A stretch of 64,000 bases of DNA from assembly GCA_963841435.1 (NCBI GenBank), contig CAWJCS010000002.1:736001-800000 (forward strand), read 5' to 3'. How positions within the stretch are numbered: position 1 is the first letter of the stretch; each line of letters begins with the position of its first letter. The DNA comes from an uncultured delta proteobacterium. Its GTDB lineage: Bacteria > Myxococcota_A > Polyangia > Polyangiales > Polyangiaceae. Made by a program: the position numbers and the translations under genes. Below are positions 1 to 64,000 of the stretch, in pieces. The notes beneath the pieces are model-generated. The model was not told the DNA's origin. It saw nothing but the letters and a program-made list of their open reading frames with translations, and made no database searches.

Positions 1-719
1 CGGGGCCACCCGCGGTGCTCCACTGGGAACGTGCCGAGCCCGAGCTGCTCGCGCGGGCCGCGCGCGGCGCTGCGGCGCTCGACAGGATTCAGAACGAGCT
101 CTCGAACGCAACGTTCGTCGACTTTGCGGAACGCGCGCCGCCCGAACAGCGCGAGCTGGCCGAAAGGCTCGCCCGGTTCGTGGACGGCCTTCTCGCACCG
201 CTCGACCCCCCGCGCCGCGCCCGCGAGCGGGTCTGGGCTCGGCGCGCTGCGCGAGCGCTCGCCTTCGTGGCAGCGCTCTTCGCGATTGCCCTGTTGTTCG
301 ACGGCTACGGAAACTGGCGAGCGAGCAAGCTCGATTACGCGAAGCGCGCGCGCTGGACGACGAGCTCGGTCGCACCGTTCGGGGGCTGCGAATCTCCGGA
401 ACAAGATTGCGCCGAGAATCACGGCTTCTTTTTCCACACCTTGGCGGAAGAGAACCCGTTCATCGTGTTCGACCTCGGAGCGAACAAGCGCCTCTCGCGG
501 ATCTGGGTCGAGAACCGGCGCGACTGCTGCGCCGAGCGCGCGCTCCCGCTCGTCGTGCTCTTGGGCACGAGCAAGGACGACCTTCACGAGGTGGCGCGCA
601 GGACGGCCGAGTTTTCCGTCTGGCGCGAGCGCTTCCCGAGCGTTCGCGCGCGCTACGTCAAGCTGATGGTCGAAGGCAACGTCTCGTTGCACCTCGCGGG
701 TGTGCGCATCCTGCCGTGA
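1..719 (+). CDS. Membrane-anchored F-type lectin (FTP/discoidin-like F5/8C) domain protein, probably 5'-truncated by the window edge
   Basis: One TM segment (ALAFVAALFAIALLF), then an exact H-x26-R-x-D-x4-R fucose-binding motif (FHT...NRRDCCAER) and a C-terminal ARYVKL strand; frame is open back to the window start. Confidence 0.75.
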   Translation, partial: GPPAVLHWERAEPELLARAARGAAALDRIQNELSNATFVDFAERAPPEQRELAERLARFVDGLLAPLDPPRRARERVWARRAARALAFVAALFAIALLFDGYGNWRASKLDYAKRARWTTSSVAPFGGCESPEQDCAENHGFFFHTLAEENPFIVFDLGANKRLSRIWVENRRDCCAERALPLVVLLGTSKDDLHEVARRTAEFSVWRERFPSVRARYVKLMVEGNVSLHLAGVRILP

Positions 720-812
720 GGCCCGCCCGACGACGCGCATCCAGCCCGCGGGCCGGGCCGCTGGTGATCGACAGCCCCCCCGGGAGCATTTAGCTCCTCG
801 GAGGTCGAACCC

Positions 813-2435
813 ATGCTGCCTGCACACCGTGGCAAAAAGCTCTGCGCCGGACTGGCCGTCGCCCTGCTCGCCTGTTCGGAGCCCGCATCCAACGGCAAGA
901 ACGGGGCTGCCGGCAGCGGAGGAACGGGGACGGGCGGTGGGAGCGGTGCGACCGCGGCTGGCGGCACCACCGCGGGTGGGACATCTGGGGCTGCTCCCAC
1001 CGGAGGATCCGGGGCGTTGGGCGGTGCTTCCGGAGCGAGCGCCGGGATCGGTGGCGGCGCGGCGGCAAGTGGCGCCGGGACGGGAGGTGCCGGGGACGGC
1101 GGCGCCATGTCGGGCGCCGGCGGCGCCGCGACGGGAGGAGCCGGAGACGGTGGAGCGACTTCGGGGGGTGCAACGGGAGGAGCCGGGGACGCCGGCACGG
1201 GCGGACTAGGTGGAGGCGCTGGCACTGCTGGAGACGGCGGCGGCGGCGCAGGAGCCAGCGGTACGAGCGGGTCCGGCGGCGCAGGGACCGGCGGGAGCAA
1301 CGCTGGCGGGGCGGCCGGGCTCGGTGGCCTCGGCGGCTTCACGGGCACCGCATCGCGACCCGTCCTCACGGCCGCCCAGGCCGCAAACTTCACGATCCTC
1401 GCGTACCTTTCACGAGGCGGCACCGTGACGGCGCCGACCGTCGACAACTGGGACCCCACGACGGGCGTCGGCGACGTGGCGACGTTCACGCCGACCTACA
1501 CGGTGGCGACGAGCGGCGGCACGCACTCGACCGTGCAGGCTGCGGTCACGGCGGCGGTGAGCGCCGGCGGCTCGAATCGCGTCTTCATCCGCGTCATGCC
1601 CGGCACTTACCGCGAAGTCGTGTGCGTCCCATCGAGCGCTCCACCCATCACGCTCTACAGCACGAGCAGCGACGCGAGCCAGACGACCATCGTCTACAAC
1701 CATCTTTCGGGAACGACGGTCAACTCGGTCGTCAACACCTGTTCGACGCCCTCGGGCAACACCTACGGCACGAGCGGGAGCGCCACTTTCGCCGCGTTCG
1801 GCCCGGGTTTCATGATGAAGAACATCACGGTCTCGAACGACGGCGACGAGGCGTCGGTTTCGAGCAGTACCCAGGGCGTCGCGCTGAACACGCGCAACGA
1901 CAAGATGGTGTTCGAGAACGTGCATGTGCTGGGCAATCAAGACACGCTGTCGGTCGGCACCAACAACGTCGCCAACATCATGCGCGCCTACTTCAAGAAC
2001 GCGACGATCGAGGGCGACGTCGACTTCATCTTCGGGCGCGGCACGGCCGTCTTCGACGGTGGGACCATCCGGCTTGCCACGAACCGCCGCACGAACGGCA
2101 ACGCGCTCGCCCCGAGCACCGACGCCCGAAACTCTTACGGCTTCCTCGTCATCGGGGTGACGTTCAGCGCCGCGAGCGGCGCGCAAAGTGCCGGCATGAC
2201 ACTCGGTCGCGCCTGGGACGAAAGCCAGGTCAACGTCGCCACCTACACGACGAACGTCATGTCCGGCGTCTACCCGAACGGCCAGGCCCTCGTGCGCGAT
2301 TCCACGCTCGGCGCCCACGTGAACGGCACGTCGCCCTGGGCCTCGGCCGCCACCACGTCGCGCCCCTTCAGCTCGACGCCGACGGCCACGCTGCCCGCGA
2401 ATCGTCTCTACGAGTACGGCGACACCGGGCCCTGA
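813..2435 (+). CDS. Pectinesterase-family (CE8/YbhC-like) lipoprotein with Gly-rich linker
   Basis: Lipobox LLAC, long G/S/T/A linker, motifs TVQAAV, PGTYRE, GNQDTL, IEGDVDFIFG, LGRAW. Confidence 0.9.
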   Translation: MLPAHRGKKLCAGLAVALLACSEPASNGKNGAAGSGGTGTGGGSGATAAGGTTAGGTSGAAPTGGSGALGGASGASAGIGGGAAASGAGTGGAGDGGAMSGAGGAATGGAGDGGATSGGATGGAGDAGTGGLGGGAGTAGDGGGGAGASGTSGSGGAGTGGSNAGGAAGLGGLGGFTGTASRPVLTAAQAANFTILAYLSRGGTVTAPTVDNWDPTTGVGDVATFTPTYTVATSGGTHSTVQAAVTAAVSAGGSNRVFIRVMPGTYREVVCVPSSAPPITLYSTSSDASQTTIVYNHLSGTTVNSVVNTCSTPSGNTYGTSGSATFAAFGPGFMMKNITVSNDGDEASVSSSTQGVALNTRNDKMVFENVHVLGNQDTLSVGTNNVANIMRAYFKNATIEGDVDFIFGRGTAVFDGGTIRLATNRRTNGNALAPSTDARNSYGFLVIGVTFSAASGAQSAGMTLGRAWDESQVNVATYTTNVMSGVYPNGQALVRDSTLGAHVNGTSPWASAATTSRPFSSTPTATLPANRLYEYGDTGP

Positions 2436-2591
2436 GCCCCTGCCCAGGGCACAGCGCGGCGACCTCTCGGCGGTCGGGTGAGCATCGGCCTCTTTTGGCA
2501 GCCTCGGGGAGAATCGAGCGCGGCGTCCGGCAACACTCCCGAAAAATCGCGCTCCACACGGGCATTCCCTTTTCCGCCGAGTCGCAGCACC

Positions 2592-3587
2592 ATGCGCGCC
2601 ATGTCCCGCCCCGAACGCCCGTTTTCTCTCGCGCTCCTGCTCGTCGCCCTTGGGGGGTGCGGTGGAGAAGCGCAACCCGTGCCCGCCGCGCCGGCAGCAC
2701 CCGCGCCGATCGCCGAGACGACTCCTCCTCTGGCGCCCGTCGTACCGCCCGCGCCTGCGCCCGCGCCTGCGCCTCCCGAGCCGGTCTCGAAGCTTTCGCT
2801 GCAGGTTTTCACGGGCACGCCCGAGGGCTTCCTCGTCACCTCGACGCTCATCGCGGGCGAGAAGAACGCGTTGCTCATCGACGCCGCCTTCACGCTCGCC
2901 GACGCCAAGAAGATCGCCGACAGCGTGAAGGCCTCTGGAAAGGACCTCACGCTCGTCTACGTGACGCACTTTCATCCCGATCACTACTTCGGCTTCCCGG
3001 CGATCCTGGAAGTCTTTCCGAACGCCAAGCTCGTCGCGCTGCCTTCGACCGTGGCTGAGGTGAAGAAGACCTGGGCGGCCAAGGTGAAGCAGTGGAAGCC
3101 CATGTACAAGGGCGCGATCACCTCGAAGCCCGTCATTCCGGAGCCGCTCCCTGCGTCCGTGCTCGGGCTCGAGGGCGAGAAGCTCGAGATCGTGGGTGAC
3201 GTGCAAGGCGACGCCGAGACGAGCTCCTACGTTTGGATCCCCACGCTTCGAACGGTCGTCTGCGGCGACATCGTCTACGACGGCGTCTTCCCCTGGACGG
3301 CGGAGACCACGCCCGAGCAGCGCAGCGCCTGGCTCGGAACGCTGGAGAAAGTTGCCGCGCTGGGAGCAAAGACCGTGGTGCCGGGGCACGAGCAGCCCAA
3401 CGCCAAGCACGATGCCTCGAGCATCGCGTTCACGAAGGGGTACCTCGTCGCGTTCGACGAAGCGCTCGCTGCATCGAAGAACGCCGACGAGCTCCAGACG
3501 GCGCTGAAGGCGAAGTACCCCGACGCCGCGCTCGACGTGATTCTGAAAATCGGCGCCGAGGCCGCCTTCAAGAAGCCGAAGAAGTAG
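2592..3587 (+). CDS. MBL-fold metallo-hydrolase lipoprotein
   Basis: Lipobox LGGC, Pro/Ala linker, THFHPDHYFG, GDIVY and VVPGH motifs; start at 2592 or 2601. Confidence 0.88.
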   Translation: MRAMSRPERPFSLALLLVALGGCGGEAQPVPAAPAAPAPIAETTPPLAPVVPPAPAPAPAPPEPVSKLSLQVFTGTPEGFLVTSTLIAGEKNALLIDAAFTLADAKKIADSVKASGKDLTLVYVTHFHPDHYFGFPAILEVFPNAKLVALPSTVAEVKKTWAAKVKQWKPMYKGAITSKPVIPEPLPASVLGLEGEKLEIVGDVQGDAETSSYVWIPTLRTVVCGDIVYDGVFPWTAETTPEQRSAWLGTLEKVAALGAKTVVPGHEQPNAKHDASSIAFTKGYLVAFDEALAASKNADELQTALKAKYPDAALDVILKIGAEAAFKKPKK

Positions 3588-3590
3588 CGG

Positions 3591-4529
3591 CTACGCCTTC
3601 GACTTCACGAGGTCGCGGACCTTCTTCACGCTGTCGGCGCTCTTCTCGAGCATCGCCTTTTCCTCGGCGGTGAGCTCGACTTGGACGATGCGCTCGATGC
3701 CGCCCGCGCCGATCACGACGGGAACGCCCATGTAGAGGTCCTTATAGCCGTACTCGCCCTCGAGGTAGGCGGCGCAGGGGAGCAAGCGCTTCTGGTCGTA
3801 GAGGTACGCCTCGGCCATTTCGATGGCGCTCGCGGCCGGCGCGAAATACGCGCTCGTGCCCATGAGCGAGACGAGCTCGCCGCCGCCCTTGCGCGTCCGC
3901 TCGATGATCTTGTCGAGCGCGTCCTTGCCGACGAGCTCTCGGACGGGAACGCCGTTGATCGTGCAGGCCGAGAGCACCGGCACCATGTCGTCGCCGTGGC
4001 CGCCGAGCACCATCGTGCGCACGTCCTTGACGCTCGCCTTGGCCTCGCGAGCCAAAAATAGTGACAGGCGCGCGCTGTCGAGCACGCCCGCCATGCCGAC
4101 GACCTTGGCGCGCGGCGCGCCCGTGCGCCGCTTGTACTCGTAGACCATCGCGTCGAGCGGGTTCGAAATCACGATCACGAAAGCGTCGGGGCAGTGCTGC
4201 TTCGCGTTGTCGGCCACGTTGCGGATGATCGGGAGGTTCGTCTCCACGAGGTCGTCGCGCGATTGGCCCGGCTTTCGCGGTATGCCGGCCGTGATGATGA
4301 GCACGTCGGCGCCCGCGAGGTCGGCCCAGTTGGACGTGCCCGAGACGCTGCCGTCGGAGCCCGAGAGCGTGCTCGCCTGCTCGAGATCGAGCGCCTTGCC
4401 CTTGGCGAAATTCTCCTTGGCGGGAATGTCGAAAAGCACAATGTCGCCGAGCTGCTTCGTGAGGGCGAGGTTCGCGAGCTCGCCGCCGATGTTGCCTGCG
4501 CCAATCAGCCCAATCTTCTTTCTTGCCAT
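3591..4529 (-). CDS. mdh: Malate dehydrogenase (LDH-like)
   Basis: IGAGNIG Rossmann motif, TAGIPRKPGQSRDDL, SNPLDAM, LDSAR, GGHGDDM. Confidence 0.96.
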   Translation of the reverse strand: MARKKIGLIGAGNIGGELANLALTKQLGDIVLFDIPAKENFAKGKALDLEQASTLSGSDGSVSGTSNWADLAGADVLIITAGIPRKPGQSRDDLVETNLPIIRNVADNAKQHCPDAFVIVISNPLDAMVYEYKRRTGAPRAKVVGMAGVLDSARLSLFLAREAKASVKDVRTMVLGGHGDDMVPVLSACTINGVPVRELVGKDALDKIIERTRKGGGELVSLMGTSAYFAPAASAIEMAEAYLYDQKRLLPCAAYLEGEYGYKDLYMGVPVVIGAGGIERIVQVELTAEEKAMLEKSADSVKKVRDLVKSKA

Positions 4530-4692
4530 GGCGCGTTCTCCCTACCCCCGCCCAAGGCCGAAGGGAAGGGCCGCCCCCACGAGGCACGTCGCCGCACCTA
4601 CCGCGTGCTCGGCCGGGGCCTGCGCACGTGGACGCCCGAAAAGCGCCGGCTCCGCCGTCGCGGGGGCGCGCGCGCTGGGTTTCGCCACCGCG

Positions 4693-6474
4693 TCACTCTT
4701 CGTCGACGATGCACCCCGAGCGCGCCGCCTTCGCCGCGCCCGGTCCTCGTGCAGACGACATCAGCGGGGCGATGTGGCTCGCCGCCGTGCACGCCTCGTA
4801 GAAGGCCATGCCCTGCGACGGGTTCTGCACGTTGTTCGTCTGTGGCACGACGCCCGGCACGAAGAACGGAAAGCGCTCGAAGTAGGCGCTCCGGTAGTCG
4901 CTCATCCAGGTGTCGAAGCCGGCGTTGGTCGCGTCGAGGACGCCCGTCCGCGCGTAGACCCAGTACGCCGTCACCTCGCGGCAGAAGTTGCACATGCGGT
5001 CGCTCGGGCGGAGCGTGCCGTTGCCGCCGTAGTACGTTGCGTTGTCGTGCGTGCCGTTCATGAGGCACAAGAGCTCCGAGTGGAAGCCGTGCGTCGAGCG
5101 GCCGAAGGCGCCCACGAGCTCGTCGGTAGCTGGATTGATCGCGCCGCCCGAGAGCAGATGCTGCCAGGGGAGGTCGGAGCAGACGTTCGAAGCGACGACG
5201 TTCGACTGCGGCGACGAGCCCTGAGGCGGCGCATTGTCGTCCTCCAGGTACTCGTCGCGCACGGCCGAGAAGGCGTGCGTGAACTCGTGGGCATGGCCCA
5301 TCGCGAAAGCCGTCGCGATGCGCTGCTGGCTGTCGTCGGGGTTCCTGAGCGACGTCGTGAGGCCGCTCAGCCCCGCACGCCCGCTCTGCGGGTCGAAGAT
5401 CAAGAACGCCGCCACGTGGGTGCGAAGGGTGCCGAAGCCGCCGCCCGAAAAGTCCATGGGCGGCACGGGATTGAGCGCGATGGCCGCCCACGTGCGTGCG
5501 GCCGTCTCGCTCGTCGGCGTCGCGAGCGCGCCGTTCGAGACGGGCACGGCGAACGCCGTGTCGCCCTCGTTCGAGTGGGCCGCGGAAGCGCGCGGCAGGT
5601 ACCAGACGACGAACGCCTCGCGATAGTCAGCGTACGGCGGGATCCGGAACACCTCGTCAACCCAGCGATCTATGTCGTTCGCGCGGTTGCCGTCGTGACT
5701 CGATACCGTGTGCAAAACATCGAGATCCGCTGCGGTGTAGCCCTCGGCGAAGAGCAGCACCTGCACGCGCTTTTCGAGCGGCACGGTGGGCACCGGCATG
5801 CCGGTCGAGACGTCCTCGAAGCGGCCGCTGCCGAGCTCTTCGAGCACCCACTCGCCCTCGGGCGTCGCGCTCGCGTCGTTCGACGGCCCGGCCTCGGCGC
5901 CACCGACGACGGCCGTGACGAGGTAGTGATACTCCGTGCCGTTCGTGAGGCCGCGGTGCACCGCCGTCGTGTGCTCTTTCGCTATGTCGAGCGCCGGGTC
6001 GCCGAGCGCGGCGGGGGCGCCGCTCGCATAGTGCACGCGGTACTCTTCCGCGCCAGCCACGGGGTTCCACTCGAGGCCCACGGTCTGGTTGGCGGCGAGC
6101 GCCGTGAGCGTGAGGTCGGCGCTCGAGGCGCCGGCGCTCCCAGCACTGCCCCCGCCGCTGCCGGAAGAACCGCCCGTTGGCGCGCTGCCCGCCGCGCTGC
6201 CACCGGCGCCAGCGGCGTCGCTCCCCGCCGCGCCCGAGCTCGCCGCGCTGCCTGCGGCACCGCTCGTCGTGCCGCCGCTCCCGGTGCCCGCCGCCCCGCC
6301 GCTTCCCGCGCCCCCGCCAGCCGTTCCCGCCGTGCCGCCGATCCCGGCAGTCGCCGCCGACCCGCCGGCGCCCCCGGCCTGACCCGGCGTGGTGCTCGAG
6401 CCGTCGTCGCTCGAGCACGCGGCGAGGGCGACGCCCGCGACGAGCGCCAGGAGGGCGGCTGTGGTCTCGCGCAC
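4693..6474 (-). CDS. Lipoprotein: Gly-rich linker + fibronectin type III + M64-like (IgA peptidase family) zinc metallopeptidase
   Basis: Lipobox LAAC; FN3-like LEWNPVAGAEEYRVHY...GLTNGTEYHYLVTAV; LFAEGYT and HEFTHAFSAVRDEY (HExxH-x5-DEY); C-terminal MCNFCRE. Confidence 0.75.
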   Translation of the reverse strand: MRETTAALLALVAGVALAACSSDDGSSTTPGQAGGAGGSAATAGIGGTAGTAGGGAGSGGAAGTGSGGTTSGAAGSAASSGAAGSDAAGAGGSAAGSAPTGGSSGSGGGSAGSAGASSADLTLTALAANQTVGLEWNPVAGAEEYRVHYASGAPAALGDPALDIAKEHTTAVHRGLTNGTEYHYLVTAVVGGAEAGPSNDASATPEGEWVLEELGSGRFEDVSTGMPVPTVPLEKRVQVLLFAEGYTAADLDVLHTVSSHDGNRANDIDRWVDEVFRIPPYADYREAFVVWYLPRASAAHSNEGDTAFAVPVSNGALATPTSETAARTWAAIALNPVPPMDFSGGGFGTLRTHVAAFLIFDPQSGRAGLSGLTTSLRNPDDSQQRIATAFAMGHAHEFTHAFSAVRDEYLEDDNAPPQGSSPQSNVVASNVCSDLPWQHLLSGGAINPATDELVGAFGRSTHGFHSELLCLMNGTHDNATYYGGNGTLRPSDRMCNFCREVTAYWVYARTGVLDATNAGFDTWMSDYRSAYFERFPFFVPGVVPQTNNVQNPSQGMAFYEACTAASHIAPLMSSARGPGAAKAARSGCIVDEE

Positions 6475-6601
6475 CGAGCCTTAATGATAACCCGATAGCG
6501 CCCGTCGCTGCGGGCGATCGGTCGCGAAAAAAGCTCAGTGTTTTCAGAGCGGTGCGACGAGCTTCAGCCCACGGCACCCCGAGCGCGCGAAAGCCGGCCG
6601 C

Positions 6602-7991
6602 TCACATGTGCTCGATCACGGCACGCCCGAACTCCGAGCACTTCACTTCCTTGGCGCCCTCCATGAGCCGAGCAAAGTCGTACGTCACCGTGCGTGCGCC
6701 GATGGCACCGTCCATCCCCTTGATGACGAGATCGGCGGCCTCGTTCCAGCCGAGGTGACGCAGCATCATCTCACCGCTCAGCGTGACGGAGCCGGGATTC
6801 ACGCGGTCGAGGTTCGCGTACTTCGGCGCGGTGCCGTGCGTCGCTTCGAAGACGGCGTGGCCCGTGTCGTAGTTGATGTTGCCGCCCGGCGCGATACCGA
6901 TGCCACCCACCTGCGCCGCGAGCGCGTCCGACAGGTAGTCGCCGTTGAGGTTGAGCGTCGCGATCACTTCGAAATCCTTGGCGCGCGTCAGCACTTGCTG
7001 GAGCGTGATGTCGGCGATCGAGTCGCGGATCTTGAGCAGCTTCTTCCACTTGCCGCCACCGTGCGTCGGCGCGAGCGCGAGCGCGGCCGTCACCTCGGCG
7101 TGGAGGTCGGCGCGCACGTCGGGCGGAGCCATCTCGTAGCCGGGCTCGACGAGGCGCGCGTTCGCCTCCACGCTGAGGCTCGGATCCTTCTCCTGGTTGT
7201 CGAGGATCCAGCTCTCGCGCTCGGTGACGACCTGGGCGCGGAATTCCCGAGTCGCGAGGGCGTAGCCCCAGTCGCGGAACGCGCCCTCGGTGAACTTCAT
7301 GATGTTGCCCTTGTGCACCAGCGTCACGCTCTTGCGACCCGGCCTTGAGCGCGAAGTTGATCGCCGCGCGCACCAGCCGCTCCGTCCCCTCACGCGATAC
7401 CGGCTTGATGCCGATGCCCGACGTCTCCGGGAAGCGGATCTTCGTCACGCCCATCTCGTTCTGCAAGAAGGCGATCACCTTCTTGGCTTCGGGCGTCTCG
7501 GCGGTCCACTCGATGCCGGCGTAGATGTCCTCGGTGTTCTCACGGAAAATCACCATGTCAACGTCGCCGGGCCGCTTCACGGGGCTCGGCACGTTCGTGA
7601 ACCAGCGCACGGGTCTGAGGCACACGTAAAGGTCGAGCATCTGCCGGAGCGCGACGTTGAGGGAACGGATGCCCTTACCGACGGGTGTCGTCAGCGGACC
7701 CTTGATGCCCACGAGGTACTTTCGGTAGGCGTCCACGGTTTCGTCGGGAAGCCAGCTGTCGAAGAGCTTCTTCGATTTTTCCCCAGCGTACACCTCGTAC
7801 CACTCGAGCTTGCGCTTGCCGCCGTACGCCTTCGCCACCGCAGCATCCAGGATCGCGCTCGAGGCGCGCCAGATGTCGGGCCCCGTCCCGTCGCCCTCGA
7901 TGAACGGCAGGATCGGGTGGTCGGGCACCTCGAGCTTCTCGCCCTGCATGCGGATGGGTTCGCCGGACTGGGGTGGTTTCAAGGACGACAT
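6602..7991 (-). CDS. icd: NADP-dependent isocitrate dehydrogenase, split by one +1 frameshift near 7338-7340
   Basis: The 6771..7991 frame gives [31 protein letters not shown]; the 6602..7393 frame gives [32 protein letters not shown]. Removing one G from a GGG run restores [14 protein letters not shown]. Confidence 0.93.
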
Positions 7992-8242
7992 CGTCCCCCG
8001 CTCTTAGCATCGCTTGCGGCCGGCGGGGAGTGCGCGCGACGACCGAAGCGCGCTGCCTCGCGTGAGAGCGGCTGCTGCGCACGGGCCCACGCGCATCGCT
8101 GATGTGGGCCGGCGCAAGCCTCGACGCGGCCGTCCGGTTTCTGGCCGATTGCGCCCGGATTGGTCCCGAAATTCCGCCGGTCAACGGATGGTCGCGAGCG
8201 CGGCGGGGTGATGGCGCAGGACGCTGGTGTATCGTCCGTCCC

Positions 8243-8893
8243 GTGCGCCTTTTCGTGACGCTCCTTGCCGTGCTGCTGTCGGCGCTCACGGCGTGCGGCA
8301 CGCCGCCCGAGCCGCGCAGCGCTCCGCCCGAGCGCCCGCGCGCGGCCGCGGTAACGCCAGAGCGTGACCCGTGCGCTTCCGGCGACCCGTCAGCGGACGA
8401 CGCGACCAAGCTTGCCTCCTTTCGCGGTCTGCTGCTCGGCGTGCGCTGCCGCGCGGAGCTGTTCGCCGTCATGAAGAAGACCGCGACGGCGCTCGGTGTC
8501 GCGTGCACACACTGCCACGTCGCGGGCAACTACGCGGCCTCGACGCCCCAAAAGAGCATTGCGAACTGGATGGCAGGGTTCGAGCGCGGGCTCCGGCAGC
8601 GCGGCGGTGGCGCCGTTGCGTGCGCCGATTGCCACGCCTACGACGGCAAGCCACACACCAAAATGCTCGGCGAGCCGCGAAGTCGCACGGCATCCGTCGA
8701 ATGGATGACAACCGTGCTCGCCGAGCGTTTCGAGTCGGCGTCGGGCGAGCCGCTCTACTGCCGCTCGTGCCACGTCGGGGGGCTCGGCGAGCCGAGCTTC
8801 GCGCGCACCGTCATCGGGAGCGAGCACGTGCCGCTCCCCCCGGGCCCAGCTCCCGCCTCGATCGATCGCGCCCCCGGAGCGCCGGATGGCTGA
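8243..8893 (+). CDS. Triheme c-type cytochrome lipoprotein
   Basis: Lipobox LTAC; three CxxCH motifs (CTHCH, CADCH, CRSCH), with Met residues upstream of each; GTG start inferred. Confidence 0.8.
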   Translation: MRLFVTLLAVLLSALTACGTPPEPRSAPPERPRAAAVTPERDPCASGDPSADDATKLASFRGLLLGVRCRAELFAVMKKTATALGVACTHCHVAGNYAASTPQKSIANWMAGFERGLRQRGGGAVACADCHAYDGKPHTKMLGEPRSRTASVEWMTTVLAERFESASGEPLYCRSCHVGGLGEPSFARTVIGSEHVPLPPGPAPASIDRAPGAPDG

Positions 8894-8927
8894 CGAAGTC
8901 GACTCCGTGCGCGCCGCGTGAACGCCG

Positions 8928-10379
8928 CTACTGGACCGGCTTTTCGGCCTGTACTTTTTCGAACAACGCGCGCTCTTCCGGCGTCGCTTCCTCGAGCTCG
9001 GGCGGCTCGGAGAAGCGGTCGAGCTTGCGCTCGAGCGATTTGCGATTCACGCCGAGCAGGCGCGCCGCCGCGCTCTTGTTGCCGCTGCACATCTCGATGG
9101 CGTGGTGCAGGATGGCGCGTTCGATGAGATCGAGCTTCGAGCCGATGCGCGACGGCAGCGCGAGGATGGCGCGCGCCATGCGGTCCACCTCGCGCGCGCC
9201 TTCGGTGAGCTGGCCGCCCACGAGCTCCTCGAGCACGGGCACGTCGACGACTTCCTTTTCGGCGAGCAGCGCGAGGCGCTCGACGCCGTTTTTGAGCTCG
9301 CGCACGTTGCCCGGCCAGCGCCGCCGGCGGATCCATTCGACGGCTTCGTCCGTGAAACGGAGCCTGGGCTGAAACTGCGCCGCGAACGAGTGCAAAAGCT
9401 CGATGACGTCGTCCCCGCGGTCCGCGAGCGAAGGCACGGTCACGGCGACCACGTTGAGGCGGTAGAAGAGATCCTCGCGGAACCGCCCCTCCGCGATGCG
9501 CTTCTCCAGGTCGACGTGGGTCGCGGCGATGACGCGCGCCTTGAGCGGCAGCTCGTCCTCGCCTCCGAGCGGGCGAAAGCGCCGGTCCTCGAGCACGCGC
9601 AAGAGCTTTGCCTGCAGCTCGACGGGCATCTCGGCGATCTCGTCGAGCAGCAGCGTGCCGCTGCCGGCGAGCTCGAGCTGCCCGCGCATGCGCTGCACGG
9701 CTCCGGTGAAGGCGCCGCGCTGGTGGCCGAAGATCAACGATTCGATGAGGTTGCCCGGCAACGCAGAGCAGTTCACGGCCAGAAATGGCTGGCTGCTGCG
9801 GTGGCTCGAGTGGTGGATGGCACGGGCCACCATTTCCTTGCCGCTGCCCGTCTCGCCGAGGATGAGCACGGGTGCTTCCGCGTCCGCGACGCGCGCGACG
9901 AGCTTCATGACGCGCTCCATCGGCGGCGAAGTGCCGATGAGCGCCGCCGGGCCGAAGCTGGTGTCGATGTGTTGCTTGAGCCGCACCACCTCGCTCCGCA
10001 GCTGCAGGCGCTCGCGGATGCCTTCGACGATGGGCAGGAGCATCTCGGGGCCGAGCTCGTCCTTGAGCACGTAGTCCTGAGCGCCCTGGCGCATGGCCTC
10101 GCGGATCTCGGCCAGCTCCGTCGAGGCGGTCACCATGACGGCGGGCGTGGAGCGTCCGCTCTCGCGTAGCCAGCGCAAGAAGGAGAGCCCGCCGCGATCG
10201 GTCGGATTGGGCGACAGCCGGATGTCGACGAGGGCGGCATCCGGATTCTGGCTCTCAACGCGCTCCTTCGCTTCCTCGAGGCTGCCGGCCTCCAGAATCT
10301 CGACGTCCTTGAGCTCGCTAAGCAGGTGGCGGAGCACGCGCCGCGCGCTGCGCTGATCGTCGACGAGGAGGATCTTCAT
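8928..10379 (-). CDS. Sigma-54-dependent response regulator (REC-AAA+-Fis HTH, NtrC family)
   Basis: LLVDD...LVDIRL receiver, GETGSGKE, GAFTGA, LLDEI, FREDLFYRLNV, WPGNVREL, GNKSAAARLLG; 4-nt overlap with the kinase stop. Confidence 0.96.
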   Translation of the reverse strand: MKILLVDDQRSARRVLRHLLSELKDVEILEAGSLEEAKERVESQNPDAALVDIRLSPNPTDRGGLSFLRWLRESGRSTPAVMVTASTELAEIREAMRQGAQDYVLKDELGPEMLLPIVEGIRERLQLRSEVVRLKQHIDTSFGPAALIGTSPPMERVMKLVARVADAEAPVLILGETGSGKEMVARAIHHSSHRSSQPFLAVNCSALPGNLIESLIFGHQRGAFTGAVQRMRGQLELAGSGTLLLDEIAEMPVELQAKLLRVLEDRRFRPLGGEDELPLKARVIAATHVDLEKRIAEGRFREDLFYRLNVVAVTVPSLADRGDDVIELLHSFAAQFQPRLRFTDEAVEWIRRRRWPGNVRELKNGVERLALLAEKEVVDVPVLEELVGGQLTEGAREVDRMARAILALPSRIGSKLDLIERAILHHAIEMCSGNKSAAARLLGVNRKSLERKLDRFSEPPELEEATPEERALFEKVQAEKPVQ

Positions 10380-12768
10380 GCAACCCTTGCTTCCGAGTCG
10401 GCGGCCGCCTCGTTCGGCGCCTGGCGCGCGCCGTCGCGCACGATGTCCTCACCGCGCACGGTCACGGCGAAGACGGTGCGGCTATCGCGGCGCTGCGCCG
10501 CGATGCTCCAGCCGTGCGCGCGCACGAGCCGGTGCGTGATGGCGAGGCCGAGGCCCGTACCGCGTGGCTTGGTGGTGTACCAGGGCGCGAACAGTCGCGA
10601 CGGGTCGCCCACGTAGCCCGGGCCCTCGTCCCACACCGAAAGCTCCCCGCCGCCGCCCGCCGCGCGCCACGCGATGCCGACGCGCCCATTCGGGCCGCAC
10701 GCCTCGAGCGCGTTGGACATCAAGTTCACGAGCACCTGAGTCATCTTGTCCGGATCGCAGCGCAGGGTCGCGTCCGCTCCGAGTCCGAGCTCGATGTGCC
10801 GGTTGCCGAGTGCATCCCCGAGCAGCGTTTCCACGCGCCCGCAGAGCTCCGACACCGGCGTTGGCGCCCGCTCCAGACGGTGAGCGGCCATGCGCTTCAA
10901 CCCCGAGACCAGCCGCTCCAGACGATCCACTTCTTCTCTGCCCACGTCGATGTCGTCGGCCGTCAACGCCACGCTGCGGGAGCCACGCTCGAAGACGCTC
11001 CTGAAGTAGTTGATGGGGTAGCGCACCTCGTGCGCGATCTCGGCCGCGACCGTCTCGACGAGGGCTTCGCGCTCGCCGCGCCATGCCTCTGCCTGCCGGC
11101 GCCGCCGCTCCTCGAGCTCCTGGTAGGCGTGGGCATGGGCGAGCGCGAGCCCACCGTTGTTGGCGATCGTACGCAAGAGATCGATGTCGTCGCTCGTGAA
11201 GAGCGCGCCGCCCCGCTTCGCTCCCGCGTCGAGCCAACCGAACGGTTTGCCGCCGAAAGTGACCTCGAGCCTGAGCTCGGCGTCGCTCGGGCGCGGCGGC
11301 TCGTCGGTCTCGACGCCGGCGCCGGTCGGGCCCTCGCCCGACGCTGGGCCCTCTGCGTCGGCGACGGTGGACCTCCGCGGTGCCGGCGCGAGCGTGAGGT
11401 GAATGTAGTCGCAGGGCAACCAGCGACGCACGGTGCGCTCGATGGCCTGGGTGACCTCTCTCGGCGAGGTGAGCGTCGTCAGCTCCTCGCTCAGACGGTC
11501 GATCGTGGGTTTGTACTGTGAGCGCGACCGAAACAGCGTGAAGTCGCTGACGCGCAGCGCCGAGACGACGAGCACAGCGGCCGCCACGCCGCCGCCCGCG
11601 GCACCGGCCAGCGCATCACGGAAGCTCGCGCCCATCCACGTCGCGAGCGCACCGCCCACGGCGATGGCGAGTGCGCAGGCGAGCGCGCCGACGAACAGGC
11701 TCGTGCCGACGCGAGACAGCAACGCACGACTGCCCCAAAGGTCATAACGCACGAACGCGTACAGGCTCGCGACCGGCGCGAGTAAAAGCGCGGGGAAGAC
11801 GATGGCGTCGGGAAAGGACTTAAGGAGGCCGAGCGAAGTGAGCACGCCCCAAACAGCGACCCCGGTGTAAGCGGGCACCATCGACAGGAGGAGGGCACGT
11901 AGCGTGTCGCGCTGTTCGCCGCGCGACTGGCCGTAGCGAAAGAGAAACCCCGCCACGAACGCTACGAACGAGAGCCCCAGCAAGAGCGTGACGAGGCTCT
12001 GAATCGGCCCGGTATCGCGCCCGAGCAGGTAGGATCCGGTCAGCGTGAGAGCGAAGCAGAGGGCGATCGCCTGGATCAGCGTACGGGTCCAGGGGTGCTT
12101 CCTCACGACGGCGACCGTCGTCGGCAGCTCCAGAACGAGAAGCACGACCACGAAGGGGAGGATGGCGAAGGCCGAAAAGAAAATCGGCGTCAGCGTTCTG
12201 GTCGTGTGAACGTTGAAGAGTGTGAGCAGGAAAAGTCCGCTCGTGACGCCGAACTTGGCGAACGCCCGTGACAACGCGCCACGCGGTCGCGCCCAGAGTG
12301 CGAGCAGACCCGCGCTAGCGTAGACCACGCCGCTAAAAAGAAAGCTGCCCGCGTAGAGCCACCAGCCGATGGGGGAAAGCGGCTGGAGGGCCAGGCGGAC
12401 GACTTCTTGGTCGAGCTACGCTCGACGACGGCATCGAGGTAGCCGACCTTCGCCGCCTCCACGACGGCGGCATCCCACGCGGTGGCCCGGGCCAGGCTTC
12501 CCGTGACCCCTTCCGCCCCCACGGGCAAGACCCGATCAGGAAATTTCAGGCCCAGTCGTCGTCCCGCCCAGTCGTCGAGGCCTAGGCTGGACACCGAACC
12601 GCCCGGATCGACCAGGACGCCCGGGATCGGACGACCATACCAGGTCAGCGCATCGCGGACGGCAACACAGGTCAGCGCGACCAGGAGGCTCGTGAGCACG
12701 ACGATGGCAAGGGTGACCCGCGGTCCGGCGGCATGGTCGTGATCGGCTTGGGGCACGTTGCCCAGCAT
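10376..12768 (-). CDS. Membrane sensor histidine kinase (TM + PDZ-like loop + multi-TM + GAF-like + HisKA/HATPase), one frameshift near 12416
   Basis: The 12190..12768 frame gives TM1 and a PDZ-like stretch (AGRRLGLKFPDRVL...VVER). After a missing base it continues LDQEVVRLALQPLSPIGWWLYAG into 10376..12328, with several TM helices, F-x-x-DDIDLLRTIA, AHEVRYP, NLMSNA, DEGPG, TTKPRGTGLGL. AGGAG RBS upstream. Confidence 0.9.
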
Positions 12769-12786
12769 ACGCGCGCTCCTGCACGC

Positions 12787-12814
12787 CTTCTAGCCGAGCA
12801 CGAATGGGCGTCAA
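12787..12814 (-). promoter_or_regulatory. Putative sigma-70-like promoter for the kinase/regulator pair
   Basis: Minus strand TTGACG-N16-TAGAAG in the 47-bp gap between the S8 stop and the kinase ATG, followed by AGGAG. Confidence 0.45.
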
Positions 12815-12815
12815 T

Positions 12816-14693
12816 TCAGCCCGATCCGGCTCTCAAAGAGCCCGGGTCGGCCGGTCGCTCTGCCTCGCTGGCCGGGACGACTCCGGAGCGGTGCGCTTGG
12901 GTGTTTGGCGCTCGCCCCCACTCGGCCGCGTCGACGAGCTGCCGGAGGATGGCCTCTTCGAGGGCACCCTCAGCCTCCGCCGACGAGCGGGCGCGCAGCG
13001 CCACCTCGAGGCCCAAGAGAGCCTCCTTTCGCGTGCCGCTCGGGTCCGCGTCGGAAAGGACGCGCAGCAATAGCCCGAGCTGCCGGAGCAGGTGGCCCCG
13101 AGGCTGAACGCCGAGCCGTTCCGGATGCCGCGCCCAGACTCGCGCCGCGCGCAGCATGCTCGCGAGCGCGTGGGCCGCGGTCGAATCGCGCATGATGACG
13201 CAAACCGCAAATTGCCACACCGCCCGCGACGTACCCGGGGCAAGCGGGGCGCCACGCGACGCTTCGACGAAAGCCCGGGCAGCGTGGTGTTCTCCCATGC
13301 GCACGAGTGAGAGGGCCACGGGGTCGGTCGCGGCAAGGCAAGCGGTGGTCGCGCTCAAGCGGCCGTACCCGTGCTTGGCATTGTGGCCGTCGTCATCGCT
13401 GCCCAGGGGCTCGAAGTCGCGGCGATCGGCGAGCCCGTGCTCAAAAGCTCGCCCCGACGGATCGAGAGCAACGCTCGTTTCACGGAGCAAGCAATCCACG
13501 TCGGGCAAAGTGAGCAGCGGATTCGTCGCAAGCAGGAGCAGGAAGACACCACTCGCGACGCCGGACGCGCCGCTGGACTCCGCGTGCCATGCCCGCTCCT
13601 CTTCAGCGAACGGGTAGGCCATGTCGTCGCCCGGAGCGAGGAAGCGCACCGACGGACCGCGATTCGCGAATGGCCTCAGGCGCCCGCGTCGGTCGAGCCA
13701 GAGGAACCAGCCACCGTCGCGGGCGCTCGGCCCGATGCAGAATACGCGAGGATCGGCCGCGGGCTCACCCAGGCCGAGGCTGAGGCTCGAATGGACCGAA
13801 TCGTGTGGGCTCGACATCTCGCGGCCCGTGGGCATCACGACGACGGTGCCGCGTCCGCCGCGCCCAACGCGCACCGCGAGCTCGAGCGCGTCGTCGAGCA
13901 TGGGGCTGGTTTGCCCCTCGACGTACGTCGCGCACACGATGACGTCGGCGCCGTCCTCGACGGCGCGCGCGATGGCGAGCGGTAGCGTCCACACGTCGTT
14001 GCCCGGCTTGGGAATGCAGTAGAAGCGGGGGGACGCGTCGGGAGCGATGCCCGAGAAGCGCTTCCCGTTCGCAGCCGTCGCTCCTACCGCCCAGCCGAGC
14101 ATCAGTGCGGCGTGCGAGTGCGACCGCGGTATCGCAGCGACGGCGACGGGCACCTCCGCCTCGAGCGGGATGCGCTCGAGTTCGAGCCCGTCGTTGTCGA
14201 TCACCGCGAGTCGCGTGCCAGCACCGGTCCCGCAAAAGCGGCGGTTAACGTCCGCACCCTTCGCCCGAAGGAACCAGCGCCAGGGCGTGTCGGCTTCGAC
14301 GAGCTCCGTTGGCCCGCGCGCGGGCCAGTCGCGCGCTTGTCGTCGGGCGCGCGTCACGCAGAAATCGAGGCGCGGGGGAAGGGTCTGCGTGCCGCGCCTC
14401 GCCGAGGTGACGTAGCGCACGCGAGCGGAGCCTAGACGGCGAGATACCTCCCGGCGATCGAGCTTCTTCGAAGACTCGACCCGCGTCCAAAAGATCGGGT
14501 GATTGCTGAACAGGGGCGTCACTGCAACGTCGGGGGCGAGGTCCGAAAGCGCGCGAGTGACCTCCACGGGATCGATGTCCTCGCAGGTCGCAACGACGAG
14601 GTCCTGCTCCGGTTGGCCCTCGTCGCCACCCCCATCGGGATCGGCGCGTAGTCGAAGTCCCAACTCGGGTCCGGGTCCGCCCGCGCCGCTCAC
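12816..14693 (-). CDS. S8 (subtilisin-like) serine peptidase, divergent
   Basis: GAGTRLAVIDND (Asp), HSHAALMLG (His), FLAPGDD...ESSGASG (Ser), HNAKHGYGRL. GTG start at 14693 overlaps the upstream TGA (GTGA); the track's 15302 start lies inside the upstream gene. Confidence 0.82.
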   Translation of the reverse strand: MSGAGGPGPELGLRLRADPDGGGDEGQPEQDLVVATCEDIDPVEVTRALSDLAPDVAVTPLFSNHPIFWTRVESSKKLDRREVSRRLGSARVRYVTSARRGTQTLPPRLDFCVTRARRQARDWPARGPTELVEADTPWRWFLRAKGADVNRRFCGTGAGTRLAVIDNDGLELERIPLEAEVPVAVAAIPRSHSHAALMLGWAVGATAANGKRFSGIAPDASPRFYCIPKPGNDVWTLPLAIARAVEDGADVIVCATYVEGQTSPMLDDALELAVRVGRGGRGTVVVMPTGREMSSPHDSVHSSLSLGLGEPAADPRVFCIGPSARDGGWFLWLDRRGRLRPFANRGPSVRFLAPGDDMAYPFAEEERAWHAESSGASGVASGVFLLLLATNPLLTLPDVDCLLRETSVALDPSGRAFEHGLADRRDFEPLGSDDDGHNAKHGYGRLSATTACLAATDPVALSLVRMGEHHAARAFVEASRGAPLAPGTSRAVWQFAVCVIMRDSTAAHALASMLRAARVWARHPERLGVQPRGHLLRQLGLLLRVLSDADPSGTRKEALLGLEVALRARSSAEAEGALEEAILRQLVDAAEWGRAPNTQAHRSGVVPASEAERPADPGSLRAGSG

Positions 14694-15655
14694 GTCAGCA
14701 CCTCGGCCGCCCACGAGCCGAGCTTGATGGCGCGCACGACGTACCCGGCGTGGCGATCTTCCAGCGGCAAAAGGGCGTCGAGGCGGACTTGGCGTTGCTC
14801 TGCCCAGCGAGCGAGCGTGTCGGCGCCGAGCGCTCGTGCGTGGCGCCAGGCGGTTCGGTACTGATGCCGTGCGTCCCGCAACATCAGGTACAAGACACGC
14901 ATCCCTAGCACCCGGCGGCGAACGATGTCGGGCTCCGTGGGGCGCTCGTTTTTGGGGTCCTGTTTCACTGCCTCGAGCCGCCGCCTCGCGAGCGATACCG
15001 CCCACGCGCCGCCGCCGCGCCGCCAATCGTCCTCCCAGTCCCCGGCATCGTCCTCGAACTGGAGGCCGAGCCAGACACCCGCGAGCAGGCGGTGGACCTG
15101 CTCGACCTGAATGGGAGAGGCACCCGACGCGCGAGCCAGCGCGAGCGTGGCCGGAAAGCCAACTGCCTGTTTCGCGAGTGAGATGCGCCGATAGTCGCCG
15201 AACGTGACGGCAGCGATGCGACTCAGTAGGGCGTGCTCTTCGAGGATTGCCTCGCTGGTTTCTCGGTCTGCCGCTTCCGCGAGCGCCACGGTGTCCGGGC
15301 ACAGCTCCGCCAACAATCGATCGCGACCGCTCCGGAGCTCGGCAAGGAGCAAGAGCAGCTCCGGGGTGGGACTGATTTGCCGGTCGGCGACGCGGTCCGT
15401 GCCGAATGCTTCGATGACCGACAAGGCGTGTGCAAGCACGGCAAGACGGACGTGCTCGGGGCGCGCCATGGGGAACGCCTCGGCGACCAAGCTCGGCGCC
15501 TCGAGCGTTACCGCGTGGTTGAAGACATCGCTCCAGGCCTTACCGCTGACCGGGGCGAGCCCCAACAAATGCGGAAGGTCGCGGGCAATCCCGCGCAGTG
15601 CAGGAGGTAGCGCATTCGCGTAGCCCGCGTAGAGCGCGTCTATCATGGATGTCAT
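14690..15655 (-). CDS. Class I isoprenoid-synthase-fold protein (polyprenyl synthetase/ComQ-like prenyltransferase)
   Basis: FARM-like AHALSVIEAFGTDRVADRQ, KT-like DYRRISLAKQA, SARM-like GLQFEDDAGDWEDD; predicted all-helical. Confidence 0.78.
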   Translation of the reverse strand: MTSMIDALYAGYANALPPALRGIARDLPHLLGLAPVSGKAWSDVFNHAVTLEAPSLVAEAFPMARPEHVRLAVLAHALSVIEAFGTDRVADRQISPTPELLLLLAELRSGRDRLLAELCPDTVALAEAADRETSEAILEEHALLSRIAAVTFGDYRRISLAKQAVGFPATLALARASGASPIQVEQVHRLLAGVWLGLQFEDDAGDWEDDWRRGGGAWAVSLARRRLEAVKQDPKNERPTEPDIVRRRVLGMRVLYLMLRDARHQYRTAWRHARALGADTLARWAEQRQVRLDALLPLEDRHAGYVVRAIKLGSWAAEVLT

Positions 15656-15715
15656 CGAGGGAGACGATTCGGTCCGAGGAAAGTTGTCCCCCCCTCGGTG
15701 AGCGCGCTCAATCAG

Positions 15716-16036
15716 TCAGTAGCCGTTCGACTCCTTCCAGGGAGAGATCGCGACGTTGATCCGCTCGTTGACGACGATGCTCCGCCAGAGAACCACCTGG
15801 GCGGCGCTGAGCTCCTCGAAGTCACCGCAGACCCAGTCCGTGATGCGGGCGTTCAATTGCGCGCGCACGCGACGTGCGTCGTCGTTCTCTTCGGTGGCGT
15901 CTTCGGTCGTAGGATAAAGAGCGAGCAGCTGCTTGAATTCGTCGAAGCGGTTCTGATCTTCCAAAAGTGAAATGTAGAGGCGGCGAAGCTGAGCGTGGGG
16001 GTCGGTGGCGTGCATTTGGGTAGCGACGGCGGTCAT
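15716..16036 (-). CDS. 106-aa small protein, candidate precursor peptide ending ...VAISPWKESNGY
   Basis: ATG at 16036 preceded by AAGGAG; non-shadow amino-acid composition; first gene of the co-oriented cluster. Confidence 0.8.
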   Translation of the reverse strand: MTAVATQMHATDPHAQLRRLYISLLEDQNRFDEFKQLLALYPTTEDATEENDDARRVRAQLNARITDWVCGDFEELSAAQVVLWRSIVVNERINVAISPWKESNGY

Positions 16037-16097
16037 TGGGTGGTTTTTCTCCTTGATGCATGCGGGTGAGAGCCCGCACTGCTGGCCCCCCCAGACG

Positions 16098-16113
16098 TGC
16101 AAGGATCGTGCAC
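16098..16113 (-). promoter_or_regulatory. Sigma-54 (-24/-12)-like promoter upstream of the peptide gene
   Basis: Minus strand GTGCACG-ATCC-TTGCA against consensus TGGCACG-N4-TTGCW: correct spacing, but TG replaces the conserved GG; about 62 nt upstream of the ATG. Confidence 0.55.
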
Positions 16114-16177
16114 ACGTCGTGACCTCCAGGAAGCACCCGCATTTGCGCGGATCGCGTCGCGCGCGCCGGTTGACGCT

Positions 16178-16214
16178 GGTCGGATCCGGCCAAGCGCGGG
16201 GTCGGATCCGGCCA
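16178..16214. promoter_or_regulatory. Two identical 15-bp near-palindromic boxes (GGTCGGATCCGGCCA), 22-bp period; candidate enhancer (UAS)
   Basis: Copies at 16178-16192 and 16200-16214 with palindromic core CGGATCCG; about 90-125 bp upstream of the inferred sigma-54 start site. Confidence 0.65.
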
Positions 16215-16267
16215 CTCGTCGCCGCATCGCAACGTCGCTACGCTCGCGTGCGAGTCAGCGCGTGCCG

Positions 16268-16576
16268 ATGCCCGTCCTGTTGTTCGTCTACGGATCCCTC
16301 ATGCGTGGGGGGAAACATCACGCCGAGCTCGCCGATGCGCGTTTCGTCGGGCCAGCTGCGACCGAGCGCCGTTGCGGCGTCGTGCGGGTCGCGGAGTATC
16401 CGGCGCTCGTGCCCGGAAACGACGTAGTCCCCGGAGAGCTCTACGAAATCGACGAGACGAGCTTGCTCGCGCTCGATGCTTTCGAGGGCGAAATGTACCG
16501 TCGCGACACCGTAGCGCTCGACGACGGCCGCGTGGTGCTGGCCTATGTTCTCGCCGCCGCCGCGGGGCCGTATTAG
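16268..16576 (+). CDS. Gamma-glutamylcyclotransferase (GGCT/AIG2-like) family protein
   Basis: [26 protein letters not shown]-x-x-Y-x-R motifs. Confidence 0.88.
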
Positions 16577-16586
16577 GCCCTCACCC

Positions 16587-17439
16587 ATGAGGCTGATTCG
16601 CTTCGGCGCTCCCGGTAACGAGCGTCCCGGCGTGCTCGTTGGGGGCGATCGGCGCGACGTTTCCGAGGTATTTCGCGACTGGGATCGCGACTTCTTCGAG
16701 AGCGACGGGCTTGCGCAACTTGCGCAGCTTCTCGCACGCAGCGTCGCGACGTTGCCCGTCGTCGATGCGTCCGAGCGCTGGGCGTCGTGCGTGGCGCGAC
16801 CCGGCAAGGTGCTCTGCATCGGGCTCAACTATCGCGACCACGCGCGCGAGTCGGGTGCGGAGCTTCCCAAGGAGCCGGTGCTGTTCCTCAAGGCCGCCAA
16901 CACCGTCGTCGGTCCGTACGACGACGTTCAGGATTCCGCGCAGCAGCGCGAAGACGGATTGGGAGGTCGAGCTCGGCGTCGTCGTCGGCAAGCGTGCTCG
17001 CTACGTGCCTTCGGCGAGCGCGGCCCTCGAGCACGTCGCAGGCTACACGATCTCGCACGATGTCTCCGAGCGCGAGTTCCAGCTCGAGCGCGGTGGGCAG
17101 TGGACGAAGGGGAAGTCGTGCGACACCTTCAATCCGCTCGGGCCGTACCTGGCCACGCCTGACGAGGTGGGCGATCCTCAGGCTCTCGCGCTCGGTCTCG
17201 ACGTGAACGGCGTGCGCCGCCAGTCCGGAAATACGCGGGATATGGCGTTCGGGGTGGCCGAAATCGTTCGCTACGTGTCCGAGTTCATGACGCTCGAGGG
17301 CGGCGACGTCATCAGCACGGGGACGCCGGCGGGCGTCGGGCTCGGCATGAAGCCGCCCGTCTACCTGAAGAACGGCGACGTGTGCGAGCTGTTCGTGGAA
17401 AAGCTCGGCACCCAGCGCCAAACGTTTCGGAGCGAGTGA
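16587..17439 (+). CDS. Fumarylacetoacetate hydrolase family protein, one +1 frameshift near 16931
   Basis: [17 protein letters not shown] in the first frame; [32 protein letters not shown] in the second; deleting one G of GG restores DDVQIPR. Confidence 0.9.
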
Positions 17440-17458
17440 CCGAGCGCTGGCTGGGACT

Positions 17459-19168
17459 TCAGTCCTCGCCCAGCCAGGGAGCGAGGTACTTCGAGGTGAA
17501 ACGCGCGAAGGCGCGCGCCATGACCTCTTGGTACACTTCCTCGGGAGGGACCTCGCCGGCCTCGATGCGACGCCGTTCGGGAGCGAGCCACGCCGTGTGC
17601 TTGAACGTGTCGGGCGGCTCCTTGTCGGGCACGCTGAGCGTCGCCTCGGCGACGAGGCCGACGCCCGCGAAGATCGCGCGAGGCTTCTTGGTCACGAACG
17701 CGCCCGAGATCTCGAGGCGGTAACTCACGAACAGTGTCGGCACCTCGAAGCTGGGCGTGGATGTGCCTTCGACGGGTGGGCCGAGCTCGAAGTGCAAGAG
17801 GTCGGCCGGGAACACTTCGGCAAAGCCCGCAGTGAGCTCGTCGGCCGCGGCCTTTTCGGCCTTCCTGACCGGGGCGCCCACGAGGTAGCGGGTGGGCAGC
17901 GTCTTCTGCCCGCCGTAGTAGGCGCTCGCCGTGATCAAGTGCTCGTTCTTCTCGAGCGTGCGCGACTCGCGCTGGGCGAAGCGGATCTGAGCCTCGGGGC
18001 CGTGTTGATCCGCGTAGACGATCAAGCGGCGCGCGAGCAGCCATTCCTCGCGAGTGGGCTTGTGCTCCTTTTGGAAACGATCGAGGACGCCCGACAGGTA
18101 GGCGAAGCGGGCCTGCGGTAGCTCGGGCACGAGCGGGAGGTGTCGGGCGTGTCGCTTCTCGAAAGCGCGGAACGCCGTGATGGTGTTCTTCTTCTTCGTT
18201 TCCTCGAGCGCCGCGAGCAGCGCCGTGCGCAACGCTGCTTGAACCTCGGTCTGGATCTTCGAGCCTGGATGGCCCTCCATGTACCGCTCGATCGCTTCGA
18301 CCGAGTGCGCCGCGATCGCCTCGCGGAGCTCGGCACGCGGTAGGAGCAATTCGGTCACGTCGCTCCGCTTGCCGCCGCGCGAGAGATAGGCGCGGTAGCC
18401 CTCGACGCTGTCCTTCTGCCGTGCCACGGCGTAGATGGCTCGCTCACCGAGCGTGTTTCGCACCGCGAACGAGGCCACGCCGAGCAGCCCTAGCGCCACG
18501 AGCACCAAGACCGGCCACAGCACGAGCTTCTTGGGCGCGAGGGGCCGCATGGACTCCGACGGAGAGAACGGGTTTCTGAAACCGTTGTCGCGTAGCGGAT
18601 TGAGCAGCACCAGGTCGCGCTCCTCGAGCGTCCCGGTCCCCACGCGTTCTTTGAGCTCGGTCACCCGTTGCTCGAGCTCAGCGAGGTTCATGCTCGGCCC
18701 GACGGGGAAGGTGAAGCTGCCGCCGACGAATTCGAAGCTTGCACGACCCGGCACGATGGAGTGCTGCTTCAGATCCTCCCAGCCGTGCTGCACCAGGTGG
18801 GCGGAGCGTGCGTTGACGACACCGATCGGGAAGAGGTACGTGGTCTGTACGAACGGCAGCCGGGCGCGGCGGGCGACGCTGCGGCGTGCCATGAGCGCCG
18901 CAATGCCGGCCAGCACCGGCAGGGCGACGTGCAGGATCCCCATCCAGCGAGGCTGCACGGCGAGCGAGCTCTCGAGCTTTCCGTAGCCGAGCCCCGCGAG
19001 GTAGAGCCAGGCCGCGGCGAGCAGCACGGCGAGCAGCACCCAGCGCCATGCGCCGAGGGGCACGGCCTGCTTGCCGACGAGCAGCGGCGGCACGCCCAGG
19101 CCGCGGCTTGCGTTGACGAAGCGCTCCTGGACGGGACGCTCGAGCTTGTAGAATTCGAGGCGCTTCAT
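17459..19168 (-). CDS. Hypothetical membrane protein (about 3 TM, large soluble C-terminal part)
   Basis: 569-aa ORF with ordinary composition and hydrophobic segments; short helical repeats (SVEGYRAYLS, SVEAIERYME, TITAFRAFEK). Confidence 0.72.
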   Translation of the reverse strand: MKRLEFYKLERPVQERFVNASRGLGVPPLLVGKQAVPLGAWRWVLLAVLLAAAWLYLAGLGYGKLESSLAVQPRWMGILHVALPVLAGIAALMARRSVARRARLPFVQTTYLFPIGVVNARSAHLVQHGWEDLKQHSIVPGRASFEFVGGSFTFPVGPSMNLAELEQRVTELKERVGTGTLEERDLVLLNPLRDNGFRNPFSPSESMRPLAPKKLVLWPVLVLVALGLLGVASFAVRNTLGERAIYAVARQKDSVEGYRAYLSRGGKRSDVTELLLPRAELREAIAAHSVEAIERYMEGHPGSKIQTEVQAALRTALLAALEETKKKNTITAFRAFEKRHARHLPLVPELPQARFAYLSGVLDRFQKEHKPTREEWLLARRLIVYADQHGPEAQIRFAQRESRTLEKNEHLITASAYYGGQKTLPTRYLVGAPVRKAEKAAADELTAGFAEVFPADLLHFELGPPVEGTSTPSFEVPTLFVSYRLEISGAFVTKKPRAIFAGVGLVAEATLSVPDKEPPDTFKHTAWLAPERRRIEAGEVPPEEVYQEVMARAFARFTSKYLAPWLGED

Positions 19169-19340
19169 CGTACGACGGGCCGGAAGGGCCCGCGAGAATC
19201 GAGACTTACGACACTAGTCTCCATTGGGGCCCCCCTGCGAGGCAAGATCGTCGTCGGCGGCGGGGCGCGTGAAAAAGGGCTGCGGGGGGGCGCCCCTGCG
19301 GCCCCTGATCGCCGCGCCACGCTATGCTCGTTGCCGCGGC

Positions 19341-20681
19341 GTGCAAGATTTCGACTTCATCGTGATAGGCGGGGGGAGCGGTGGGCTGGCGGCCGCGCGC
19401 CGCGCTGCGCAGCACGGCGCCCGGGTGCTCTTGATCGAGGCGGGCCTCTTGGGCGGCACGTGCGTGAACGTTGGCTGCGTGCCCAAGAAGATATCGTACT
19501 ACGCCGCGGGGATCGCCGACGCCCTGCGCGACGCTGCCGACTACGGGTTCGACGTCGAGGTCCGCGGCTTCGATCTCGGCCGGCTCAAACGTGCTCGCGA
19601 CGCGTACGTCGAGCGCCTGCGAGGCATCTACGCAAAGAACCTGCTGGCGGACGGCGTCGAAAAGCTCTCCGGATGGGCACGCTTCGTTGACGCACACACC
19701 GTCGAGGTAGCCGGAGAGCGATACCGCGCTCGAAACGTCCTGATTGCCACGGGAGGCGCGCCCCGCATTCCGAACGTGCCCGGGCGCGAGCTCGGTATCA
19801 CTTCGGACGGCTTCTTCGAGCTCGAGCGAGCGCCGGCGCGCATCGTCATTGCGGGTGCCGGCTACGTCGCGCTCGAGCTCGCGGGCATTTTCCAAGCGCT
19901 CGGCACGAGCGTCGTCCTCTGTGCGCGCGGGCCCGCACTGCTGTCCGACTTCGATCCCATGCTCGGCGAAGCGGCGCGCCAGGAGCTCGAGCGTGCGGGG
20001 GGACGCGTGATGACCGACTTCGTGTTGGCGGAGGCCCGACCGACGGCGCCCGGGCGCGTGCTCCGTTCGCGCGACGGCCGGGAGGTCGAGGGCAACATGC
20101 TGCTTTGGGCCATTGGGCGCGTGCCCCAAACCGCGAACATCGGCCTCGAGGTGGTCGGAGTCGAGCTCGACACCGAGGGGCACGTCGTCGTCGACGAATA
20201 CCAGCGCGCGAGCGTCGCGGGGATCCACGCGCTCGGCGACGTGACCCATCGACACGGTCTCACGCCCGTCGCTATTGCGGCGGGCCGTAAGCTCGCGGAC
20301 CGCCTGTTCGGCGGCATGCCGGACGCGAAGCTCGACGAGAGCGACGTGCCCACCGTGATCTTCAGTCACCCGCCGATCGGCAGCGTCGGGCTGTCCGAGC
20401 CGGCGGCGCGCGCCCGCTTCGGTGATTCCGTTCGCACCTACACGAGCCGGTTCACGCCGCTTTACGACGGGGTGACCACGAAGAAGACGACGACGGCGCT
20501 CAAGCTCGTCGTGGTCGGCACCGAGGAGCGCGTGGTCGGCATCCACGCGGCCGGCCTCGGATTGGACGAGCTCTTGCAGGGGTTCGCGGTCGCCCTCAAG
20601 ATGGGGGCGACGAAGGTCGATCTCGACCGAACCGTCGCCATCCACCCGACCGCGGCCGAAGAGCTGGTGACGATGCGGTGA
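19341..20681 (+). CDS. gor: Glutathione-disulfide reductase
   Basis: [54 protein letters not shown] start inferred. Confidence 0.93.
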
Positions 20682-20710
20682 AGGCGGTGAAGGCGGTGAA
20701 GGCGGTGAAG
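20675..20710 (+). repeat. 4 x 9-bp tandem repeat GCGGTGAAG spanning the gor stop codon
   Basis: Copies start at 20675, 20684, 20693 and 20702; each holds an in-frame TGA. Confidence 0.9.
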
Positions 20711-20819
20711 AGCGATGCGGTTAAGACGCCCCGCAACATATGAGAGGTTGCTAGGCGCTCCAGATGCGATCATGATGATTGGTTGCGGGAATTGAGCTTT
20801 TTGAACCCCCCGCCCGAGC

Positions 20820-21977
20820 TTGCATAAACCCGTGCAACAAGACCCCCGACAGGCAAGGCGGCTGCGGGTGCGGGTGGCACTCGTCGCTGTCGTCGCGTTC
20901 GTTGGCTGCAACGTCTACGACTCCTCCCTGCTGACCGGGCAGGAATGGGGCGTCGCGGCCGGCGTGGGCGGTAGCGCGGGAGTTTCGGGCCTGGGGCAAG
21001 GGGGCGGGACCAGCGGCAGCGGGGGCAGCGGCGGCTCGGGCCTGACGGGCGGCTCGTCGGGCCGTGGTGGTGGTGGTGGTGGTGGAAATGGGGGCTCGAA
21101 CGGGGGCACCGGCGCGCTCGAGGGCGGCGCCATGGGCGAGGGGGGCCAGGGCGACACGGGCAGCGGCGGAACCACCGCCGGGGCGACGGGTGACGGCGGC
21201 ACGACCGGGGGCGCAAGCGGCGATGCCGGAACCGCCGGTGCGGGCGGAAGTAGCGGCAAGGGCGGCTCTTCGGGGGCGGGCGGCACCAGCGGCACCAGCG
21301 GCACCAGCGGCACCAGCGGCACCAGCGGCACCAGCGGCACCAGCGGCACCAGCGGCACCAGCGGCACCAGCGGCACCGCGGGTGCGGGCGGCACGAGCGG
21401 CGCGGGCAGCGGCGGTGGTGGCACGGGCGGCGGCGCCGAAACGTGCACGGGCTGCGCTCGGCTCTCGGTCCCGCTCGCCGCGACCGGCGACCATGCTCAC
21501 TACGTCTTGGCGCTGCCCTCGACGACGAATCTTGCCGCCGCCACGATCACCGTGCGCTTCGTGAGGTTCAAGGGTACCGGCGGTCGCGTCAGGTTCTACG
21601 TCCAGCACGGGGGCAGCCCCGACTACAGCTGGGATTTGGGTCCCGAGACGCCCATCGCCAACATCGCGACGAGCGGGACCAACGTCGCGTGGGACATCGC
21701 GAGCACGTCGAGCACGTTCGACCGCACGGTCATCGCGCGGATCGGGATCGAGGTGAACGGTGCGAGCGCGACCGCGTGGACCAATCCGACGGTGCTCTAC
21801 GTCGATCGCATCGACGTGTCCGGGGCTAGCCCCGCCCTGGCCGCTTCGACCTTCGACGCCGCCTCGTCGGTGGACACGACGCCGACGAGCAGCGGCCCGA
21901 CGGGCCCGCTCTGGCTCAACAGCTACAGCGGCGACACCAACGTCACGGGCGCCGCGCTCGGCTGGCTCGGGCCCTGA
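20820..21977 (+). CDS. Gly-rich-linker lipoprotein with a beta-rich (possibly carbohydrate-binding) C-terminal domain
   Basis: Lipobox-like FVGC, long Gly/Ser/Thr linker, aromatic beta-strand domain ending VLYVDRIDV; start codon uncertain. Confidence 0.72.
   Translation: MHKPVQQDPRQARRLRVRVALVAVVAFVGCNVYDSSLLTGQEWGVAAGVGGSAGVSGLGQGGGTSGSGGSGGSGLTGGSSGRGGGGGGGNGGSNGGTGALEGGAMGEGGQGDTGSGGTTAGATGDGGTTGGASGDAGTAGAGGSSGKGGSSGAGGTSGTSGTSGTSGTSGTSGTSGTSGTSGTSGTAGAGGTSGAGSGGGGTGGGAETCTGCARLSVPLAATGDHAHYVLALPSTTNLAAATITVRFVRFKGTGGRVRFYVQHGGSPDYSWDLGPETPIANIATSGTNVAWDIASTSSTFDRTVIARIGIEVNGASATAWTNPTVLYVDRIDVSGASPALAASTFDAASSVDTTPTSSGPTGPLWLNSYSGDTNVTGAALGWLGP
21282..21377 (+). repeat. Perfect coding tandem repeat (GGCACCAGC) x10 plus a partial copy, encoding (GTS)n
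   Basis: Identical 9-bp units with no synonymous variation. Confidence 0.95.
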
Positions 21978-21998
21978 CCGAGCTTCGCGCGAACCAGG

Positions 21999-23279
21999 CT
22001 AGAGCAGCCCGGCCTCGGTCATGAAGGTGCGCTCGACGCGCCCGTAGTCCACGCGCACGTCGAGGCGTGAAAGCACCGAATAGAAACCGAATTGCAGGCG
22101 ATTCAAGAACAGCATCGCGGGCGGGAGCATGACGAAGCTGTTGTCCTTCGCCCAGAACAGCTTCTTCATCGCCTTGAGCTCCTCCACGAGGCTCGTCGTG
22201 TAAGTGCGGGTGATGTGGAACGGCGAGTGGAACATCGGATCGAAACAGCGCCGCGAGTACTCGACGGCGCGCGTTCCGTAGGCGCCGCCGTGCGTGCCGA
22301 GCAGGATCTCGGCCTGGCGCGCGAACTCGGCTTCGTTGCGTGAAAGCGCCGCGAGATGCATGGCGCGCGCCGTCGGCAGCCGATCGGCCGCGATCGGTTG
22401 CACGCAACCGAAGTCGAGGAACGTGACCAAGCCGTCAGGGCCGAACAGGTAATTGCCAGGGTGAGGGTCGGCGTTGAACATCCCGCCGACGAGGTTTCCC
22501 TTGAACACGAAGCGCCACAACGTCTCCGCCCAGGCGCGGCGCTCGGCTTCGCTCGCCTCGGTGGCGCGCTCGTACGAGATGCCCCCGGCGAGCGCCGTCG
22601 TGAGCACGCGTCGGCTCGAGCGCTCGGGCATGACCTCGGGTATCTTGATCTTCTCGTCGCCTGCGTGAAGCTTCGCGAACGCACGCTGCCGCTCCGCTTC
22701 GAGCTCGTAGTCGAGCTCCTCGCGGAAGCGCGTGGCGACCTCGTCGTAGGCCGCCTGCGCGTTCAGGCCGCGCGGGCCGAGCGCCGAAACGAGGCCCTGC
22801 ATCAGGCCGGCGTTCTTGAGGTCGCTTTCCACGGCACTCGCGATGCCTGGATGCTGCACCTTCACCGCGACCTGGCGGCCGTCGGGCAGGGTGGCGCGGT
22901 GAACCTGGCCGATCGACGCGCTCGCGAAGGGTCGCTCGTCGAAGGTCTCGAAGAGCTTGCCGATGGGCGCGCCGAGCTCGTCCTCGATGAGGCCGCGGAT
23001 CGCGTCCGGCGAGGAACGGGGTGCCCTGTCACGCAGCCTCGCGAGCGCTCGCTCGTAGGTCTCGCGCTGTGCTTCCGGAACGAGCCCATCGACGTAGCTC
23101 AGCGTCTGGCCGACCTTCGCCGCGAGTCCGCGCAGGGTGCCGAGGACCTCGGCGGCGTACTCGGCCGCGTCGGGCCCGCTCTTCGAGACGATGAAGCCCG
23201 CTCCGGCTCGCGCGCCCACCCCGGCGAGTCGGACCACGCGCCCGAGACGCCCGGTTGGCAGGCTCGGGGTTTTGGACAT
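21999..23279 (-). CDS. ABC1/AarF/UbiB family atypical kinase
   Basis: KVGQ, PFASASIGQVHRA, VAVKVQHPG, EELDY, NADPHPGN, LDFGC. Confidence 0.93.
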   Translation of the reverse strand: MSKTPSLPTGRLGRVVRLAGVGARAGAGFIVSKSGPDAAEYAAEVLGTLRGLAAKVGQTLSYVDGLVPEAQRETYERALARLRDRAPRSSPDAIRGLIEDELGAPIGKLFETFDERPFASASIGQVHRATLPDGRQVAVKVQHPGIASAVESDLKNAGLMQGLVSALGPRGLNAQAAYDEVATRFREELDYELEAERQRAFAKLHAGDEKIKIPEVMPERSSRRVLTTALAGGISYERATEASEAERRAWAETLWRFVFKGNLVGGMFNADPHPGNYLFGPDGLVTFLDFGCVQPIAADRLPTARAMHLAALSRNEAEFARQAEILLGTHGGAYGTRAVEYSRRCFDPMFHSPFHITRTYTTSLVEELKAMKKLFWAKDNSFVMLPPAMLFLNRLQFGFYSVLSRLDVRVDYGRVERTFMTEAGLL

Positions 23280-23356
23280 GCTCCGATGCTAGCGGATTTT
23301 CGAGAACGGGCCGCTCGGCGTCTGGCCGAGCCCGGAGACCGCCGTGCCGGTGCCGG

Positions 23357-24322
23357 TCAGCCGAGGGTCGGATCCGGCGACCCGGAGACGATCCCTGGCG
23401 CGGCTTTCTTGGTGGCGTGCGGCAGCTGCAGGGCCGGATCGTACACCCGCGCCGGAGGCTCTTTGATGTCCCAGACGAGGCCGACGAGCCCGAGTAGACG
23501 TAGCAAGTAGTAGGTGAGGTCGATTTCCCACCAGTAGAAGCCCTGGCGCGTCGAGCCCATGAAGTGGTGGTGGTTGTTGTGCCAACCCTCGCCCATCGTG
23601 ACGATGGCGAGCACCCAGTTGTTCGTGCTCGCGTCGCCCGCGTCGTAGCGCTGCGTGCCGAGCATGTGCGAGAGCGAGTTGATGGTGAACGTACCGTGCC
23701 AGAGGAGCGCCGTGCTGAGGAAGAAGCCGATCAGCAGGCCGGACCAGCCGAACAGGAGCCAGACACTCACGCCGAGCAGCGCCGGGGGCAAGAACCAGAA
23801 CTTGTTCAGGAACACGAGCTCGGGGTAGCGCGCAAGGTCGCGCACCTTGCTGTAGTCGGTCTTCTCGGTGTGGTCGTAGAGCCAGCCGAAGTGCGAGTAC
23901 CAGAAACCGCGCCGCGAATCGTGGGGGTCGCCGTCCTGATCGGAGAGCTTGTGGTGCACCCTGTGCTTCGAGGCCCACCAGATCACGCCCTTCTGCGAGC
24001 TCGACATGGCGAGGACGGCCAGCAAGAACTGGAAGAAGCGGCTCGTCTTGTAGGTGCGGTGCGAAAAGTAGCGGTGGTAAACGCCCGTGACCCCGAACAT
24101 CCGGATCCAGTAAAGAGCCACGCAGACCGCCCAGTCCTGCCACTTGGTCCCGGTATAAAACGCGAGCAGCGGCAGTGCGTGGACGATGATGAAGGGGGTG
24201 GCCCCCAACCACTGGTACTCGGAGAGCTTCGTGGCGCGCTGCGTGGGGGCCGGCGGATCGTAGGAAACGGAAAGAAGGCTCACCTCCCGAAGATGGCATC
24301 GGGTGGCGATGGCCACGGTCAC
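23357..24322 (-). CDS. Acyl-CoA (delta-9-type) fatty acid desaturase
   Basis: His boxes HRYFSH, HRVHH, GEGWHNNHH; INSLSH; start uncertain. Confidence 0.92.
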   Translation of the reverse strand: MTVAIATRCHLREVSLLSVSYDPPAPTQRATKLSEYQWLGATPFIIVHALPLLAFYTGTKWQDWAVCVALYWIRMFGVTGVYHRYFSHRTYKTSRFFQFLLAVLAMSSSQKGVIWWASKHRVHHKLSDQDGDPHDSRRGFWYSHFGWLYDHTEKTDYSKVRDLARYPELVFLNKFWFLPPALLGVSVWLLFGWSGLLIGFFLSTALLWHGTFTINSLSHMLGTQRYDAGDASTNNWVLAIVTMGEGWHNNHHHFMGSTRQGFYWWEIDLTYYLLRLLGLVGLVWDIKEPPARVYDPALQLPHATKKAAPGIVSGSPDPTLG

Positions 24323-24434
24323 GGTTCTGTCAGAAACCCGTCAGAGGGGGGGGGCCGCGAGCGGGCGAGCGGCCGGTCGGCCCGTCGCCGGCAGGCGGGT
24401 GGTCTCGCCGGCGCTCAGCCTGGAACGAGGCCGC

Positions 24435-24647
24435 TCATTTCCGCAAGACGAGGTTCAAGAGCAGTGTGAGCAAAAGGCTCACCAGGATCGATGTCGCAAG
24501 CGGTGCGTAGAGCCGGAAGCCCTTCCGTTCGACGACGATGTCGCCCGGCAGTCGGCCGAGCCCGAGCTTGTCCGCGAGGAGAAGCGCGCCACCGACCACG
24601 ATCAGGAGCACGCCGAACGCGAGGAGGCCGCGGCCGAGCTGGCTCAT
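24435..24647 (-). CDS. Small membrane protein, DUF2905-like
   Basis: Two TM helices flanking LGRLPGDI...YAPLATSILVSLLLT. Confidence 0.88.
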   Translation of the reverse strand: MSQLGRGLLAFGVLLIVVGGALLLADKLGLGRLPGDIVVERKGFRLYAPLATSILVSLLLTLLLNLVLRK

Positions 24648-25561
24648 GCGCCGGTTTTTCCACCTTCCGCGGGCGCCAGCAAGTGCTTCGACATGGCGCG
24701 GTGAGGCACCGTCACCTCGATGAAGGGCTCGCCTTGCGGCTCGTACCCGAGCCGCTCGTAAAACGGCACCGCGGGCTCGCGCGCGTTCAGCACCATCTCC
24801 GAGAAGCCCCGCGCGCGGGCGACGGACTCCGAGTAGGCGACCAGACGCGACCCGATGCCAGCCTTCTGTCGATCGAACTCGACGGCGACCTGACGCATCT
24901 TGACGCGGCCTTCACCGCGATCTTCGAGCATCAAACAGGCGGCGAGCCGCTCGCCCTCGAAGGCACCGAGGTGCACCAGGCTCCTTTCGGTGGCGCGTTC
25001 CTCCGGACCGGGGCGCAACCCGAGCGGCTCCCTGAGCACGCGCGTTCGGAGCACGACGCTCGCGTCGTATTCGCTGGTGCCGAAGCTGATCTCGCGAAGG
25101 TCGAGCACGCCGCCCGCCGCGATGCCCCACAGGACCGTCGCGATGGCTCCGAACAAGCACAGGGCGCCGGGCGGCACGAGCAGCACGCCGAGCCCAGGGT
25201 CGCCTCCGTGCACGAACAGCCCGCCGAGTAAGAAGCCGCCGGGCAAGAGCACGGTCGCCGCGCCGAGCAGCGCCCCCGCGCGCTTCGCCCGTTCCAGGCT
25301 CGGGGCATGGCGTGACTCGAGCGTGAGCCCGAACACCACGTGCAGGAGCGAGAGCAGCGTGCCGTGCGCATGCGCTAGCCTGAACGACAGCCGGCGCGCC
25401 TCGTTCCCCACGTCGAGATAAGAGCCCACCTTGAAGCCGTGCAGCGCCTCGAGCACGACGCCGAGCGAGAGGAAGACGAGCAGCCCGGCATAGCCGACGC
25501 GCAGGTGACGGACGGCAAGGGCACTCAGCGAGGGGCGCCGGGGCGTCTTCGGCTCGTTCAT
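24644..25561 (-). CDS. In-frame fusion of a 4-TM His-containing membrane domain and a GNAT N-acetyltransferase
   Basis: N-part LEALHGFK...LAHAHGTLL with TM helices; C-part from about 25108 with LR-x-x-VLREPLG, MRQVAV...QKAGIGSRL, AVPFYERLGY; no stop between them. Confidence 0.72.
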   Translation of the reverse strand: MNEPKTPRRPSLSALAVRHLRVGYAGLLVFLSLGVVLEALHGFKVGSYLDVGNEARRLSFRLAHAHGTLLSLLHVVFGLTLESRHAPSLERAKRAGALLGAATVLLPGGFLLGGLFVHGGDPGLGVLLVPPGALCLFGAIATVLWGIAAGGVLDLREISFGTSEYDASVVLRTRVLREPLGLRPGPEERATERSLVHLGAFEGERLAACLMLEDRGEGRVKMRQVAVEFDRQKAGIGSRLVAYSESVARARGFSEMVLNAREPAVPFYERLGYEPQGEPFIEVTVPHRAMSKHLLAPAEGGKTGA

Positions 25562-25613
25562 CCCGCTCGGGGAATAGATCATGATCGGCGGCGAAACACC
25601 ACGCCCACGAAGC

Positions 25614-27623
25614 TCATTCGGAGATGGTCGTGGGCCTGTCGTCGCGGGTAGCGGCGAGGCGCGAGAGACGTGCTTCGTCGCGCCCGCGCGCCCCGTCGAG
25701 CAACACGGTCGGAGCGACGCGCGGGGCCCACGTGCTCTTCCACAGCGAAAGCGCCCGCGCCCGTGCCTCCCGCCGCGCCGCGGGGCCGGCGACGAAGTCC
25801 GCGTCGAATTCGGCGAAATGGGGCAGCGTTCGGAGCGCGTCGAGCGCCATCTTGCGCACCGCGGCGTAGGGGTCGTCGAGCAGCTCGGCGAGCAAGGCCG
25901 CTTCCCAGTCGGAGCCGGAGGCGCGCTGCGCTTCCGGGCGACCGAACGCCCACGCGAGGATGGCGCGCTCGGCGGCATCGCCCGCGACGAGGCCGGCCAC
26001 GGCCATGGCCGTGTCGTCGGACCCGACCGCGCTCGAACCGATGCCGTAAAAGCGTTGCAATCGCTCGGCGGTCCACGCGAGCGTGCGGTCGAGGTGGCAG
26101 AGGTTGCAGGCGTTCGGTCGTCCGAACTCGGCCGTGTCGGTCGCGCTCGGCGAGTCGATGCGGTGGGAGCGAATGCCCTTGAACAGGGCGTAGGAGGTAA
26201 ATGGCATGTGGCAGCCCACGCACGAGTCGCCCGGGGAGCCGGCGGCGTGGTGTGTGTGCTCGGCGCGGTGCCCCGCTTCTTTCGCGTGGCAGTGCTCACA
26301 GGCGGCATCGACGCTGGCGCCACGGCGGAGCTGATCGTCCGGCTCGCTCTCGTGCATCGAATGGCAACTGAGGCAGGAAATCCGCCGCTTGCCGCTCCCC
26401 CGCGCGAAGCACGCGGATGCGACGAGCCCATTGTGCTCGCGCCCGCCGACGCGAATCGTGCCGTCCGCCCAGAAGAGGCTCTCCGCGCTCGCCTCCACGA
26501 GCCCTGCGAGCGTGCCGCCCGTGGCGGGCGAGGCGACGAGCGTTCGGCTTTCGTCGAGCGCGTCGCCAGGACGATAGTCGTCGGCGTACCCCGCTTTCCA
26601 GAAGCGCTCCTCGCTCTTTGGCACGAAGTACGCGTGGCACTGACCGCACACCTCCGAGGCGCGCTCCGGCGTCAGGCGCGCCGGATTGACGATGGTCGGG
26701 TCCGGTTCGTCGCGGAGGTGACGCGCCAGGCGCTCGAGCGGGTTTCGGTGCCGCTCGGCGTGCTCGCCGCCGGGTCCGTGGCAGGCCTCGCAGGCGATGC
26801 CGAGCTCGGCCGCGCTCGTCCTGAACGTGTCGGTGCGAAGGTCGTGCTCCGGGCGCCCGAGCGTGGCGTGGCACTGAACGCAGTTCGAATTCCAGCGCAC
26901 CGCGTGCTCGGACGCAGCGGGGGGCTGCAAGAAAGCGTCGCGGCGAGCGATGAAGCGCCCGTCACCGATGAGGTACGTCACGGGCACGAGCCGGAGCTCG
27001 TTGCCGCGCTCGCCACGCACCCAATAGACTTCGTGGTGGTGCGACCCCGTGGCGAGCACGACGCGCCTCGTGACGAGGGGCGCGGCGGCGTTCGGCCGCG
27101 GGTCGCCCGCGACGATCGCCCGGGCCACGAGGTCCGGATCGGGCAGTCGGGCCCGTAGCTCTTCGCCGCGCGTGAAAAGCTCGATGCTGCGGCCTTCGAC
27201 CTCGAGCCTCCGGCCATCGAAGGGCGCGCGCACGGTGCTCGGCGTCGCGAGGCGCGTCATGGTGCGGTGAAAGCTCCGGTGCCAGCTTGCGTGTTCGGCC
27301 GGATGGCAGCTCCGGCAAGCGTTCGACCCCACGGCGCTCGATGGCGTCGTGCGCTCGGGCGCGCCCGGCGCTGCGGCCGTGTCAGGGCGGCTTGCCACGA
27401 GGACCGCCGTGGCCGTCAGCCCGAACAGCCCGGCCGCGCCCGCCGCGCGCGCACGGGACCCCGCGCCGCGCACGGCGACCCAGGCACCGCTCGCAGCGAC
27501 GCCGAGCACGCAGAAAAGCTCCACGGCGGCCACGAGCGTGCCGAACCATACCAGCCGCTGACCTCGGTTGCAGCGCGGCCGTGGATGGGCGATGCGAAAC
27601 CGGTGCGCGCCGACGAGCTCCAT
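25614..27623 (-). CDS. Membrane-anchored octaheme c-type cytochrome
   Basis: Eight CxxCH motifs (CRSCH, CVQCH, CEACH, CGQCH, CLSCH, CEHCH, CVGCH, CNLCH), N-terminal TM segments, HEAT-like C-terminus (LLDDPYAAVR); true start probably slightly downstream of 27623. Confidence 0.88.
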   Translation of the reverse strand: MELVGAHRFRIAHPRPRCNRGQRLVWFGTLVAAVELFCVLGVAASGAWVAVRGAGSRARAAGAAGLFGLTATAVLVASRPDTAAAPGAPERTTPSSAVGSNACRSCHPAEHASWHRSFHRTMTRLATPSTVRAPFDGRRLEVEGRSIELFTRGEELRARLPDPDLVARAIVAGDPRPNAAAPLVTRRVVLATGSHHHEVYWVRGERGNELRLVPVTYLIGDGRFIARRDAFLQPPAASEHAVRWNSNCVQCHATLGRPEHDLRTDTFRTSAAELGIACEACHGPGGEHAERHRNPLERLARHLRDEPDPTIVNPARLTPERASEVCGQCHAYFVPKSEERFWKAGYADDYRPGDALDESRTLVASPATGGTLAGLVEASAESLFWADGTIRVGGREHNGLVASACFARGSGKRRISCLSCHSMHESEPDDQLRRGASVDAACEHCHAKEAGHRAEHTHHAAGSPGDSCVGCHMPFTSYALFKGIRSHRIDSPSATDTAEFGRPNACNLCHLDRTLAWTAERLQRFYGIGSSAVGSDDTAMAVAGLVAGDAAERAILAWAFGRPEAQRASGSDWEAALLAELLDDPYAAVRKMALDALRTLPHFAEFDADFVAGPAARREARARALSLWKSTWAPRVAPTVLLDGARGRDEARLSRLAATRDDRPTTISE

Positions 27624-29330
27624 GCCCGCGTCGAGCGTCTCAGGGAGCGGGTGGAGGCGCGTGACCCGGGGGAGTGGACCCGGCTGACCTCGGAGCTCGA
27701 GGCGCTGCGTGCTCTTTATCGGAGCAACTCGCTCGCGTTCACGCCCGACCTGCTCGGCATGCTCAAAGGCATCGCGGAGAACCTGCGTGTCGGGCCGAGC
27801 GATCTCGAGCTCGAGCGCGCGCTCAAGACGACGTTCGGTTTCGATACTTTCCGTCCCGGTCAGCTCGCCATCGTGCGCAGCGTGCTCGCGGGGCGCGACT
27901 GCATCGGCGTGATGCCCACGGGGGCCGGAAAGTCGCTCACCTACCAGCTACCGGCGCGCGTCCTCGGCGGCCTCGCGCTGGTCGTTTCGCCACTCATCGC
28001 CCTCATGAAAGATCAGGTCAACGCGCTGTCGGAGGCGGGCCTTCGCGCGACGTACTTGAACTCGAGCCTGACTCTCGACGAGCGACGCGAGCGCATCGCG
28101 CGGCTTCGCGCGGGAGAATACGAGCTGCTCTACGCGGCGCCCGAGGGCCTCGAGGCGGCGACGGGAAGGCTCGTGGGCGAGCTCGACTTGAAGTTGATCG
28201 CCGTGGACGAGGCGCACTGCATCAGCCAGTGGGGCCACGATTTTCGCCCCGCCTACCGCAACCTTTCGGGCCTCAAGCGCCGCTTCCCCAGGACCCCCGT
28301 GCTCGCGCTGACCGCCACCGCCACCCAAGACGTGGTGCGGGATATCGAGGCGCAGCTCGGCATGCAGGGGCCCGCGCTCTTTCGTGGCTCGTTCTACAGG
28401 AAGAACCTGCGCCTGTTCGCCTGCCGCAAGGACGCTCTCGGCCGCATGACGACGCGCGAGGCCATCCGCGCGCTCCTGCTCGATCGCCGCGGTGAGAGCG
28501 GCATCATTTACGCCCTCTCGCGAAAGTCCGTCGAGCAGCTCTCGGAATTCCTCAAGGCCTCGGGGATCGCGGCGGGCCACTACCACGCGGGGATGGACCC
28601 CGCCGACCGCTCGCGCGTCCAGGACGCCTTCCGCTCCGGCGAAATCAACGTCGTGGTGGCCACGATTGCCTTCGGCATGGGCATCGACAAATCGAACGTC
28701 CGCTTCGTGATCCACCGCGACATGCCGCGCTCGGTCGAGGGCTACTATCAGGAGATCGGTCGTGCGGGGCGCGACGGCCTCGAGAGCGACTGCTATCTAT
28801 TTTACTCGTGGGCAGACGTGAAAGCCTACGACCGCTTCGCCGACTCTGCGACCGACGATCTTGCCGGCGAGCGACTCCGCGCGCAGGCGCGGGAGATGCA
28901 CCGGCTCGCGGAAGCCGACGGATGCCGCCACCAGCACCTCGTGGGCTACTTCGGCGAATTGCTCGGGCCAACCTGCGCGAGCTGCGATCACTGCCTCGCT
29001 GAGGATGCGTCCGCGACGCTGCGCGGGCTCAGGCGCACGGCCAAGGCGGGGAAGCCTCGCCCGGAAGCCGGCGAGGGTGCGCGGCGCGCGCCCCCGGAGC
29101 TCGGGACCGGCGACGAGACGTTGTTCCAGACGTTGCGCGAGCTTCGCGGGCGGCTCGCGGTCGAGCGCCGCGTGCCCGCGTACGTCGTGTTCAGCGACGC
29201 GACGCTCGTGGAGATGGCGCGCCGGCGCCCGGCGAGCCAGGGCGAGCTGCTCGGCGTGCCCGGCGTGGGCATGGCGAAGCTCGAGCGCTACGGCGAGGTC
29301 TTCCTCGCCGCCATCGCTCGCCACGGCTGA
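27585..29330 (+). CDS. recQ: RecQ-family ATP-dependent DNA helicase with Zn-binding and HRDC domains
   Basis: MPTGAGKS, VDEAHCISQWGHDFRP, ALTATA, ATIAFGMGIDK, YYQEIGRAGRDG, Cys cluster, HRDC (VPAYVVFSDATL). Confidence 0.93.
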   Translation: MGDAKPVRADELHARVERLRERVEARDPGEWTRLTSELEALRALYRSNSLAFTPDLLGMLKGIAENLRVGPSDLELERALKTTFGFDTFRPGQLAIVRSVLAGRDCIGVMPTGAGKSLTYQLPARVLGGLALVVSPLIALMKDQVNALSEAGLRATYLNSSLTLDERRERIARLRAGEYELLYAAPEGLEAATGRLVGELDLKLIAVDEAHCISQWGHDFRPAYRNLSGLKRRFPRTPVLALTATATQDVVRDIEAQLGMQGPALFRGSFYRKNLRLFACRKDALGRMTTREAIRALLLDRRGESGIIYALSRKSVEQLSEFLKASGIAAGHYHAGMDPADRSRVQDAFRSGEINVVVATIAFGMGIDKSNVRFVIHRDMPRSVEGYYQEIGRAGRDGLESDCYLFYSWADVKAYDRFADSATDDLAGERLRAQAREMHRLAEADGCRHQHLVGYFGELLGPTCASCDHCLAEDASATLRGLRRTAKAGKPRPEAGEGARRAPPELGTGDETLFQTLRELRGRLAVERRVPAYVVFSDATLVEMARRRPASQGELLGVPGVGMAKLERYGEVFLAAIARHG

Positions 29331-29333
29331 CGT

Positions 29334-29762
29334 TCAGGACGGCGTGGTGCCGACGAGCGACTTGAGGATCCCCGCCGGGCTGCGGCGGCCTGGGCGGTAG
29401 CGCGGCGGCGCGGGCGGCAGGTAGCGGAGCGCGCGCTCGAGCAGGTAGCGATCGAGCCCCGACACGTGCTCGAACTCGAGGGCGAGGCCGCGCGTGTGCT
29501 CGCCGGGGCGCCGTCCGTGGACCACGCGAGCGACCACCGCTTCCGCATCGATGTAGTTCGAGAGCTGCGGGATGCGGAAGGACAGGATGACGCGCTCGCC
29601 CGTCAGCACGGGATCGGCCGGCATCACGAGCGCGCCGCCCGCGGAAAGGTCGGCGATTTGGTCGGCGACGAGGCGAAAGTCGCGTTCCCGGACGACCTGG
29701 CAGTCGAGCGAGACCAGTCGTCGGGGAGCGCGGTGGTGTGAGGTGGGCGGGATTCGGCGCAT
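29334..29762 (-). CDS. PilZ domain protein
   Basis: RAPRR and DLSAGG (RxxxR-like / DxSxxG) motifs, GLALEF. Confidence 0.82.
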   Translation of the reverse strand: MRRIPPTSHHRAPRRLVSLDCQVVRERDFRLVADQIADLSAGGALVMPADPVLTGERVILSFRIPQLSNYIDAEAVVARVVHGRRPGEHTRGLALEFEHVSGLDRYLLERALRYLPPAPPRYRPGRRSPAGILKSLVGTTPS

Positions 29763-29916
29763 CGGGATCTCCTCGACCGCGATCGTACGGGGCTTCCCAC
29801 ACTCGGGGCCAAATTCGCTGAAGCTCCCACAAGCGCCCACTTCGACCCAGCAAAGTCGGGAGCTCCTTCGGGATTGTCTTAACTCGAGGCGGCCCCACCC
29901 GTTCAAGTCGCTAGTG

Positions 29917-31329
29917 ATGCGTCGTAACACGTTGGGCAAAATTGTCGGATTTTCCTTGAGTCTCGCGATGTCGGGCGTCGCGGCACCCCGCGCTGGTTCC
30001 GACGTGCGGCGTCCAACGCTGGTCCTCGGCCAAGCGCCCGACCACTTCGGTCTGCGAACGGTGGGTGAAAGCGGCGCCGAATGGGCGCTTCCCGACGGGG
30101 CGCGCGTGATCGCCGAGCCGGGTACGACGCTTTCGATCTCCAAGGGCGCCCAGCGCCTGAAGCTCGCCACGGGCACCGTGCGTGCCTACACCGTCGCGCT
30201 CCGGGCAGGCTCGCTGCGGGTCAGCGTGCCAGACCCCGAGCACTCGGCCGTGATCGTGGCCACGCCGCGCCGCACGATCGCCATCGTCGCCAGTGGAGAC
30301 GTGACGATCCTCGCGGGGGACGAGGTCGTGGTCGCCAACACCGTCGGACAAACGTCGCTGTCCCTCGCCGGAGGCCGCTATCACCCCATCGACGCCGGCA
30401 CGCTCGCCGTGGTCAACAGGAACGGCGAAAGCCGCCGCCCGCTCCTCCCTTCGCCGGGCAATCTCCGCGGCTCCACCGTGATGCTCTCGTACGGCGGCCG
30501 CGTCCGGCTCGGCGCCTTCTCGTGGCAGGGGGTACCCGGCGCGGCCGGCTACCGCGTCGAGCTACGCGAAGCCGATTCGAACCGACTCCTCGAGCGTGCC
30601 GTGCGTTCCGAGCCGCGCCTGGAGGCCGGTCTCGTCGAGCTCGAGCCCGGCGCGTACTCGATGCGGCTCGTGGCGTTGGATTCCAGTGGCCTCGAGAGCG
30701 AAAACCCCGTCGAGCGCTCGCTGCACGTGATGCACTTGACGCTTCCCGAGGGGGGGTACCTCGACGAGCGCGGTGCGGCGCGGCTGCCGCCCGGCGCCAA
30801 GCTCAGGCTGGCGAACGTGACCGGCGTGACGATGACCTACGGCGGCGGGCGAAACTTCGTTCCGGCTCCCAGCGCGCTCGAGCTGTTCCAGCCCGAGGCG
30901 CGCGTGGTCCACTTTCGCGACGGCGGGGGAGGTGGCGACGCCACGCTCGTGCTGTTGCCGCGCACCGCCCGCGCCGCCGTGTCGTTCGGCCCCTTGGCCC
31001 CGAGCTGGCCCGGCACGTCGCTGCGGATCCGCGTGCGGCTGACCGAGGCGGGAGGACAAACCGTGCCGAGCTGGATCGAAGCGCGCACGCGCGTCTTCGT
31101 GGGCGTCGACCCCGTCGATGTCTCGTTCTCGACCGAAGACGGCTGGCTCGTCGGCGCTCTCGATCCGCAGCCTGGTCCCGGACCGTGGGTGGTGCGTGTC
31201 GAGGTCGCCGATCAGCACGGCATCGAGCTCGGACGCGACTTCGTGGAAATCGCGCCGGCGCGCCCGCGCCCCGCGCCCGATCGATCAGCCAAGCCGGCTC
31301 ATCCGGCCGAAGTAGGAAAGGGCTCCTGA
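29917..31329 (+). CDS. Secreted FecR-like/beta-sandwich domain protein
   Basis: Signal-like N-terminus; LPDGARV-x-x-x-PGT, IVATP (FecR-like); FN3-like FSWQGVPGAAGYRVEL. Confidence 0.6.
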   Translation: MRRNTLGKIVGFSLSLAMSGVAAPRAGSDVRRPTLVLGQAPDHFGLRTVGESGAEWALPDGARVIAEPGTTLSISKGAQRLKLATGTVRAYTVALRAGSLRVSVPDPEHSAVIVATPRRTIAIVASGDVTILAGDEVVVANTVGQTSLSLAGGRYHPIDAGTLAVVNRNGESRRPLLPSPGNLRGSTVMLSYGGRVRLGAFSWQGVPGAAGYRVELREADSNRLLERAVRSEPRLEAGLVELEPGAYSMRLVALDSSGLESENPVERSLHVMHLTLPEGGYLDERGAARLPPGAKLRLANVTGVTMTYGGGRNFVPAPSALELFQPEARVVHFRDGGGGGDATLVLLPRTARAAVSFGPLAPSWPGTSLRIRVRLTEAGGQTVPSWIEARTRVFVGVDPVDVSFSTEDGWLVGALDPQPGPGPWVVRVEVADQHGIELGRDFVEIAPARPRPAPDRSAKPAHPAEVGKGS

Positions 31330-31742
31330 TGGCCAATGCGCTAGCAAAGCAAATCGACGCTCCGCCCGACGAGGGCACGTCCGAAAGCGCCGAGGGCGCC
31401 GCGAACCGCCGGGTGCACCGTCGTCACCAGATCGAGATCGAGATCGACGTGACGAGCGATCACAACTTTTATGCCGGCATCAGCTTCGACTTGTCGGAAG
31501 GAGGCGTGTTCGTCGCGACCCACCTCAACAGGCCCATCGGCACGGTCATCGATCTTGCGCTGCGCCTGCCGGGTTGTGACACGCCGCTGCATTGCGTCGG
31601 TGAGGTGCGCTGGGTGCGAGCCTACCGCGAGGACAGCGAGTCTCCCCCCGGCCTCGGCGTGCGCTTCGTGCTGCTCGAGCCGGGCGCGCGCGAGGCAATC
31701 CAGGCGTTTTTGGCCGAGCGCGATCCGATGTTCTACGAGTGA
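31329..31742 (+). CDS. PilZ domain protein, myxobacterial TIGR02266-like
   Basis: RRVHRR, SDHNFY, DLSEGGVFVAT, PGLGVRF, C-terminal RDPMFYE; TGATG overlap with the upstream gene. Confidence 0.88.
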   Translation: MANALAKQIDAPPDEGTSESAEGAANRRVHRRHQIEIEIDVTSDHNFYAGISFDLSEGGVFVATHLNRPIGTVIDLALRLPGCDTPLHCVGEVRWVRAYREDSESPPGLGVRFVLLEPGAREAIQAFLAERDPMFYE

Positions 31743-31752
31743 GCCTGCTTTC

Positions 31753-33621
31753 TCACGACGCAGGGAAGCCGTAGCGCTTGTAGACGCGCCCGACTGCCTT
31801 GTCGTCGATGAGGCCGAGCAGGCGCCCGCTTTCGTCCGTGACGGGGAGCTCGCGCAGGCCGTTGGCGAGCATGATCTCGATGGCGGCGGCGACCTCGTCG
31901 TCGGCCCGGATCGAGACCGGCGGTCGCATCATGTCGGACGCAGTGGCGACGTGCATCAGCTCGGGTGACGAAGCGAGGATCATGACCTCGTCCGGCGTGA
32001 CGATGCCGAGCAGGTGGCGGTCGCCGTCCACCACGGGGTAGACGTGTCGGGCTTCGGGCTCACGACACAGGTCGAGGACCTTGTTGGCGCTCATGCCCGG
32101 GGCGAGCGTCACGTACTGCACGTCCCCTAGCAGCCCGTCGACGCGCCGCTGCATCGGCGTGTGGGTGACGGGCGGCTCGATCTTGATGCCGTCCTGCTCG
32201 AGCAGTGACTCGTAGATCGAGTGAGCGCGAAAGCGGCGTGCGAGCACGTAGGCCGTCATGTTGGCGATCATCAGCGGCAAGATCAGCGAGTAGCCACGCG
32301 TCATTTCGATGATGATCAGCACCGAGGTGATCGGCGCGCGGACCACGCCCGCGAACACGGCGCCCATACCAACGAGCGCGAAGGCGCCGACCGGCTCGTC
32401 CGTGTGCCCGAGCCAGGTCCCGTTCAGCGTGCCGATCGCGCCCCCCAGCGTGCCGCCCACGAAGAGAGCCGGAGCGAAGATCCCGCCGGCGCCGCCGCTC
32501 GAATACGAAGTGACGGTCGCGCCGAGCTTCAGCACGCTGAGCCCGAGCATGACCCGCCAGGCAAGCTCGCCGTTCAGCGCCCGCGACAGCGTGTCGTAGC
32601 CGCCGCCCGTGACGCCCCTCGAGCCGAACGCCGCGAGCGCGACGATCGCGCACGCCCCCGTGACGAGCCCTCCCACACCGGGCCGTGTCCAGGCCGGCAG
32701 GAACGTCATCTTTCGAAAGCGCAGGCGCAGCCAGAGTAGTGACTCCGTGAAGGCGATGGACGCCCCCGCCGCGGCGAGCCCAATACCCGCGTAGAGGAGC
32801 ATCGACGTCGCGTGCCTGAGCCCGTAGCTACCCGGGACGTCGAAGATCGCGCTCTCGCCGAGGATGCCGCGCTCGATCACGGCGGCGAGCGCGGCCGCCA
32901 CGATCACGCCGGACAGCACGGCCTGATCGAGGCTTCCCACGATCTCTTCGATCGTGAAGGTCACCGCGGCAATCGGCGCGTTGAACGCTGCGGCGATGCC
33001 GGCCGCCACGCCGACCGGCAGGAGCCGGCGCTGGCTCTTCGGACCCACGCCGATCACCCGGCCGAGGAAGCTCGCGATTCCCGCGCAGATCTGCACGGTG
33101 GGTCCCTCGCGACCGAGCGCCGCGCCAGAGCCGATCTGCAGGGAGCCGACCACGAACTTGCCGACCGCGTCTCGCATCGGGACGACGGGGGGCGTGCTGG
33201 CGAAGGCCGCCTTGATCTGCGGGATGCCGCTGCCGCGTGCGTTCGGCACCACGTACTCGAGCAACGCGCCGCACAGAAGCCCGCCAAACGTCGGCGTGAT
33301 CAGGGTCCACGCCATCCAGGTCCGGCCGGGGGCCCTGAGCGCCGGCTCGATGAGGCGACTCTCGCAGAAGCTGATGCTGAGGTGAAACGCGACCGCGGCC
33401 AGGCCGCACAGCGCCCCGATCGCGATCGTGAGAAGGAAGAGCCGCTGCGCCTCGGTCGGCGCCAGCCGGATCTCGACGCGCAGGAGGTACAGGCGCCAGA
33501 GACGCGAGAGGCGCCGCAGTCGACGCGAAAGCGGGCTTTGCGCTGGCTGCCCTGCGCCGGGCAAGGTCTTGCTACTCGATGGAGGTTGCTCCGTTCCCGG
33601 AGCGCGGCCCGACCCGGTCAC
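31753..33621 (-). CDS. ClC chloride channel/Cl-:H+ antiporter with CBS domains
   Basis: GSGIP, GREGP, AFNAP, GGIFAP motifs; C-terminal CBS pair. Confidence 0.93.
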   Translation of the reverse strand: MTGSGRAPGTEQPPSSSKTLPGAGQPAQSPLSRRLRRLSRLWRLYLLRVEIRLAPTEAQRLFLLTIAIGALCGLAAVAFHLSISFCESRLIEPALRAPGRTWMAWTLITPTFGGLLCGALLEYVVPNARGSGIPQIKAAFASTPPVVPMRDAVGKFVVGSLQIGSGAALGREGPTVQICAGIASFLGRVIGVGPKSQRRLLPVGVAAGIAAAFNAPIAAVTFTIEEIVGSLDQAVLSGVIVAAALAAVIERGILGESAIFDVPGSYGLRHATSMLLYAGIGLAAAGASIAFTESLLWLRLRFRKMTFLPAWTRPGVGGLVTGACAIVALAAFGSRGVTGGGYDTLSRALNGELAWRVMLGLSVLKLGATVTSYSSGGAGGIFAPALFVGGTLGGAIGTLNGTWLGHTDEPVGAFALVGMGAVFAGVVRAPITSVLIIIEMTRGYSLILPLMIANMTAYVLARRFRAHSIYESLLEQDGIKIEPPVTHTPMQRRVDGLLGDVQYVTLAPGMSANKVLDLCREPEARHVYPVVDGDRHLLGIVTPDEVMILASSPELMHVATASDMMRPPVSIRADDEVAAAIEIMLANGLRELPVTDESGRLLGLIDDKAVGRVYKRYGFPAS

Positions 33622-33843
33622 GTTCGGTGCACTCTCCCCGAGCGTCGGCGATGGGCGCGCCGTTCGGCGACGACCAAAGATGGCGGCTCGTCACGGGATG
33701 GCGTCGAAACTTTCGTCATTCGGCTGGGCTACCGCTACCACCCCATACTTTGAAGTTCAACATCGGCCCGGTGCACGCGCGAGTTCGTGTCGTTCGGGCG
33801 ACTGGGCTGGGGACAAGCCCCCGGAAACGGAGCGCGCTCGTGG

Positions 33844-33898
33844 CGCACGTGTCCACGTGCGTTCTAGGGTTGATACTCCGGGGAGTGTCCAGTATGGT
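33844..33898 (+). promoter_or_regulatory. Sigma-70-like promoter with an upstream inverted repeat, ahead of the asnB-like operon
   Basis: TTGATA(33870)-N17-TATGGT(33893); CGCACGTG-TC-CACGTGCG at 33844-33861; locally AT-rich. Confidence 0.55.
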
Positions 33899-33925
33899 TG
33901 CTGCTCAAACTATTTTTAGTGTATC

Positions 33926-35444
33926 ATGTGTGGTATCGCAGCAGCATTCGGGGCCGGTCCGGAGGCGAGCGTCGCTCTCCTGGCCGACATGATCTCCAGG
34001 CACTTGTCACATCGTGGGCCCGACGGGGTGGGCGTCGCTCAGCACGGGCGCTCGGTCGTGGCGCACTCGCGCCTCGCCATCGTCAACGTGGGCGGCGGCC
34101 AGCAGCCCATGCACTCGGAGGACGGTGGAGCGCTACTCGTTTGCAACGGGGAAATCTACAACCATCGCGCGCTTCGCGATCAGCTCGCGCCACACCATCA
34201 GCTCAAGACGAACAGCGATTCGGAGGTGGTCGTGCACCTGTTCGAGGACGGCGGCGCCGAGGTCGTCCGAAAGCTAGACGGTATGTTCGCCTTCTTCGTG
34301 ACGGACGGTGAACGTTTCGTCGCCGCGCGCGACCCGTTCGGCATCAAGCCGCTCTACGTTGGGGAGGATCGCCGCGGTGGCTTGTGGTTCGCCTCGGAGC
34401 TCAAGGCCCTCGTGGGGCGGTGCGCCACGATGATCGCGGTTCCGCCCGGTGCGTACCTCACCGAGTCGCAGCGCGTGACGCGCTGGTTCCGACCCGCGTG
34501 GATGACGCGAACGGGCACGGCGACGGCCACGGCACAGGAGCTCGTCGCGGCGCTCGAGCCCGCCGTCGTCAAGCGCCTCATGAGCGACGTGCCCGTCGGC
34601 GTCTTGCTCTCGGGAGGGCTCGATTCGAGCCTCGTCGCAGCGCTCGCCGCCAAGCATTTGCCGCGAATCGCCACGTTCGCCGTGGGCGTGGAGGGCGCGC
34701 CGGATCTCGCGGCGGCGCGCGTCGTCGCCGAGCACATCGGCGCCACCCACCACGAGTGCACGTTCGGCGTGCCCGACGTCTCGCGGCACCTCGACGAGAT
34801 CATCTACCACCTGGAGTCGTACGACGCGGCGCTCATCCGCAGCGCCATGCCCTGCTACTTCGTGTCGGGCTTGGCCGCCCAACGGGTGAAGGTGGTGCTC
34901 ACAGGGGAGGGAGCGGACGAGCTCTTCGCCGGCTACGGCTACATGCAGCGCATGCGCGACCCGACGGCGCTGCACCACGAATGCACGCGCCTGCTGCTCG
35001 GTCTTCACGCCATGAACCTGCAACGTGTCGATCGCATGACGATGGCGCACGGGCTCGAGGGACGGGTCCCCTTTCTGGACGTCGACTTCGTCGACTTCGC
35101 TATGGGTCTCGATCCGGCGCTCAAGGTGCGTGCGCCGCGCGGCCTCGAAAAGGCACTCCTGCGAGCCGCCGCCTGCCACCTCTTGCCGGAACGAATCGCA
35201 GCGCGCCCGAAGCTCGAGTTCTCGGAGGGCAGCGCCACGGACGTCTCTGCTCGGGCAGTACGCCGAGGCGCGCGTCAGCGACTGGGATTTTTCGCACGCT
35301 CGGGTGCGCTTTCCGACGGACACGCCGAAGAGCAAGGAAGAGCTCTTGTATCGCTTGGTCTTCGACGAGCTCTTTCCGGGCGAAGCGGCGCGCGAGACGG
35401 TCTCGCGTTGGCGGGTGCCGCAAGCCGAGCCCTGGATTTCCTAA
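33926..35444 (+). CDS. asnB: Asparagine synthetase B-like glutamine-dependent amidotransferase, one +1 frameshift near 35245
   Basis: MCGI Ntn start, HRGPD, NGEIYNH, LSGGLDSS, GEGADELFAGY, RVPFLD; the conserved C-terminus (TPKSKEELLYR-x-x-F) lies in the 35130..35444 frame. Confidence 0.9.
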
Positions 35445-35458
35445 AACGAGAGGAGCAC

Positions 35459-36775
35459 ATGGCACATTCGGAGCCCCAAGGACACGTGTCCGACGTGAGC
35501 GGAACCTGGACCTATTCCGAGACGGTGGCTCGCGGTCTTTACGAGAAGGATCACGGCGGGCTGTTCGGCAAGCACGACAACGTCAGAACCTACTGGGAGG
35601 ACGAGCTGACGCGCATTGCCTTGCGCCCGTACGTGCGCGAACGCGCCGTTTCGTGCGCAGCGAGTGGCCGGCGCCTGCGCGTCGTGGACCTCGGCTGCGG
35701 CTCGGGGCAGGGCTACGAGCTCTTGACGCGGATCCGCCAGCGCGACCTGAGCCTCGAGGATGCCCAGCGCTACGTGCTCACCCCCGAGCAGTTCGAGCTC
35801 TACCTGGGCCTCGATCTCAGCGACGTCATGGTCGAGCAGGGGCGTCACAACTATCGCAAGGTCCCGCACGTGGCGTTCCGGAGGGCAGACCTGCGTGAGG
35901 GGCTCGGCCCCGTGGCGCGCGAGCGTCCGTTCGACATCTATTTCTCGTCATACGGCTCGCTGTCGCACCTCGGCACGAACGAGCTCAGGACGTGTCTGCG
36001 CGGCATCGCGCGGCACGCGGCCCCCGGCGCGCTCATCGTGATGGACCTGATCGGTCGCTTCTCGCCCGAATGGCCCGGCTACTGGCACCTCGCCGACGAG
36101 GCCGAGAAGGTCCAGCCCTACTCGATGAGCTACCTCTTTGCCGACGAAGAGCGCCGCACTGGAAACGTCCAGAAGTTTCCGCTCCGCTTCTGGAGCGGCG
36201 ACGAAGTGCGCGTCGTGTGCGACGAGGTGTCCGCGGATACGGGTGTCGATCTCGACGTCGTGGAGATCCTCGATCGGTCTATTTTCGTGGGTCGCCACGT
36301 TGACACGCGCGAGTACGGGACGTCCCTGCCGCCGCTCCGCCGCCTCGTGAACCACCTCTACGAGCACAACGTGCGCACGCATCTCGAGCAGCTGCTCGTC
36401 GATTACCAGGCGACGAGCGGCCCCGAACGGCTCAATGCGCATTTCTCCCGGCTTTCGCTATGCTGGAACACCGTGATCCAGTTCGCCCAAGCGCGCCTTT
36501 CGGGGACCCGCATCGACCTTGCGGAGATGCCCGGCTGGCGGGACTTTCCGGCGGCGCTCCAGATGGCGCTCGTCACCATGGATCGCATCGTCAACAGTGT
36601 GGCTTGGATCGACGTCGGCGACGTACGCGCCAACATCATCGAGCCGCAGCTCGCCTACGTGCTCCGGCGGATGCAGTCTCGGCTGCAAGACGGCCGAGGT
36701 TGCGGTCACGGGTTGCTCGCGCTCGTGCGCGTGTCCGGTTCCCCGAACGACTCACCGCCGAACGCGCCGTCATGA
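35459..36775 (+). CDS. Class I SAM-dependent methyltransferase (438 aa)
   Basis: Own GAGGAG RBS and ATG; VVDLGCGSGQG, YLGLDLS, FDIYFSSYGSLSHL. Confidence 0.87.
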   Translation: MAHSEPQGHVSDVSGTWTYSETVARGLYEKDHGGLFGKHDNVRTYWEDELTRIALRPYVRERAVSCAASGRRLRVVDLGCGSGQGYELLTRIRQRDLSLEDAQRYVLTPEQFELYLGLDLSDVMVEQGRHNYRKVPHVAFRRADLREGLGPVARERPFDIYFSSYGSLSHLGTNELRTCLRGIARHAAPGALIVMDLIGRFSPEWPGYWHLADEAEKVQPYSMSYLFADEERRTGNVQKFPLRFWSGDEVRVVCDEVSADTGVDLDVVEILDRSIFVGRHVDTREYGTSLPPLRRLVNHLYEHNVRTHLEQLLVDYQATSGPERLNAHFSRLSLCWNTVIQFAQARLSGTRIDLAEMPGWRDFPAALQMALVTMDRIVNSVAWIDVGDVRANIIEPQLAYVLRRMQSRLQDGRGCGHGLLALVRVSGSPNDSPPNAPS

Positions 36776-37539
36776 TCGAGGTCCGTGACCTCGGCGTTCG
36801 CTTCGGATCCGTCCGGGCCGTCGAGGCCGTCACTTTCGACGTGGCCCAGGGTGAGCTCGTGGCGATCGTCGGGGGCTCCGGCTCGGGCAAGACGACTCTT
36901 CTCAAGTTGATCAATCGGCTGATCGAGCCCACGGAGGGCAGCGTGCGCATCGGCGGCGAGCACGTGAGCCTCCGGCCCGAGCACGAGCTCCGGCGCAGCA
37001 TCGGCTACGTCTTTCAGAAGGTCGGGCTCTTTCCCCACATGACGGTCGCCGAGAACATCGGGATCACGCCTTCGCTTCTCCACTGGGAGCGTGGCGCGAT
37101 CGAGCGCCGCACGCGCGAGCTCATGGACCTTCTCGAGCTCGACCCGACGCTCGCAAAGCGGCTCCCCTCGGAGCTTTCGGGTGGTCAGCAGCAGCGCGTC
37201 GGCGTCGCTCGTGCGCTCGCGGCGCGCCCCAAGCTCATGCTGCTCGACGAGCCGTTCGGCGCGCTCGACCCGCTGACGCGCGATCGGTTGCAGCAATCGT
37301 TCGACCGCATCCGGCGGGAGCTCAAGATGACCGCCGTGCTCGTGACGCACGACATGGCCGAAGCCCTCTTCCTCGCCGATCGCATCGGTGTGCTGCAGGT
37401 GGGGCGGCTCGTGCAGATCGCCACGCCACGGGAGATCCTGACGCGCCCTGCCACCGAGTACGTCGAACGCTTGATGGAAACGCCGCGCCGCCAGGCGCGC
37501 CTTTTCGACGAGCTCGCGAGCGGAGCGGGCGATGGGTGA
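36772..37539 (+). CDS. Osmoprotectant (glycine betaine/choline-type) ABC transporter ATP-binding subunit
   Basis: GGSGSGKT, INRLIEPT, LSGGQQQR, LLDEPFGALDP; ATGA overlap with the methyltransferase. Confidence 0.92.
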   Translation: MIEVRDLGVRFGSVRAVEAVTFDVAQGELVAIVGGSGSGKTTLLKLINRLIEPTEGSVRIGGEHVSLRPEHELRRSIGYVFQKVGLFPHMTVAENIGITPSLLHWERGAIERRTRELMDLLELDPTLAKRLPSELSGGQQQRVGVARALAARPKLMLLDEPFGALDPLTRDRLQQSFDRIRRELKMTAVLVTHDMAEALFLADRIGVLQVGRLVQIATPREILTRPATEYVERLMETPRRQARLFDELASGAGDG

Positions 37540-39076
37540 CGAGCTCGCGCGTCTTCCCGAGCTTTTCACGGCGCATCTAGGCCTGACACTGTTCCCGCTT
37601 CTGTTCGGTGTGTGCGTGAGCGTACCGCTCGGCGTGCTGGCGACGCGCTCACGGCTGCTCGGCCGGGTCGCGCTCAACGCGGCCGCCCTGATCCAGACCG
37701 TCCCGAGCCTCGCCCTGCTCGCCCTGATGGTTCCCATCCTGGGGGCGCTCGGCGCTTCCAGCATCGGGTACCTGCCGGCGTTCGTCGCGCTCGTGCTCTA
37801 CAGCATCCTGCCGATCCTCAGAAACACGGTGACGGCGCTCGGCGGCATCGACCCCGCCGTCGTCGAAGCCGCACGCGGTGTCGGCATGAGCAGCCGCGAG
37901 CGCCTGCTGCGCGTCGAGCTGCCCCTTTCGCTTCCCGTCATCGTGGCGGGCGTGCGCACGGCCGCCGTGTGGACCGTCGGGGCGGCCACGCTCGCGACCC
38001 CCGTGGGCGCGGATAGCCTCGGAAACTACATCTTCGCCGGGCTGCAGACACGCAACGTCGGGTCCGTGGTGATCGGTTGCGTGGCGGCGGCCGTGCTCGC
38101 GCTCTCGCTGGACGGCCTGGGAAAGCTGCTGTTCGTGGGGGTCGAGCGTCGCAGCCGCCCCCTCACGCTCGTCGCCCTTTCGAGCTTCCTTTTGCTCTAC
38201 CTCTATACGGGTGTGGCGCTCGCGGCCCGTTTCGCGCCGAGCCGCGCCGAGCGTGCCACCATCGGGGCCAAGACCTTCACGGAACAGTACATCCTCGCCG
38301 ACATTCTCGCGCAGCGGCTGTCGGGCGCCACCGGCCTCGACACGAAGGTGAAGCAATCGCTCGGTTCCTCGGTAGCGTTCGACGCCCTGCGGCAGGGCTC
38401 GATCAACGTCTACGTGGACTACACCGGTACGATCTGGAGCAATATCATGAAGCGCCGCGACGTGCCGCGCGACCGCCGCGTCCTGTTCGACGAGATGAGC
38501 AAGTTTCTACGCGAGCGGGATGGAATCCGTACCGTCGCTCGGCTCGGCTTCGAGAACAGCTACGCGCTCGTCATGCGCCGCGCCGACGCCGAACGGCTCG
38601 GGGTCCGTCGTATCGGCGACCTGCAAAGCTTTGCTCGGCAGCTCACGATCGGCGGTGACTACGAGTTCTTCAGCCGCCCCGAGTGGCGCGCGCTCAAGCG
38701 CACCTACGGGCTCGAATTCCGCAGTCAGACGTCGATGGACTCCTCGCTGATGTACCAGGCGGTGCGCGACCGCGCGGTCAACGTCCTCAGTGCATTCTCG
38801 ACGGACGGCCGCATTGCGGCCTTCGATCTGGTCGTGCTCGAGGACGAGCGGGGCGCCATCCCCCCCTACGACGCCGTGATCCTCGCGAGCCGTGCGTTCG
38901 CCGCGCGCGCACCGCAGGCCATCGAAGCACTGCGGGGCCTCGAGGGGCGCCTCGACGCGCGGCAGATGCGAAAGATGAACCTTGCCGTCGACGCGGGCGG
39001 GCGCTCGCCGGCCGACGTCGCGCGAGAGTTCGTCTCGACGCTCGGGCCCACGCCCGCGCGGAAGGAGGAGCCATGA
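37532..39076 (+). CDS. Fused permease/substrate-binding subunit of an osmoprotectant ABC transporter (OpuBC/OsmF-like)
   Basis: QTVPSLALL, EAARGVGM, KTFTEQYIL, YVDYTGT, LGFENSYAL, PPYDA. Confidence 0.92.
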   Translation: MGDELARLPELFTAHLGLTLFPLLFGVCVSVPLGVLATRSRLLGRVALNAAALIQTVPSLALLALMVPILGALGASSIGYLPAFVALVLYSILPILRNTVTALGGIDPAVVEAARGVGMSSRERLLRVELPLSLPVIVAGVRTAAVWTVGAATLATPVGADSLGNYIFAGLQTRNVGSVVIGCVAAAVLALSLDGLGKLLFVGVERRSRPLTLVALSSFLLLYLYTGVALAARFAPSRAERATIGAKTFTEQYILADILAQRLSGATGLDTKVKQSLGSSVAFDALRQGSINVYVDYTGTIWSNIMKRRDVPRDRRVLFDEMSKFLRERDGIRTVARLGFENSYALVMRRADAERLGVRRIGDLQSFARQLTIGGDYEFFSRPEWRALKRTYGLEFRSQTSMDSSLMYQAVRDRAVNVLSAFSTDGRIAAFDLVVLEDERGAIPPYDAVILASRAFAARAPQAIEALRGLEGRLDARQMRKMNLAVDAGGRSPADVAREFVSTLGPTPARKEEP

Positions 39077-39690
39077 ACGCCTTCGTTAGCTCCGCGGTGC
39101 TGTTGCTCGTGATCCTCAACCCGTTCGCACTCGCCGTTTACTTGATCGATCTTTTTCGCACGACCCGCCTCGTGGAGCTCTTCTACATTCTCGTGCGCGC
39201 CATGCTGATCGGTGCGTGCGTGTTCTGCCTGTTTGCCTGGTCCGGTCAGGCGGTCTTCACCAACGTGCTGCAGATACGCTTCGCGGCCTTCCAGGTTTTC
39301 GGTGGAGTCGTCTTCTTGGTGATGGCGCTACGTTTCATGCTGAACGGCAGCGAGACGCTCGTCGCGTTGCGCGGACCGCCTGGGCGCGTGGCCGGCGCGA
39401 TCGCGATGCCGTTCCTGATTGGCCCGGGAAGCGTCAGCGCCGCGACGCTTGCGGGTCTCAAGCTGCCGACCGCCTGGGCGCTCTTAGCGATCGGCTCGGC
39501 GCTCGGTGTCGTCGTGCTCGTGCTCTGCGTGCTCAAGGTGCTGTTCGACTGGGTGAGCGTCAGGAACGCGCCGCTCGTCGAGCGCTACGTCGAGATCGCG
39601 AGCCGCGTGAGCGCCATGGTCGTCGGGAGCATCGCCGTCGAGATGACTTTCGACGGCGTCGAGGCGTGGCTCACGAGCTTTCATCACTGA
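39073..39690 (+). CDS. MarC family membrane protein
   Basis: ILNPF, FQVFGG, AMPFLIGPG; about 6 TM; GGAGG RBS. Confidence 0.88.
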   Translation: MNAFVSSAVLLLVILNPFALAVYLIDLFRTTRLVELFYILVRAMLIGACVFCLFAWSGQAVFTNVLQIRFAAFQVFGGVVFLVMALRFMLNGSETLVALRGPPGRVAGAIAMPFLIGPGSVSAATLAGLKLPTAWALLAIGSALGVVVLVLCVLKVLFDWVSVRNAPLVERYVEIASRVSAMVVGSIAVEMTFDGVEAWLTSFHH

Positions 39691-39723
39691 ACGCCGCGCG
39701 GCGAGCGGGCTCGTTCGTCTCTC

Positions 39724-40221
39724 TCACTCCCACTTGAGGGAGCTGCCGCGGGCGTCGCGGATCGAGCCGGTCGCCGCCAGAACGATGTCAACCGTGTGCC
39801 AGATGCCGCAACCTCCGGCCGTCAGGAGCTTGGCGATGCCGAGCCCCACCTGGTCGAGCATGAAGCGATCGAGCCCCAAGCTGCCGCCCAGAATCCCCGC
39901 GACGAGCAGGTGATTCGCAGGGACGCGTGGCTCGCCGAACATCGCCGGGGGTCGGAGCGGCCGGCCCTCGCGATCCTTGAGCACGTCGAGCGCGAACAAC
40001 ACGAGATCGATCAACCACCAGAGGGTACAGCCTCCGAGCGTGAGCAGCTTGAGCACGCCGAGCCCGTAGTGGCCGACGTAGAATCGATCGGCGCCGAAGA
40101 TGCCGAGGAAATAGGACAGCAAGATGGCCGTCGAGCGCTGCCTGTCGGAGTACTCGCGCACCACCGGCGGCGGGGGCGCGTAGGGAGGCGGATAGTGACC
40201 GGGCGGAGGAGCGAAGCCCAT
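39724..40221 (-). CDS. Tandem TM2-domain membrane protein
   Basis: Two copies of G-x-x-G-x-DRF-x-x-x-x-x-GLG-x-x-KLLT-x-GGC-x-x-W-x-x-x-D; Pro-rich N-terminus. Confidence 0.88.
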   Translation of the reverse strand: MGFAPPPGHYPPPYAPPPPVVREYSDRQRSTAILLSYFLGIFGADRFYVGHYGLGVLKLLTLGGCTLWWLIDLVLFALDVLKDREGRPLRPPAMFGEPRVPANHLLVAGILGGSLGLDRFMLDQVGLGIAKLLTAGGCGIWHTVDIVLAATGSIRDARGSSLKWE

Positions 40222-40260
40222 CGTGGTCGTTCGGACGTTCGACGGGAACGCCGCTGACCG

Positions 40261-40953
40261 CTACTCGCCCTTGTCGGCGCTCGTGATGCCGATCTTGGCG
40301 TCGTAAACCAGGCGGCCGACTTCCGGGTCCTTGATCACGATCGAGAACTCGTTCGGCACCTCGATGACGACTTCCTTCGGTACGTTGCGCATCGGCGTGC
40401 GGCCCGTGTCCCGGCCCGTCGTCTTCAACGTGATGCTCGTGCCTTTTTCCTCGCCGAACTCGAAGGGGATCTTGTGCAGGGTCGTGAGCGAGCTGCCCTT
40501 CCGGCGCAGCGTGAGCCACACCCAGCCGCCCTTGTCCTGCTTGAACTGCATGCCGTCTTCGCCGAACTTCGAGCGCGCCCTCTTCATGCAGTCGGCCATC
40601 TTCTTGCCGACGCCCTTCGTCTGCGCCTGGCACTTCTCCTCGGCCTTCTCGTGCGGCTCCGAGCCGTTGAAGTTGAACATGAACGTGACCTCGGGTGCGG
40701 TCAGCATGTCCTTCGGGCCGCGCGTGACTGGTCCCGGGCCCGAGTCCGGCCCGCCCTCGTCCTTTTTGGCTTCGTCCTTCTCCTTCTCGTCGGGCTTTCC
40801 TTCGTCGCTCTTGGCCTCGTCGCTGGAGTCCGCGGAGGCGGCCTTTTCTTCACCGCCAGACGCGGGCTCTTCCGCCGGCGGCTGCGAGCCGCCGCACGCT
40901 GCGAGCGCGAGGATCGAGAACAGGAACAGGGCGGAACGCATCGGCATGGCCAT
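40261..40953 (-). CDS. Hypothetical lipoprotein
   Basis: Lipobox LAAC, acidic/Lys-rich linker, two-Cys globular domain. Confidence 0.75.
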   Translation of the reverse strand: MAMPMRSALFLFSILALAACGGSQPPAEEPASGGEEKAASADSSDEAKSDEGKPDEKEKDEAKKDEGGPDSGPGPVTRGPKDMLTAPEVTFMFNFNGSEPHEKAEEKCQAQTKGVGKKMADCMKRARSKFGEDGMQFKQDKGGWVWLTLRRKGSSLTTLHKIPFEFGEEKGTSITLKTTGRDTGRTPMRNVPKEVVIEVPNEFSIVIKDPEVGRLVYDAKIGITSADKGE

Positions 40954-41059
40954 GGGCGGATTGTACCTCCTGAGACGGGGTTCGCGGGTACCACGGGTCG
41001 CGCGCGGCGAGAACCTGACAACGGCCGGAGCCGCCCCGGGCTTCGGCCGGGCTCTGGCC

Positions 41060-42085
41060 TCAGCGCTGCACGCGGCCCGAGCCGTCGCCCGCGACGAGCG
41101 CCTCGACCTCGGCGATGCTCACGAGGTTCAGGTCTCCCGGAATGGTGTGCTTCAGCGCCGAGGCGGCCGTCGCGAACTCGATGGCGCCCTGCCTGTCCCG
41201 CCCCTCGATGAGCGCGTGGATGAGCCCCGCCGCGAAGGAGTCACCGGCGCCGACACGGTTGACGAGCGTGATGTCGTAGTGACGGCTGAAGGCGTGCCCC
41301 TCGCGGTCGGCGAGCAGTCCGCTCCAGCCGTTCTCGCTCGCGCTCTTGCTCTCGCGCAACGTGATGGCCGCGTGCTTCACGGACGGAAAGCGTTCGAGCA
41401 CCTGACGGGTGACGTCGAGGTAGCGGTCGTGCTGGAGCGTTCCGCTTGCCACGTCCGTCGAGCCGGCGCGAATGCCGAAGACCGACTCGCAGTCCTCCTC
41501 GTTCGCGATCAAGACGTTGGTGTGCTCGACGAGCTTTGCCATGACTTCGCCCGCCTTTGCTTTCGACCACAGCTTCTTTCTGTAGTTGAGATCCACGGAG
41601 GTGGTGATGCCGGCTTTTCGTGCGGCGCTGAGGGCCTCGAGCGTGGCCTCGGCACAGCCTTCCGACAGCGCTGGCGTGATGCCCGTCGTATGGAACCAGC
41701 GAGCCCCGGCAAGCGCGCGGCTCCAGTCCACCTGCCCCGGGCCGACGCTGCTGATGGCGGAGCCCGCGCGGTCGTAGAGCACCTGCGAGGCGCGCTGGCT
41801 CGCGCCGGCCTCGAGGAAGTAGATGCCGAGGCGGTCCCCCTTTCGCAGCACCGAGCGAACGTCCACACCGAGGCCGCGTAGCGTCGTGAGCGCCCACTCG
41901 CCGATGGGATTGTCGGGAACGGCGGACACCCAGCGCGATTCGTGACCGAAGCGCGCCAGACTCGCTGCGACGTTCGCTTCGCCGCCACCGAAGGTTGCTT
42001 CGAGCCGCGGCGTCTGGACGAAGCGCGCGAAGCCGGGCGTCTTGAGCCGCAACATCAGCTCGCCGAAGGTGGTGACGATGGCCAT
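41060..42085 (-). CDS. kdgK: 2-dehydro-3-deoxygluconokinase (PfkB family)
   Basis: FGELMLRL, GGGEANVA, TGITPAL, DLNYRKKLW, RVGAGDSFAAG; adjacent to eda. Confidence 0.88.
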   Translation of the reverse strand: MAIVTTFGELMLRLKTPGFARFVQTPRLEATFGGGEANVAASLARFGHESRWVSAVPDNPIGEWALTTLRGLGVDVRSVLRKGDRLGIYFLEAGASQRASQVLYDRAGSAISSVGPGQVDWSRALAGARWFHTTGITPALSEGCAEATLEALSAARKAGITTSVDLNYRKKLWSKAKAGEVMAKLVEHTNVLIANEEDCESVFGIRAGSTDVASGTLQHDRYLDVTRQVLERFPSVKHAAITLRESKSASENGWSGLLADREGHAFSRHYDITLVNRVGAGDSFAAGLIHALIEGRDRQGAIEFATAASALKHTIPGDLNLVSIAEVEALVAGDGSGRVQR

Positions 42086-42109
42086 GGGTAGGATTTGGGT
42101 TTCGACGGA

Positions 42110-42751
42110 TCAGGCGGCGCGCGCCCGCGACAGCGCGGCGCTGACGCTGCGCGCCGCTTTTTCGATCGCTTCGAGGCTCCCGCTGGCCAGGGCGCCACCC
42201 ATCCCGACGGCGACGGCCCCGGCCGCGAGCCAGTCGCCGAGGTTCGTCGCGTCGACGCCGCCCGTGGGCATGAGCGGGATGTGGGGGAGGGGGCCGCGTA
42301 GCGCCTTGACGTAAGACGGTCCGACGGCCGAGCCCGGAAAGAGCTTCACGCAGGCCGCACCCGCCCGGTGGGCGCGCACGATCTCGGTGGGCGTCAGCGC
42401 ACCCGGCAAGTACGGAATGCGCCGCTCACGCGCGGCGAGCGCGAGTGTCTCGTCGAAGTGCGGGCTCACGAGGAAGCTCGCGCCGGCGTTGGTGGCGGCT
42501 TCGAGCTCGGCGAGGTCGAGCACGGTCCCCGCCCCGACGAGGGCACCCGGCAGCTCCCGTTTCGTACGGGCGATGGCATCGGGAGCACCCGGAGTCGAAA
42601 ACGTGATTTCGATCCCGAGCACACCGCCGCGCACGAGCGCCTCGCTCATCGCGACGGCGGCGTCCGCCGATGCGGCGCGGATCACGGCGACGACGCCGAC
42701 GCTTCGGAGGCGCTCGACGAACGGGCTGGAGAGCTTCGTGTCCGGGGGCAT
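42110..42751 (-). CDS. eda: KDPG/KHG aldolase
   Basis: VVAVIRA, IEITF, VGAGTV, PGALTPTE, VKLFP, PTGGV. Confidence 0.93.
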   Translation of the reverse strand: MPPDTKLSSPFVERLRSVGVVAVIRAASADAAVAMSEALVRGGVLGIEITFSTPGAPDAIARTKRELPGALVGAGTVLDLAELEAATNAGASFLVSPHFDETLALAARERRIPYLPGALTPTEIVRAHRAGAACVKLFPGSAVGPSYVKALRGPLPHIPLMPTGGVDATNLGDWLAAGAVAVGMGGALASGSLEAIEKAARSVSAALSRARAA

Positions 42752-42843
42752 GCTCGGGCGGCTCGGCCTCGCGATATAATGCCGAAAACGCCCCCGGCCG
42801 ATCGCCCGGGGCTCCAATTTCTGCGCTGCCGCCGCTTTTGTGC

Positions 42844-43662
42844 TCAGCCGGCGCTGCCGGAGTCGAACAGAAGTCGGTAAAGCACCCGGACCTCGCGCCC
42901 CGGTGCTTGGGGGAAGGACAGGGCGTAGAAGCCCTCGGCGACACAGTTGACGAGCGGTCCGTCGTCGAGCTCGGAGCCCGCGTCGCGCACGCTCGCGACG
43001 CTGCCGTCGGCGCCGATCACGAAGCGCAAGCGGACGACGCCGGAAAGCCCGGGGTGGCGTTCGAGCGCCGAGCGGTAGCAATGCGCGAACAAACCGAAGT
43101 TTGCCTCGACGATGTCGTCGACCGCGCGCGGCTCCATGAACCCTGGCGACGACGACTCGATGCTCACGCCCTTCTCGTGCTCTTGCGACTCGCGCTCGGC
43201 GCTCTTCTTTGCGCTCCCTCGGTGCTTGGCTTTCTCCTCGTCGGGAGGTGGCGGCACGAACAGCCGCGATACGAACGTCCAGCGTGCCTCGGCGGGCGAC
43301 TCGCGCTCACCGAAGTGAAGGCTCTCGATCTGCTCGCCCAGGCACTGCCCGACGATGGGCAGCGCCCCTATCTGCTTCTCGACCTCGGCGCTCCGCGCGA
43401 CGCCTGACGGGTCCACGCGCCAGCGCAGACGCAGCACGCTCTTTGCGTCGGTCGCGCCGAGATCGAAGCAAGCGTGCAAGGAAGCTTCGTTCCCCCTGAG
43501 GGCGGTCAGAACGGCGCGCGGCTCCAGGGTACCGGCGGGCGAAGGGCTCCGGGTCCTCGAGGCGGCGGTGCTCGGCGGGGGGGCCTCGCCCCCGCACGCC
43601 GCTGCCACGAGGGCGCTCGCGCCGGCGACGACCGCAGGCCAGGCGACGGGAGCGCAGCGCAT
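42844..43662 (-). CDS. Lipoprotein with two AgmX/PglI (TonB-C-like) domains
   Basis: Lipobox VAAC; two copies of the 'CY/CF...L-x-W/F-x-V/I...G-x-V...C...F-P/G' pattern. Confidence 0.75.
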   Translation of the reverse strand: MRCAPVAWPAVVAGASALVAAACGGEAPPPSTAASRTRSPSPAGTLEPRAVLTALRGNEASLHACFDLGATDAKSVLRLRWRVDPSGVARSAEVEKQIGALPIVGQCLGEQIESLHFGERESPAEARWTFVSRLFVPPPPDEEKAKHRGSAKKSAERESQEHEKGVSIESSSPGFMEPRAVDDIVEANFGLFAHCYRSALERHPGLSGVVRLRFVIGADGSVASVRDAGSELDDGPLVNCVAEGFYALSFPQAPGREVRVLYRLLFDSGSAG

Positions 43663-43764
43663 CTCGGCGGTCGCTCTCCACCATGGCGCCCGGGGCGAAG
43701 CAAGCCCCCTGGCCACGAGGCCTGGGGGCCTTCACGATGCAGAGCTTCGTGCTAAAAAATTCCG

Positions 43765-45078
43765 ATGAGGACCATTCTTAATGGCTTTTGGCTGACGAGC
43801 TTCGGGGCGCTTTCGCTCCTGGCATGCAGCGCGGGCGAAAAGCCTCCCGGGGGCGACGGCATTGGCAATGGTGGCACCTCCGGGTCGAGCGGTGGGACGC
43901 TCGCCGTCGGTGGGAGCAGCGCGTCCGGGGGGACGGGCGGGAGCGCGGGCGGCTCCGGCGGCAGCATCAGCGTGGGCGGCGCGGGCACGGGCGCCATGGG
44001 TGGCATGGGGGGTATCTGCCAGGAGCTCAGCGTCATTCCCACGCCCCAGGTCCCGGCCGTCATGCTCGTCGTCGACACGTCGTCGAGCATGTGGCGCGAC
44101 ACGACTCCTCAGGCCTGGCCCATCCTCCACACGGCGCTCATGGATCCGGCCAATGGCGTCGTCTACGCCCTGAAGGACAAGATCCGCTTCGGCTTCGAGA
44201 GCTACAAGGGCACGGCCAGCTCGAGCGCGGAGTGCGCCGAGTTCTCGAAGGTGCCGCCCGCGCTCGACAACGCCGACGCCATCGAGGCGGCCTATGGCGC
44301 CATCGACTACCCGATCGATCAGCCCAAGTGGGACACGCCGACGCACTACGCCATCGACACCGCCGTCGCCGATCTCGCGGCGTACATGCCCGACCCACCC
44401 GGTCCCAAGTTCATCCTGCTCGTCACCGACGGCAATCCGGACACCTGTGACAACTTCGATCCGAACTGCGGTCACGACCTCGCCATCAAGGCCGCGCAGG
44501 ACGCCTACGCCGCGGGTGTCGGCCTCTACGTGCTCGGTGTGGGCGACATCGTCGTCAACGGCAACAGCGGCTGTGCCACCTCCGCGCGCTGCGGGCTGCT
44601 CCATTTGCAGGACATGGCGAACGCCGGCGTCGGTGCCGACGTCCAGGCGCCGCCCGGTTGCGTCGATCCGAGCGATCCGGGCTGCGGCTTCAAATACGAG
44701 GCGTGCAACAACAACACGCTGCTCTCGAGCTACGTCGAAACCGCGCCCGCCGTCGGCACCGCCTACACGGTTGACACGACGGCCGGCAATGCACCGGATA
44801 CGCTCGTGACCACGCTCACTGGCCTGTTGAACAACGTGATCTCGTGCACCGTCGAGCTCGACGCCGTGGTGACCGGCAACCCGGCGCTCGGCATGGTCAC
44901 CGTCGGCGGCAGTCCCGTCGCTTACAACGACCCCGACGGCTGGATGCTCGACATGACCACGCTCTACGACGTTACCCTGACGGGTGCAGCGTGCGCCACG
45001 TTCAAGAGCGGCGCTCCCCTCGACATCAAGTTTCCCTGCGACCCGCTGACGGGCAAGCCGGTTGCGGAGCCGCGGTGA
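43765..45078 (+). CDS. vWA-domain lipoprotein (CglB-like)
   Basis: Lipobox LLAC, Gly linker, MIDAS VVDTSSSM, DTPT, LLVTDGNPDTC, Cys-rich C-terminus. Confidence 0.82.
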   Translation: MRTILNGFWLTSFGALSLLACSAGEKPPGGDGIGNGGTSGSSGGTLAVGGSSASGGTGGSAGGSGGSISVGGAGTGAMGGMGGICQELSVIPTPQVPAVMLVVDTSSSMWRDTTPQAWPILHTALMDPANGVVYALKDKIRFGFESYKGTASSSAECAEFSKVPPALDNADAIEAAYGAIDYPIDQPKWDTPTHYAIDTAVADLAAYMPDPPGPKFILLVTDGNPDTCDNFDPNCGHDLAIKAAQDAYAAGVGLYVLGVGDIVVNGNSGCATSARCGLLHLQDMANAGVGADVQAPPGCVDPSDPGCGFKYEACNNNTLLSSYVETAPAVGTAYTVDTTAGNAPDTLVTTLTGLLNNVISCTVELDAVVTGNPALGMVTVGGSPVAYNDPDGWMLDMTTLYDVTLTGAACATFKSGAPLDIKFPCDPLTGKPVAEPR

Positions 45079-45950
45079 GACGACACCTGGCTTTCGGCGC
45101 GGCACTTTCGACGCTCGCGATCGGAGCCTACGTCTCGTTTCGCGATGCACCGCCCGTGCACGCCGAAAAGCTCGCGCCTCCGCCCCCCGCGGGGACCGCC
45201 CGGAGCGCGAAGGCCTCCGCTCCCGAAAAGGGCCCGCCCGCCTGCCCCGCCGAGATGGCGCCCACCGGCGACGCATGCATCGATCGCTGGGAAGCGAGCC
45301 TCGAAAGGCCGGTGCCCGGCGGCGCCCCGGCCCCGTTTCCACCTTACAAGCGGCCGAAGAGCGACAGGCTCGTCGCGCGCTCGCGCCCCGGCGGGCGACC
45401 CCAGGCTTACGTGAGCCGCATCGAGGCGGCGAGCGCCTGCGAGAACGCCGGCAAGAGGCTCTGCTCGGTGTCCGAGTGGTATCGCGCGTGCCGGGGCAGC
45501 GCGGACACGCTGTACCCCTACGGTCCAGCGTTCCTTCGCGGTCGCTGCAACGTCGGTCGCCCGCACCTGCTCTCCATCCTCCACGGCAACGATCCCAAGC
45601 GCTGGCGCTACGAGGAAGATTTCAACGACCCGGCCCTCGACCAGCGCCCGGGCTTCCTCGCCGCGACGGGCGCCTTCTCGGGCTGCGTCAACGACGCGGG
45701 CGTGTTCGACCTCGTCGGCAACTTGCACGAATGGGTTTCGGATTCGGTCAACCGATCGCTCCCCGGCAAGCTCCCCCTCACCCCCGGCATTCGCGCTCGT
45801 CTACACGCCAATCAAGGCAAGGGGATCTTCATGGGCGGCTTCTTCAGCACGACCGACCAGCACGGCGAGGGCTGCAACTTCGTCACCATGGCGCACGAGC
45901 CCGGGTACCACGACTATTCGACTGGTTTCAGGTGCTGCCGGGACTTGTGA
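45075..45950 (+). CDS. SUMF1/FGE-sulfatase domain protein
   Basis: CPAEM...CIDRWE, GKRLC-x-x-x-EW-x-x-AC, YPYG, DLVGNLHEW, GFRCC; GTGA overlap with the vWA gene. Confidence 0.88.
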   Translation: MRRHLAFGAALSTLAIGAYVSFRDAPPVHAEKLAPPPPAGTARSAKASAPEKGPPACPAEMAPTGDACIDRWEASLERPVPGGAPAPFPPYKRPKSDRLVARSRPGGRPQAYVSRIEAASACENAGKRLCSVSEWYRACRGSADTLYPYGPAFLRGRCNVGRPHLLSILHGNDPKRWRYEEDFNDPALDQRPGFLAATGAFSGCVNDAGVFDLVGNLHEWVSDSVNRSLPGKLPLTPGIRARLHANQGKGIFMGGFFSTTDQHGEGCNFVTMAHEPGYHDYSTGFRCCRDL

Positions 45951-46002
45951 CCGGGCCGAGTCGGGGCGCGACCCAGGCGAGGACGCGCGTCGCTGCTGCG
46001 GG

Positions 46003-46317
46003 TCACTGTTTGCAGTGCTGGAGCAGCTCGTCTATGTCTTTGTCGAGCTGAATCAGCGCCGGACACTCCTCGGCCGACGGCTCGCCGTGACACGGATGGT
46101 CGGACGGGTTCAGGCAGCACTCGACCCTCGCCTTTTTCATCGCGGCACCCGTCATCTTCTCGATCTCACTTTCGCAGGGCGAGTGGTTCTCGCACGTGGC
46201 GACCGAGAACAGCACCAGAGCGAGGGCGACACCCCGCGCGAGGAAAAGGACCGTCGGTAAAACGTCCCACGAAGGAACATCGCAACTCTGTGCGACGATG
46301 TGAAGCGGTCTCTCCAT
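46003..46317 (-). CDS. Small hypothetical Cys-rich, possibly exported protein
   Basis: Hydrophobic stretch then several Cys; overlaps the 3' tail of the WYL ORF; start uncertain. Confidence 0.35.
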   Translation of the reverse strand: MERPLHIVAQSCDVPSWDVLPTVLFLARGVALALVLFSVATCENHSPCESEIEKMTGAAMKKARVECCLNPSDHPCHGEPSAEECPALIQLDKDIDELLQHCKQ

Positions 46318-47375
46318 CTGTCACTTGCGCTTCGGACGCTCCCTTGCTCTACACCCCGCCCATCTCGCGATCCGTGAGAACGTCGCGGCGCGCGCGCCGT
46401 CGATTTTTGTGCGCGTGTCTTGGCGGGCCCTGGCGCCGCCCGGTAGCGGCCGGCCGCACGCGCGAGCTCGCGGGCGACGGCCTGGCGCAGCTCCGGCGGG
46501 TGCACGGCTTCGGCTCCTGCTCCCCAGCCGAGCACCCAGCGCATCGCTTCGACCAGGCCGCTCACCTCGGCCTCCACGAGGACGGAGCCGTCGCGAGCCG
46601 TGGTGACGCGCTGCCCGGGAAGCGGATACTCGGCGGCGAGCCAGCCCACCTGCGGGTCGAGTCGCACCCCCACCCGCACGAGGTCGCCCGACCAGGCCTT
46701 CAGCGAGTGCGCGAAGGCGTCCGTGACCGTCTGGCCACGGTACGTCGCCCGCTGGTCCGAGAGCCGGATGCTCGTGATGCGGGCAAGCTTGTAAGTGCGC
46801 TCCGCCCGGCGCTCGACGCAGTACGCGCGCACGTACGGCTCGCCACGGACCAGCCGGACCTCGATGGGCTCGATGTGAACCGTGGTCGGCCTGCCCGCAC
46901 GCGACGCCGCACGATATTCGACCAGCGCGCGGCGCCGCGAGCGGCGCGCCGCGTCCATCACCTTGAGCACGTCGGGGCGCGTGGGCGGCACGGGCGCAAG
47001 GCGGAGCGACTGCTGCGGCTCGGGGGGGCGGAGCTTTTCGAGTAGCGCGTCGAGCTCGGTGACGACCTCCGTCCCTGTGAGCGGCTCGAGGCTCTGACGG
47101 GCGAGAAAGAGAGCCGCAATCTGCAGCGGCGTGAGGCCGAGCGCCGGCAGCTCGCTCGTCCCGAGCAGCCGGTGCCGCGCCCCCTCGCCACGACCCTCGG
47201 CCGTGAGGGGGACCCCCGCTTCGTTCAACAGCGAGAGGTAGCGGTACACCGTTGCGCGCGCGGCGCCGGTCACCGCTTGGAGCTCGGCCAACGTGAGCCC
47301 GCGCTTGCTCCCGGCGAGCGCCGACACCAGCTGCCACTGGCGGATGAGCATGTCGCGGTAGCGCTTGCTGGCCAT
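46152..47375 (-). CDS. HTH-WYL(-WCX) transcriptional regulator
   Basis: N-terminal HTH (TLAEL...RATVYRYL), WYL domain (VEY...IEP...YVRAYC...RTYKLARI), WVLGWG...PPELR; last about 95 aa low-complexity. Confidence 0.88.
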   Translation of the reverse strand: MASKRYRDMLIRQWQLVSALAGSKRGLTLAELQAVTGAARATVYRYLSLLNEAGVPLTAEGRGEGARHRLLGTSELPALGLTPLQIAALFLARQSLEPLTGTEVVTELDALLEKLRPPEPQQSLRLAPVPPTRPDVLKVMDAARRSRRRALVEYRAASRAGRPTTVHIEPIEVRLVRGEPYVRAYCVERRAERTYKLARITSIRLSDQRATYRGQTVTDAFAHSLKAWSGDLVRVGVRLDPQVGWLAAEYPLPGQRVTTARDGSVLVEAEVSGLVEAMRWVLGWGAGAEAVHPPELRQAVARELARAAGRYRAAPGPAKTRAQKSTARAPRRSHGSRDGRGVEQGSVRSASDRWRDRFTSSHRVAMFLRGTFYRRSFSSRGVSPSLWCCSRSPRARTTRPAKVRSRR

Positions 47376-47567
47376 CGAGCCCCTCGGCGAAACGTCCCGC
47401 CCGGTAGACGTGTGCCTACGCTAGCCGCCGAGGGCGAAGCCGGGCAACGGCTCTGCTCAGATCTGCTCCCAGGCGTCCGTCGCCACTGCTCATGCGTTCA
47501 ATGCCGCACGGAGTCCCGCGCCCGCCGCCCTCGACGACGAAACGCTCCGCGGCCCGTGCCTCGGGCC

Positions 47568-50333
47568 TTACCAGCGGTTGAAGTTGCCCGAGAGCGTCAG
47601 CGCCGTGAGCAGGCCGACGGTCGCGTTGTAGTAGGTGTACGCGGCATCCGATCCGCTGAGGAATGTCGGGTCCGCCGTGTAGAAGGCCGACATCAGGAAC
47701 TGCCAGGACTTGTCGACGAAGGCCTGGTTGCCCGCCGCCATCGCGCCGGCCGCCGCCGTGCCGATGATCGACATCGAGTTGTACGCGGCGTTGCCGCCGG
47801 TACCGCCGCCCGGCGCGTAGTAGATGTCGGCGATGCGGCCCATGCCGTTCGCGGCCTTGCCGGCGAAGAACGTCGTGGTCTTGCCGACGTAGGTCTTGGC
47901 GCCCGACGTGCCGTTCCAGCACGCGTCCAGGCCTATGCGCCAGGGCGTACGGTGCGAGTCGTACTGGTACATGGTCTCGTCGGTGTAGTTGAGGCCACCG
48001 GAGCCGGCCGTGCCGCAGTTGTTCGTGCACCACGCCGGGACGAGGCCCGTCGAGGCCCACGCGGAGTTGTTGACGAGGCTGATGGAGGTGTCGGCGACGG
48101 ACCCCCAGCCGTGGCCCGAGTTGACCTTGGCGAACTCGCGGTAGAACGCGGGTGCGAGGTACGACGGGTTCACGGGGTTGTTGCTCGAGAAGTTGCTGCC
48201 GCCCGTCGGCGTGTTGCTCTTGATGTCGCCGTTCCAGACGTCCGTGATGATGCCGGAAGCGCTGTATCCGCCCGACGTCCACTGCTTGCTCGCCATGAGC
48301 ACCGCGAACGCAGCGTCCTCGTCGGCGTCCGTCGCCGAGCCCGCGCCCTGCGTGCCGCCGCCGCTGTTGATCTGCCAGTTCATCAGCCCGCCGGCGACCG
48401 CGTGCGCCTTCCAGTACGTATAAAGACCGTCGAACAGCGTTTTGTCGTTCATGTAAACGGCGATCAGCATGCCGTAGGCGATGCCTTCGGACACCGAGTC
48501 GTTGCCGTTCTCGGGGCGCTGCACGCGCACGCCGCTGCCGGCGCCGTTCGCGGTGACGAACGTCGCCTTCCACTTCAGGTACGCCTCGATGAGGTGCTTG
48601 CCCTGCGCGCCCGTCGGCTTCACGCAGCCGTTGCTCGGCGCTTCGTCGCGCGGGAACGGATGGGCGGCGCCCGCCGTTTGCGTGTAGGTGGGCAGGCCCG
48701 CGTCGCCCGTGGTGAGCGCCACGTCGTCCACGTAGAGATCGTAGGCGCCCGAGGTCGAGAACTGATCGTAGAGCGCGAACTGGAGGCCGAGAGCGCTCGC
48801 GGGCTTGAACGAGGGCGCCTCGCAGTTCGTCGAGGCGCTCGAGCACCCCGTGGCGTTGTCGGCGGGCAAGTAGCGGGGCCCGAGCGTTGCGAAGGGCAGC
48901 GTCACGGTCTGCCAGGTGGTGCCGATGTTCGGGATCACCTTGCCACGCGTGTTGTACGCGTTGACGCCGCCGTTCAGCGCGGTGCCACCGGCATCGCCGC
49001 AAGCCGAGCCGTTGTTCGTGCACGACGGGCCCGGCTGGTTCTCTTTGGTGAGCATTTCGAACCAGATCGGCGGCTGGGTGCCGCTTCCCGACCGGATCTT
49101 GAAACTGACGCCGGTGTACATCGACAGGTCCACGGCGGCCTTGGCGTTGTCGGCCGTGCCCGTCGGGTGGAACGTCGCGCCGAAGCCCACGTAGTTCGGG
49201 TGGCCCGTGCACGTGGAGTGGAACGTCGAGGTCTGGCAGTTCCCCGCGGTGTCACCCGGCGGCAGGCCCGCCTTCATCACGGCCGCACCCGCCACCTTGG
49301 CCGGCGTTTGCGAGCCGCCGCCCGTATCGGCGAACACGTACCACCAGCCGTCCCGCCCCTCGGCCTTGTTGACCAACGCATCCGTGCCGGTCTCCTCGAA
49401 GTCCGCGATCAGCGACGACGCGGCCGGGCAACCCGGCGGGCGCCCCTCCGTCGAGCTGCACATGCCGCCGCTGCAGGTCGAGGGCGCCGTGCATGCCGCG
49501 CCGCAGGTGCCGCAGTTCGCGGCGTCGGTCATCGTGTCGACACAGCTGCCGCTGCACGCGGTCTCCCCCCCTGCGCAGCCGCACATGCCGTTGCTGCACC
49601 CCTGACCCATCGGGCAGGCCATGCCGCAGCCTCCGCAGTTGTTGGGGTCGTTGCCCATCGTGTTGACGCACGCGCCATTGCAGTCGGTCTTGTCGCAGGT
49701 AGCCGAGCAGGCACCGCCGGAGCAAAACGGCGTCGTGACGTTGCACGCCGTGCCACACATGCCCGTGCTGCTGCAGAACATGGCGCTCGAGCTCGGATCG
49801 ACGCAGGTCGGCGGAGTCCCGCAAGCGACGAGGGGCGGCGCACAAGCACAGGCGCCGTTCGTACACTGCTGCCCTGCGCCACACGCCATGGTGCAGTCGC
49901 CGCAATTGGCCTCGTCCGTCGCCGTATCGACGCAGGCGCCGCCGCAGGCCTTGTAGGTTGCCCCGAGGCCCGAGCACGAGCACATGCCGCTGACGCACTG
50001 TTGCCCCGCGCCGCACGCCATGCCGCACGAGCCGCAGTTCATGGTGTCGGCTTGGAGATCCGCGCAACCACTCGGGCACTGCATCTGCCCGGCCGCGCAT
50101 TGCACGACTCCACCGCTTCCACCCGCGCCGCTCTGAGCAGCGCCCCCCGCCGTGCCACCGGCGCCGCTCAGCGCGCCACCGGTGCCCGTGCCGGACGTGC
50201 CGCCAGCGCTGACGGTCCCGCCGCCGCCGCCGCTGCCTTTGTTGTTGCCGTCGTCGAGCGCCTTCGGCGCGCAGGCGAGGACGGCAAGTCCCACCGTGAT
50301 CGAAAGACAAACGAAGAGATCGCGAACTCCCAT
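47568..50333 (-). CDS. Modular GH8 glycoside hydrolase lipoprotein (Gly linker, Cys-rich repeats, CBM-like domain, GH8)
   Basis: Lipobox VLAC; repeats of D-x-x-NCG-x-C-x-x-AC; CBM11/CIA30-like block; SVSEGIAYGM, SATDADED, NPSY, YDSHRTPWR. Confidence 0.9.
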   Translation of the reverse strand: MGVRDLFVCLSITVGLAVLACAPKALDDGNNKGSGGGGGTVSAGGTSGTGTGGALSGAGGTAGGAAQSGAGGSGGVVQCAAGQMQCPSGCADLQADTMNCGSCGMACGAGQQCVSGMCSCSGLGATYKACGGACVDTATDEANCGDCTMACGAGQQCTNGACACAPPLVACGTPPTCVDPSSSAMFCSSTGMCGTACNVTTPFCSGGACSATCDKTDCNGACVNTMGNDPNNCGGCGMACPMGQGCSNGMCGCAGGETACSGSCVDTMTDAANCGTCGAACTAPSTCSGGMCSSTEGRPPGCPAASSLIADFEETGTDALVNKAEGRDGWWYVFADTGGGSQTPAKVAGAAVMKAGLPPGDTAGNCQTSTFHSTCTGHPNYVGFGATFHPTGTADNAKAAVDLSMYTGVSFKIRSGSGTQPPIWFEMLTKENQPGPSCTNNGSACGDAGGTALNGGVNAYNTRGKVIPNIGTTWQTVTLPFATLGPRYLPADNATGCSSASTNCEAPSFKPASALGLQFALYDQFSTSGAYDLYVDDVALTTGDAGLPTYTQTAGAAHPFPRDEAPSNGCVKPTGAQGKHLIEAYLKWKATFVTANGAGSGVRVQRPENGNDSVSEGIAYGMLIAVYMNDKTLFDGLYTYWKAHAVAGGLMNWQINSGGGTQGAGSATDADEDAAFAVLMASKQWTSGGYSASGIITDVWNGDIKSNTPTGGSNFSSNNPVNPSYLAPAFYREFAKVNSGHGWGSVADTSISLVNNSAWASTGLVPAWCTNNCGTAGSGGLNYTDETMYQYDSHRTPWRIGLDACWNGTSGAKTYVGKTTTFFAGKAANGMGRIADIYYAPGGGTGGNAAYNSMSIIGTAAAGAMAAGNQAFVDKSWQFLMSAFYTADPTFLSGSDAAYTYYNATVGLLTALTLSGNFNRW

Positions 50334-50738
50334 GACCCGAGAACTCTTGCACGAGTTCGCGCGCTCGCCCACGGGACCGGTCCCGCACGCGGCAGGCTCG
50401 CCCCTGGCCCGGCCGCCCATCTTGCGAGAGCGAAAACTTGGCGTCTCGCCGGAGTGGCCGACGGGCCACCGCTCTCGGTGCCGCGTGGCGGGCTCCTTGC
50501 CAAAAATCCCTGGAATTTCGGTAAGAAACCGGTTCCAGTGCCGCGCCTGCTGCGCAGCGTCATGCGGTAGGCTCGCCGAGCGCCACATTGCGCGCCGGGC
50601 AACCGCCGGGCGCTTCGCTTGACCCTACCCAGCCCTTCGCCTACGAGTCCGAGCGCCCCCATCCGACTCGTGGGTTTGCGCGGCGATTCGTCGGGTTTGT
50701 CGCCGCCCTCGGTCGGCCACCTCCACACCACGGAAAGA

Positions 50739-52550
50739 ATGAGCATGGTCGTCAACCGTCTGCGCTACGCCCTCGCCGCCCTCGCCGTCCTTTCGCTCGC
50801 GCTGGGCGGCTGTCGGAAGCACAAGCCCGCGGGCCAAAAGGGCTCGAGCTCGGCGCCCACGAGCTTCGCGCGCAACGAAACGCTCTACGTCGGTGGACGC
50901 CAATGGGGTGAGCCAAGCTCGTTCAATCCGCTCGCGGGCTGGCAGGACTGGCCCGTGAACTCGATGAACCTCATTTACGAAACGCTGCTCATGTACGAGC
51001 CGCTCGCGGGCAAGCTGACACCACTCTTGGCCGAGTCCTGGGACATTAAGGACGACTCGGTCGAGATCGTGGTCAACCCCGCGGCGCGCTGGAGCGACGG
51101 CAAGCCGGTGACGGGCGAGGACGTGAAGTACACGTTCGATCTGGGCAAGAAATACAAGAGCCTGCTGCAATCGCCGCTCTGGTCGTACCTGTCGGACGTG
51201 AAGCTCGCGGAAAAGGACGGGAAAAGTCACGTCACTTTCGTGCTCGACCCCGAGAAGAAGAACGCGCTGCCCGTGCTCGACGCCTTCGTCGAGATCCGCA
51301 TCGTGCCAAAGCACGTGATCGAGCCGCTTTTGGCCAAAGCCAAAGACAACATCGACGATTTCTTGAAACTGAAGTTCGACAAGGATCCGGTCGGCTCGGG
51401 TCCCTACAAGCTGCTTTCGTACAACAGCGAGAAAATCGTTACCGTGCGTGACGACAACTACTGGGGCAACAAGGTGTTCTTCGGCGGCAAGCTCGCCGCA
51501 CCGAAGTACGTGGTGCACCCGATCTTCAAGAGCAACGACCACTTCAGCGTGGGGCTCCAGCAGGGCACGGTCGACGTGTCGGCCTCGTTCATTCCGCGCA
51601 TCCAGGAGAAGAAGGGCGTCAAGGCCTGGTACGACAAGGAACCGTTCTTCGTGTCGGCCACCATCCCGATGCTGTGGCTCAACGTGCTGCACCATCCGCT
51701 CGATGACGTCCACCTCCGCCGCGCGATGGCATTCTCCATCAACTACAAAGACATCCGGGAGCTCGCGGTATCCGGGTACAGCGACCCGATCGAGCCCGGC
51801 CTGATCATGAACGTGGGCCTCGAAAAGAAGTTCTTCTCCGCAGAGGATGCGAAGCAGTTCGGCGCATCGCGCTACGACGTCGAGGCGGCCAAGGCGGAGC
51901 TCAAGGCGGGCGGCTTCCGGTCCATCTTCAAGGACGGCGAGCTCGTCGAGATGCGCGACAAGTCGGGGAAGAAGCTCGAGACGGTGTACATCAAGTCGCC
52001 GACCGGCTGGACCGACTGGGAGTCGATTGTCCGCATCGCGGTGAAAGGCATGCGCGAGGCGGGCATCGACGCGCGCGAAAGGTTCGTGGACGCGAGCTTG
52101 TTCTGGGGAGCCCTCTACTCGGGTGATTTCGACCTCATCATGTTCACCCCGCCGGCGCCACCGTCGCCTTCGACCCCGTGGCGTCGCTTCGACATCGTGT
52201 TGAACTCGAGCGAATGGGCGCCCGTGGGCGAGAAGCGCTACAAGGACATGGGTCGCTTCAACAACCCCAAGGCACCCGGCTACATCGCCCGCATCGACGA
52301 GCTCTTGAACGAGATCCCCCGCATCAAGGACGACGCCGAGCTCGTCAAGGCGTACCGCGAGCTCAACGTCCTTTACATGAAAAACCAGCCTACGATCCCG
52401 CTCGTCTATCGCGCGGATCAGTTCTACGAATTCACGGAGCGGGCCTGGAAAGGCTTCCCGACCTCCGCGAACCCGTTCCTCCCTCCGCAGATGCCCGGGG
52501 ACCGGTTCGGCACGCGCATCCTCTGGCATATCCAGCCCGTCGCCCACTAA
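50739..52550 (+). CDS. Family-5 (Opp/Dpp-type) ABC substrate-binding lipoprotein, probably for oligosaccharides
   Basis: Lipobox LGGC, LIYETL, PLLAESW, WSDGKPVT, PVGSGPY, GWTDW. Confidence 0.9.
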   Translation: MSMVVNRLRYALAALAVLSLALGGCRKHKPAGQKGSSSAPTSFARNETLYVGGRQWGEPSSFNPLAGWQDWPVNSMNLIYETLLMYEPLAGKLTPLLAESWDIKDDSVEIVVNPAARWSDGKPVTGEDVKYTFDLGKKYKSLLQSPLWSYLSDVKLAEKDGKSHVTFVLDPEKKNALPVLDAFVEIRIVPKHVIEPLLAKAKDNIDDFLKLKFDKDPVGSGPYKLLSYNSEKIVTVRDDNYWGNKVFFGGKLAAPKYVVHPIFKSNDHFSVGLQQGTVDVSASFIPRIQEKKGVKAWYDKEPFFVSATIPMLWLNVLHHPLDDVHLRRAMAFSINYKDIRELAVSGYSDPIEPGLIMNVGLEKKFFSAEDAKQFGASRYDVEAAKAELKAGGFRSIFKDGELVEMRDKSGKKLETVYIKSPTGWTDWESIVRIAVKGMREAGIDARERFVDASLFWGALYSGDFDLIMFTPPAPPSPSTPWRRFDIVLNSSEWAPVGEKRYKDMGRFNNPKAPGYIARIDELLNEIPRIKDDAELVKAYRELNVLYMKNQPTIPLVYRADQFYEFTERAWKGFPTSANPFLPPQMPGDRFGTRILWHIQPVAH

Positions 52551-52558
52551 GCCCGCAG

Positions 52559-53626
52559 ATGCTCAGACGCTACCCGACCCTTCGTCACATCCTGGGGCGC
52601 GCGGGCTGGTATTTCCTTACCTTCCTCGTCGCCATCACCGTCAACTTCTTCCTGCCGCGCCTCGGCGACGCGAACCCCGTCGACGCCATCATGGCGCGCG
52701 CCGGCTCGAACCTCGATGCCGCGTCGGCACGCGAGAAGGAAGACGCGTACCTGCGCGAGTTCGGCCTCGTGGAGACCGACGACGAAGGCAACGTGATTCG
52801 CGAGAACGGCAAGCCCGTGAAGACGGCGCTCGTCGAGCAGTTCGCGAACTACCTCTCCATGAGCCTGCAGGGGGACCTCGGCACTTCGATCCTGCAGTAT
52901 CCGAAGCCCGTCGGCGAGATCATCGAAAATGCATTGCCGTGGACGCTCGCGCTGCAGCTACCGACCATCATTTTGGGCTGGTTGGTCGGCAATCTTTTGG
53001 GCGCACTCGCCGCGTACAAGCGCGGCGTCTTCGACCGGGTATTTTATCCACTCGCGCTGCTCGCGAGCGCGGTGCCCGCCTTCTGCGTCGCCATCCTCAT
53101 GGTGTACGTGTTCGGCATCAAGCTCGAGTGGTTCCCCGCCGTCGGCGGCTACGACCCGGGCCAGGTGCCGGCAGCGTCGTTCGAGTTCTTGGTGAGCGCT
53201 AGCTACTACTACGTGATGCCGTTCCTCTCGATCTTCCTGATCGTGGTCGGCGGCCAGGCCATCGGCATGCGCTCGATGTGCATCTACGAGCTCGGGACGG
53301 ACTACGTGAAATACGCGAAGCTCCTGGGGCTCACGGAGAACAAGATCCTGATCTACATCTTTCGCAATGCGATGCTGCCGCAGCTCACCGGCCTCGCGCT
53401 CGCGCTCGGTGCCATGGTCGGCGGCGCGCTCATCACGGAGATCATCTTCAGCTACCCCGGTCTCGGCATGGCAATCCTGACGGCCATCCAGGGCAACGAC
53501 TACCCGGTCATCACCGGTTGCACGCTGCTCATCGCGGCTTGTGTACTGCTCGCGAACTTCAGCGTCGACGTGCTGGTCGGCATCCTCGACCCGCGCATCC
53601 GCGCCGCCCAGGCAGGAAGCAAGTAG
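52559..53626 (+). CDS. ABC transporter permease (DppB-like)
   Basis: GDLGTS, LPWTL, FRNAMLP, ITEIIFSYPGLG, DPRIR. Confidence 0.92.
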   Translation: MLRRYPTLRHILGRAGWYFLTFLVAITVNFFLPRLGDANPVDAIMARAGSNLDAASAREKEDAYLREFGLVETDDEGNVIRENGKPVKTALVEQFANYLSMSLQGDLGTSILQYPKPVGEIIENALPWTLALQLPTIILGWLVGNLLGALAAYKRGVFDRVFYPLALLASAVPAFCVAILMVYVFGIKLEWFPAVGGYDPGQVPAASFEFLVSASYYYVMPFLSIFLIVVGGQAIGMRSMCIYELGTDYVKYAKLLGLTENKILIYIFRNAMLPQLTGLALALGAMVGGALITEIIFSYPGLGMAILTAIQGNDYPVITGCTLLIAACVLLANFSVDVLVGILDPRIRAAQAGSK

Positions 53627-53629
53627 CCC

Positions 53630-54469
53630 ATGCAGCTCGTCAAGGGGCTCTTCAAGCAGCCGGCCTTTCTGGTCGGGCTCGTGCTGTTCCTGGGCACGCT
53701 CGGCATCGCGCTGCTCGCGCCGCTCGTCATGCACCTCGACGTGAAGGATCGCGTCGGCGGGCCGTACATGCCGCCGTCGGCGGAGCACTGGCTCGGGACC
53801 GATCACTTGGGCCTCGACATGGTGTCGATGCTCGTGGCGGGCCTGCGTGCCTCGCTCTACGTGGGCTTCTTGGCCGGCACGATCGCGACCGTCGTCGGCA
53901 CGCTGATCGGCGTCTACGGCGGCTACAAGGGCGGCCTAATCGACGACATCCTGACCTCCCTCACGAATCTGTTCCTGGTGATTCCCACCCTCATCGTGTT
54001 GATTTTGCTCTCGAGCAGCATGGAAAAGGGGCGGAGCCTCACGCTGATTGCCGTCATCATCGGCTGCACGACCTGGACGTGGAGCGCCCGCGCCGTGCGC
54101 GCTCAGGCCTCCAGCCTACGAGCTCGTGATCACGTGGCGCTCGCGCGCATCAACGGCTTTAGTACGCTCGAAATCGTCATCGAGCAAATCCTGCCGTACC
54201 TCTTGTCGTACATCTTCATGGTGTTCATCTTGCAGACGGCGACGGCGATCCTCTCGGAGGCGACGATCAGCATGCTCGGCCTCGGCCCCTACGACTCCAT
54301 CTCGCTCGGTAAGATTCTCAACGAGGCGAAAACCAACGAGGCGCTGACCGGCGGAGCCTGGTGGGCCTTCATGCCTGCCATGGTGCTCATCACGCTGATT
54401 GCCTTTTCGCTCTATGTCATCAATACGGCGATGGAAGGTGTTTTCAATCCGAGGTTGAGGAGAGGTTGA
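53630..54469 (+). CDS. ABC transporter permease (DppC-like)
   Basis: HWLGTDHLG, ARAVRAQ, LGLGP, WWAF-x-P. Confidence 0.92.
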   Translation: MQLVKGLFKQPAFLVGLVLFLGTLGIALLAPLVMHLDVKDRVGGPYMPPSAEHWLGTDHLGLDMVSMLVAGLRASLYVGFLAGTIATVVGTLIGVYGGYKGGLIDDILTSLTNLFLVIPTLIVLILLSSSMEKGRSLTLIAVIIGCTTWTWSARAVRAQASSLRARDHVALARINGFSTLEIVIEQILPYLLSYIFMVFILQTATAILSEATISMLGLGPYDSISLGKILNEAKTNEALTGGAWWAFMPAMVLITLIAFSLYVINTAMEGVFNPRLRRG

Positions 54470-54508
54470 GAAAGTGATGCGTGCGGGTGAAGGCGTGAGG
54501 CTCGGGAA

Positions 54509-55486
54509 GTGAGCGCCACCGTTCTCGAGGTCGAAGACCTGCGTGTCCACTACGTCACTCGCTTCGGCGCGAAGATCCAGGCGGTGGACGGCGTCTCCTT
54601 CAAGCTCAAGCAAGGCGAAATCCTCGGGATCGCCGGTGAGTCCGGTTGCGGCAAGACGACGCTCGTCTCCGGCTGCATGGGCCTGTACATCCCGCCGCTC
54701 TATCACTCGTCGGGCGACGTGCGCATCGACGGAAAATCGATCATCGGCCTCGGCCAGGAGCGGAATCGGAAAGAGGTGCTCGGCCGTCAGATCGCGATGA
54801 TCCCGCAGGGGGCGCTCAACTCGCTCAACCCCACGCGCAAGATCAAGGACATGGCCGCCGACATGATCCTGAGCCACGACGAAGGCGCGGACAAGAAGAC
54901 CATCAACGATCGCCTGCGGGAGCGCTTCAGCCGCATCGGCCTCGACGCCGACACGGTGCTGAACTCTTACCCCGTGCAGCTCCCCGCGGGCACGAAGCAG
55001 CGCTGCGTGATCGGCATCTCCACGTTGCTCAATCCCAAGGTCGTGGTGGCCGACGAGCCCACCTCGGCGCTCGACGTTTCGACGCAAAAGTCCGTGATCC
55101 GGCTGCTGTTCGAGCTGATGGACCAGGAAATCATCTCGAGCATGCTCTTCATCACGCACGAGCTCCCGCTGCTGCGCCACGTTTCGAGCTCCATCGCCGT
55201 CATGTATGCGGGCGAGTTCGTCGAATACGGCACGACGGAGCGCGTGATCCTCGACGGGCGTCAGCCCTACACGAAGGCGCTCATGGGCTCGATGCTCTCG
55301 GCCGAGCCCGGCCAGAAGAGCCGGCCGCCCGTCGCCATCGAGGGCGCTCCGCCCAAGCTCGACCACGAGATCCCCGGTTGCCGCTTCGCGGACCGCTGCC
55401 CGGAGGCGCGCCCGGACTGCAGCACGGAGAAGCAAAGCCTGCGCGTTCTTGCGGAGCGAGAGGTTCGCTGCAAGTACGCTGTCTGA
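54509..55486 (+). CDS. ABC transporter ATP-binding subunit (DppD-like)
   Basis: GESGCGKT, ADEPTSALD, FITH, C-terminal GCRFADRC; degenerate signature LPAGTKQR. Confidence 0.92.
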   Translation: MSATVLEVEDLRVHYVTRFGAKIQAVDGVSFKLKQGEILGIAGESGCGKTTLVSGCMGLYIPPLYHSSGDVRIDGKSIIGLGQERNRKEVLGRQIAMIPQGALNSLNPTRKIKDMAADMILSHDEGADKKTINDRLRERFSRIGLDADTVLNSYPVQLPAGTKQRCVIGISTLLNPKVVVADEPTSALDVSTQKSVIRLLFELMDQEIISSMLFITHELPLLRHVSSSIAVMYAGEFVEYGTTERVILDGRQPYTKALMGSMLSAEPGQKSRPPVAIEGAPPKLDHEIPGCRFADRCPEARPDCSTEKQSLRVLAEREVRCKYAV

Positions 55487-55574
55487 AGACGTTCATGTTG
55501 ACCAGCATCAGCCACGAGCGCCCCGCGACCCGCGCGCGCGTTGAACCACCCGGTGCCGGCCTAGGAGTAGCCCC

Positions 55575-56393
55575 GTGAGCGACGCACTCAAGTTCGAAGG
55601 CAAGCACCTTACCCGGGTCTTCGGGCACGGGCGCAAGCGCATCGTTGCCGTCGACGACGTTTCGTTCAAGATCAAAGACCGCGAGATTATCTCGCTCGTG
55701 GGCCAGTCCGGCTGCGGCAAGACCGTGCTCGCGAAGATGCTCCTGCGCCTCGAAACTCCGACGAGCGGCGAGCTCTCGTTCAATGGTAAGCCCATCGAAT
55801 CCGTGCGCGATCCGCGCGAGCACTGGCGCCAGGTGCAGGCGGTGTTCCAGGATCCGTTCTCCTGCTTCAACCAGTTTTTCACGATCCGCGCCCAGCTCAA
55901 GAGCTCGTTCCGCCTGTTCCAGAACAAGCCGAGTCCGAAGGAGATGGAGGATCGCGTCGATGAGGCGCTGCTCGCCGTCAACATCAAGCCCAAGGAGATC
56001 GAGGGGAAATACCCGTTCGAGCTCTCGGGCGGTCAGATGCAGCGCATGCTGCTCGCACGCATCTTCATTCTCAAGCCGCAGGTGCTCATCGCAGACGAGC
56101 CGACCAGTATGGTCGATGCCTGCAGCCGCGCGAGCATCCTCGACTACCTGATGAAGCTCAAAGAGGAGCTGTCGATGACGATCGTCTTCGTGACGCACGA
56201 CATCGGGCTCGCCTATTACGTTTCGGACGCCATCTACATCATGCACAAGGGCAAGATCGTGGAGCAGGGGCCGCCCGACAAGGTGACGCAGTCGCCCGAG
56301 AGCGATGTCACCAAGCAGCTGCTCGACGACATCCCGAGCGTCCACAAGCAGTGGATCGAGCGTGGGCCGCCCGGTCGCACCGCGACCGGATAG
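55575..56393 (+). CDS. ABC transporter ATP-binding subunit (DppF-like)
   Basis: GQSGCGKT, VFQDP, LSGGQMQR, ADEPTSMVD. Confidence 0.92.
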   Translation: MSDALKFEGKHLTRVFGHGRKRIVAVDDVSFKIKDREIISLVGQSGCGKTVLAKMLLRLETPTSGELSFNGKPIESVRDPREHWRQVQAVFQDPFSCFNQFFTIRAQLKSSFRLFQNKPSPKEMEDRVDEALLAVNIKPKEIEGKYPFELSGGQMQRMLLARIFILKPQVLIADEPTSMVDACSRASILDYLMKLKEELSMTIVFVTHDIGLAYYVSDAIYIMHKGKIVEQGPPDKVTQSPESDVTKQLLDDIPSVHKQWIERGPPGRTATG

Positions 56394-56411
56394 CCGTGGG
56401 GCGCCGCGGCG

Positions 56412-57845
56412 TCAGCGCACGCACTTCACGAACGCCGACGTGAAGTAGTTCCAGTCGCCGCTTGCGCCGGCGTTGAAGCCCGTGAAGCCGTCGTCGAAGT
56501 TGATGGCCCAGGCGGCGGTCTGGCTGCCGCGCGAGTGGTGGGAGCCCCAGTACCAGTTGTTGCTCCGCGAGCCGTACTTCGTGTTCGGGAACATCGTCAC
56601 GTTGATGGCCGGGGCGACGCGCGCCTCGTCGACGAGGGTTGCGAGCTCGCGGATGCTCGGCACGCGCCAGGTGTGGCCACCGAGCGAGAGGCCCGCGCAG
56701 TAGGGTGCCGCCTCGTCGAACGTCAGGCCGGCGTCCGAGTAGCCCTGCTGCCAGACGAGCCCCGTGTAGGTGTCCTTTATCTCGCCCGCGGCGAGCTCGG
56801 TGTACTGGCTCGGGGGCGCGACGGCGGGGTCGCTCGGCGCCTCACCCGCGCCGCCGCCGCGCACGCAGCGGTTGCGGGCGGCGGTTGCCTTCGAGTATGC
56901 GTTGCTCACGATGCCGTCGCCGAGGTTGTACGCCCACGCGAAGTCCTTGCCGGCCCCGGCGCCCTTCTGCTGGATGGTGAGGATCCAGTCGGACGCCGTC
57001 TTGTGAAAGCCGCTGGCGCCGCCCGGAAAGCCCGTCTTGTCGAGGGCGGGGCCCTGCGTAAAATCGACGATCGACGCCATCTCGACGCGCGTCGGCAGCC
57101 GCCAGTCGTCGTGCCCCGCGAGCGTGAGGCCGTCACAGTAGTCGAGCGCGTCCTGCCAGGTGAGGTTCGTGCTCGGCGGCGTCTTCTGCCATTCGAGGCA
57201 GGTCACGTCGTCGACGGTCGTGTCGGTACCGACCGTGTAGCTTGCTTCGTTGGGCAAGCTGCTGCCGACCGGGTTCGGCATCGGCCAGCACGCCCATTTG
57301 TGGGACCCGCAATTGGGCTGGCAAGTGCCGGTCATGCCTGTCGAGCCAGCCGAGCCCGCTGTACCGCCGCTGCCGGAACCGCCACCCGCGGCTCCGGAGC
57401 TCCCACCGCTGTCGCCTCCTGCGCCCGCCGTGCCACCGGCATCGCCGGCCGAGCCGCCTGCTCCGCCGACGCCCGCCGTGCCGCCGTCAGCCGCTGCGCT
57501 GCCCCCTGAGGCCGCTGCACCGCTGGCACCGCCGGCACCGCCGGCACCGCCCAAGCCGGCACTGCCGCCGACCTGACTCGAACCCCCCGTAGCTCCGCCG
57601 GAGCTGGCACCGCTCGCGCCCGCTGTTGCAGCACCGCTCCCGCCGACTCCGCCCGTGCCCAGGCCTGACGCGCCACCTTGGCCGGAGCCCGCGCTGCCGC
57701 CGACCCCCCCGCTGGCCTTGCCACCGGTGCCCCCCGTCTCCGGCGCCGTGGTCTCGACGCTGCACGCGCACGCCGCCAGCGCGATCAGCCAAAAAGGGAC
57801 GAAGGAGAGTCGCACGGTGGGGCTCCCGAGTACGGTCGCCTCCAA
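56412..57845 (-). CDS. Lipoprotein with two DUF1566 (Lcl C-terminal-like) domains
   Basis: Lipobox-like ACAC, Gly linker, two copies of D-x-x-T-x-L-x-WQ...A-x-x-YC-x-x-L-x-L-x-G...WR-x-P...E, each ending in CVR. Confidence 0.87.
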   Translation of the reverse strand: MEATVLGSPTVRLSFVPFWLIALAACACSVETTAPETGGTGGKASGGVGGSAGSGQGGASGLGTGGVGGSGAATAGASGASSGGATGGSSQVGGSAGLGGAGGAGGASGAAASGGSAAADGGTAGVGGAGGSAGDAGGTAGAGGDSGGSSGAAGGGSGSGGTAGSAGSTGMTGTCQPNCGSHKWACWPMPNPVGSSLPNEASYTVGTDTTVDDVTCLEWQKTPPSTNLTWQDALDYCDGLTLAGHDDWRLPTRVEMASIVDFTQGPALDKTGFPGGASGFHKTASDWILTIQQKGAGAGKDFAWAYNLGDGIVSNAYSKATAARNRCVRGGGAGEAPSDPAVAPPSQYTELAAGEIKDTYTGLVWQQGYSDAGLTFDEAAPYCAGLSLGGHTWRVPSIRELATLVDEARVAPAINVTMFPNTKYGSRSNNWYWGSHHSRGSQTAAWAINFDDGFTGFNAGASGDWNYFTSAFVKCVR

Positions 57846-58037
57846 ACGCGCTGGTCAGTCACGCGAGCCGATCCCGCGCTCCCCACCGAGGGTCGAAGCC
57901 ACCCAAGACGACAAACCGGCGGGACGGGCGCCGGCTGTTTTCAGCGTCGCGAAGGGCGCAGGGCGCCTCCCTACGAGGCGCCCTGCGAAGAATCAGGGTA
58001 CGAAATCAAGCGGCGCCAGGCCGCTCGCGTCCGCACC

Positions 58038-61000
58038 TCAGTTGATGCTGCCGCACTTGCTTGGGACGCCGCCACCGCCGCAGGTGAGCGGGGGCGTGCA
58101 GGTACCGCAGTCGAGCAGCCCGCCGCAGCCGTCGGCGGCCGGGCCGCACTCCGCGTTCTGCTGACTGCAGGTGCGCGGGACACAGCCGCCCGCGCCGCAC
58201 TGGTTCGGCACGCCGGCGCCGCCACAGCTCTGTCCGGCCGGGCAGGTGCCGCAGCTCAGCACGTTGCCGCAACCGTCACCGACGGCGCCGCAGTTGGCGT
58301 TCGCCTGCGAGCAGGACTTTGGCGCGCAGTTCCCGTTGCCGCAGAGGTTCGGGCCGCCGGCGCCGCACGTCTGGCCCGGGGGGCAGACGCCGCACGAGAG
58401 GACACCGCCGCAGCCGTTGCTCGTGGCGCCGCACTCGGCACCCGCTTGCTGGCAGGTGCGCGGGGAGCAGGAGCCGCCGCACTGGCTCGGCGTGCCGCCG
58501 CCGCCGCAGATTTCCGGAGCCTGGCAGGTGCCGCAGTTGAGCGTGCCGCCACAGCCGTCGCCGATGAAGCCGCAGGTAGCGCTTGCCGCCTGGCACGTGC
58601 GCGGGACGCAGCCACCGCCGCAACGGTTCGGGCCGCCGGCGCCGCACGTCTGGCCGGTCGGGCAGGTGCCGCAGCTCACGGTGCCGCCGCAGCCGTCACC
58701 GATGAAGCCGCACTGAGCGTTTTCGCCCTGGCACGTCTTCGGGTTGCAGCTGCCGGTGCCGCACTGGTTGGGCGTGCCGCCGCCGCCACAGGTCTGGCCG
58801 CCCGTGCAGGTACCGCAGTTGACGGTGCCGCCGCAGCCGTCGGCGATGGGGCCGCAGGTCGCGTTGACGCTCGCGCAGCTGCGCGGCGTGCAGCTCGGGG
58901 TGCCACACACGTTCGGCGTGCCGCCGCCGCCGCAAACGGCCGGCGAGGTGCAGGCGCCGCAGGTGAGCACCCCACCGCAGCCGTCGGCGATGACGCCGCA
59001 GTTGGCGCCTTGCGCGCCGCAGGTGGTCTGCGTGCACGTGTGGCCGCACTGGTTCGGCGTGCCGCCGCCGCCGCAGGTGTCGGGGGCGCCGCAGGTGCCG
59101 CAGTCGAGCAGCCCGCCGCAGCCGTCGGCACGGTAGCCGCAGGTGGCGCCGAGGTCATTGCAGGTCTTCGGGGTGCACGTCGGGATGCCGGGCGGATTGC
59201 CGACCGAGACGCACGACGAGAGGTCGAAGAGCATGAACTCGAGGACCTTCTCCTGCGCTGTGAGGGCGCCGGTCGAGCAGTGGTTCGGGAAGACGGCGCT
59301 GCCCGTGGTGCTGCCGACGGCGACGTGGAACGCGCTGTAGAGCACGCGCCCGCAGATGTTGTTCGCGTTGGCGCCCACCGGCGTGTTGAACGCGTATTCT
59401 TGCGTCGAGTTGTGCGTCGAGAGCTGGTGGCCCGACACGCGCACGCTGCTGTCGGTGTAGACGAAGCGCTCGCTCAACGTCGCGCTGTTCGCCTGCACGT
59501 AGTAGCGCGGGTCCAGGATGTCGATGTACCCGTTGCCGTAGGTGGTGCTGTACGAGTTCGTGACGCCGAGCCACGTGTTGAAGGTCTGACCCTTGTTCGT
59601 GGTCTTGTCGATGATACCGACGGTGTTGCTCTCCGAGCCCGTGCCGCCCCAGGTGGCCGTCGTCGCGAAGTCACCGTTGTCGTGTAGGTAGGTGTAGCTG
59701 TAGTGCGACGCGAACACGCGGCCGCCGGCGTCGGCGAAGGCGTGGAGCTTGGCGTCGTAGTTGTTGCCGTGCTCGTTGGCGCTGCCCTCGCAGTCGAAGA
59801 TCGCGAGATCGTAGTTGCTGACGGTGTTGCCCTGGAAGAGGTCCGAGAGCGGAGCCGAGACCCGGTTTCCGCTGCTGCAGTTGCCGTTCTGCCAGTGCGA
59901 GCAGGACTGGTAGGCGCCGTTCGCCCGGTAGAGGTGCACGCGGCCCTGGCCGGTCGGCAGCGTGAACTCGGAGTCGCTCACGCCGATCTTGCGCACGACG
60001 CACTCCATGGCGTCGTAGTTACCGGTCGCGATGGCCATCTGCGGCAGGCTCACGAACTGCTGGTTGCCGGCCGAGGCGTCCGTCTTGTTGCGCGGTAGGC
60101 GCGTCTGGTCGGCGGTGAGGTTCTTGTTCGTGCACTGCGGCGTCGACGTGATCGTCACGACGCGGCGCCACTTGCCGATTTTCACGACCAGCGGAAAGTC
60201 GATGCCCGCCGGCACGTTGCGCAGCACGAACGTGCCGTCCGCGCCCGTGACGGCGCCGGCGATGGGGCTGCCGAGGTCCTCGTCCTGGCAGCGATCGCAG
60301 CTCGGGCCATGCGTGATGGCGGGCAGCGGCGCGTTCGGTACGTAGACGAGCGCGTTCGGCAGCGGCTCGGTGCCGTTCGGCGCGTACACGGTGCCGGTCA
60401 GGCGCGTCTCCTGGTTCGTGGGACACGAGGCCTGGTACTGACAGAGGCCCGTGCAGGTGGTGCCGCTGTCGTTGCCGCACACGCTCGCCTGGCCGCCGCC
60501 GCCGCAGATCTCGGGCGACGAGCAGGTGCCGCACGATTGGATGATGCCGCCGCAGCCGTCGCCGATCGGGCCACAGTTGGCGCCGACGTCCTGACAGGTA
60601 AGCGGCGTACAAGGCGGCGTGCCGCAGACGCTAGGCGTCCCGCCGCCGCCGCAGGTGTTCGGGGCCGAGCAGCCGCCGCAATTGACAGTGCCGCCGCAGC
60701 CGTCGCTCTGGATGCCGCAAAGGCCGGTGCAGACCTGCTGCGCCGTCTTGGGCACGCACACGACCGGCGTGCAGACGTTGGCGTTGCAGACGTTACCGCT
60801 CGAGCAGGTGCCACAATTCAAGGTGGCGCCGCAGCCGTTGGGGATCGAGCCGCAATTCGCGTTGAAATTGCCGCAGGTCTTCGGCACGCACGCCGGAGCG
60901 CCGCACTGACCGGGCGTGCCGCCGCCGCCACAGGTTTCGGCGCCCGAGCAGGAGCCGCAGTCGATGAGGCCGCCGCAACCATCGCTGATGGAGCCGCAGT

Positions 61001-61928
61001 TGGTGGAGCCGCAGTCCGCCGTCGTGCGCGGCACGCAGGATTGCCCCTGACCGCAGACGTCAGGGGTGCCGCCGCCGCCGCAGGTCTCGCCGCCCGTGCA
61101 CGCGTCCGCGCAGTTCTCGATCTCGCCGCCGCAGCCATCGGAAACGAACCCGCAGTAGTTGTCGGGAAGGCTCGCGAGCGCCTCCTCGCAGGTGATCGGC
61201 TCGCACATCGCCGTGCCGCATTTCCCGGGCTCCTGGGCGCCGCAAATCTCGTCGCTCGCGCAGTCGAAACCGCAGTCGATGGTTTCGCCGCAGCCGTCGG
61301 GGACCTCACCGCAGATGCCGGCGTTGGCGTCGTAGTCGTCGCAGGTGAGCGGCGTGCACGAGCCGCCGGGGACGGAGCACTCGCCATCGACGCATTGTTC
61401 GCCGGTTCCGGCGCATTTCTCTTTCGAGTCCGGCCAGCAATTCAGGACGCCGCCGCACCCGTCGGCCTGCATGCCGCAGTCGGCCTTGAGGTCCTTGCAG
61501 GTCTTCGGCACGCACGCCGCGCTGCCGCCGCAGCGGCTAGGCTCGCCGCCGCCGCCGCAAGTCTCGGGCGCCGTGCAGCCGCCGCAGTTGATGAGGTCGC
61601 CGCAGCCGTCGCTGATGGGGCCGCACTCGTCGGAGTCGCAGGTGGTCTTGCAGCCGTTGCCGCTCTCGCCGGCGTCGCCGGGGCCGATGATCGGTCCGCC
61701 GAGGTTGTTGCCTTCGCCGCCTTCACCGAGCGAGCCACTGCTCCCACCGGACCCCTTGCCGGCGCTGCCAGCACTGCCGGCCGTAACACCTGTCCCGTTG
61801 GTCGAAACGTCGGGGCGCCCCGAGCAACCGAAGGCCAGTGCCGAGAGCAGGATACAGCCAGAAATACGCGCGATGAGCTTCGGGACCAAAGGAGCCTCCG
61901 GCAAAAAGGGTGCGATGACCCCGGACAC
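58038..61928 (-). CDS. Large Cys-rich repeat lipoprotein with a central carboxypeptidase-regulatory-like and globular domain
   Basis: Lipobox AFGC; 8 N-terminal and 8 C-terminal (D/N)GCG repeats of about 47 aa; central GTVYAPNG...PLPNALVYVP through EKVLEFMLFDLSSC. Confidence 0.85.
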   Translation of the reverse strand: MSGVIAPFLPEAPLVPKLIARISGCILLSALAFGCSGRPDVSTNGTGVTAGSAGSAGKGSGGSSGSLGEGGEGNNLGGPIIGPGDAGESGNGCKTTCDSDECGPISDGCGDLINCGGCTAPETCGGGGEPSRCGGSAACVPKTCKDLKADCGMQADGCGGVLNCWPDSKEKCAGTGEQCVDGECSVPGGSCTPLTCDDYDANAGICGEVPDGCGETIDCGFDCASDEICGAQEPGKCGTAMCEPITCEEALASLPDNYCGFVSDGCGGEIENCADACTGGETCGGGGTPDVCGQGQSCVPRTTADCGSTNCGSISDGCGGLIDCGSCSGAETCGGGGTPGQCGAPACVPKTCGNFNANCGSIPNGCGATLNCGTCSSGNVCNANVCTPVVCVPKTAQQVCTGLCGIQSDGCGGTVNCGGCSAPNTCGGGGTPSVCGTPPCTPLTCQDVGANCGPIGDGCGGIIQSCGTCSSPEICGGGGQASVCGNDSGTTCTGLCQYQASCPTNQETRLTGTVYAPNGTEPLPNALVYVPNAPLPAITHGPSCDRCQDEDLGSPIAGAVTGADGTFVLRNVPAGIDFPLVVKIGKWRRVVTITSTPQCTNKNLTADQTRLPRNKTDASAGNQQFVSLPQMAIATGNYDAMECVVRKIGVSDSEFTLPTGQGRVHLYRANGAYQSCSHWQNGNCSSGNRVSAPLSDLFQGNTVSNYDLAIFDCEGSANEHGNNYDAKLHAFADAGGRVFASHYSYTYLHDNGDFATTATWGGTGSESNTVGIIDKTTNKGQTFNTWLGVTNSYSTTYGNGYIDILDPRYYVQANSATLSERFVYTDSSVRVSGHQLSTHNSTQEYAFNTPVGANANNICGRVLYSAFHVAVGSTTGSAVFPNHCSTGALTAQEKVLEFMLFDLSSCVSVGNPPGIPTCTPKTCNDLGATCGYRADGCGGLLDCGTCGAPDTCGGGGTPNQCGHTCTQTTCGAQGANCGVIADGCGGVLTCGACTSPAVCGGGGTPNVCGTPSCTPRSCASVNATCGPIADGCGGTVNCGTCTGGQTCGGGGTPNQCGTGSCNPKTCQGENAQCGFIGDGCGGTVSCGTCPTGQTCGAGGPNRCGGGCVPRTCQAASATCGFIGDGCGGTLNCGTCQAPEICGGGGTPSQCGGSCSPRTCQQAGAECGATSNGCGGVLSCGVCPPGQTCGAGGPNLCGNGNCAPKSCSQANANCGAVGDGCGNVLSCGTCPAGQSCGGAGVPNQCGAGGCVPRTCSQQNAECGPAADGCGGLLDCGTCTPPLTCGGGGVPSKCGSIN

Positions 61929-62282
61929 ACCGATCCCCTGCCGTGCGGGGGTGTCGCGCGGAGGGGCCGGTCGGCACTCTGCGAGTACCCTCCCGGGGTT
62001 GGTTGCTCGTGACTCACTCCTCGCGAATCACGAAGACCAACAACGGACGAACGTACCTCGCCACATAAGGTCAATCAAGAGCTACGGCGCATTCCGCATG
62101 CAAATACATGCGAGCTTTGCCCACCTTCATGCACGGGCATCACACATGTCGGGCCAAAAACTTGGGCTTCGACGACGCCCCGGTTTCCTTTGATAGTGAA
62201 AACCGGGGCGCGAGTGTGTCGGATCGATGCGCCTTGGGTGTTAAACCTTCCGAGCGATCCCAGCGACCGCGCTTCTTTGGCC

Positions 62283-63446
62283 CTAGGGCCGCGGGTGTCG
62301 CGGGGCGCGGTGCGGCGCACTCTCGTGCGTCTCGGCCGCCGCGAGCGGCGGGTCGCCGTCGTCGTCCGCTGTGCCCCGTCCCGGAGCTGTGGCTTCCGGT
62401 AGCGCTTCATCGGCGACATCGGGGACGTCGTCGTTCGCGCCGGGATCGTGCGACGCCTTGCCTTTGGGGAGCTTGCGGACGCCGTTCGACGCGCTCGGCG
62501 CGGCCGGAATCGCGGCCTCCATCTCGGCGACGACGTTTTCGGCGATGTCGTCGAGGTCCGCCGGTCGAAGCTTCTTCGCGAACCTCTGCGCCGGCGACGT
62601 GCGCGGCGCTTCACCGGGGCCGGCGTAGTCCACCCACTGCATGACGCAGGGGCGCACGTCGAGGTGAACGAAGGACGAGTTTGGGTAATAGCCGACGCCG
62701 ACGTTGTCGAGCAGCAAGAGGTACTGTCGGAGAACGGTGTTCGGCACGCCCGGAATGCTGAAATCCACCGCCTCGCTGCGCTTGTGGCGCGAGTCGGAGA
62801 AGAACGAGCTGTTTCGATAACCGCTCACGACGCGGAGCGACTTCCCACCGAAGGTGTCGCTCACGCGCACGAGCAGCCGAATGAGGCGATCCGGTACGGG
62901 GGGGCGCGAGCCGGTGGCACCGAGCACGGCCGAGATCTCGCGCCTTGCCGACTCGGAGATACGGCCCGAGCCAATGGTCCCGCGAAAGCGTCGCTTGTAG
63001 CCGACGAGGTCGAGCCGGCCGGGATTTTTTGCTTTGCGCGCGTACTTCAGCCAGTCGTCGCCGCCGCCGGGCCGGTGGTGCTCGGGGATCACGAGAACGT
63101 CACCCGCTCGAATCACGTCGTCGTTGCGCAAGCCGTTCGCGGCCGCCAGCGCCTTGACCGACGTGCCATGGTGGTAGGCGATGACGCTCAGCGAGTCGCC
63201 GCGCGCGATGCGGTAGCTGCGCATCGAAACGCTCTCGTGGCCGACTTGCTTGGCCGGGCAGACGCGGGCGAGCGATGCCGTTCTCCGCGCCTTTTTGGCA
63301 TGGGCACGGGGGCTCGTGCGGTGAGGGTGCGATTCGGCGCCGTGGTGCGCAGAGCGTGCCGTTCTCGCGTGGGGGGGCGCCCCGTGGGCGAGCCCCGTGG
63401 CAAGAAGCAGCCCGAGCGGCAGGGCGGCATGGATCCAGCGCGACAT
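62283..63446 (-). CDS. LysM + YcbK/DUF882 (peptidase M15A-like) protein
   Basis: Signal peptide, YRIARGDSLSVIA...LAAANGL (LysM), VVSGYR, SRH-x-x-x-x-AVD, GVGYYPNSSFVHLDVR. Confidence 0.88.
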   Translation of the reverse strand: MSRWIHAALPLGLLLATGLAHGAPPHARTARSAHHGAESHPHRTSPRAHAKKARRTASLARVCPAKQVGHESVSMRSYRIARGDSLSVIAYHHGTSVKALAAANGLRNDDVIRAGDVLVIPEHHRPGGGDDWLKYARKAKNPGRLDLVGYKRRFRGTIGSGRISESARREISAVLGATGSRPPVPDRLIRLLVRVSDTFGGKSLRVVSGYRNSSFFSDSRHKRSEAVDFSIPGVPNTVLRQYLLLLDNVGVGYYPNSSFVHLDVRPCVMQWVDYAGPGEAPRTSPAQRFAKKLRPADLDDIAENVVAEMEAAIPAAPSASNGVRKLPKGKASHDPGANDDVPDVADEALPEATAPGRGTADDDGDPPLAAAETHESAPHRAPRHPRP

Positions 63447-63681
63447 GAGCCCCGAGGGCTGCCACAGGTCACCCGAAAGGGGCCAGATTTCGGGGTCGAT
63501 TGCGGGCGGTCTCGAAACCGCGCGGTCACATCCTCGTCGTCCCCCCGAGGCGCGTCGCAACCCGGCGTGATTGTTTTTTTTTGCTTTCCCGATAGCCGTT
63601 GCCGCGAGATCGGAGCCATGGGTAAGAGCCGATCCGGGACCGAGTAGGCCCCGCTCACCCTCTTTCGTGCCTCCGAACGCT

Positions 63682-64000
63682 ATGGCCAAAGCCTCTTTGT
63701 CGCGCATCTTCGTGCCCTTGGTTTCGACGTTGACGCTGGGGCTCGCCGCCTGTGGCTCCCAGGAGTCGAAGCAGACGTTCCCCCCTCAAACGGCAGGCTC
63801 CGCGGGAGCGGCGAGCGGCAGTGCTGGCGCCGGCGGCGCTTCTGGTGCGGGGGGCAGCGGAGGCACGGCAGGTGGAGCCGGCAGCGCCGGCGTAGCGGGC
63901 GGCTCGGGTGCGGCTGGCAGCGGAGGCGCCGCGGGCGGCGGGGCCGCGGGAGGCACGAGCGGGGCGGGAGGTGGTGGCGGTGTCGTGGCCGTGCTGCCCG
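63682..64000 (+). CDS. Gly-rich-linker lipoprotein, 3'-truncated by the window edge
   Basis: ATG 63682 reads MAKASLSRIFVPLVSTLTLGLAAC, then a G/A/S linker, open to the end; not in the ORF track. Confidence 0.8.
   Translation, partial: MAKASLSRIFVPLVSTLTLGLAACGSQESKQTFPPQTAGSAGAASGSAGAGGASGAGGSGGTAGGAGSAGVAGGSGAAGSGGAAGGGAAGGTSGAGGGGGVVAVLP

Follow-up and report, generated by a model that had tools for sequence, protein, structure and literature searches.

In the ComQXPA pheromone system of Bacillus subtilis, an enzyme with the isoprenyl diphosphate synthase (IPPS) fold adjoins a small open reading frame with a near-C-terminal tryptophan, a polytopic histidine kinase and a response regulator follow on the same strand with overlapping or coupled genes, and both a signal peptide and a dedicated exporter are absent. 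The operon described here shares these features and differs in its gene order (X-Q-(S8)-P-A, as opposed to Q-X-P-A), in its extra S8 protease, in its regulator (NtrC/sigma-54 here, NarL/LuxR in ComQXPA) and in its host phylum, Myxococcota, the census as given in the available text of PMC4008528 having found no ComQXPA outside Firmicutes. Its precursor would be a conserved protein of 106 aa, whereas ComX is hypervariable and 52-73 aa long (PMC4008528).

The PalP-PalX-PalQ system of Paenibacillus alvei likewise groups a kinase with a long-leader precursor and a prenyltransferase that is a remote member of the IPPS superfamily, and an AF2 model of that system lets the tail tryptophan enter the active site (PMC10853753). 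The leader of PalX is of the NHLP type, whereas the leader here matches no family; the tryptophan of PalX is strictly C-terminal, and C-terminal extensions of PalX abolish PalQ activity (PMC10853753). The S8 protease and sigma-54 regulator found here are not described for the Pal cluster in the available text of that source (PMC10853753). StheQ/StheX from Sphaerobacter thermophilus is a second precedent for an IPPS-fold enzyme with a precursor (bioRxiv 10.64898/2026.08.29.745113), and the related indole prenyltransferase Ord1 differs in that its substrate is free indole (PMC12510300). PalX, StheX and ComX168 carry the tryptophan as their last, second-to-last or third-to-last residue, whereas it is seventh from the C-terminus here.

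S8-type peptidases of RiPP clusters, such as the LanP leader peptidases and the macrocyclase PatG, are encoded beside a precursor and a modifying enzyme. The S8-fold protease considered here, with its Asp-His-Ser triad, similarly adjoins the candidate precursor and modifying-enzyme genes, but it is cytoplasmic, has 625 aa with extra N- and C-terminal regions, carries Arg at the oxyanion-Asn position and, in one clade, has disappeared along with the last two residues of the precursor. An NtrC-family sigma-54 activator as output of a cell-cell signalling phosphorelay is known from Vibrio LuxO, a sigma-54-dependent quorum-sensing output, from which the present case would differ in its signals, its receptors and a positive feedback acting directly on the operon of the precursor.

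Architecture and recurrence of the operon

We analysed a window of 64,000 nucleotides from an uncultured member of the Polyangiaceae (GCA_963841435.1, contig CAWJCS010000002.1). Its list of open reading frames contains five co-oriented minus-strand genes for a small protein, a 321-aa protein, an S8-like protease, a kinase and an NtrC-type regulator (Table 1), in the order given by the first-pass annotation, and all five have the codon-position GC pattern of real genes (GC3 0.78-0.90). The couplings that it had described are both present in the coordinates: the TGA stop of the enzyme gene is overlapped by the GTG start of the S8 gene, as GTGA, and the ATG of the regulator overlaps the TGA of the kinase by 4 nt. 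On the minus strand, we found neither a sigma-70-like site nor a terminator inside the operon.

Table 1. Features of the operon, with positions in the window
Feature	Coordinates	Strand	Basis
Distal enhancer-like palindromic box GTCGGATCCGGC, wider consensus TGGnCGGATCCGnCCA	16201..16212	.	Pattern search, upstream alignment
Proximal enhancer-like palindromic box GTCGGATCCGGC	16179..16190	.	Pattern search, upstream alignment
Sigma-54-type promoter core GCACG-N4-TTGCA (-24/-12), GCACGATCCTTGCA	16098..16111	-	Upstream alignment
Small protein, 106 aa, candidate precursor or substrate	15716..16036	-	Four predicted helices and conserved tail; 347 homologues
321-aa trans-IPPS-fold protein, candidate peptide prenyltransferase	14690..15655	-	AF2 fold, Foldseek, profile match
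625-aa S8 (subtilisin-like) serine protease, without signal peptide	12816..14693	-	Conserved triad
Sensor kinase gene, 5' part: TM1 and start of a ~100-aa extracytoplasmic segment	12418..12768	-	Frame differs from remainder
Sensor kinase, main part: ~9 further TM segments, GAF-like region, HisKA, HATPase_c	10376..12415	-	
NtrC-type response regulator: receiver, sigma-54 AAA+ with GAFTGA, Fis-type HTH	8928..10379	-	

The order small protein–enzyme–(S8)–kinase–regulator is found in 8/8 related loci from Myxococcota, with per-gene counts that depend on contig extent: the enzyme is present in 8/8 genome loci, and among loci with enough contig 7 have the small gene, 7 the kinase and 6 the regulator, with kinase and regulator found at every locus whose contig reaches far enough. 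The enzyme homologues do occur with a small gene and a kinase, and the synteny proposed beforehand recurs, but with near-invariant rather than variable peptide C-termini. Among the metagenomic homologues listed, 36 of 120 enzyme entries lie on a contig equal in length to that of a small-protein entry and 41 of 120 on one equal in length to that of an S8 entry, equal length serving as a proxy for pairing. The neighbourhoods of the related loci yielded no conserved exporter and no conserved immunity genes. No description of this operon was found in the literature searched, in keeping with the suggestion that such a system was undescribed in myxobacteria.

To compare the upstream regions, we aligned those of 7 loci and the window (n=8). 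The G, C and TTGC of the pattern GC-N7-TTGC are invariant in 8/8 regions; in the -24 GG doublet, the first G is replaced by T in the window and by C in most relatives, the full GG occurring only in L008. The box pattern occurs 3 times in the window, where 0.40 occurrences would be expected, and 1 of 100 shuffles gave 3 as well. The distal and proximal boxes form a pair, 22 bp centre to centre, with a spacing of 21-22 bp (counted by eye) conserved in the window, L003, L004 and L008; their CGGATCCG core is kept across the 8 regions, and one L005 box reads CGCATCCG. The sigma-54-like promoter and paired boxes noted earlier hold up by their conservation, apart from the incomplete GG doublet. Because both are conserved upstream of the putative precursor gene, this architecture fits positive feedback.

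The kinase had been taken as one intact gene, by reading silently across what appears to be a 1-nt deletion near 12414-12420: its first 117 codons (12768..12418) are out of frame with 12415..10376, whereas the kinase can be read in one frame throughout in five related loci. This frameshift in the window counts against the reading that we prefer below. Of the proposed “PDZ-like/multi-TM histidine kinase”, the polytopic part stands (~10 TM segments, HisKA, HATPase_c), and the PDZ-like domain finds no support, with no Pfam match to PDZ in four intact homologues or in the window fragment. In L003 and L006 the N-terminal sensor region of the kinase carries variable deletions, with the other module genes persisting. 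The regulator is, as annotated, a complete sigma-54 activator of the NtrC type by Pfam and NCBIfam; it also matches the NCBIfam LuxO model (E 3.4e-87), below the cut-off. Given Vibrio LuxO and this match, quorum sensing with a sigma-54 output is not unprecedented.

The IPPS-fold enzyme, its putative small partner and the protease

The isoprenoid-synthase fold assigned to the 321-aa protein was confirmed by its AF2 model (pLDDT 90.8) and by a profile search. Foldseek against the PDB returned 26 matches (E<=0.001), and all those listed are trans-polyprenyl diphosphate synthases or Ord1 (TM 0.5-0.7), with Ord1 chains among the top matches and the heterodimeric hexaprenyl diphosphate synthase 3aqb_B among the best (TM 0.70). 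The profile of the enzyme family (88 representatives) matches the trans-IPPS 3oyr (E 2.2e-5), aligning K162 with the KT lysine and GLQxxDDVxDW with FQxxDDxxD. Pfam polyprenyl_synt is matched by 14/88 family members, and the enzyme of the window matches no Pfam or NCBIfam family. Judging from model and profile, the enzyme is a trans-IPPS-fold protein and a remote sequence homologue of such enzymes.

The family comprises 377 clusters at 50% identity, and residues were counted in the 88 representatives. The key residues are K162, Q199 and D202-D203-x-x-D206-W-E-D-D, with Q199 present in 74/88, D202 in 62/88 and D203 in 81/88; K162, Q199, D203, R88, Y155 and three Trp residues are near-invariant. 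The Gln-x-x-Asp spacing equals that of Ord1 (Q216/D219) and PalQ (Q197/D200), where the conserved Gln likewise stands three residues before the SARM Asp (PMC10853753); StheQ and Ord1 also have the all-alpha IPPS fold with a Gln/Asp dyad on the SARM helix (bioRxiv 10.64898/2026.08.29.745113; PMC12510300). By its residues, then, the enzyme keeps the element of known peptide and indole prenyltransferases named as tryptophan-recognition determinant (PMC13290415, section 2.4).

The canonical first aspartate-rich motif (FARM, DDxxD), through which ComQ, StheQ and Ord1 hold Mg and the diphosphate of the donor (bioRxiv 10.64898/2026.08.29.745113; PMC12510300), is absent. D87-R-V-A-D91 is a candidate for its position, with D (60/88) or E (13/88) at position 87 and D (66/88) at position 91, where several close relatives instead have G, L, T or A. 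The spacing from this position to the SARM (115 residues) is similar to that of PalQ (111 residues), which has a FARM at D89/D93 (PMC10853753). With no FARM and a full, expanded SARM, the enzyme is the reverse of ComQ, which has a FARM and a pseudo-SARM (bioRxiv 10.64898/2026.08.29.745113), and of StheQ and Ord1, where the FARM (D85/D89) and Mg bind the donor and a degenerate pseudo-SARM lacks metal (bioRxiv 10.64898/2026.08.29.745113; PMC12510300). The missing motif ruled out membership of the ComQ family, leaving an analogue or distant cousin, and counts against our preferred reading.

The small protein ends in ...VAISPWKESNGY, with Trp100 as the conserved tail tryptophan and a tail consensus of ...INVA[LIV]SPW[KR]E[SA]N-x-Y. 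We found 347 homologues; the tryptophan is kept in 119/120 of those listed, Arg replacing it in 1/120, and the remainder of the tail is near-invariant. The protein is conserved over its whole length (mean column identity 73%), its helical part of ~95 aa being 48-86% identical across loci, as conserved as the enzyme. The “small Trp-tailed peptide” of the first-pass annotation therefore has its tail tryptophan but is a conserved 106-aa protein and not a short variable peptide. This conservation, unlike that of ComX, and the placement of the tryptophan also count against the preferred reading. No Pfam, NCBIfam or PDB fold match was found for the small protein, and no signal peptide was predicted in it, the enzyme or the S8 protein.

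The protease assignment is borne out by its triad (D166, H194, S374), which at least 97% of 120 homologues retain, but not by the Pfam score of the window's copy, which is sub-threshold (19.1 bits, cut-off 21.8); Arg291 occupies the oxyanion-Asn position. One clade dispenses with the S8 gene, and its small gene ends at ...ESN, minus x-Y. These coincident losses are a single evolutionary event and so carry little statistical weight. The dispensable protease, like the lack of signal peptides and of a conserved exporter, counts against the reading preferred below.

We then predicted the complex of enzyme and small protein, obtaining a median score of 0.64 against 0.00 for the best control; the score is the model's own confidence, with alignments self-supplied to the predictor, and its mark is reached by 116/157 solved complexes and 2/215 mismatched pairs. 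At least 41% of contacts are common to the runs, with a partner pLDDT of at least 68. The confident interface, mostly helix-helix, involves residues 14-31, 83-95 and 97-103 of the small protein, the last being the tail with the tryptophan, and residues 198 (L198), 202 (D202) and 298-320 of the enzyme. This prediction supports binding of the two proteins.

Possible roles of the operon

The sequence and the tool results show the gene order, the fold, the motifs, the conservation and the promoter architecture. We tentatively favour, at just under an even chance, a self-activating system in which a modified peptide is both produced and sensed, similar to ComQXPA or PalPXQ and built from different parts. 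The phosphorylated NtrC-type regulator would bind the two palindromic boxes and activate the sigma-54 promoter for all five genes. The helices of the small protein are predicted by the complex model to dock onto the C-terminal helices of the enzyme, which would place the tail (SPW100KESN-x-Y) in the active site beside Q199 and D202. We infer the subsequent steps: the enzyme most likely prenylates Trp100, the cytoplasmic S8 protease would process the product by removing the helical leader or by trimming the terminal x-Y, and the lipidated product would reach the envelope, where the ~10-TM kinase would sense it and close a positive feedback loop.

The same evidence for a trio of precursor, enzyme and protease would also suit a RiPP natural-product cluster, in which the small protein, a precursor of the leader-core type, is modified by the IPPS-fold enzyme and freed of its leader by S8, and the product (an antibiotic, surfactant or other metabolite) is not the ligand of the kinase, the two-component system only adjusting expression to another cue. 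We consider this unlikely. In its favour, the tail is conserved and not diversified into pherotypes, and variable deletions in the kinase sensor regions of L003 and L006 leave the module otherwise intact. Against it, the 4-nt overlap and single sigma-54 operon tie the kinase and regulator closely to the biosynthetic genes, with which they co-occur wherever the contig suffices, the promoter presumably activated by the regulator precedes the precursor gene in a classic autoinduction layout, and conserved immunity or export genes were not found. It is also improbable, in our view, that the small protein stays uncut as a folded partner of the IPPS-fold protein, whether (a) as a Trp-lipidated, membrane-tethered accessory that modulates the kinase at its cytoplasmic face, x-Y being trimmed off by S8 in a loosely CaaX-like manner, or (b) as a small regulatory subunit like that of heteromeric medium-chain prenyl diphosphate synthases, the pair making a free isoprenoid. 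The helical part as conserved as the enzyme (48-86% identity) with its helix-helix interface, the lack of signal peptides in all three proteins, the heterodimeric match 3aqb_B (TM 0.70) and the S8-less clade ending at ...ESN, as if S8 trimmed only the C-terminus, would suit such a partner. Yet long conserved leaders are normal in NHLP-type precursors such as PalX (PMC10853753), the presence of tail residues 97-103 and enzyme L198/D202 in the confident interface is more in line with a substrate than with a subunit, the conserved triad of a dedicated 625-aa protease points to genuine maturation by proteolysis, and the co-loss of S8 and x-Y is one event.

Distinctly unlikely, finally, is that the IPPS-fold protein is not a prenyltransferase but a non-catalytic scaffold presenting the small protein to S8, or that it performs other tail chemistry through its enlarged acidic cluster DDxxDWEDD. 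This would agree with the lack of a Pfam or NCBIfam family and with a FARM that is not conserved, although donor-binding and Mg-coordinating in all characterised relatives. Against it, the near-invariance of K162, Q199, D203, R88, Y155 and three Trp across the 377 clusters indicates a maintained active site, and the PalQ authors proposed forward prenylation with one Mg and the SARM alone (PMC10853753), even though a D200A/D204A mutant of PalQ retained activity (PMC10853753).

Of the proposed ComQXPA analogue with sigma-54 output, the fold, the tail tryptophan, the predicted binding and the polytopic kinase are retained in the self-activating peptide system that we favour, and the FARM and the hypervariable precursor of ComQXPA have no counterpart in it. 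By analogy, the operon appears to be a Gram-negative equivalent of ComX pheromone signalling in Bacillus.

Organization of the operon and its upstream region

Five minus-strand genes make up the operon, encoding a small protein, a 321-aa enzyme, an S8-like protease, a sensor histidine kinase and an NtrC-type regulator; the first-pass annotation had given them in this order and orientation, and the GTGA coupling of the protease start and the 4-nt overlap between kinase and regulator were both found as it described. Its small Trp-tailed peptide does carry a Trp in the tail but is in fact a protein of 106 residues. In all five genes, GC content varies with codon position as it does in real genes, with a GC3 of 0.78-0.90 (window GC about 69%). 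No sigma-70-like promoter or intrinsic terminator was predicted on the coding strand within the operon, and no Rfam family was found in positions 8000-17500 of the window.

Coordinates of the operon, its upstream elements and neighboring features in the window
Feature	Position	Strand	Remarks
NtrC-type regulator	10379..8928	minus	4-nt overlap of its ATG with the kinase stop
Histidine kinase, remainder	12415..10376	minus	680 codons
Histidine kinase, 5' piece	12768..12418	minus	117 codons
S8-like ORF	14693..12816	minus	625 aa; starts at a GTG that overlaps the TGA stop of the enzyme ORF (GTGA)
IPPS-fold enzyme ORF	15655..14690	minus	321 aa
Small ORF	16036..15716	minus	106 aa; ends ...VAISPWKESNGY
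Sigma-54-type element GCACGATCCTTGCA	16111..16098	minus	about 70-100 bp downstream of the palindromes
Palindrome GTCGGATCCGGC	16179-16190		upstream of the small gene
Palindrome GTCGGATCCGGC	16201-16212		upstream of the small gene
Gamma-glutamylcyclotransferase-like (GGACT) gene	16097-16576	plus	divergent from the operon
Fumarylacetoacetate-hydrolase-family gene	16639-17439	plus	divergent from the operon
ABC1-kinase gene	21999..23288	minus	about 80 nt downstream of the third box
Fatty-acid desaturase ORF	23357..24340	minus	3' end holds the third box
Third, single CGGATCCG / GTCGGATCCGGC box	23367-23378		at the 3' end of the desaturase ORF

The first 117 codons of the kinase lie in another frame than the remainder. 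A DNA alignment with two relatives points to a single missing base near 12414-12420 (site within 12405-12425), and in five related loci the kinase reads through in one frame. The frameshift may mark a real pseudogene or stem from an error in the assembly. Intact homologues have one transmembrane (TM) segment, an extracytoplasmic stretch of about 100 aa, about nine more TM segments, a GAF-like region, HisKA and HATPase_c. The multi-TM histidine kinase proposed earlier is thus upheld in architecture (about 10 TM segments, HisKA, HATPase_c), although the gene is frameshifted in the window; the PDZ-like segment ascribed to it was not recovered, with no PDZ domain detected by Pfam in the N-terminal/extracytoplasmic segment of the window protein or of four intact homologues. 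Two relatives have shortened kinases: one (L003 3668-6010) is without most of the extracytoplasmic segment, and the other (L006 9150-10643) is missing the multi-TM region, with about 230 residues unmatched and an ORF of 490 aa. The regulator combines a receiver (Response_reg), a Sigma54_activat AAA+ domain with GAFTGA and a Fis-type HTH_8 domain. Its match to the NtrC model TIGR01818 (5e-104) agrees with the earlier description as a sigma-54 response regulator.

Upstream of the small gene, the two palindromes are 22 bp apart (centre to centre); the GTCGGATCCGGC pattern has three matches in the window against 0.40 expected. We aligned eight upstream regions (seven related loci plus the window) and found both CGGATCCG cores invariant, bar one substitution in L005, and the GC-N7-TTGC spacing invariant in 8/8 (window core GCACG-N4-TTGCA). 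The sigma-54 consensus is TGGCACG-N4-TTGCW. Assessed by a GG at -24, a GC at -12, fixed spacing and paired sites about 80-150 bp upstream, the window promoter fits this consensus except at the first G of the doublet, which is T in the window and C in most relatives, GG occurring in L008 only; the two palindromes lie about 70-100 bp upstream. The sigma-54-like promoter and paired enhancer-like boxes noted earlier remain candidates, with the palindromes and the GC-N7-TTGC core present and the GG doublet incomplete in the window. As far as sequence goes, this layout fits a single sigma-54 operon that would be positively controlled by its own regulator. The third box was considered as evidence of a wider regulon, which we rejected because no convincing sigma-54 core was found near it (23367-23378).

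With respect to the two divergent genes, an ORF of comparable length (about 281-282 aa) occupies the same relative position and orientation in three related loci (L003, L004 and L006), so the divergent genes may represent lineage synteny and not a part of the module.

Fold and motifs of the 321-aa enzyme

No Pfam or NCBIfam model matched the enzyme, and a search of the Atlas gave 'isoprenoid', at rank 20, as its lone lead. The enzyme belongs to a large family without current annotation, comprising at least 295 homologues in a word-indexed search (8000 candidates scored) and 377 clusters at 50% identity in an exhaustive profile search (E-value threshold of 0.001). An AF2 model based on 23 homologues was confident (pLDDT 90.8, pTM 0.89), and Foldseek found 26 PDB matches for it at E<=0.001; every match listed is either a trans-polyprenyl diphosphate synthase or Ord1, an all-alpha indole prenyltransferase (TM scores of 0.5-0.7). 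A profile of 88 family representatives matched the Caulobacter trans-isoprenyl-diphosphate synthase (trans-IPPS) 3oyr with an E-value of 2.2e-5, placing Y155 and K162 of the enzyme opposite the KT lysine region and its GLQxxDDVxDW opposite the FQxxDDxxD second aspartate-rich motif (SARM). Significance against PDB sequences was reached by this 88-sequence profile only, the narrow 23-sequence profile giving nothing significant (GGPPS, E 0.3). Pfam polyprenyl_synt (PF00348) was touched by 14/88 family members (best E 9.9e-5). Taken together, the AF2 model with its Foldseek matches, the 3oyr profile match and the PF00348 matches confirm, at the level of models and profiles, an all-alpha trans-isoprenyl diphosphate synthase fold. 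The isoprenoid-synthase fold first assigned from the sequence alone was thereby borne out.

The SARM is intact and expanded (D202-D203-A-G-D206-W-E208-D209-D210). A canonical first aspartate-rich motif (FARM; DDxxD or DExxD) is absent from its expected, sequence-inferred place; an hhalign comparison of the family profile with E. coli IspA, aimed at that position, gave no usable alignment (probability 0.1). The candidate position, where the corresponding long helix ends, reads IEAFGTD87RVAD91 in the window protein; close relatives replace D91 by G, L, T or A, and the 88 representatives keep E82 in 33, D87 in 60 and D91 in 66 cases. Near-invariant residues of the enzyme are H76, R88, Y155, K162, D203, W207, W218 and W284; distant members of the family lie at 25-45% identity. 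Also present is a Trp-recognition element, Q199-F-E-D202-D203, with the Gln one helical turn ahead of the first SARM Asp (Q199 kept in 74/88, D202 in 62/88 and D203 in 81/88). The available text of three reports describes such a Gln as an element of tryptophan/indole recognition and catalysis (PMC13290415; PMC10853753; PMC12510300), and the Q199/D202 spacing equals that of Q216/D219 in Ord1 and Q197/D200 in PalQ. By its motifs, the enzyme retains the element that ComQ-type enzymes use to hold Trp. According to the accessible portions of two sources, it is the FARM that ComQ, StheQ and Ord1 keep, as the site where Mg and the donor diphosphate bind, and their second motif has decayed to a pseudo-SARM (bioRxiv 10.64898/2026.08.29.745113; PMC12510300). 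The pattern is inverted here, with SARM kept and FARM missing. Because the FARM is missing, the enzyme is by motif not a member of the ComQ family; it stands to ComQ as an analogue or a distant relative.

The small protein, the protease and the related loci

A scan of genome contigs returned 108 pattern matches, 8 of them encoding relatives (among them L001 and L003 to L008), all from Polyangiaceae or other Myxococcota MAGs. The order small protein-enzyme-(S8)-kinase-regulator holds wherever the contig extends: the small gene is present in 7/8 loci, adjoining the enzyme gene in each (L001 has no upstream DNA), the kinase in 7/8, the regulator in 6/8 and S8 in 5/8. Flanking genes are variable and of housekeeping type, and no conserved exporter or other module-flanking gene was found across the loci. 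Using identical longest-contig size as a proxy for co-occurrence among the metagenomic homologues listed, at least 36 of at least 120 enzyme entries match a small-protein entry, at least 41 an S8 entry and at least 19 both. In two loci, tblastn matches are split across frames (L007 9005-10541 and 13094-14483; L008 9017-10743), concerning S8 in both and the regulator in L007, and may reflect frameshifts or MAG assembly errors.

The small protein has 347 homologues and belongs to no named family, with no match in Pfam or NCBIfam and nothing usable in the Atlas (best score 0.80). Its AF2 model consists of four helices and a tail, at mediocre confidence (pLDDT 67.8), and matches no PDB fold at E<=0.001. 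An NHLP/Nif11-like leader was rejected on sequence, the weak fold model speaking neither for nor against it. Conservation extends throughout the protein (mean column identity 73%). The best 120 of the 347 homologues all end in [KR]-E-[SA]-N-x-Y, and 119 of these 120 keep the tail Trp; the remaining one has Arg in its place (...SPRRESNVY), which could reflect either an error in sequencing or a naturally occurring loss of function. At the penultimate position, set in a tail that is otherwise near-invariant, the homologues listed show 11 residue types (entropy 3.03 bits), which puts this column among the most variable ones of the protein. Of the synteny with variable C-termini anticipated across Myxococcota, the gene order recurs, and within the tail the variation is largely confined to this one position.

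A controlled complex prediction of the enzyme with the small protein gave a median score of 0.64 against 0.00 for the best control, a mark reached by 116/157 solved complexes and 2/215 mismatched pairs, counts that hold only roughly here since our own alignments were used. Runs shared at least 41% of contacts, with a partner pLDDT of at least 68. In the best run, helices 14-31 and 83-95 of the small protein pack on the conserved C-terminal helices 298-320 of the enzyme, and the tail (residues 97-103, including W100) forms a confident interface with enzyme residues 33-50, 198, 202, 246 and 250, that is, at the predicted Q199/D202 site. This tail-in-active-site geometry mirrors the AF2 model behind the discovery of PalQ, as presented in the available part of that report (PMC10853753). 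The accessible text of a preprint states that no enzyme-peptide complex of such peptide prenyltransferases has been solved (bioRxiv 10.64898/2026.08.29.745113), so the score is unlikely to come from model memory. The prediction, as such, supports binding between the two proteins. We consider it likely, and considerably more so than the full circuit proposed below, that the small protein is the dedicated partner or substrate of the enzyme within a self-regulated module.

The protease scored 19.1 bits against the Pfam S8 model (cut-off 21.8) and matched a mycosin model weakly, and among its 459 homologues there are many that have PF00082 as a precomputed domain or go by the name of S8 peptidase. 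Alignment with subtilisin placed D166, H194 and S374 as the Asp-His-Ser triad in S8 order, whereas Arg291 stands at the position of the oxyanion-hole Asn (subtilisin N155), which is absent; among the best 120 of the 459 homologues, each of these four residues is kept in at least 97%. The S8 assignment made in the first-pass annotation is accordingly supported by the aligned triad and tempered by the sub-threshold score and the Arg substitution. The protein has about 150 extra N-terminal and about 200 extra C-terminal residues without a family match. No N-terminal hydrophobic segment was found in the protease, the enzyme or the small protein, and maturation would thus be cytoplasmic.

The three loci without S8 (L003, L004 and L006) form one clade (support 99/96), in which the small proteins (L003 2424-2729, L004 7688-7993, L006 7673-7978) end in ...W[KR]E[ST]N, with no x-Y, and SPW is changed to S[AG]W. 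We considered reading the joint loss of S8 and x-Y as a sign of C-terminal trimming by S8 but gave it less weight, since a single clade amounts to a single evolutionary event; as a sequence pattern it is suggestive as to the role of S8. In all three of these loci, the regulator gene is closely followed by a gene for an MFS transporter.

Relation to known systems and proposed circuit

In its workings the module would resemble ComQXPA and, above all, PalPXQ, a system made up of a kinase, a precursor with a long leader and a remote IPPS-fold prenyltransferase. Shared with ComQXPA is a polytopic kinase (here with about 10 TM segments) encoded downstream on the same strand, and shared with ComQ-type systems is an adjacent small ORF with a Trp near its C-terminus, for which enzyme binding is here a prediction. 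Judged from its genes and motifs, the system falls outside both the ComQ family, for want of a FARM, and the ComQXPA locus type, because it has an NtrC-type regulator in place of the ComA-type NarL/LuxR regulator (PF00196), its precursor is conserved where ComX is hypervariable, with pherotypes that differ between strains, its genes stand in another order, and a protease has been added.

In the available text of a 2014 census, comQXPA-like loci are confined to Firmicutes (PMC4008528), and a 2026 preprint, in its accessible part, extends ComQ-like enzymes to one species of Chloroflexota (bioRxiv 10.64898/2026.08.29.745113). Leaving aside ChrPC, named in a review and of untraced host, Trp prenylation of ribosomal peptides by IPPS-fold enzymes is, in the portions of the literature available to us, characterized in Firmicutes (ComQ, PalQ) and one Chloroflexota only. 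No description of such a system in Myxococcota was found in the literature covered, which excludes most subscription journals; the suspected novelty in myxobacteria is consistent with this, but absence from that literature is not proof.

We propose that the phosphorylated regulator would activate the sigma-54 promoter from the two boxes, that the small protein would dock through its helices on the enzyme, and that the enzyme would modify W100, most likely by prenylation; the reaction expected of a ComQ-family enzyme would be Mg-dependent and would attach a C5-C20 prenyl group to the Trp. S8 would then process the modified product at a presumed cleavage site, and the lipidated product, putatively exported, would reach the envelope, where its detection by the polytopic kinase would complete a positive feedback circuit. 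Taken from regulator to kinase sensing, the whole chain is a serious candidate that falls somewhat short of an even chance.

Three other readings, each less likely, compete with this circuit. The IPPS-fold protein could be a non-prenylating scaffold or carry out a different chemistry, a reading that the missing FARM would suit; the small protein could act as an uncleaved partner, lipidated or regulatory, against which the conserved triad would count. Finally, the product could be a RiPP metabolite merely regulated by the two-component system, the kinase then being a controller of the operon and not a receptor of its product.

Building on the prenylated-signal circuit, a bolder joint reading seems to us possible but rather unlikely: that a ribosomal, Trp-lipidated peptide serves Polyangiaceae and related Myxococcota as a self-inducing signal between cells, which would be the first ComX-type prenyl-peptide pheromone in a diderm; that catalysis has moved from the first to the expanded second aspartate-rich motif; and that the hypervariable penultimate residue (…SPWKESN-x-Y) is a one-residue specificity code or a handle for S8 cutting after Asn.

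To our knowledge, peptide quorum sensing is essentially undescribed in Myxococcota, and IPPS-fold peptide prenyltransferases are sought as tools for peptide lipidation. If the module likewise prenylates a ribosomal peptide at Trp, a large unannotated enzyme family of 377 clusters would, with its inverted motifs, challenge the FARM-centred mechanism, and precursor, enzyme, protease, kinase, sigma-54 activator and defined DNA boxes would constitute a compact, testable circuit. On the same condition, lipopeptide pheromone signalling would extend to the social, diderm Myxococcota.

Follow-up and report, generated by a model that had tools for sequence, protein, structure and literature searches.

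A probable self-regulated signalling cassette of soil myxobacteria in which an isoprenoid-synthase-fold protein probably modifies the tail of its small neighbour

The window, a stretch of 64,000 nucleotides from the genome of an uncultured member of the Polyangiaceae, holds a five-gene operon encoding a 106-aa protein, the protein X321, an S8-like peptidase, a multi-pass histidine kinase and an NtrC-type activator (Table 1). No exporter gene is found in the operon. The start of the small gene was set by an upstream in-frame stop in locus L002 together with the alignment, and that of X321 is the ATG of the open reading frame list. The sigma-54-like element upstream of the small gene has a fixed spacing and is conserved in the 35 aligned loci; five divergent loci carry the canonical GG-N10-GC. 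A run of seven G follows it at 16086-16092. The palindromes are conserved as a pair in most of the aligned loci, and in the 7.78-Mb genome the sole exact copy and an adjacent copy with one mismatch both lie at this site; they are likely, as putative sites, to be bound by the NtrC-type activator. The peptidase scores 19.0 bits against PF00082 (cut-off 21.8) and 33.9 bits against TIGR03921, far under the 278.75 of that model. All nine sequences compared have its D166, H194 and S373/S374, and kexin can be aligned over the Asp and Ser motifs, while what is presumably the usual subtilase oxyanion Asn position reads G-R. The reading frame of the kinase shifts near 12409-12424 in this assembly.

Table 1. 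Features of the X321 operon (positions in the window)
Feature	Position	Strand	Description
Small partner protein, 106 aa	15716..16036	(-)	Disordered N-terminus, helices 13-26, 28-39, 52-69 and 78-90, flexible tail
Tail residues 96-106, A-I-S-P-W-K-E-S-N-G-Y	15719..15751	(-)	Tyr is C-terminal, the preceding residue variable
X321	14690..15655	(-)	321 aa, trans-isoprenyl diphosphate synthase fold (predicted); unannotated gene
DRVAD, DxxxD acidic pair D87-R-V-A-D91	15383..15397	(-)	C-terminal end of helix 66-90
Y155-x6-K162-Q163-A164	15164..15193	(-)	Counterpart of the Y..KT diphosphate-binding lysine motif of synthases
QFEDDAGDWEDD, residues 199-210, Q199-F-E-D202-D203-A-G-D206-W-E-D-D210	15026..15061	(-)	Second Asp-rich motif with upstream Gln; aligns to FQxxDDxxD
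C-terminal extension, residues 298-320	14696..14764	(-)	Outside the synthase fold; the small protein is predicted to dock here
S8-like (subtilase) peptidase, 625 aa	12816..14693	(-)	Begins with a GTG that overlaps the stop codon of X321 (GTGA)
Membrane histidine kinase	10376..12768	(-)	Seven hydrophobic stretches and an upstream N-terminal segment, then HATPase_c
NtrC-type response regulator	8928..10379	(-)	Receiver PF00072, sigma-54 interaction PF00158 (E 2.3e-66), Fis-type HTH PF02954
Sigma-54-like -24/-12 element xGCACG-N4-xTTGCA	16098..16113	(-)	Upstream of the small gene
Two 16-bp palindromes TGGNCGGATCCGNCCA	16177..16214		22 bp apart

Judged by its homologues, X321 is a real, conserved gene: 295 proteins at E <= 1e-3 were recovered among 8000 candidates scored, and a search of every protein, counted as cluster representatives, gave 244 at E <= 1e-3, 155 at 1e-10 and 75 at 1e-30. 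The family is confined to one lineage. No Pfam family matches X321 at E <= 1 and no NCBIfam model does so either, and the NCBIfam and Pfam models of ComQ, PalQ or StheQ are likewise silent. The first-pass annotation had read three motifs in this protein (DRVAD, Y-x6-KQA and QFEDDAGDWEDD), with RQISPTP directly after the first and no RRG loop, and the translation bears all of this out. By their conservation these motifs exceed chance. Among 33 close homologues F200, D203, W207, E208, K162, Y155 and H76 are invariant; in 57 representatives of the wider family Y155 is kept in 54, K162 in 49, D203 in 55 and W207 in all 57. In the C-terminal extension E299, G304, R308 and L312 are invariant. The acidic pairs D87/D91 and D202/D206 co-vary in these representatives, 33 having both, 20 neither, four the second only and none the first only. 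The wide-family consensus at the first motif is D-R-x-x-D-G-Q; that X321 has D-R-x-x-D instead of DDxxD is a feature that counts against the reading we prefer below.

The AlphaFold2 model of X321 (pLDDT 91.6, pTM 0.89) finds its best structural matches among the trans-isoprenyl diphosphate synthases (Z 23.2 to 16), headed by the solanesyl diphosphate synthase 9jqs_A with Z 23.2, an rmsd of 2.8 A and 268 residues aligned; Foldseek concurs (TM 0.64-0.70). Nearly all of the first 41 structural matches are prenyl synthases, their subunits or prenyltransferase domains, to which are added the indole prenyltransferase Ord1 (Z 19.4) and MoeN5 (Z 16.8), whereas terpene cyclases reach at best Z 13.2-11.9. 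The class I isoprenoid-synthase fold that had been proposed from the sequence is thus upheld by structure prediction and comparison, and it is of the prenyl-synthase type. The matches mostly stop near residue 295. Profile comparisons agree: an hhalign alignment to 28 myxobacterial polyprenyl synthases (93.9 % probability, E 1.6e-7, 149 columns) pairs Y155/K162-Q163 with Y..KT and Q199-x-x-D202-D203-x-x-D206 with FQxxDDxxD, and the wide family profile matches the synthases 3oyr_A (E 7.2e-4) and 4jxn_A (E 7.6e-4) through Y..K(T/Q) and QxxDDxxD. The N-terminal half aligns with low confidence, and D87 and D91 are the putative counterparts of the first and last Asp of the canonical motif.

The apparatus for chain elongation seems to be missing, as had been suspected. 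In the global profile alignment the GGKRLRP of the synthases faces N-H-A-V-T-L-E, with no basic residue, and residues 46-54 offer no Lys or Arg under shifts of up to 2 residues, in a part where alignment confidence is low. The RRG position is not basic in the profile alignment, and the GK...D..EGKxT segment after the second motif falls in a 12-residue gap. Because this lysine-bearing segment helps to bind the allylic diphosphate in synthases, its deletion means that donor binding may differ in X321. A PF00348 scan of the whole genome does not detect X321; there are three ordinary PF00348 loci elsewhere in it. Like the canonical synthases (PF00348; 9jqs, 3oyr, 3mzv), X321 has the fold (Z 21-23), Y..K(T/Q) and QxxDDxxD; it differs from them in a first motif reduced to DxxxD and an added C-terminal helix with predicted partner binding. 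In the reading that we prefer below, X321 belongs to the trans-isoprenyl diphosphate synthase superfamily but has diverged and given up chain elongation.

The small protein has 347 homologues, and no NCBIfam or Pfam model matches its four-helix domain. Its gene adjoins X321 in every locus where the upstream DNA reaches. The tail ends in W-K-E-S-N-x-Y and has pLDDT < 50 in the model; all 120 homologues listed end in x-Tyr, and 119 of these 120 have the Trp. Mean column identity is 71 % in the small protein vs 64 % in separately chosen close homologues of X321. For a precursor the small protein is unusually long and conserved, an observation that counts against our preferred reading. Prediction of X321 together with this protein gives a complex with ipSAE 0.65 (runs 0.65, 0.73, 0.63) vs 0.01 for the best of three controls; the ipSAE mark is reached by 116 of 157 solved complexes and by two of 215 mismatched pairs, counts that are only roughly valid here because our own alignments were used. 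The runs share at least 42 % of contacts with a partner pLDDT of at least 71. On the X321 side the predicted interface comprises residues 298, 301-305 and 308-320, and on the partner side it is formed by the helices, not the tail. The first-pass annotation had linked X321 to the product of the upstream gene, and adjacency in all loci reached, the predicted complex and the co-variation described below all support the link. The "peptide" that it had supposed there is, however, a helical protein of 106 aa that is conserved and has a flexible tail; its C-terminal x-Tyr, more than the tail as a whole, is the likely target.

The tail and the active site change together. None of the 32 loci with x-Tyr has lost D87, D91, Q163, Q199, D202 or D206, as far as these residues are covered. 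In the nine loci without x-Tyr, D91 is always replaced, Q199 is K or E in six, Q163 is L or V in five, and D202/D206 read T, T or S in three; these loci retain X321 and the small protein, with the interface and structural residues. The conservation of six polar pocket residues, with acidic pairs gained or lost together, is, at the level of sequence, the pattern of a working metal site. The peptidase follows the same division: all 16 x-Tyr loci whose downstream DNA runs for 200 nt or more carry the S8-like gene, as does the window (in L059 its start lies at the contig end), and it was not found in the seven Asn-ending loci with enough downstream DNA, nor in L063. In six of these seven the kinase gene lies 356-622 nt downstream. 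Seven of the eight Asn-ending loci are in the tree and form one clade, in which two sub-clades changed differently, and L063 is separate; the losses of x-Tyr thus trace to only about three lineages, so that the correlation reflects few events. Since loci lacking x-Tyr, peptidase and D91 keep both proteins and their interface, the pair has some function that does not need the chemistry proposed here.

Taken with the known systems discussed below, we give about an even chance to the reading that X321 is a ComQ/PalQ-like prenyltransferase acting on the C-terminal x-Tyr of its partner, which the peptidase would then cut off; the prenyl donor, acceptor atom, cleavage site, export and sensing are the parts that we infer. 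The lack of an exporter gene in the operon and the frameshift of the kinase gene in this assembly weigh against it. The family-specific C-terminal helix of X321 would hold the four-helix body of the 106-aa protein, while the pairs D87/D91 and D202/D203/D206, with K162 and Q199, would bind an allylic prenyl diphosphate together with Mg2+. From there the prenyl group would pass to the partner's flexible C-terminal tail, the final Tyr of N-x-Y being the most probable acceptor. The translationally coupled S8-like peptidase probably cuts after Asn104, which would release a small prenylated x-Tyr product, and the remaining protein of 104 aa would end in Asn. Judging from its position and from analogy, the multi-pass histidine kinase would sense this product and activate the NtrC-type regulator, which, from the two palindromes, would drive the operon's own sigma-54 promoter. 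The operon is therefore presented here as probably a self-regulated signalling cassette of soil myxobacteria, with X321 modifying the tail of the adjacent small protein.

Other explanations must be weighed against this one. We give almost no credence to the idea that X321 still elongates chains as an ordinary prenyl diphosphate synthase and simply escapes Pfam by its divergence. The fold, the KT-like lysine and a second motif that is a genuine QxxDDxxD speak for it, but the IPP-binding positions are without basic residues, there is no RRG, the GK..GKxT segment is missing, three canonical PF00348 loci already exist in the genome, and the X321 family is limited to one lineage and tied to the partner gene. 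X321 could instead act on a small molecule, as a terpene synthase or as an aromatic or head-to-middle prenyltransferase like Ord1 and MoeN5, with the small protein as a regulatory or scaffolding subunit. Ord1, which acts on free tryptophan, and MoeN5 are indeed among the structural matches, the predicted interface uses the helices of the partner and not its tail, and D202, D206 and D210 stand at i, i+4 and i+8, which is the spacing of the terpene cyclase metal triad, though with residues other than those of the triad. Nevertheless, terpene cyclases stay at Z <= 13.2 vs 23.2 for prenyl synthases, and such a role, which we regard as quite unlikely, gives no reason for the catalytic residues to change in step with the last two residues of the partner and with the peptidase gene. 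Still a little less probable is a non-enzymatic X321 that would bind or regulate the small protein as non-catalytic subunits do in heteromeric prenyl synthases, and that might modulate the kinase and regulator pair. The matches 5xn6_C, 3qkc_A and 9kp1_A (Z 14-16), which we take to be non-catalytic subunits, would fit this, as would the 20 of 57 family representatives that miss both acidic pairs and the Asn-ending lineages that keep the protein pair and its interface without D91. It does not account for the x-Tyr lineages, the window included, where all 32 loci retain the six polar pocket residues, nor for two acidic pairs that are gained or lost together.

A different acceptor is an unlikely alternative, albeit one with a better claim than the foregoing: X321 would prenylate the almost invariant Trp100, as ComQ does an internal Trp, the x-Tyr would serve only for recognition or processing by the S8-like peptidase, and the whole route would have been lost together in the Asn-ending lineages. 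The Trp is present in 119 of the 120 partners listed. A 2026 review, moreover, gives tryptophan as the target of all characterised enzymes of the ComQ/PalQ kind (PMC13290415, section 2.4), which would make a tyrosine acceptor unprecedented; it also links indole recognition to a Gln ahead of the second motif (PMC13290415), and X321 has such a Gln in Q199. Yet seven of the eight Asn-ending loci keep Trp100 although D91, and in many cases Q199 or D202/D206 as well, is gone from their X321; this Trp is therefore retained for a reason other than being the substrate. It is x-Tyr, and not Trp, that vanishes along with the catalytic residues; the comparative sequence data point to x-Tyr rather than Trp as the acceptor.

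With respect to carriers of this type, mycofactocin (the Val-Tyr of MftA) and the pearlin-type scaffold peptides are modified at the C-terminal residues of a ribosomal scaffold, which are then cut off. The likeness to the X321 unit lies in a conserved carrier whose last residues are apparently the working part, in a dedicated peptidase, and in lineages without peptidase that encode a carrier already ending at the presumed cut site. The chemistry of those pathways is radical-SAM or aminoacyl-tRNA based, and we know of none among them that uses an isoprenoid-synthase-fold enzyme. As for ComQXPA, ComX is short and hypervariable whereas the X321 partner has 106 residues and is highly conserved, and ComA, unlike the regulator of the X321 unit, is not an NtrC-type enhancer-binding protein. 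Going by their published descriptions, ComQXPA of Bacillus and StheQ/StheX of Sphaerobacter share with the X321 unit a prenyltransferase, pre-peptide, membrane histidine kinase and response regulator on one strand (PMC4008528; bioRxiv 10.64898/2026.08.29.745113), and an acceptor near the C-terminus of the adjacent gene product, proposed in the case of the X321 unit; the latter differs from both in placing the partner gene first. ComQ and StheQ are described as having a DDxxD or D-E-x-x-D first motif and a pseudo-second motif NDxxx (bioRxiv 10.64898/2026.08.29.745113); in X321 the first motif is D-R-x-x-D and the second a genuine DDxxD. Ord1 (PDB 9v4g; PMC12510300; Foldseek E 1.2e-4 to X321) is an all-alpha-helical indole prenyltransferase that reuses the synthase fold for aromatic prenylation; it also has a pseudo-second motif (bioRxiv 10.64898/2026.08.29.745113), and in the consulted parts of these two sources no protein partner is described for it, in contrast to the predicted partner of X321.

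The Pal cluster of Paenibacillus alvei (PalQ/PalX/PalP) is described as comprising a prenyltransferase of the same superfamily, a histidine kinase and a precursor that has a long leader and whose C-terminal aromatic residue is conserved (PMC10853753). Both PalQ and X321 are too diverged for ordinary annotation, both have an AlphaFold-predicted complex with the adjacent precursor, which has a folded leader, and both combine DxxxD-type pairs with a Gln three residues ahead of the second pair; by the published description, D89/D93, D200/D204 and Q197 of PalQ lie near D87/D91, D202/D206 and Q199 of X321 (PMC10853753). X321 has the described features of the trans-IDS-like peptide prenyltransferases, namely the superfamily fold, the acidic pair D87/D91 and a Gln (Q199) just before the second motif (PMC13290415, PMC10853753), and its locus has the adjacent gene whose product carries a flexible C-terminal tail with a putative acceptor and is predicted to bind the enzyme. 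PalX has an NHLP-type leader and a Trp end, whereas the X321 partner has an unrelated four-helix domain and an x-Tyr end; the dedicated S8-like peptidase, the NtrC-type sigma-54 activator and the Gram-negative myxobacterial host also set the X321 unit apart from the Pal cluster as described.

According to a 2026 review, the only synthase-fold enzymes for which peptide prenylation has been described are ComQ, PalQ and the ChrPC P domain (PMC13290415), to which the StheQ preprint adds a member from the Chloroflexi (bioRxiv 10.64898/2026.08.29.745113). Our literature searches found no paper on such a system in myxobacteria. Enzymes of the ComQ/PalQ class are, by the same review, under development for late-stage peptide lipidation (PMC13290415), for which a tyrosine-directed enzyme would be a useful tool. 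On a bolder and distinctly tentative view, X321 would be the first isoprenoid-synthase-fold enzyme to prenylate a C-terminal Tyr in place of a Trp, and together with the dedicated subtilase it would make from the carrier's two final residues a released prenyl-(x-Tyr) autoinducer, the variable x defining strain-specific "pherotypes". The multi-pass kinase and the NtrC/sigma-54 positive feedback would then amount to ComQXPA-like quorum sensing in Gram-negative myxobacteria, some lineages of which would have lost signal production and kept the carrier-enzyme pair for a second role. If the preferred reading of a prenylated and excised x-Tyr is true, the X321 family extends the synthase-fold peptide prenyltransferases to the myxobacteria and brings with it another leader domain, a peptidase of its own, regulation through a sigma-54 loop and perhaps an acceptor residue that is new to the class. 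The lineages that lack the x-Tyr ending along with the peptidase and the acidic residues, as natural "knock-outs", are an unusually clear guide to the key residues, and the X321 unit offers a testable candidate for a peptide-derived cell-cell signal in the Polyangiaceae.

The gene for X321, a protein of 321 residues, was taken from a mechanical ORF list; it has an ATG start and lies in a window whose G+C is 63-71 %. The three motifs that the first-pass annotation had picked out are all present in the translation: D-R-V-A-D at residues 87-91, followed by R-Q-I-S-P-T-P; the KT-like Y155-x6-K162-Q163-A164; and the SARM-like Q199-F-E-D-D-A-G-D-W-E-D-D210. Despite a complete lack of matches in Pfam and NCBIfam, even at E <= 1, we consider X321 to be a real gene. 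Among the 8000 candidates scored there are 295 homologues at E <= 1e-3, and those that have a name are all called "hypothetical protein". The sole organism-named homologue comes from a Polyangiaceae metagenome bin, as do six of the eight genome loci. With 1.84 billion sequences searched, the cluster representatives matching X321 number 244 at E <= 1e-3, 155 at 1e-10 and 75 at 1e-30. Seven residues (H76, Y155, K162, F200, D203, W207 and E208) do not vary among 33 close homologues. The genome has no copies of the X321, small-protein and peptidase genes beyond one each.

The AlphaFold2 model of X321, built on a 33-row alignment, is all-helical (mean pLDDT 91.6, pTM 0.89). A structural comparison with ~48,000 representative chains, made independently of Foldseek, gave solanesyl diphosphate synthase 9jqs_A as the best match (Z 23.2, rmsd 2.8 A over 268 residues), and the next ~40 matches consist almost entirely of prenyl synthases, subunits of such synthases, and prenyltransferase domains. 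Also matched are Ord1, an indole prenyltransferase, at Z 19.4, and MoeN5 at Z 16.8. Terpene cyclases score lower, with Z 13.2, 12.7 and 12.3 for the best of them, and the value for a UbiA homologue is Z 12.4. Foldseek agrees in pointing to trans-isoprenyl diphosphate synthases (top E 1e-4, TM 0.64-0.70). Since these enzymes rank at the top structurally, the predicted fold offers no refutation of the original proposal that X321 has a class I isoprenoid synthase fold. At the sequence level the close-family profile finds nothing significant among PDB sequences (best E 0.058, a TIR-domain protein; GGPPS 2j1o at E 0.52), and only the wider profile, made from 57 diverse representatives, reaches synthases there (3oyr_A, E 7.2e-4; 4jxn_A, E 7.6e-4). 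We also gathered polyprenyl synthases from the window's genome and 30 other genomes of the phylum, and of the 31 loci tried, 28 passed a simple motif filter (L010, L026 and L040 did not; L numbers denote loci in genomes or metagenomes). The local profile-profile alignment of the X321 family with these 28 synthases (93.9 % probability, E 1.6e-7, 149 columns) matches Y155 and K162-Q163 with Y..KT of the synthases, and Q199..D202-D203..D206 with their FQxxDDxxD. An Atlas search with X321 returned mostly unnamed clusters, and in addition one cluster that has PF00348 in 21 % of its members.

In the local profile alignment the GK...D..EGKxT segment of the synthases stands opposite a 12-residue gap in X321. 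The global alignment, of low confidence in its N-terminal half, places N-H-A-V-T-L-E opposite GGKRLRP, and under any small shift of it residues 46-54 of X321 contain neither Lys nor Arg. The RRG loop is missing as well, as had been proposed from the sequence: the first acidic pair is not succeeded by RRG. The basic residues at those positions bind IPP in trans-isoprenyl diphosphate synthases, and because they are absent from X321, chain elongation by this protein is very unlikely. A PF00348 scan of the 7.78-Mb genome finds three ordinary synthase loci elsewhere, the X321 gene not being among them.

The register of the first acidic motif can be read in several ways. The global profile alignment leaves D87 two columns from either candidate position (confidence 0-1), and if H76, S79 and P96-T97 are used as an ungapped anchor, D87 falls on the last Asp of the canonical first motif; helix-end symmetry in the model argues instead for D87 and D91 as its first and last Asp. 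In the AlphaFold2 model D87 and D202 each lie three residues ahead of a helix end (helices 66-90 and 181-205), and D91 and D206 each lie one residue past it, which in the predicted structure is the mirror arrangement expected of two facing motifs. Among 57 representatives of the wide family, each standing for one cluster at 50 % identity, the pairs D87/D91 and D202/D206 are both present in 33, and the second alone is found in four and the first alone in none (Fisher p 9e-12 for co-occurrence, a value overstated because the sequences are related); this pattern is nevertheless that of one site made of both pairs. The helix geometry and this co-occurrence both indicate that D-R-x-x-D matters. Since the remaining 20 of the 57 have neither acidic pair, about one third of the wider family may be non-catalytic.

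The gene order, read from eight genome loci and the informative metagenome loci, is small gene – X321 – S8-like peptidase – histidine kinase – NtrC-type regulator, all on one strand; the peptidase gene is the operon member that is not always present. The coordinates are collected in the table below.

Positions of the features discussed, in window coordinates
Feature	Position	Strand
NtrC-type regulator gene	8928..10379	-
Histidine kinase gene	10376..12768	-
Kinase, two frames corresponding to the single frame of L001	12720-12424 and 12409-10379	-
Kinase, change of frame	12400-12430	-
S8-like peptidase gene	12816..14693	-
X321 gene	14690..15655	-
Small-protein gene (start at 16036)	15716..16036	-
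GC-rich hairpin	16061-16078	-
16-bp palindrome	16177-16192	
16-bp palindrome	16199-16214	
Divergent neighbours (AIG2-like and hydrolase genes)	16205-17439	+
385-aa ORF	20820-21977	+

The small protein has 106 residues, and nearly all of its 347 homologues have 103-107 (mean column identity 71 %). An in-frame stop lies directly upstream of its start in L002; some protein-like similarity extends upstream of this start, and we rejected it as coding in favor of conserved non-coding DNA. In its model (mean pLDDT 68) the N-terminus is disordered, four helices follow, and pLDDT drops below 50 in the tail. Searches by family (Pfam and NCBIfam) and by fold brought no match: the best Atlas look-alikes score 0.80, the best Foldseek hit in the PDB has E 1.9, and the Pfam hits TPR_19 and YtzH lie far under their cut-offs. 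In 120 of the 120 homologues listed, the protein ends in a variable residue plus Tyr (x-Tyr) placed after W-(K/R)-E-(S/A)-N. Among the same 120, the residue x varies widely (G, I, L, F, A, V, M, T, W, Y or S) and the tail Trp is kept in 119.

The GTG start codon of the peptidase gene overlaps the stop codon of X321 (GTGA). All nine peptidase sequences compared have D166, H194 and S373/S374, and the Asp and Ser motifs can be aligned to kexin; the profile scores of the protein lie under the curated cut-offs of Pfam and NCBIfam. Database proteins in which X321 and the peptidase are joined (P0148, P0204 and P0206; 500-771 aa) were rejected as fusions: Arg-rich out-of-frame stretches connect the two parts, and they look like run-on calls in high-G+C contigs rather than natural fusions. 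The kinase has seven hydrophobic stretches followed by a HATPase_c domain, and the regulator has receiver, sigma-54 interaction and Fis-type HTH domains. In this assembly the kinase gene is read in two frames, and eight other loci encode the N-terminal segment and the body of the kinase in a single frame; the change is either a true frameshift or an assembly error, at a spot without an obvious homopolymer.

On the other strand, the divergent neighbours encode an AIG2-like gamma-glutamyl cyclotransferase (PF06094, E 9e-21) and a member of the fumarylacetoacetate-hydrolase family (PF01557, E 2e-56). Both recur in the closer loci L002, L003 and L004, the hydrolase alone in L006, and neither in the most distant loci L007 and L008; they are probably merely inherited neighbours. 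The 385-aa ORF farther on encodes a C-terminal domain preceded by a long low-complexity stretch rich in Gly, Ser and Thr, in which about ten G-T-S units stand in tandem; Pro- and Ala-rich mirror ORFs lie on the opposite strand.

The region upstream of the small gene was aligned for 35 loci. It contains two 16-bp palindromes of the form TGGNCGGATCCGNCCA, which in the window are the genome's only exact copy and an adjacent one-mismatch copy; the genome has 71 sites at two mismatches or fewer. Some 60-90 bp downstream of the palindromes is a -24/-12 element, xGCACG-N4-xTTGCA, spaced as for sigma-54; five divergent loci show the canonical GG in it, and the others C-G or T-G. Then follow, in order, a run of seven G, a short GC-rich hairpin, the ribosome-binding site and the ATG. 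The hairpin is found in most of L002-L072, and its arms differ between loci yet pair (for example, 6+6 bases in the window, L002 and L042); in L004 its 3' arm overlaps the ribosome-binding site. The leader region has no Rfam match. With such palindromes and a sigma-54-like element upstream, the operon looks autoregulated via its own NtrC-type activator.

A complex of X321 with the small protein was predicted with ipSAE values of 0.65, 0.73 and 0.63 (median 0.65), the best of three controls giving 0.01. In a benchmark this mark was reached by 116 of 157 solved complexes and by 2 of 215 mismatched pairs, counts that hold only roughly here because our own alignments were supplied. The runs share at least 42 % of their contacts, with a small-protein pLDDT of at least 71, and the prediction supports binding of the small protein by X321. 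The predicted interface brings X321 residues 246, 250 and 298-320 together with partner helices 14-31 and 83-91; on the X321 side it is a helix beyond the synthase fold, with invariant E299, G304, R308 and L312. Tail residues 96-106 do not figure in the confident contacts, and the model is uninformative either way on the tail. A heteromeric synthase of small and large subunits was considered for this pair and rejected, since X321 lacks the IPP-binding residues and is predicted to contact its partner through the added C-terminal helix.

The ending of the small protein varies together with the X321 pocket and the peptidase. In eight loci the small protein is Asn-ending, its tail stopping before x-Tyr. 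No peptidase gene was found in the seven with downstream DNA, and in six of these the kinase follows 356-622 nt further on. Where the DNA of an x-Tyr locus extends at least 200 nt downstream, the peptidase gene is present (16 of 16 loci); it is likewise present in the window, and its start is seen at the contig end of L059; this count excludes twelve x-Tyr loci that end too soon and the genome loci L081 and L082. All 32 x-Tyr loci retain D87, D91, Q163, Q199, D202 and D206 wherever their sequence is covered, coverage in L074 extending to the first four of these residues; in one x-Tyr locus, L007, D203 is replaced by Asn. None of the nine loci without x-Tyr has D91, its place being taken by E, T, G, S or A. 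Among these nine, five have K at position 199 and L063 has E there, five have L or V in place of Q163, and three have T/T or T/S in place of D202/D206. These loci keep H76, R88, R111, Y155, K162, W207, E208, D210 and W218 along with the interface residues.

A maximum-likelihood tree of 31 rows, from which the Asn-ending L068 was left out, puts seven Asn-ending loci in one clade (support 100/97) nested among x-Tyr loci. This clade comprises two sub-clades with different substitutions, and L063 is separate, so that about three lineages have lost pocket residues, each of them also without x-Tyr and the peptidase. Some of the rows compared duplicate one another (L003 = L055 and L001 = L048). L063, on a metagenome contig, has an unrelated small-protein ending (…P-W-G-E-A-T-S-V-E-P-K) and an X321 homologue with D91A, Q93R and Q199E; no peptidase gene was found in 2.9 kb, the kinase is also absent downstream, and a kinase-like gene lies upstream on the other strand.

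Because X321 needs its pocket residues only in loci that have x-Tyr and the peptidase, its chemistry most likely concerns x-Tyr. The tail Trp might be thought the natural target: the known "trans-IDS-like" peptide prenyltransferases are ComQ, the P domain of ChrPC and PalQ, and every characterised one is reported to target Trp and to have a Gln before its second motif (PMC13290415). The Trp stays in seven of the eight Asn-ending loci, however, and for that reason it is kept for some other purpose; the constant Tyr is the likeliest acceptor, since x varies freely. The peptidase would then cut after Asn104, a site suggested by the resemblance of the Asn-ending proteins to the product of such a cleavage. 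Finally, since loci that have lost pocket residues still keep the two proteins and the interface between them, the pair must also have a function independent of the chemistry.

In a sample of 401 genomes of the phylum, searched with the wide profile, three have strong matches over the full length (E <= 1e-91), all in the window's own family. Weaker relatives, at E 1e-12 to 1e-19, occur in a few other families, and the weakest matches are ordinary synthases. Among loci of other Myxococcota families, L083-L088 and L090 match the family profile at E 1e-10 to 1e-20; they lie in different gene surroundings from X321 and are probably a separate subfamily. Neither a small-protein nor an S8-like gene was found within the 1.5-kb flanks of any of the 22 loci L083-L104, many of which are ordinary synthases.

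PalQ is a superfamily member formerly annotated as a terpene synthase, from a three-gene cluster that also encodes a histidine kinase and a precursor with a long leader and a C-terminal Trp; it was discovered via an AlphaFold-predicted complex and has the acidic pairs D89/D93 and D200/D204 with Q197 (PMC10853753). StheQ/StheX, from a Chloroflexi bacterium, is described as having a DDxxD-type first motif and a pseudo-second motif (10.64898/2026.08.29.745113). Set beside ComQ, ChrPC P, PalQ and StheQ, X321 would work as they do, judging from all features compared. What sets it apart is its D-R-x-x-D first motif, its true second motif, a partner of another fold with an x-Tyr tail, a peptidase and a sigma-54 regulator dedicated to the system, and a different host phylum. 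We found no description of such a system in myxobacteria in the literature searched, most subscription journals lying outside its reach. The first-pass suggestion that X321 transfers a prenyl group to something other than IPP, most simply the upstream peptide, is supported and can be sharpened. This unannotated family is best filed among the synthase-fold peptide prenyltransferase systems, with its enzyme role predicted, and there is a real chance that its acceptor and its type of released signal are both new.

Follow-up and report, generated by a model that had tools for sequence, protein, structure and literature searches.

The region upstream of the P0001 gene in an uncultured Polyangiaceae genome probably constitutes a dedicated sigma-54 enhancer–promoter unit that is activated by the regulator encoded at the same locus and that feeds back on the operon of this regulator. 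The unit lies in a 64-kb stretch of DNA (G000:C2:736001-800000), hereafter called the window, and combines two near-palindromic boxes with a −24/−12 element (Table 1). These sequence elements, their conservation, the fixed and helically phased spacing between them, their single occurrence in the genome and their joint inheritance with a kinase–activator gene pair are directly observed.

Table 1. Features of the P0001 locus, in window coordinates
Feature	Coordinates	Strand or position	Basis or remark
Activator gene, NtrC-type sigma-54 activator, presumed box binder	8928..10379	minus	receiver, AAA+ with GAFTGA, HTH_8
Membrane sensor histidine kinase gene	10376..12768	minus	polytopic N-terminus, GAF-like, H-box, HATPase
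S8/mycosin-like protease gene, divergent in sequence, optional operon member	12816..14693	minus	hits below curated cut-offs
Gene for 321-aa protein with class I isoprenoid (polyprenyl) synthase fold, predicted partner of P0001	14690..15655	minus	structure model
First gene, P0001, 106 aa, no family match	15716..16036	minus	conserved protein
Ribosome-binding site AAGGAG	16049-16054	minus	upstream of ATG 16036
Inverted repeat TGCGGG-CTCTCA-CCCGCA in 5′ UTR	16061..16078	minus	just before ribosome-binding site
G7 run	16086..16092	minus	spans about −5 to +2; predicted start near 16087
Sigma-54-type −24/−12 element GTGCACG-ATCC-TTGCA	16098..16113	minus	sequence and homologous loci
A/T-enriched patch	16122..16152	about −35 to −65	candidate bend or IHF-type site
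Proximal enhancer box (candidate)	16177..16192	center about −97.5 from predicted start	exact 15-mer
Distal enhancer box (candidate)	16199..16214	center about −119.5 from predicted start	exact 15-mer

A tandem box pair confined to one locus

The 15-mer GGTCGGATCCGGCCA occurs at 16178-16192 and again at 16200-16214 on the plus strand, with a start-to-start distance of 22 bp, and each copy forms the core of a 16-bp near-palindrome which reads TGGnCGGATCCGnCCA on the operon (minus) strand. The original prediction of two nearly palindromic 15-bp boxes at a distance of 22 bp is thereby confirmed for both copies, and its placement of the pair also holds, the boxes lying 65-101 bp upstream of the −24 G. 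On the operon strand, the proximal box corresponds to TGGCCGGATCCGACCA, with 0 mismatches to TGGnCGGATCCGnCCA, and the distal box to TGGCCGGATCCGACCC. The center of the proximal box is located 83 bp from the T at −14.

The two exact copies of GGTCGGATCCGGCCA in the window are also the only two in the entire 7,783,927-base genome. Six copies with one mismatch are found elsewhere, none of them paired, and the reversed-pattern control returned 0. Less stringent CGGATCCG cores number 357 genome-wide, with two within 60 bp of each other at three places only. When the genome was scanned for 16-mer pairs at a spacing of 20-22 with summed mismatches of at most 5, a check put forward together with the original prediction, a single pair was obtained, that of the locus itself, and no other target; the reversed genome yielded 0 pairs. 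One candidate for a second target, an intergenic stretch after a Gly/Ala-rich gene with three CGGATCCG cores within 30 bp (G000:C2:832233-832262), was rejected: it is devoid of the TGG...CCA ends, shows no −24/−12 match by eye and fails the pair scan. The stretch carrying a further CGGATCCG pair, at C6:884293, reads by eye as glycine-rich codons.

Conservation across homologous loci

Relatives of P0001 were collected from the same genus (5 of 36 genomes), from a species-representative genome collection (15 loci) and from metagenome contigs (48 loci), the sources being labelled Polyangiaceae or Myxococcales MAGs. Identity between the window's copy of P0001 and these relatives ranges from 43 to 86%. 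Altogether 63 upstream regions were available, 59 of them non-identical, and 51 of the latter are at least 250 nt long; since the loci are kin, such counts overstate independence. A box pair spaced by 20-22 bp is present in 50 of these 51 regions as compared with 11 of 10,200 shuffles, a frequency far above chance. The spacing is 21 bp in 25 regions, 22 bp in 15 and 20 bp in 10, and the remaining region, L058, has a single box only. The conservation that had been anticipated upstream of homologous loci extends to the promoter-like element: YGCAYG-N4-TTGCA or a close variant likewise occurs in 50 of 51 regions, the exception being L072, where the box pair is present and the TTGCA element is absent. 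The expression GCAY-N5-nTGCA itself matches 47 of the 51 regions, and three close variants were recognized by eye (L030, L055, and L070).

The distance between the center of the proximal box and the T at −14 falls into discrete classes, namely 82-85 bp (30 loci), 73-74 bp (8 loci), and 60-63 bp (3 loci), which are about one helical turn apart. In five loci the best pair is found farther upstream, and weaker proximal boxes are visible. The pair thus has the arrangement by which a UAS is recognized, that is, tandem dyad sites at least 70 bp upstream of the promoter on a fixed helical face.

Divergent from the operon, the window carries a GGACT gene with its start at 16268 and, after it, an FAH gene. 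The original prediction had named control of these genes (there GGCT/FAH) by the boxes as an outcome that would speak against it, and the boxes could indeed serve as an operator for a different regulator: they are situated 54-91 bp from the GGACT start codon, and sister activators (64-65% identical) adjoin a GGACT gene in three further genomes of the same genus (L084, L085, and L087). However, these sister loci are without a box pair, and the distance between boxes and GGACT varies from 50 to 136 bp and amounts to 1507 bp in one locus, whereas 22 of the 23 loci with a divergent GGACT gene have 82-84 bp between boxes and promoter. The pair is present in every one of the 36 non-identical loci whose upstream sequence extends over 800 nt or more; GGACT lies within 800 nt in 21 of these and is absent from that range in the other 15, all of which keep the pair. 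Control of the divergent genes is contradicted by both the distances and the loci devoid of GGACT, and must be considered most improbable.

The −24/−12 element and the start region

The element GTGCACGATCCTTGCA, at 16113..16098 on the minus strand, faces the ATG at 16036. Compared to the sigma-54 consensus TGGCACG-N4-TTGC(T/A), as quoted in PMC9765219, it carries mismatches at the first two positions only. Its TTGCA is located at 16102..16098 and the GC at 16100/16099, that is, at −13/−12, ten bases after the GG position and within TTGCW, so that the spacing is correct. In contrast, −25/−24 is TG in place of GG. The T at −25 had already been noted as a caveat, along with a doubt about the reading of this base; the nearest relatives, L036 and L037, carry the same T, so that a read error is not the cause. 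Matches to the consensus with at most two mismatches number 8 in the window versus 9.4 expected, so that the −24/−12 match taken alone is at chance level, and it is the comparison across loci which rescues the element as a candidate promoter. No other GG-N10-GC register in the intergenic region fits by eye.

Of 55 loci, 39 have C at −25, 13 have T, 3 have G, and 0 have A, so that 52 deviate from GG at its first base; the three with a canonical GG in the same register are L030, L051, and L055. The −24 G is present in all 55 loci, partly forced by the regular expression used. Positions free of this constraint are also conserved, with G at −20 in 53, T at −15 in 52, and C at −16 in 44 of the 55. 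Sorted by first base, NGCAY-N5-TTGCW occurs in the genome with G in 76 cases, C in 34, T in 16, and A in 14; these are first-base totals, as a split into coding and non-coding matches missed the 16113..16098 element itself. Dominance of the G form indicates that the other sigma-54 promoters of this genome are canonical and that the element upstream of P0001 is a conserved exception.

This deviation raises the question of whether YGCAYG-N4-TTGCA is instead an operator, or a promoter read by a different sigma factor, with the boxes serving some other purpose. Loss of the first G in nearly all loci and the GG norm of the genome favor such a reading. On the other hand, the element agrees with the consensus at 10 of 12 positions with the spacing exact, GG occupies this position in three homologous loci, and the element is inherited together with an activator whose only route of action is sigma-54. 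A search of 8500-16700 for a sigma-70-like promoter found none. Moreover, there is a precedent for the deviation at −25: according to PMC7910581, 1-bp changes in GG or GC occur in characterized sigma-54 promoters of Myxococcus xanthus. It therefore seems very unlikely that the element is anything but a working sigma-54 promoter.

Judged from the position of the −12 region, transcription would start near 16087, within the G7 run. Runs of at least five G residues (nearly always seven) beginning at −6 to −4 are found in 37 of the 55 loci. The G7 run opens 3-5 nt past TTGCAN, is usually followed by CC or nCC, and occupies the same place in loci L021-L083. A melting barrier and reiterative initiation are two ideas for what it might do. 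As to the 5′ UTR, inverted repeats with other arm sequences were seen by eye at the same place in homologous loci, some of them overlapping GGAGG. RNAalifold, run on a MAFFT alignment of 26 5′ UTRs, gave 0 pairs and no consensus structure, and an Rfam search of 15600-16400 with E values up to 1 gave no match.

The A/T-enriched patch between boxes and promoter contains a small inverted repeat, CCGCGCAAATGCGGG. Over 52 loci, the A+T content in bins from −65 to −41 is 50-63%, with two bins at 39% and 33%, the genome averaging about 31%. A loose IHF motif is present in 10 of the 52 loci versus 1.4% of shuffles and a strict one in 1 of 52; the IHF-type copy in the window is weak.

The activator and its kinase

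The product of 8928-10379 displays all the hallmarks of an NtrC-type bacterial enhancer-binding protein. Its domains are Response_reg (6.1e-19), Sigma54_activat (2.3e-66), and HTH_8 (9.2e-11), and it possesses the receiver residue Asp52, GETGSGKE, GAFTGA, and Walker A/B motifs. It is not NtrC itself, since it scores 348.6 bits against the NtrC equivalog TIGR01818, below the cut-off of 558.6. The genome encodes one rpoN (220 bits) and about 40 full-length activator genes; on each contig, the best paralogue of the activator shares no more than 39% identity with it. In NCBIfam, the kinase scores best against ZraS (113 bits) and AtoS (100 bits), and the top matches obtained for the activator include AtoC, although the scores against ZraS, AtoS, and AtoC are far below the curated cut-offs (479, 646, and 714 bits, respectively). 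The sensor domain of the kinase has no family match.

An orthologue of the activator, 65-82% identical, lies next to the cargo genes in 17 of the 18 loci (the window included) whose sequence continues for about 1.5 kb or more past the last of these genes; the kinase is adjacent in 20 of 21. The pair is co-directional and downstream in 14 of the 16 other loci and convergent in L034 and L035. In L059, boxes and promoter are kept, and the kinase–activator pair is not adjacent. In the 1.8 kb that follow the S8-like gene of that locus (L059:4462-6262), a SAM methyltransferase and a cytokinin-dehydrogenase-like FAD oxidase are encoded on the opposite strand. Activators 63-65% identical to that of the window also occur in 7 of 36 same-genus genomes. 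In L084, L085, and L087 (genomes G030, G034, and G018, respectively), the activator belongs to a short kinase–activator pair divergent from a GGACT gene, and neither P0001 nor the 321-aa gene nor a box pair was found at these three loci. Covariation between HTH and box, where N-to-D and S-to-A exchanges in the recognition helix accompany variant box centers, was considered and rejected as evidence because L030, combining a divergent helix with perfect boxes, contradicts it and because the sequences are kin.

The original prediction held that this regulator activates the operon and thereby gives rise to peptide autoinduction. Its first part, comprising paired sites, a facing promoter and an activator from the same locus, is supported by the comparison of loci, while the peptide part is not. 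Autoactivation of the operon by its own regulator is likely. Structurally, positive feedback is plausible in the window because kinase and activator genes lie downstream on the same strand. Feedback by co-transcription would not be general, however, since the pair is convergent in L034 and L035.

Alternatively, the activator may fire the promoter via the boxes with no positive feedback, the kinase and activator being expressed from a constitutive promoter of their own and the inducible transcript ending earlier. The loci with a convergent or non-adjacent pair (L034, L035, and L059) retain boxes and promoter, as this alternative would have it, and a basal source of the regulator is required anyway. 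A candidate internal sigma-54 promoter, TGGCACG-CGAC-TCGC, with GG and GC in register, lies within the S8-like gene (14220..14205, minus strand). This match could represent such a promoter; it is, however, one of the 8 matches set against the 9.4 expected by chance. A separate transcript for kinase and activator is also at odds with the co-directional, downstream position of the activator in 14 of 16 other loci and with the layout of the window, in which successive minus-strand genes from P0001 through the activator are separated by at most 60 bp or overlap, and the minus strand between 8500 and 16700 yielded no terminator-like site. Activation lacking feedback is thus unlikely, and a unit that feeds back on its own operon remains the preferred reading.

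The genes presumably under control

The product of the first gene had been described as a peptide, a view that the comparison does not sustain. P0001 is a 106-aa protein whose conservation spans the full sequence, 23 columns being invariant among 29 sequences. It has 982 relatives in public data; among the 120 of these listed, none has a Pfam domain and all are named 'hypothetical protein'. A search of the ESM Atlas gave a best score of 0.80 and no usable match.

For the 321-aa protein, searches of Pfam and NCBIfam returned no match. Its structure model (pLDDT 92) resembles polyprenyl diphosphate synthases with TM scores of 0.53-0.69 at 11-18% identity, and the fold matches include large subunits of heterodimeric enzymes. 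Trans-polyprenyl diphosphate synthases are recognized by two DDxxD motifs. The 321-aa protein shows one conserved acidic motif (around D203-D210), and the first Asp-rich motif is not seen among its invariant columns. Complex prediction for P0001 and the 321-aa protein gave an ipSAE of 0.79 versus 0.00 for the best of three controls. Among solved complexes, 116 of 157 attain this value, as do 2 of 215 mismatched pairs, counts that hold only roughly because own alignments were used. Between runs, at least 45% of the contacts coincide, the partner pLDDT is at least 73, and P0001 is accordingly predicted to dock onto the 321-aa protein. The two genes always occur together, the exceptions being L031, where no hit was obtained, and contig ends. 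The pair may constitute an undescribed family of two-subunit class I isoprenoid enzymes.

The S8-like protease gene is missing from 8 loci (L024-L026, L031, L034, L035, L065, and L067). As P0001 is conserved throughout, the protease gene is optional, and docking on the 321-aa protein is predicted, neither a peptide precursor nor peptide autoinduction is supported.

The kinase gene reads in two frames in this assembly, with a switch near 12373-12409 (region 12190-12768), and L036 and L040 each encode one continuous kinase across the same region; either the assembly has an indel in the window's copy, or the sensor is broken. The FAH gene is similarly split over two ORFs that overlap (16545-17162 and 16639-17439) and that each contain a portion of the FAA_hydrolase domain, and either assembly indel errors or a broken gene would account for this. 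Adjoining the activator gene is an ORF for a multihaem cytochrome c-like protein (8102-8893), which is syntenic in several loci. An isocitrate/isopropylmalate dehydrogenase ORF at 6771-7991 matches only the first half of the Pfam model.

Comparison with known systems

In enteric bacteria, the glnA-ntrB-ntrC operon is expressed from glnAp2, a −24/−12 promoter with two dyad sites about 100-140 bp upstream. The operon includes kinase and activator genes, and the regulator raises its own level. The P0001 locus shares with this system the two dyad-symmetric sites, the −24/−12-type element and, presumably, the placement of kinase and activator genes in the same operon. It differs in the sequence of the boxes, the spacing of the sites (about two turns here), the cargo genes, and the lack of the first G in the −24 element. 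Promoters of the Klebsiella nifH type combine a suboptimal core with a bend site, an arrangement thought to block non-cognate activators. A suboptimal core promoter and a candidate bend site between enhancer and promoter are also suggested by the sequence of the P0001 locus; the weakness resides at −25 rather than in the −12 region, and the bend site in the window is weakly IHF-like.

Within the same phylum, a parallel is offered by the Nla28S/Nla28 system of M. xanthus. As reported in PMC9765219, Nla28 binds tandem sites upstream of sigma-54 promoters, its own nla28 promoter included. Both systems employ tandem sites, and an imperfect GG or GC is tolerated (PMC9765219 and PMC7910581). Differences concern the binding sites and the number of targets: these two papers describe 8-bp half-sites of other sequence and tens of mostly intragenic targets for Nla28, whereas the boxes studied here have a single intergenic target in the genome and a strict spacing. 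In its architecture, which is that of classical autoregulated NtrC-type operons and of Nla28, the proposed circuit is a textbook-style and well-conserved one in uncultured soil myxobacteria. What is particular to it is the single dedicated target, the conserved non-G at −25, the G7 run, and the uncharacterized cargo.

Proposed mechanism and significance

From the arrangement of the locus we infer binding of the boxes by the regulator, sigma-54 dependence, the start site, co-transcription, and feedback. In the mechanism that we propose, the adjacent membrane kinase would phosphorylate the NtrC-type response regulator (8928-10379), dimers of which would occupy the two 16-bp palindromes centered near −98 and −120. 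The bound phospho-dimers would then form the active oligomer, which would loop across the A/T-rich bend to the sigma-54 holoenzyme at YGCACG-N4-TTGCA. ATP-dependent opening would be followed by transcription from near 16087, giving a transcript that would comprise P0001, the 321-aa gene, and the S8-like gene and that would, in this genome, extend through the genes for kinase and regulator. By co-transcription of kinase and regulator, the regulator would amplify its own synthesis. The non-G at −25, together with the G7 run over the melting region, may hold the promoter closed until its cognate activator has bound.

A more far-reaching scheme, which we consider quite unlikely, would make the locus a self-contained autoinduction switch based on an isoprenoid instead of a peptide. 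Here, the product of P0001 and the 321-aa protein would be sensed by the downstream polytopic kinase, and the activator would close the loop through the crippled promoter. An isoprenoid-derived compound, membrane-bound or diffusible, would then be the signal, and the crippled promoter (Y at −25 and G7 run) would provide for an all-or-none response, with nucleotide-sensitive reiterative initiation as a possible further element arising from the G7 run and the CC behind it.

For the enhancer–promoter unit activated by its own regulator, the implications are more immediate. In an uncultured Polyangiaceae lineage with about 40 sigma-54 activators, the locus offers a clear enhancer–promoter pair, supported by comparison, for one of them. 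The genes that would be controlled are re-labelled as an uncharacterized two-protein module with an isoprenoid-synthase fold rather than a peptide system. The −24 element is non-canonical in form and has been stably conserved although the other sigma-54 promoters of the genome are canonical. With its defined 16-bp site, strict helical phasing, and single target, the unit would provide a testable case for the avoidance of cross-talk among many activators.
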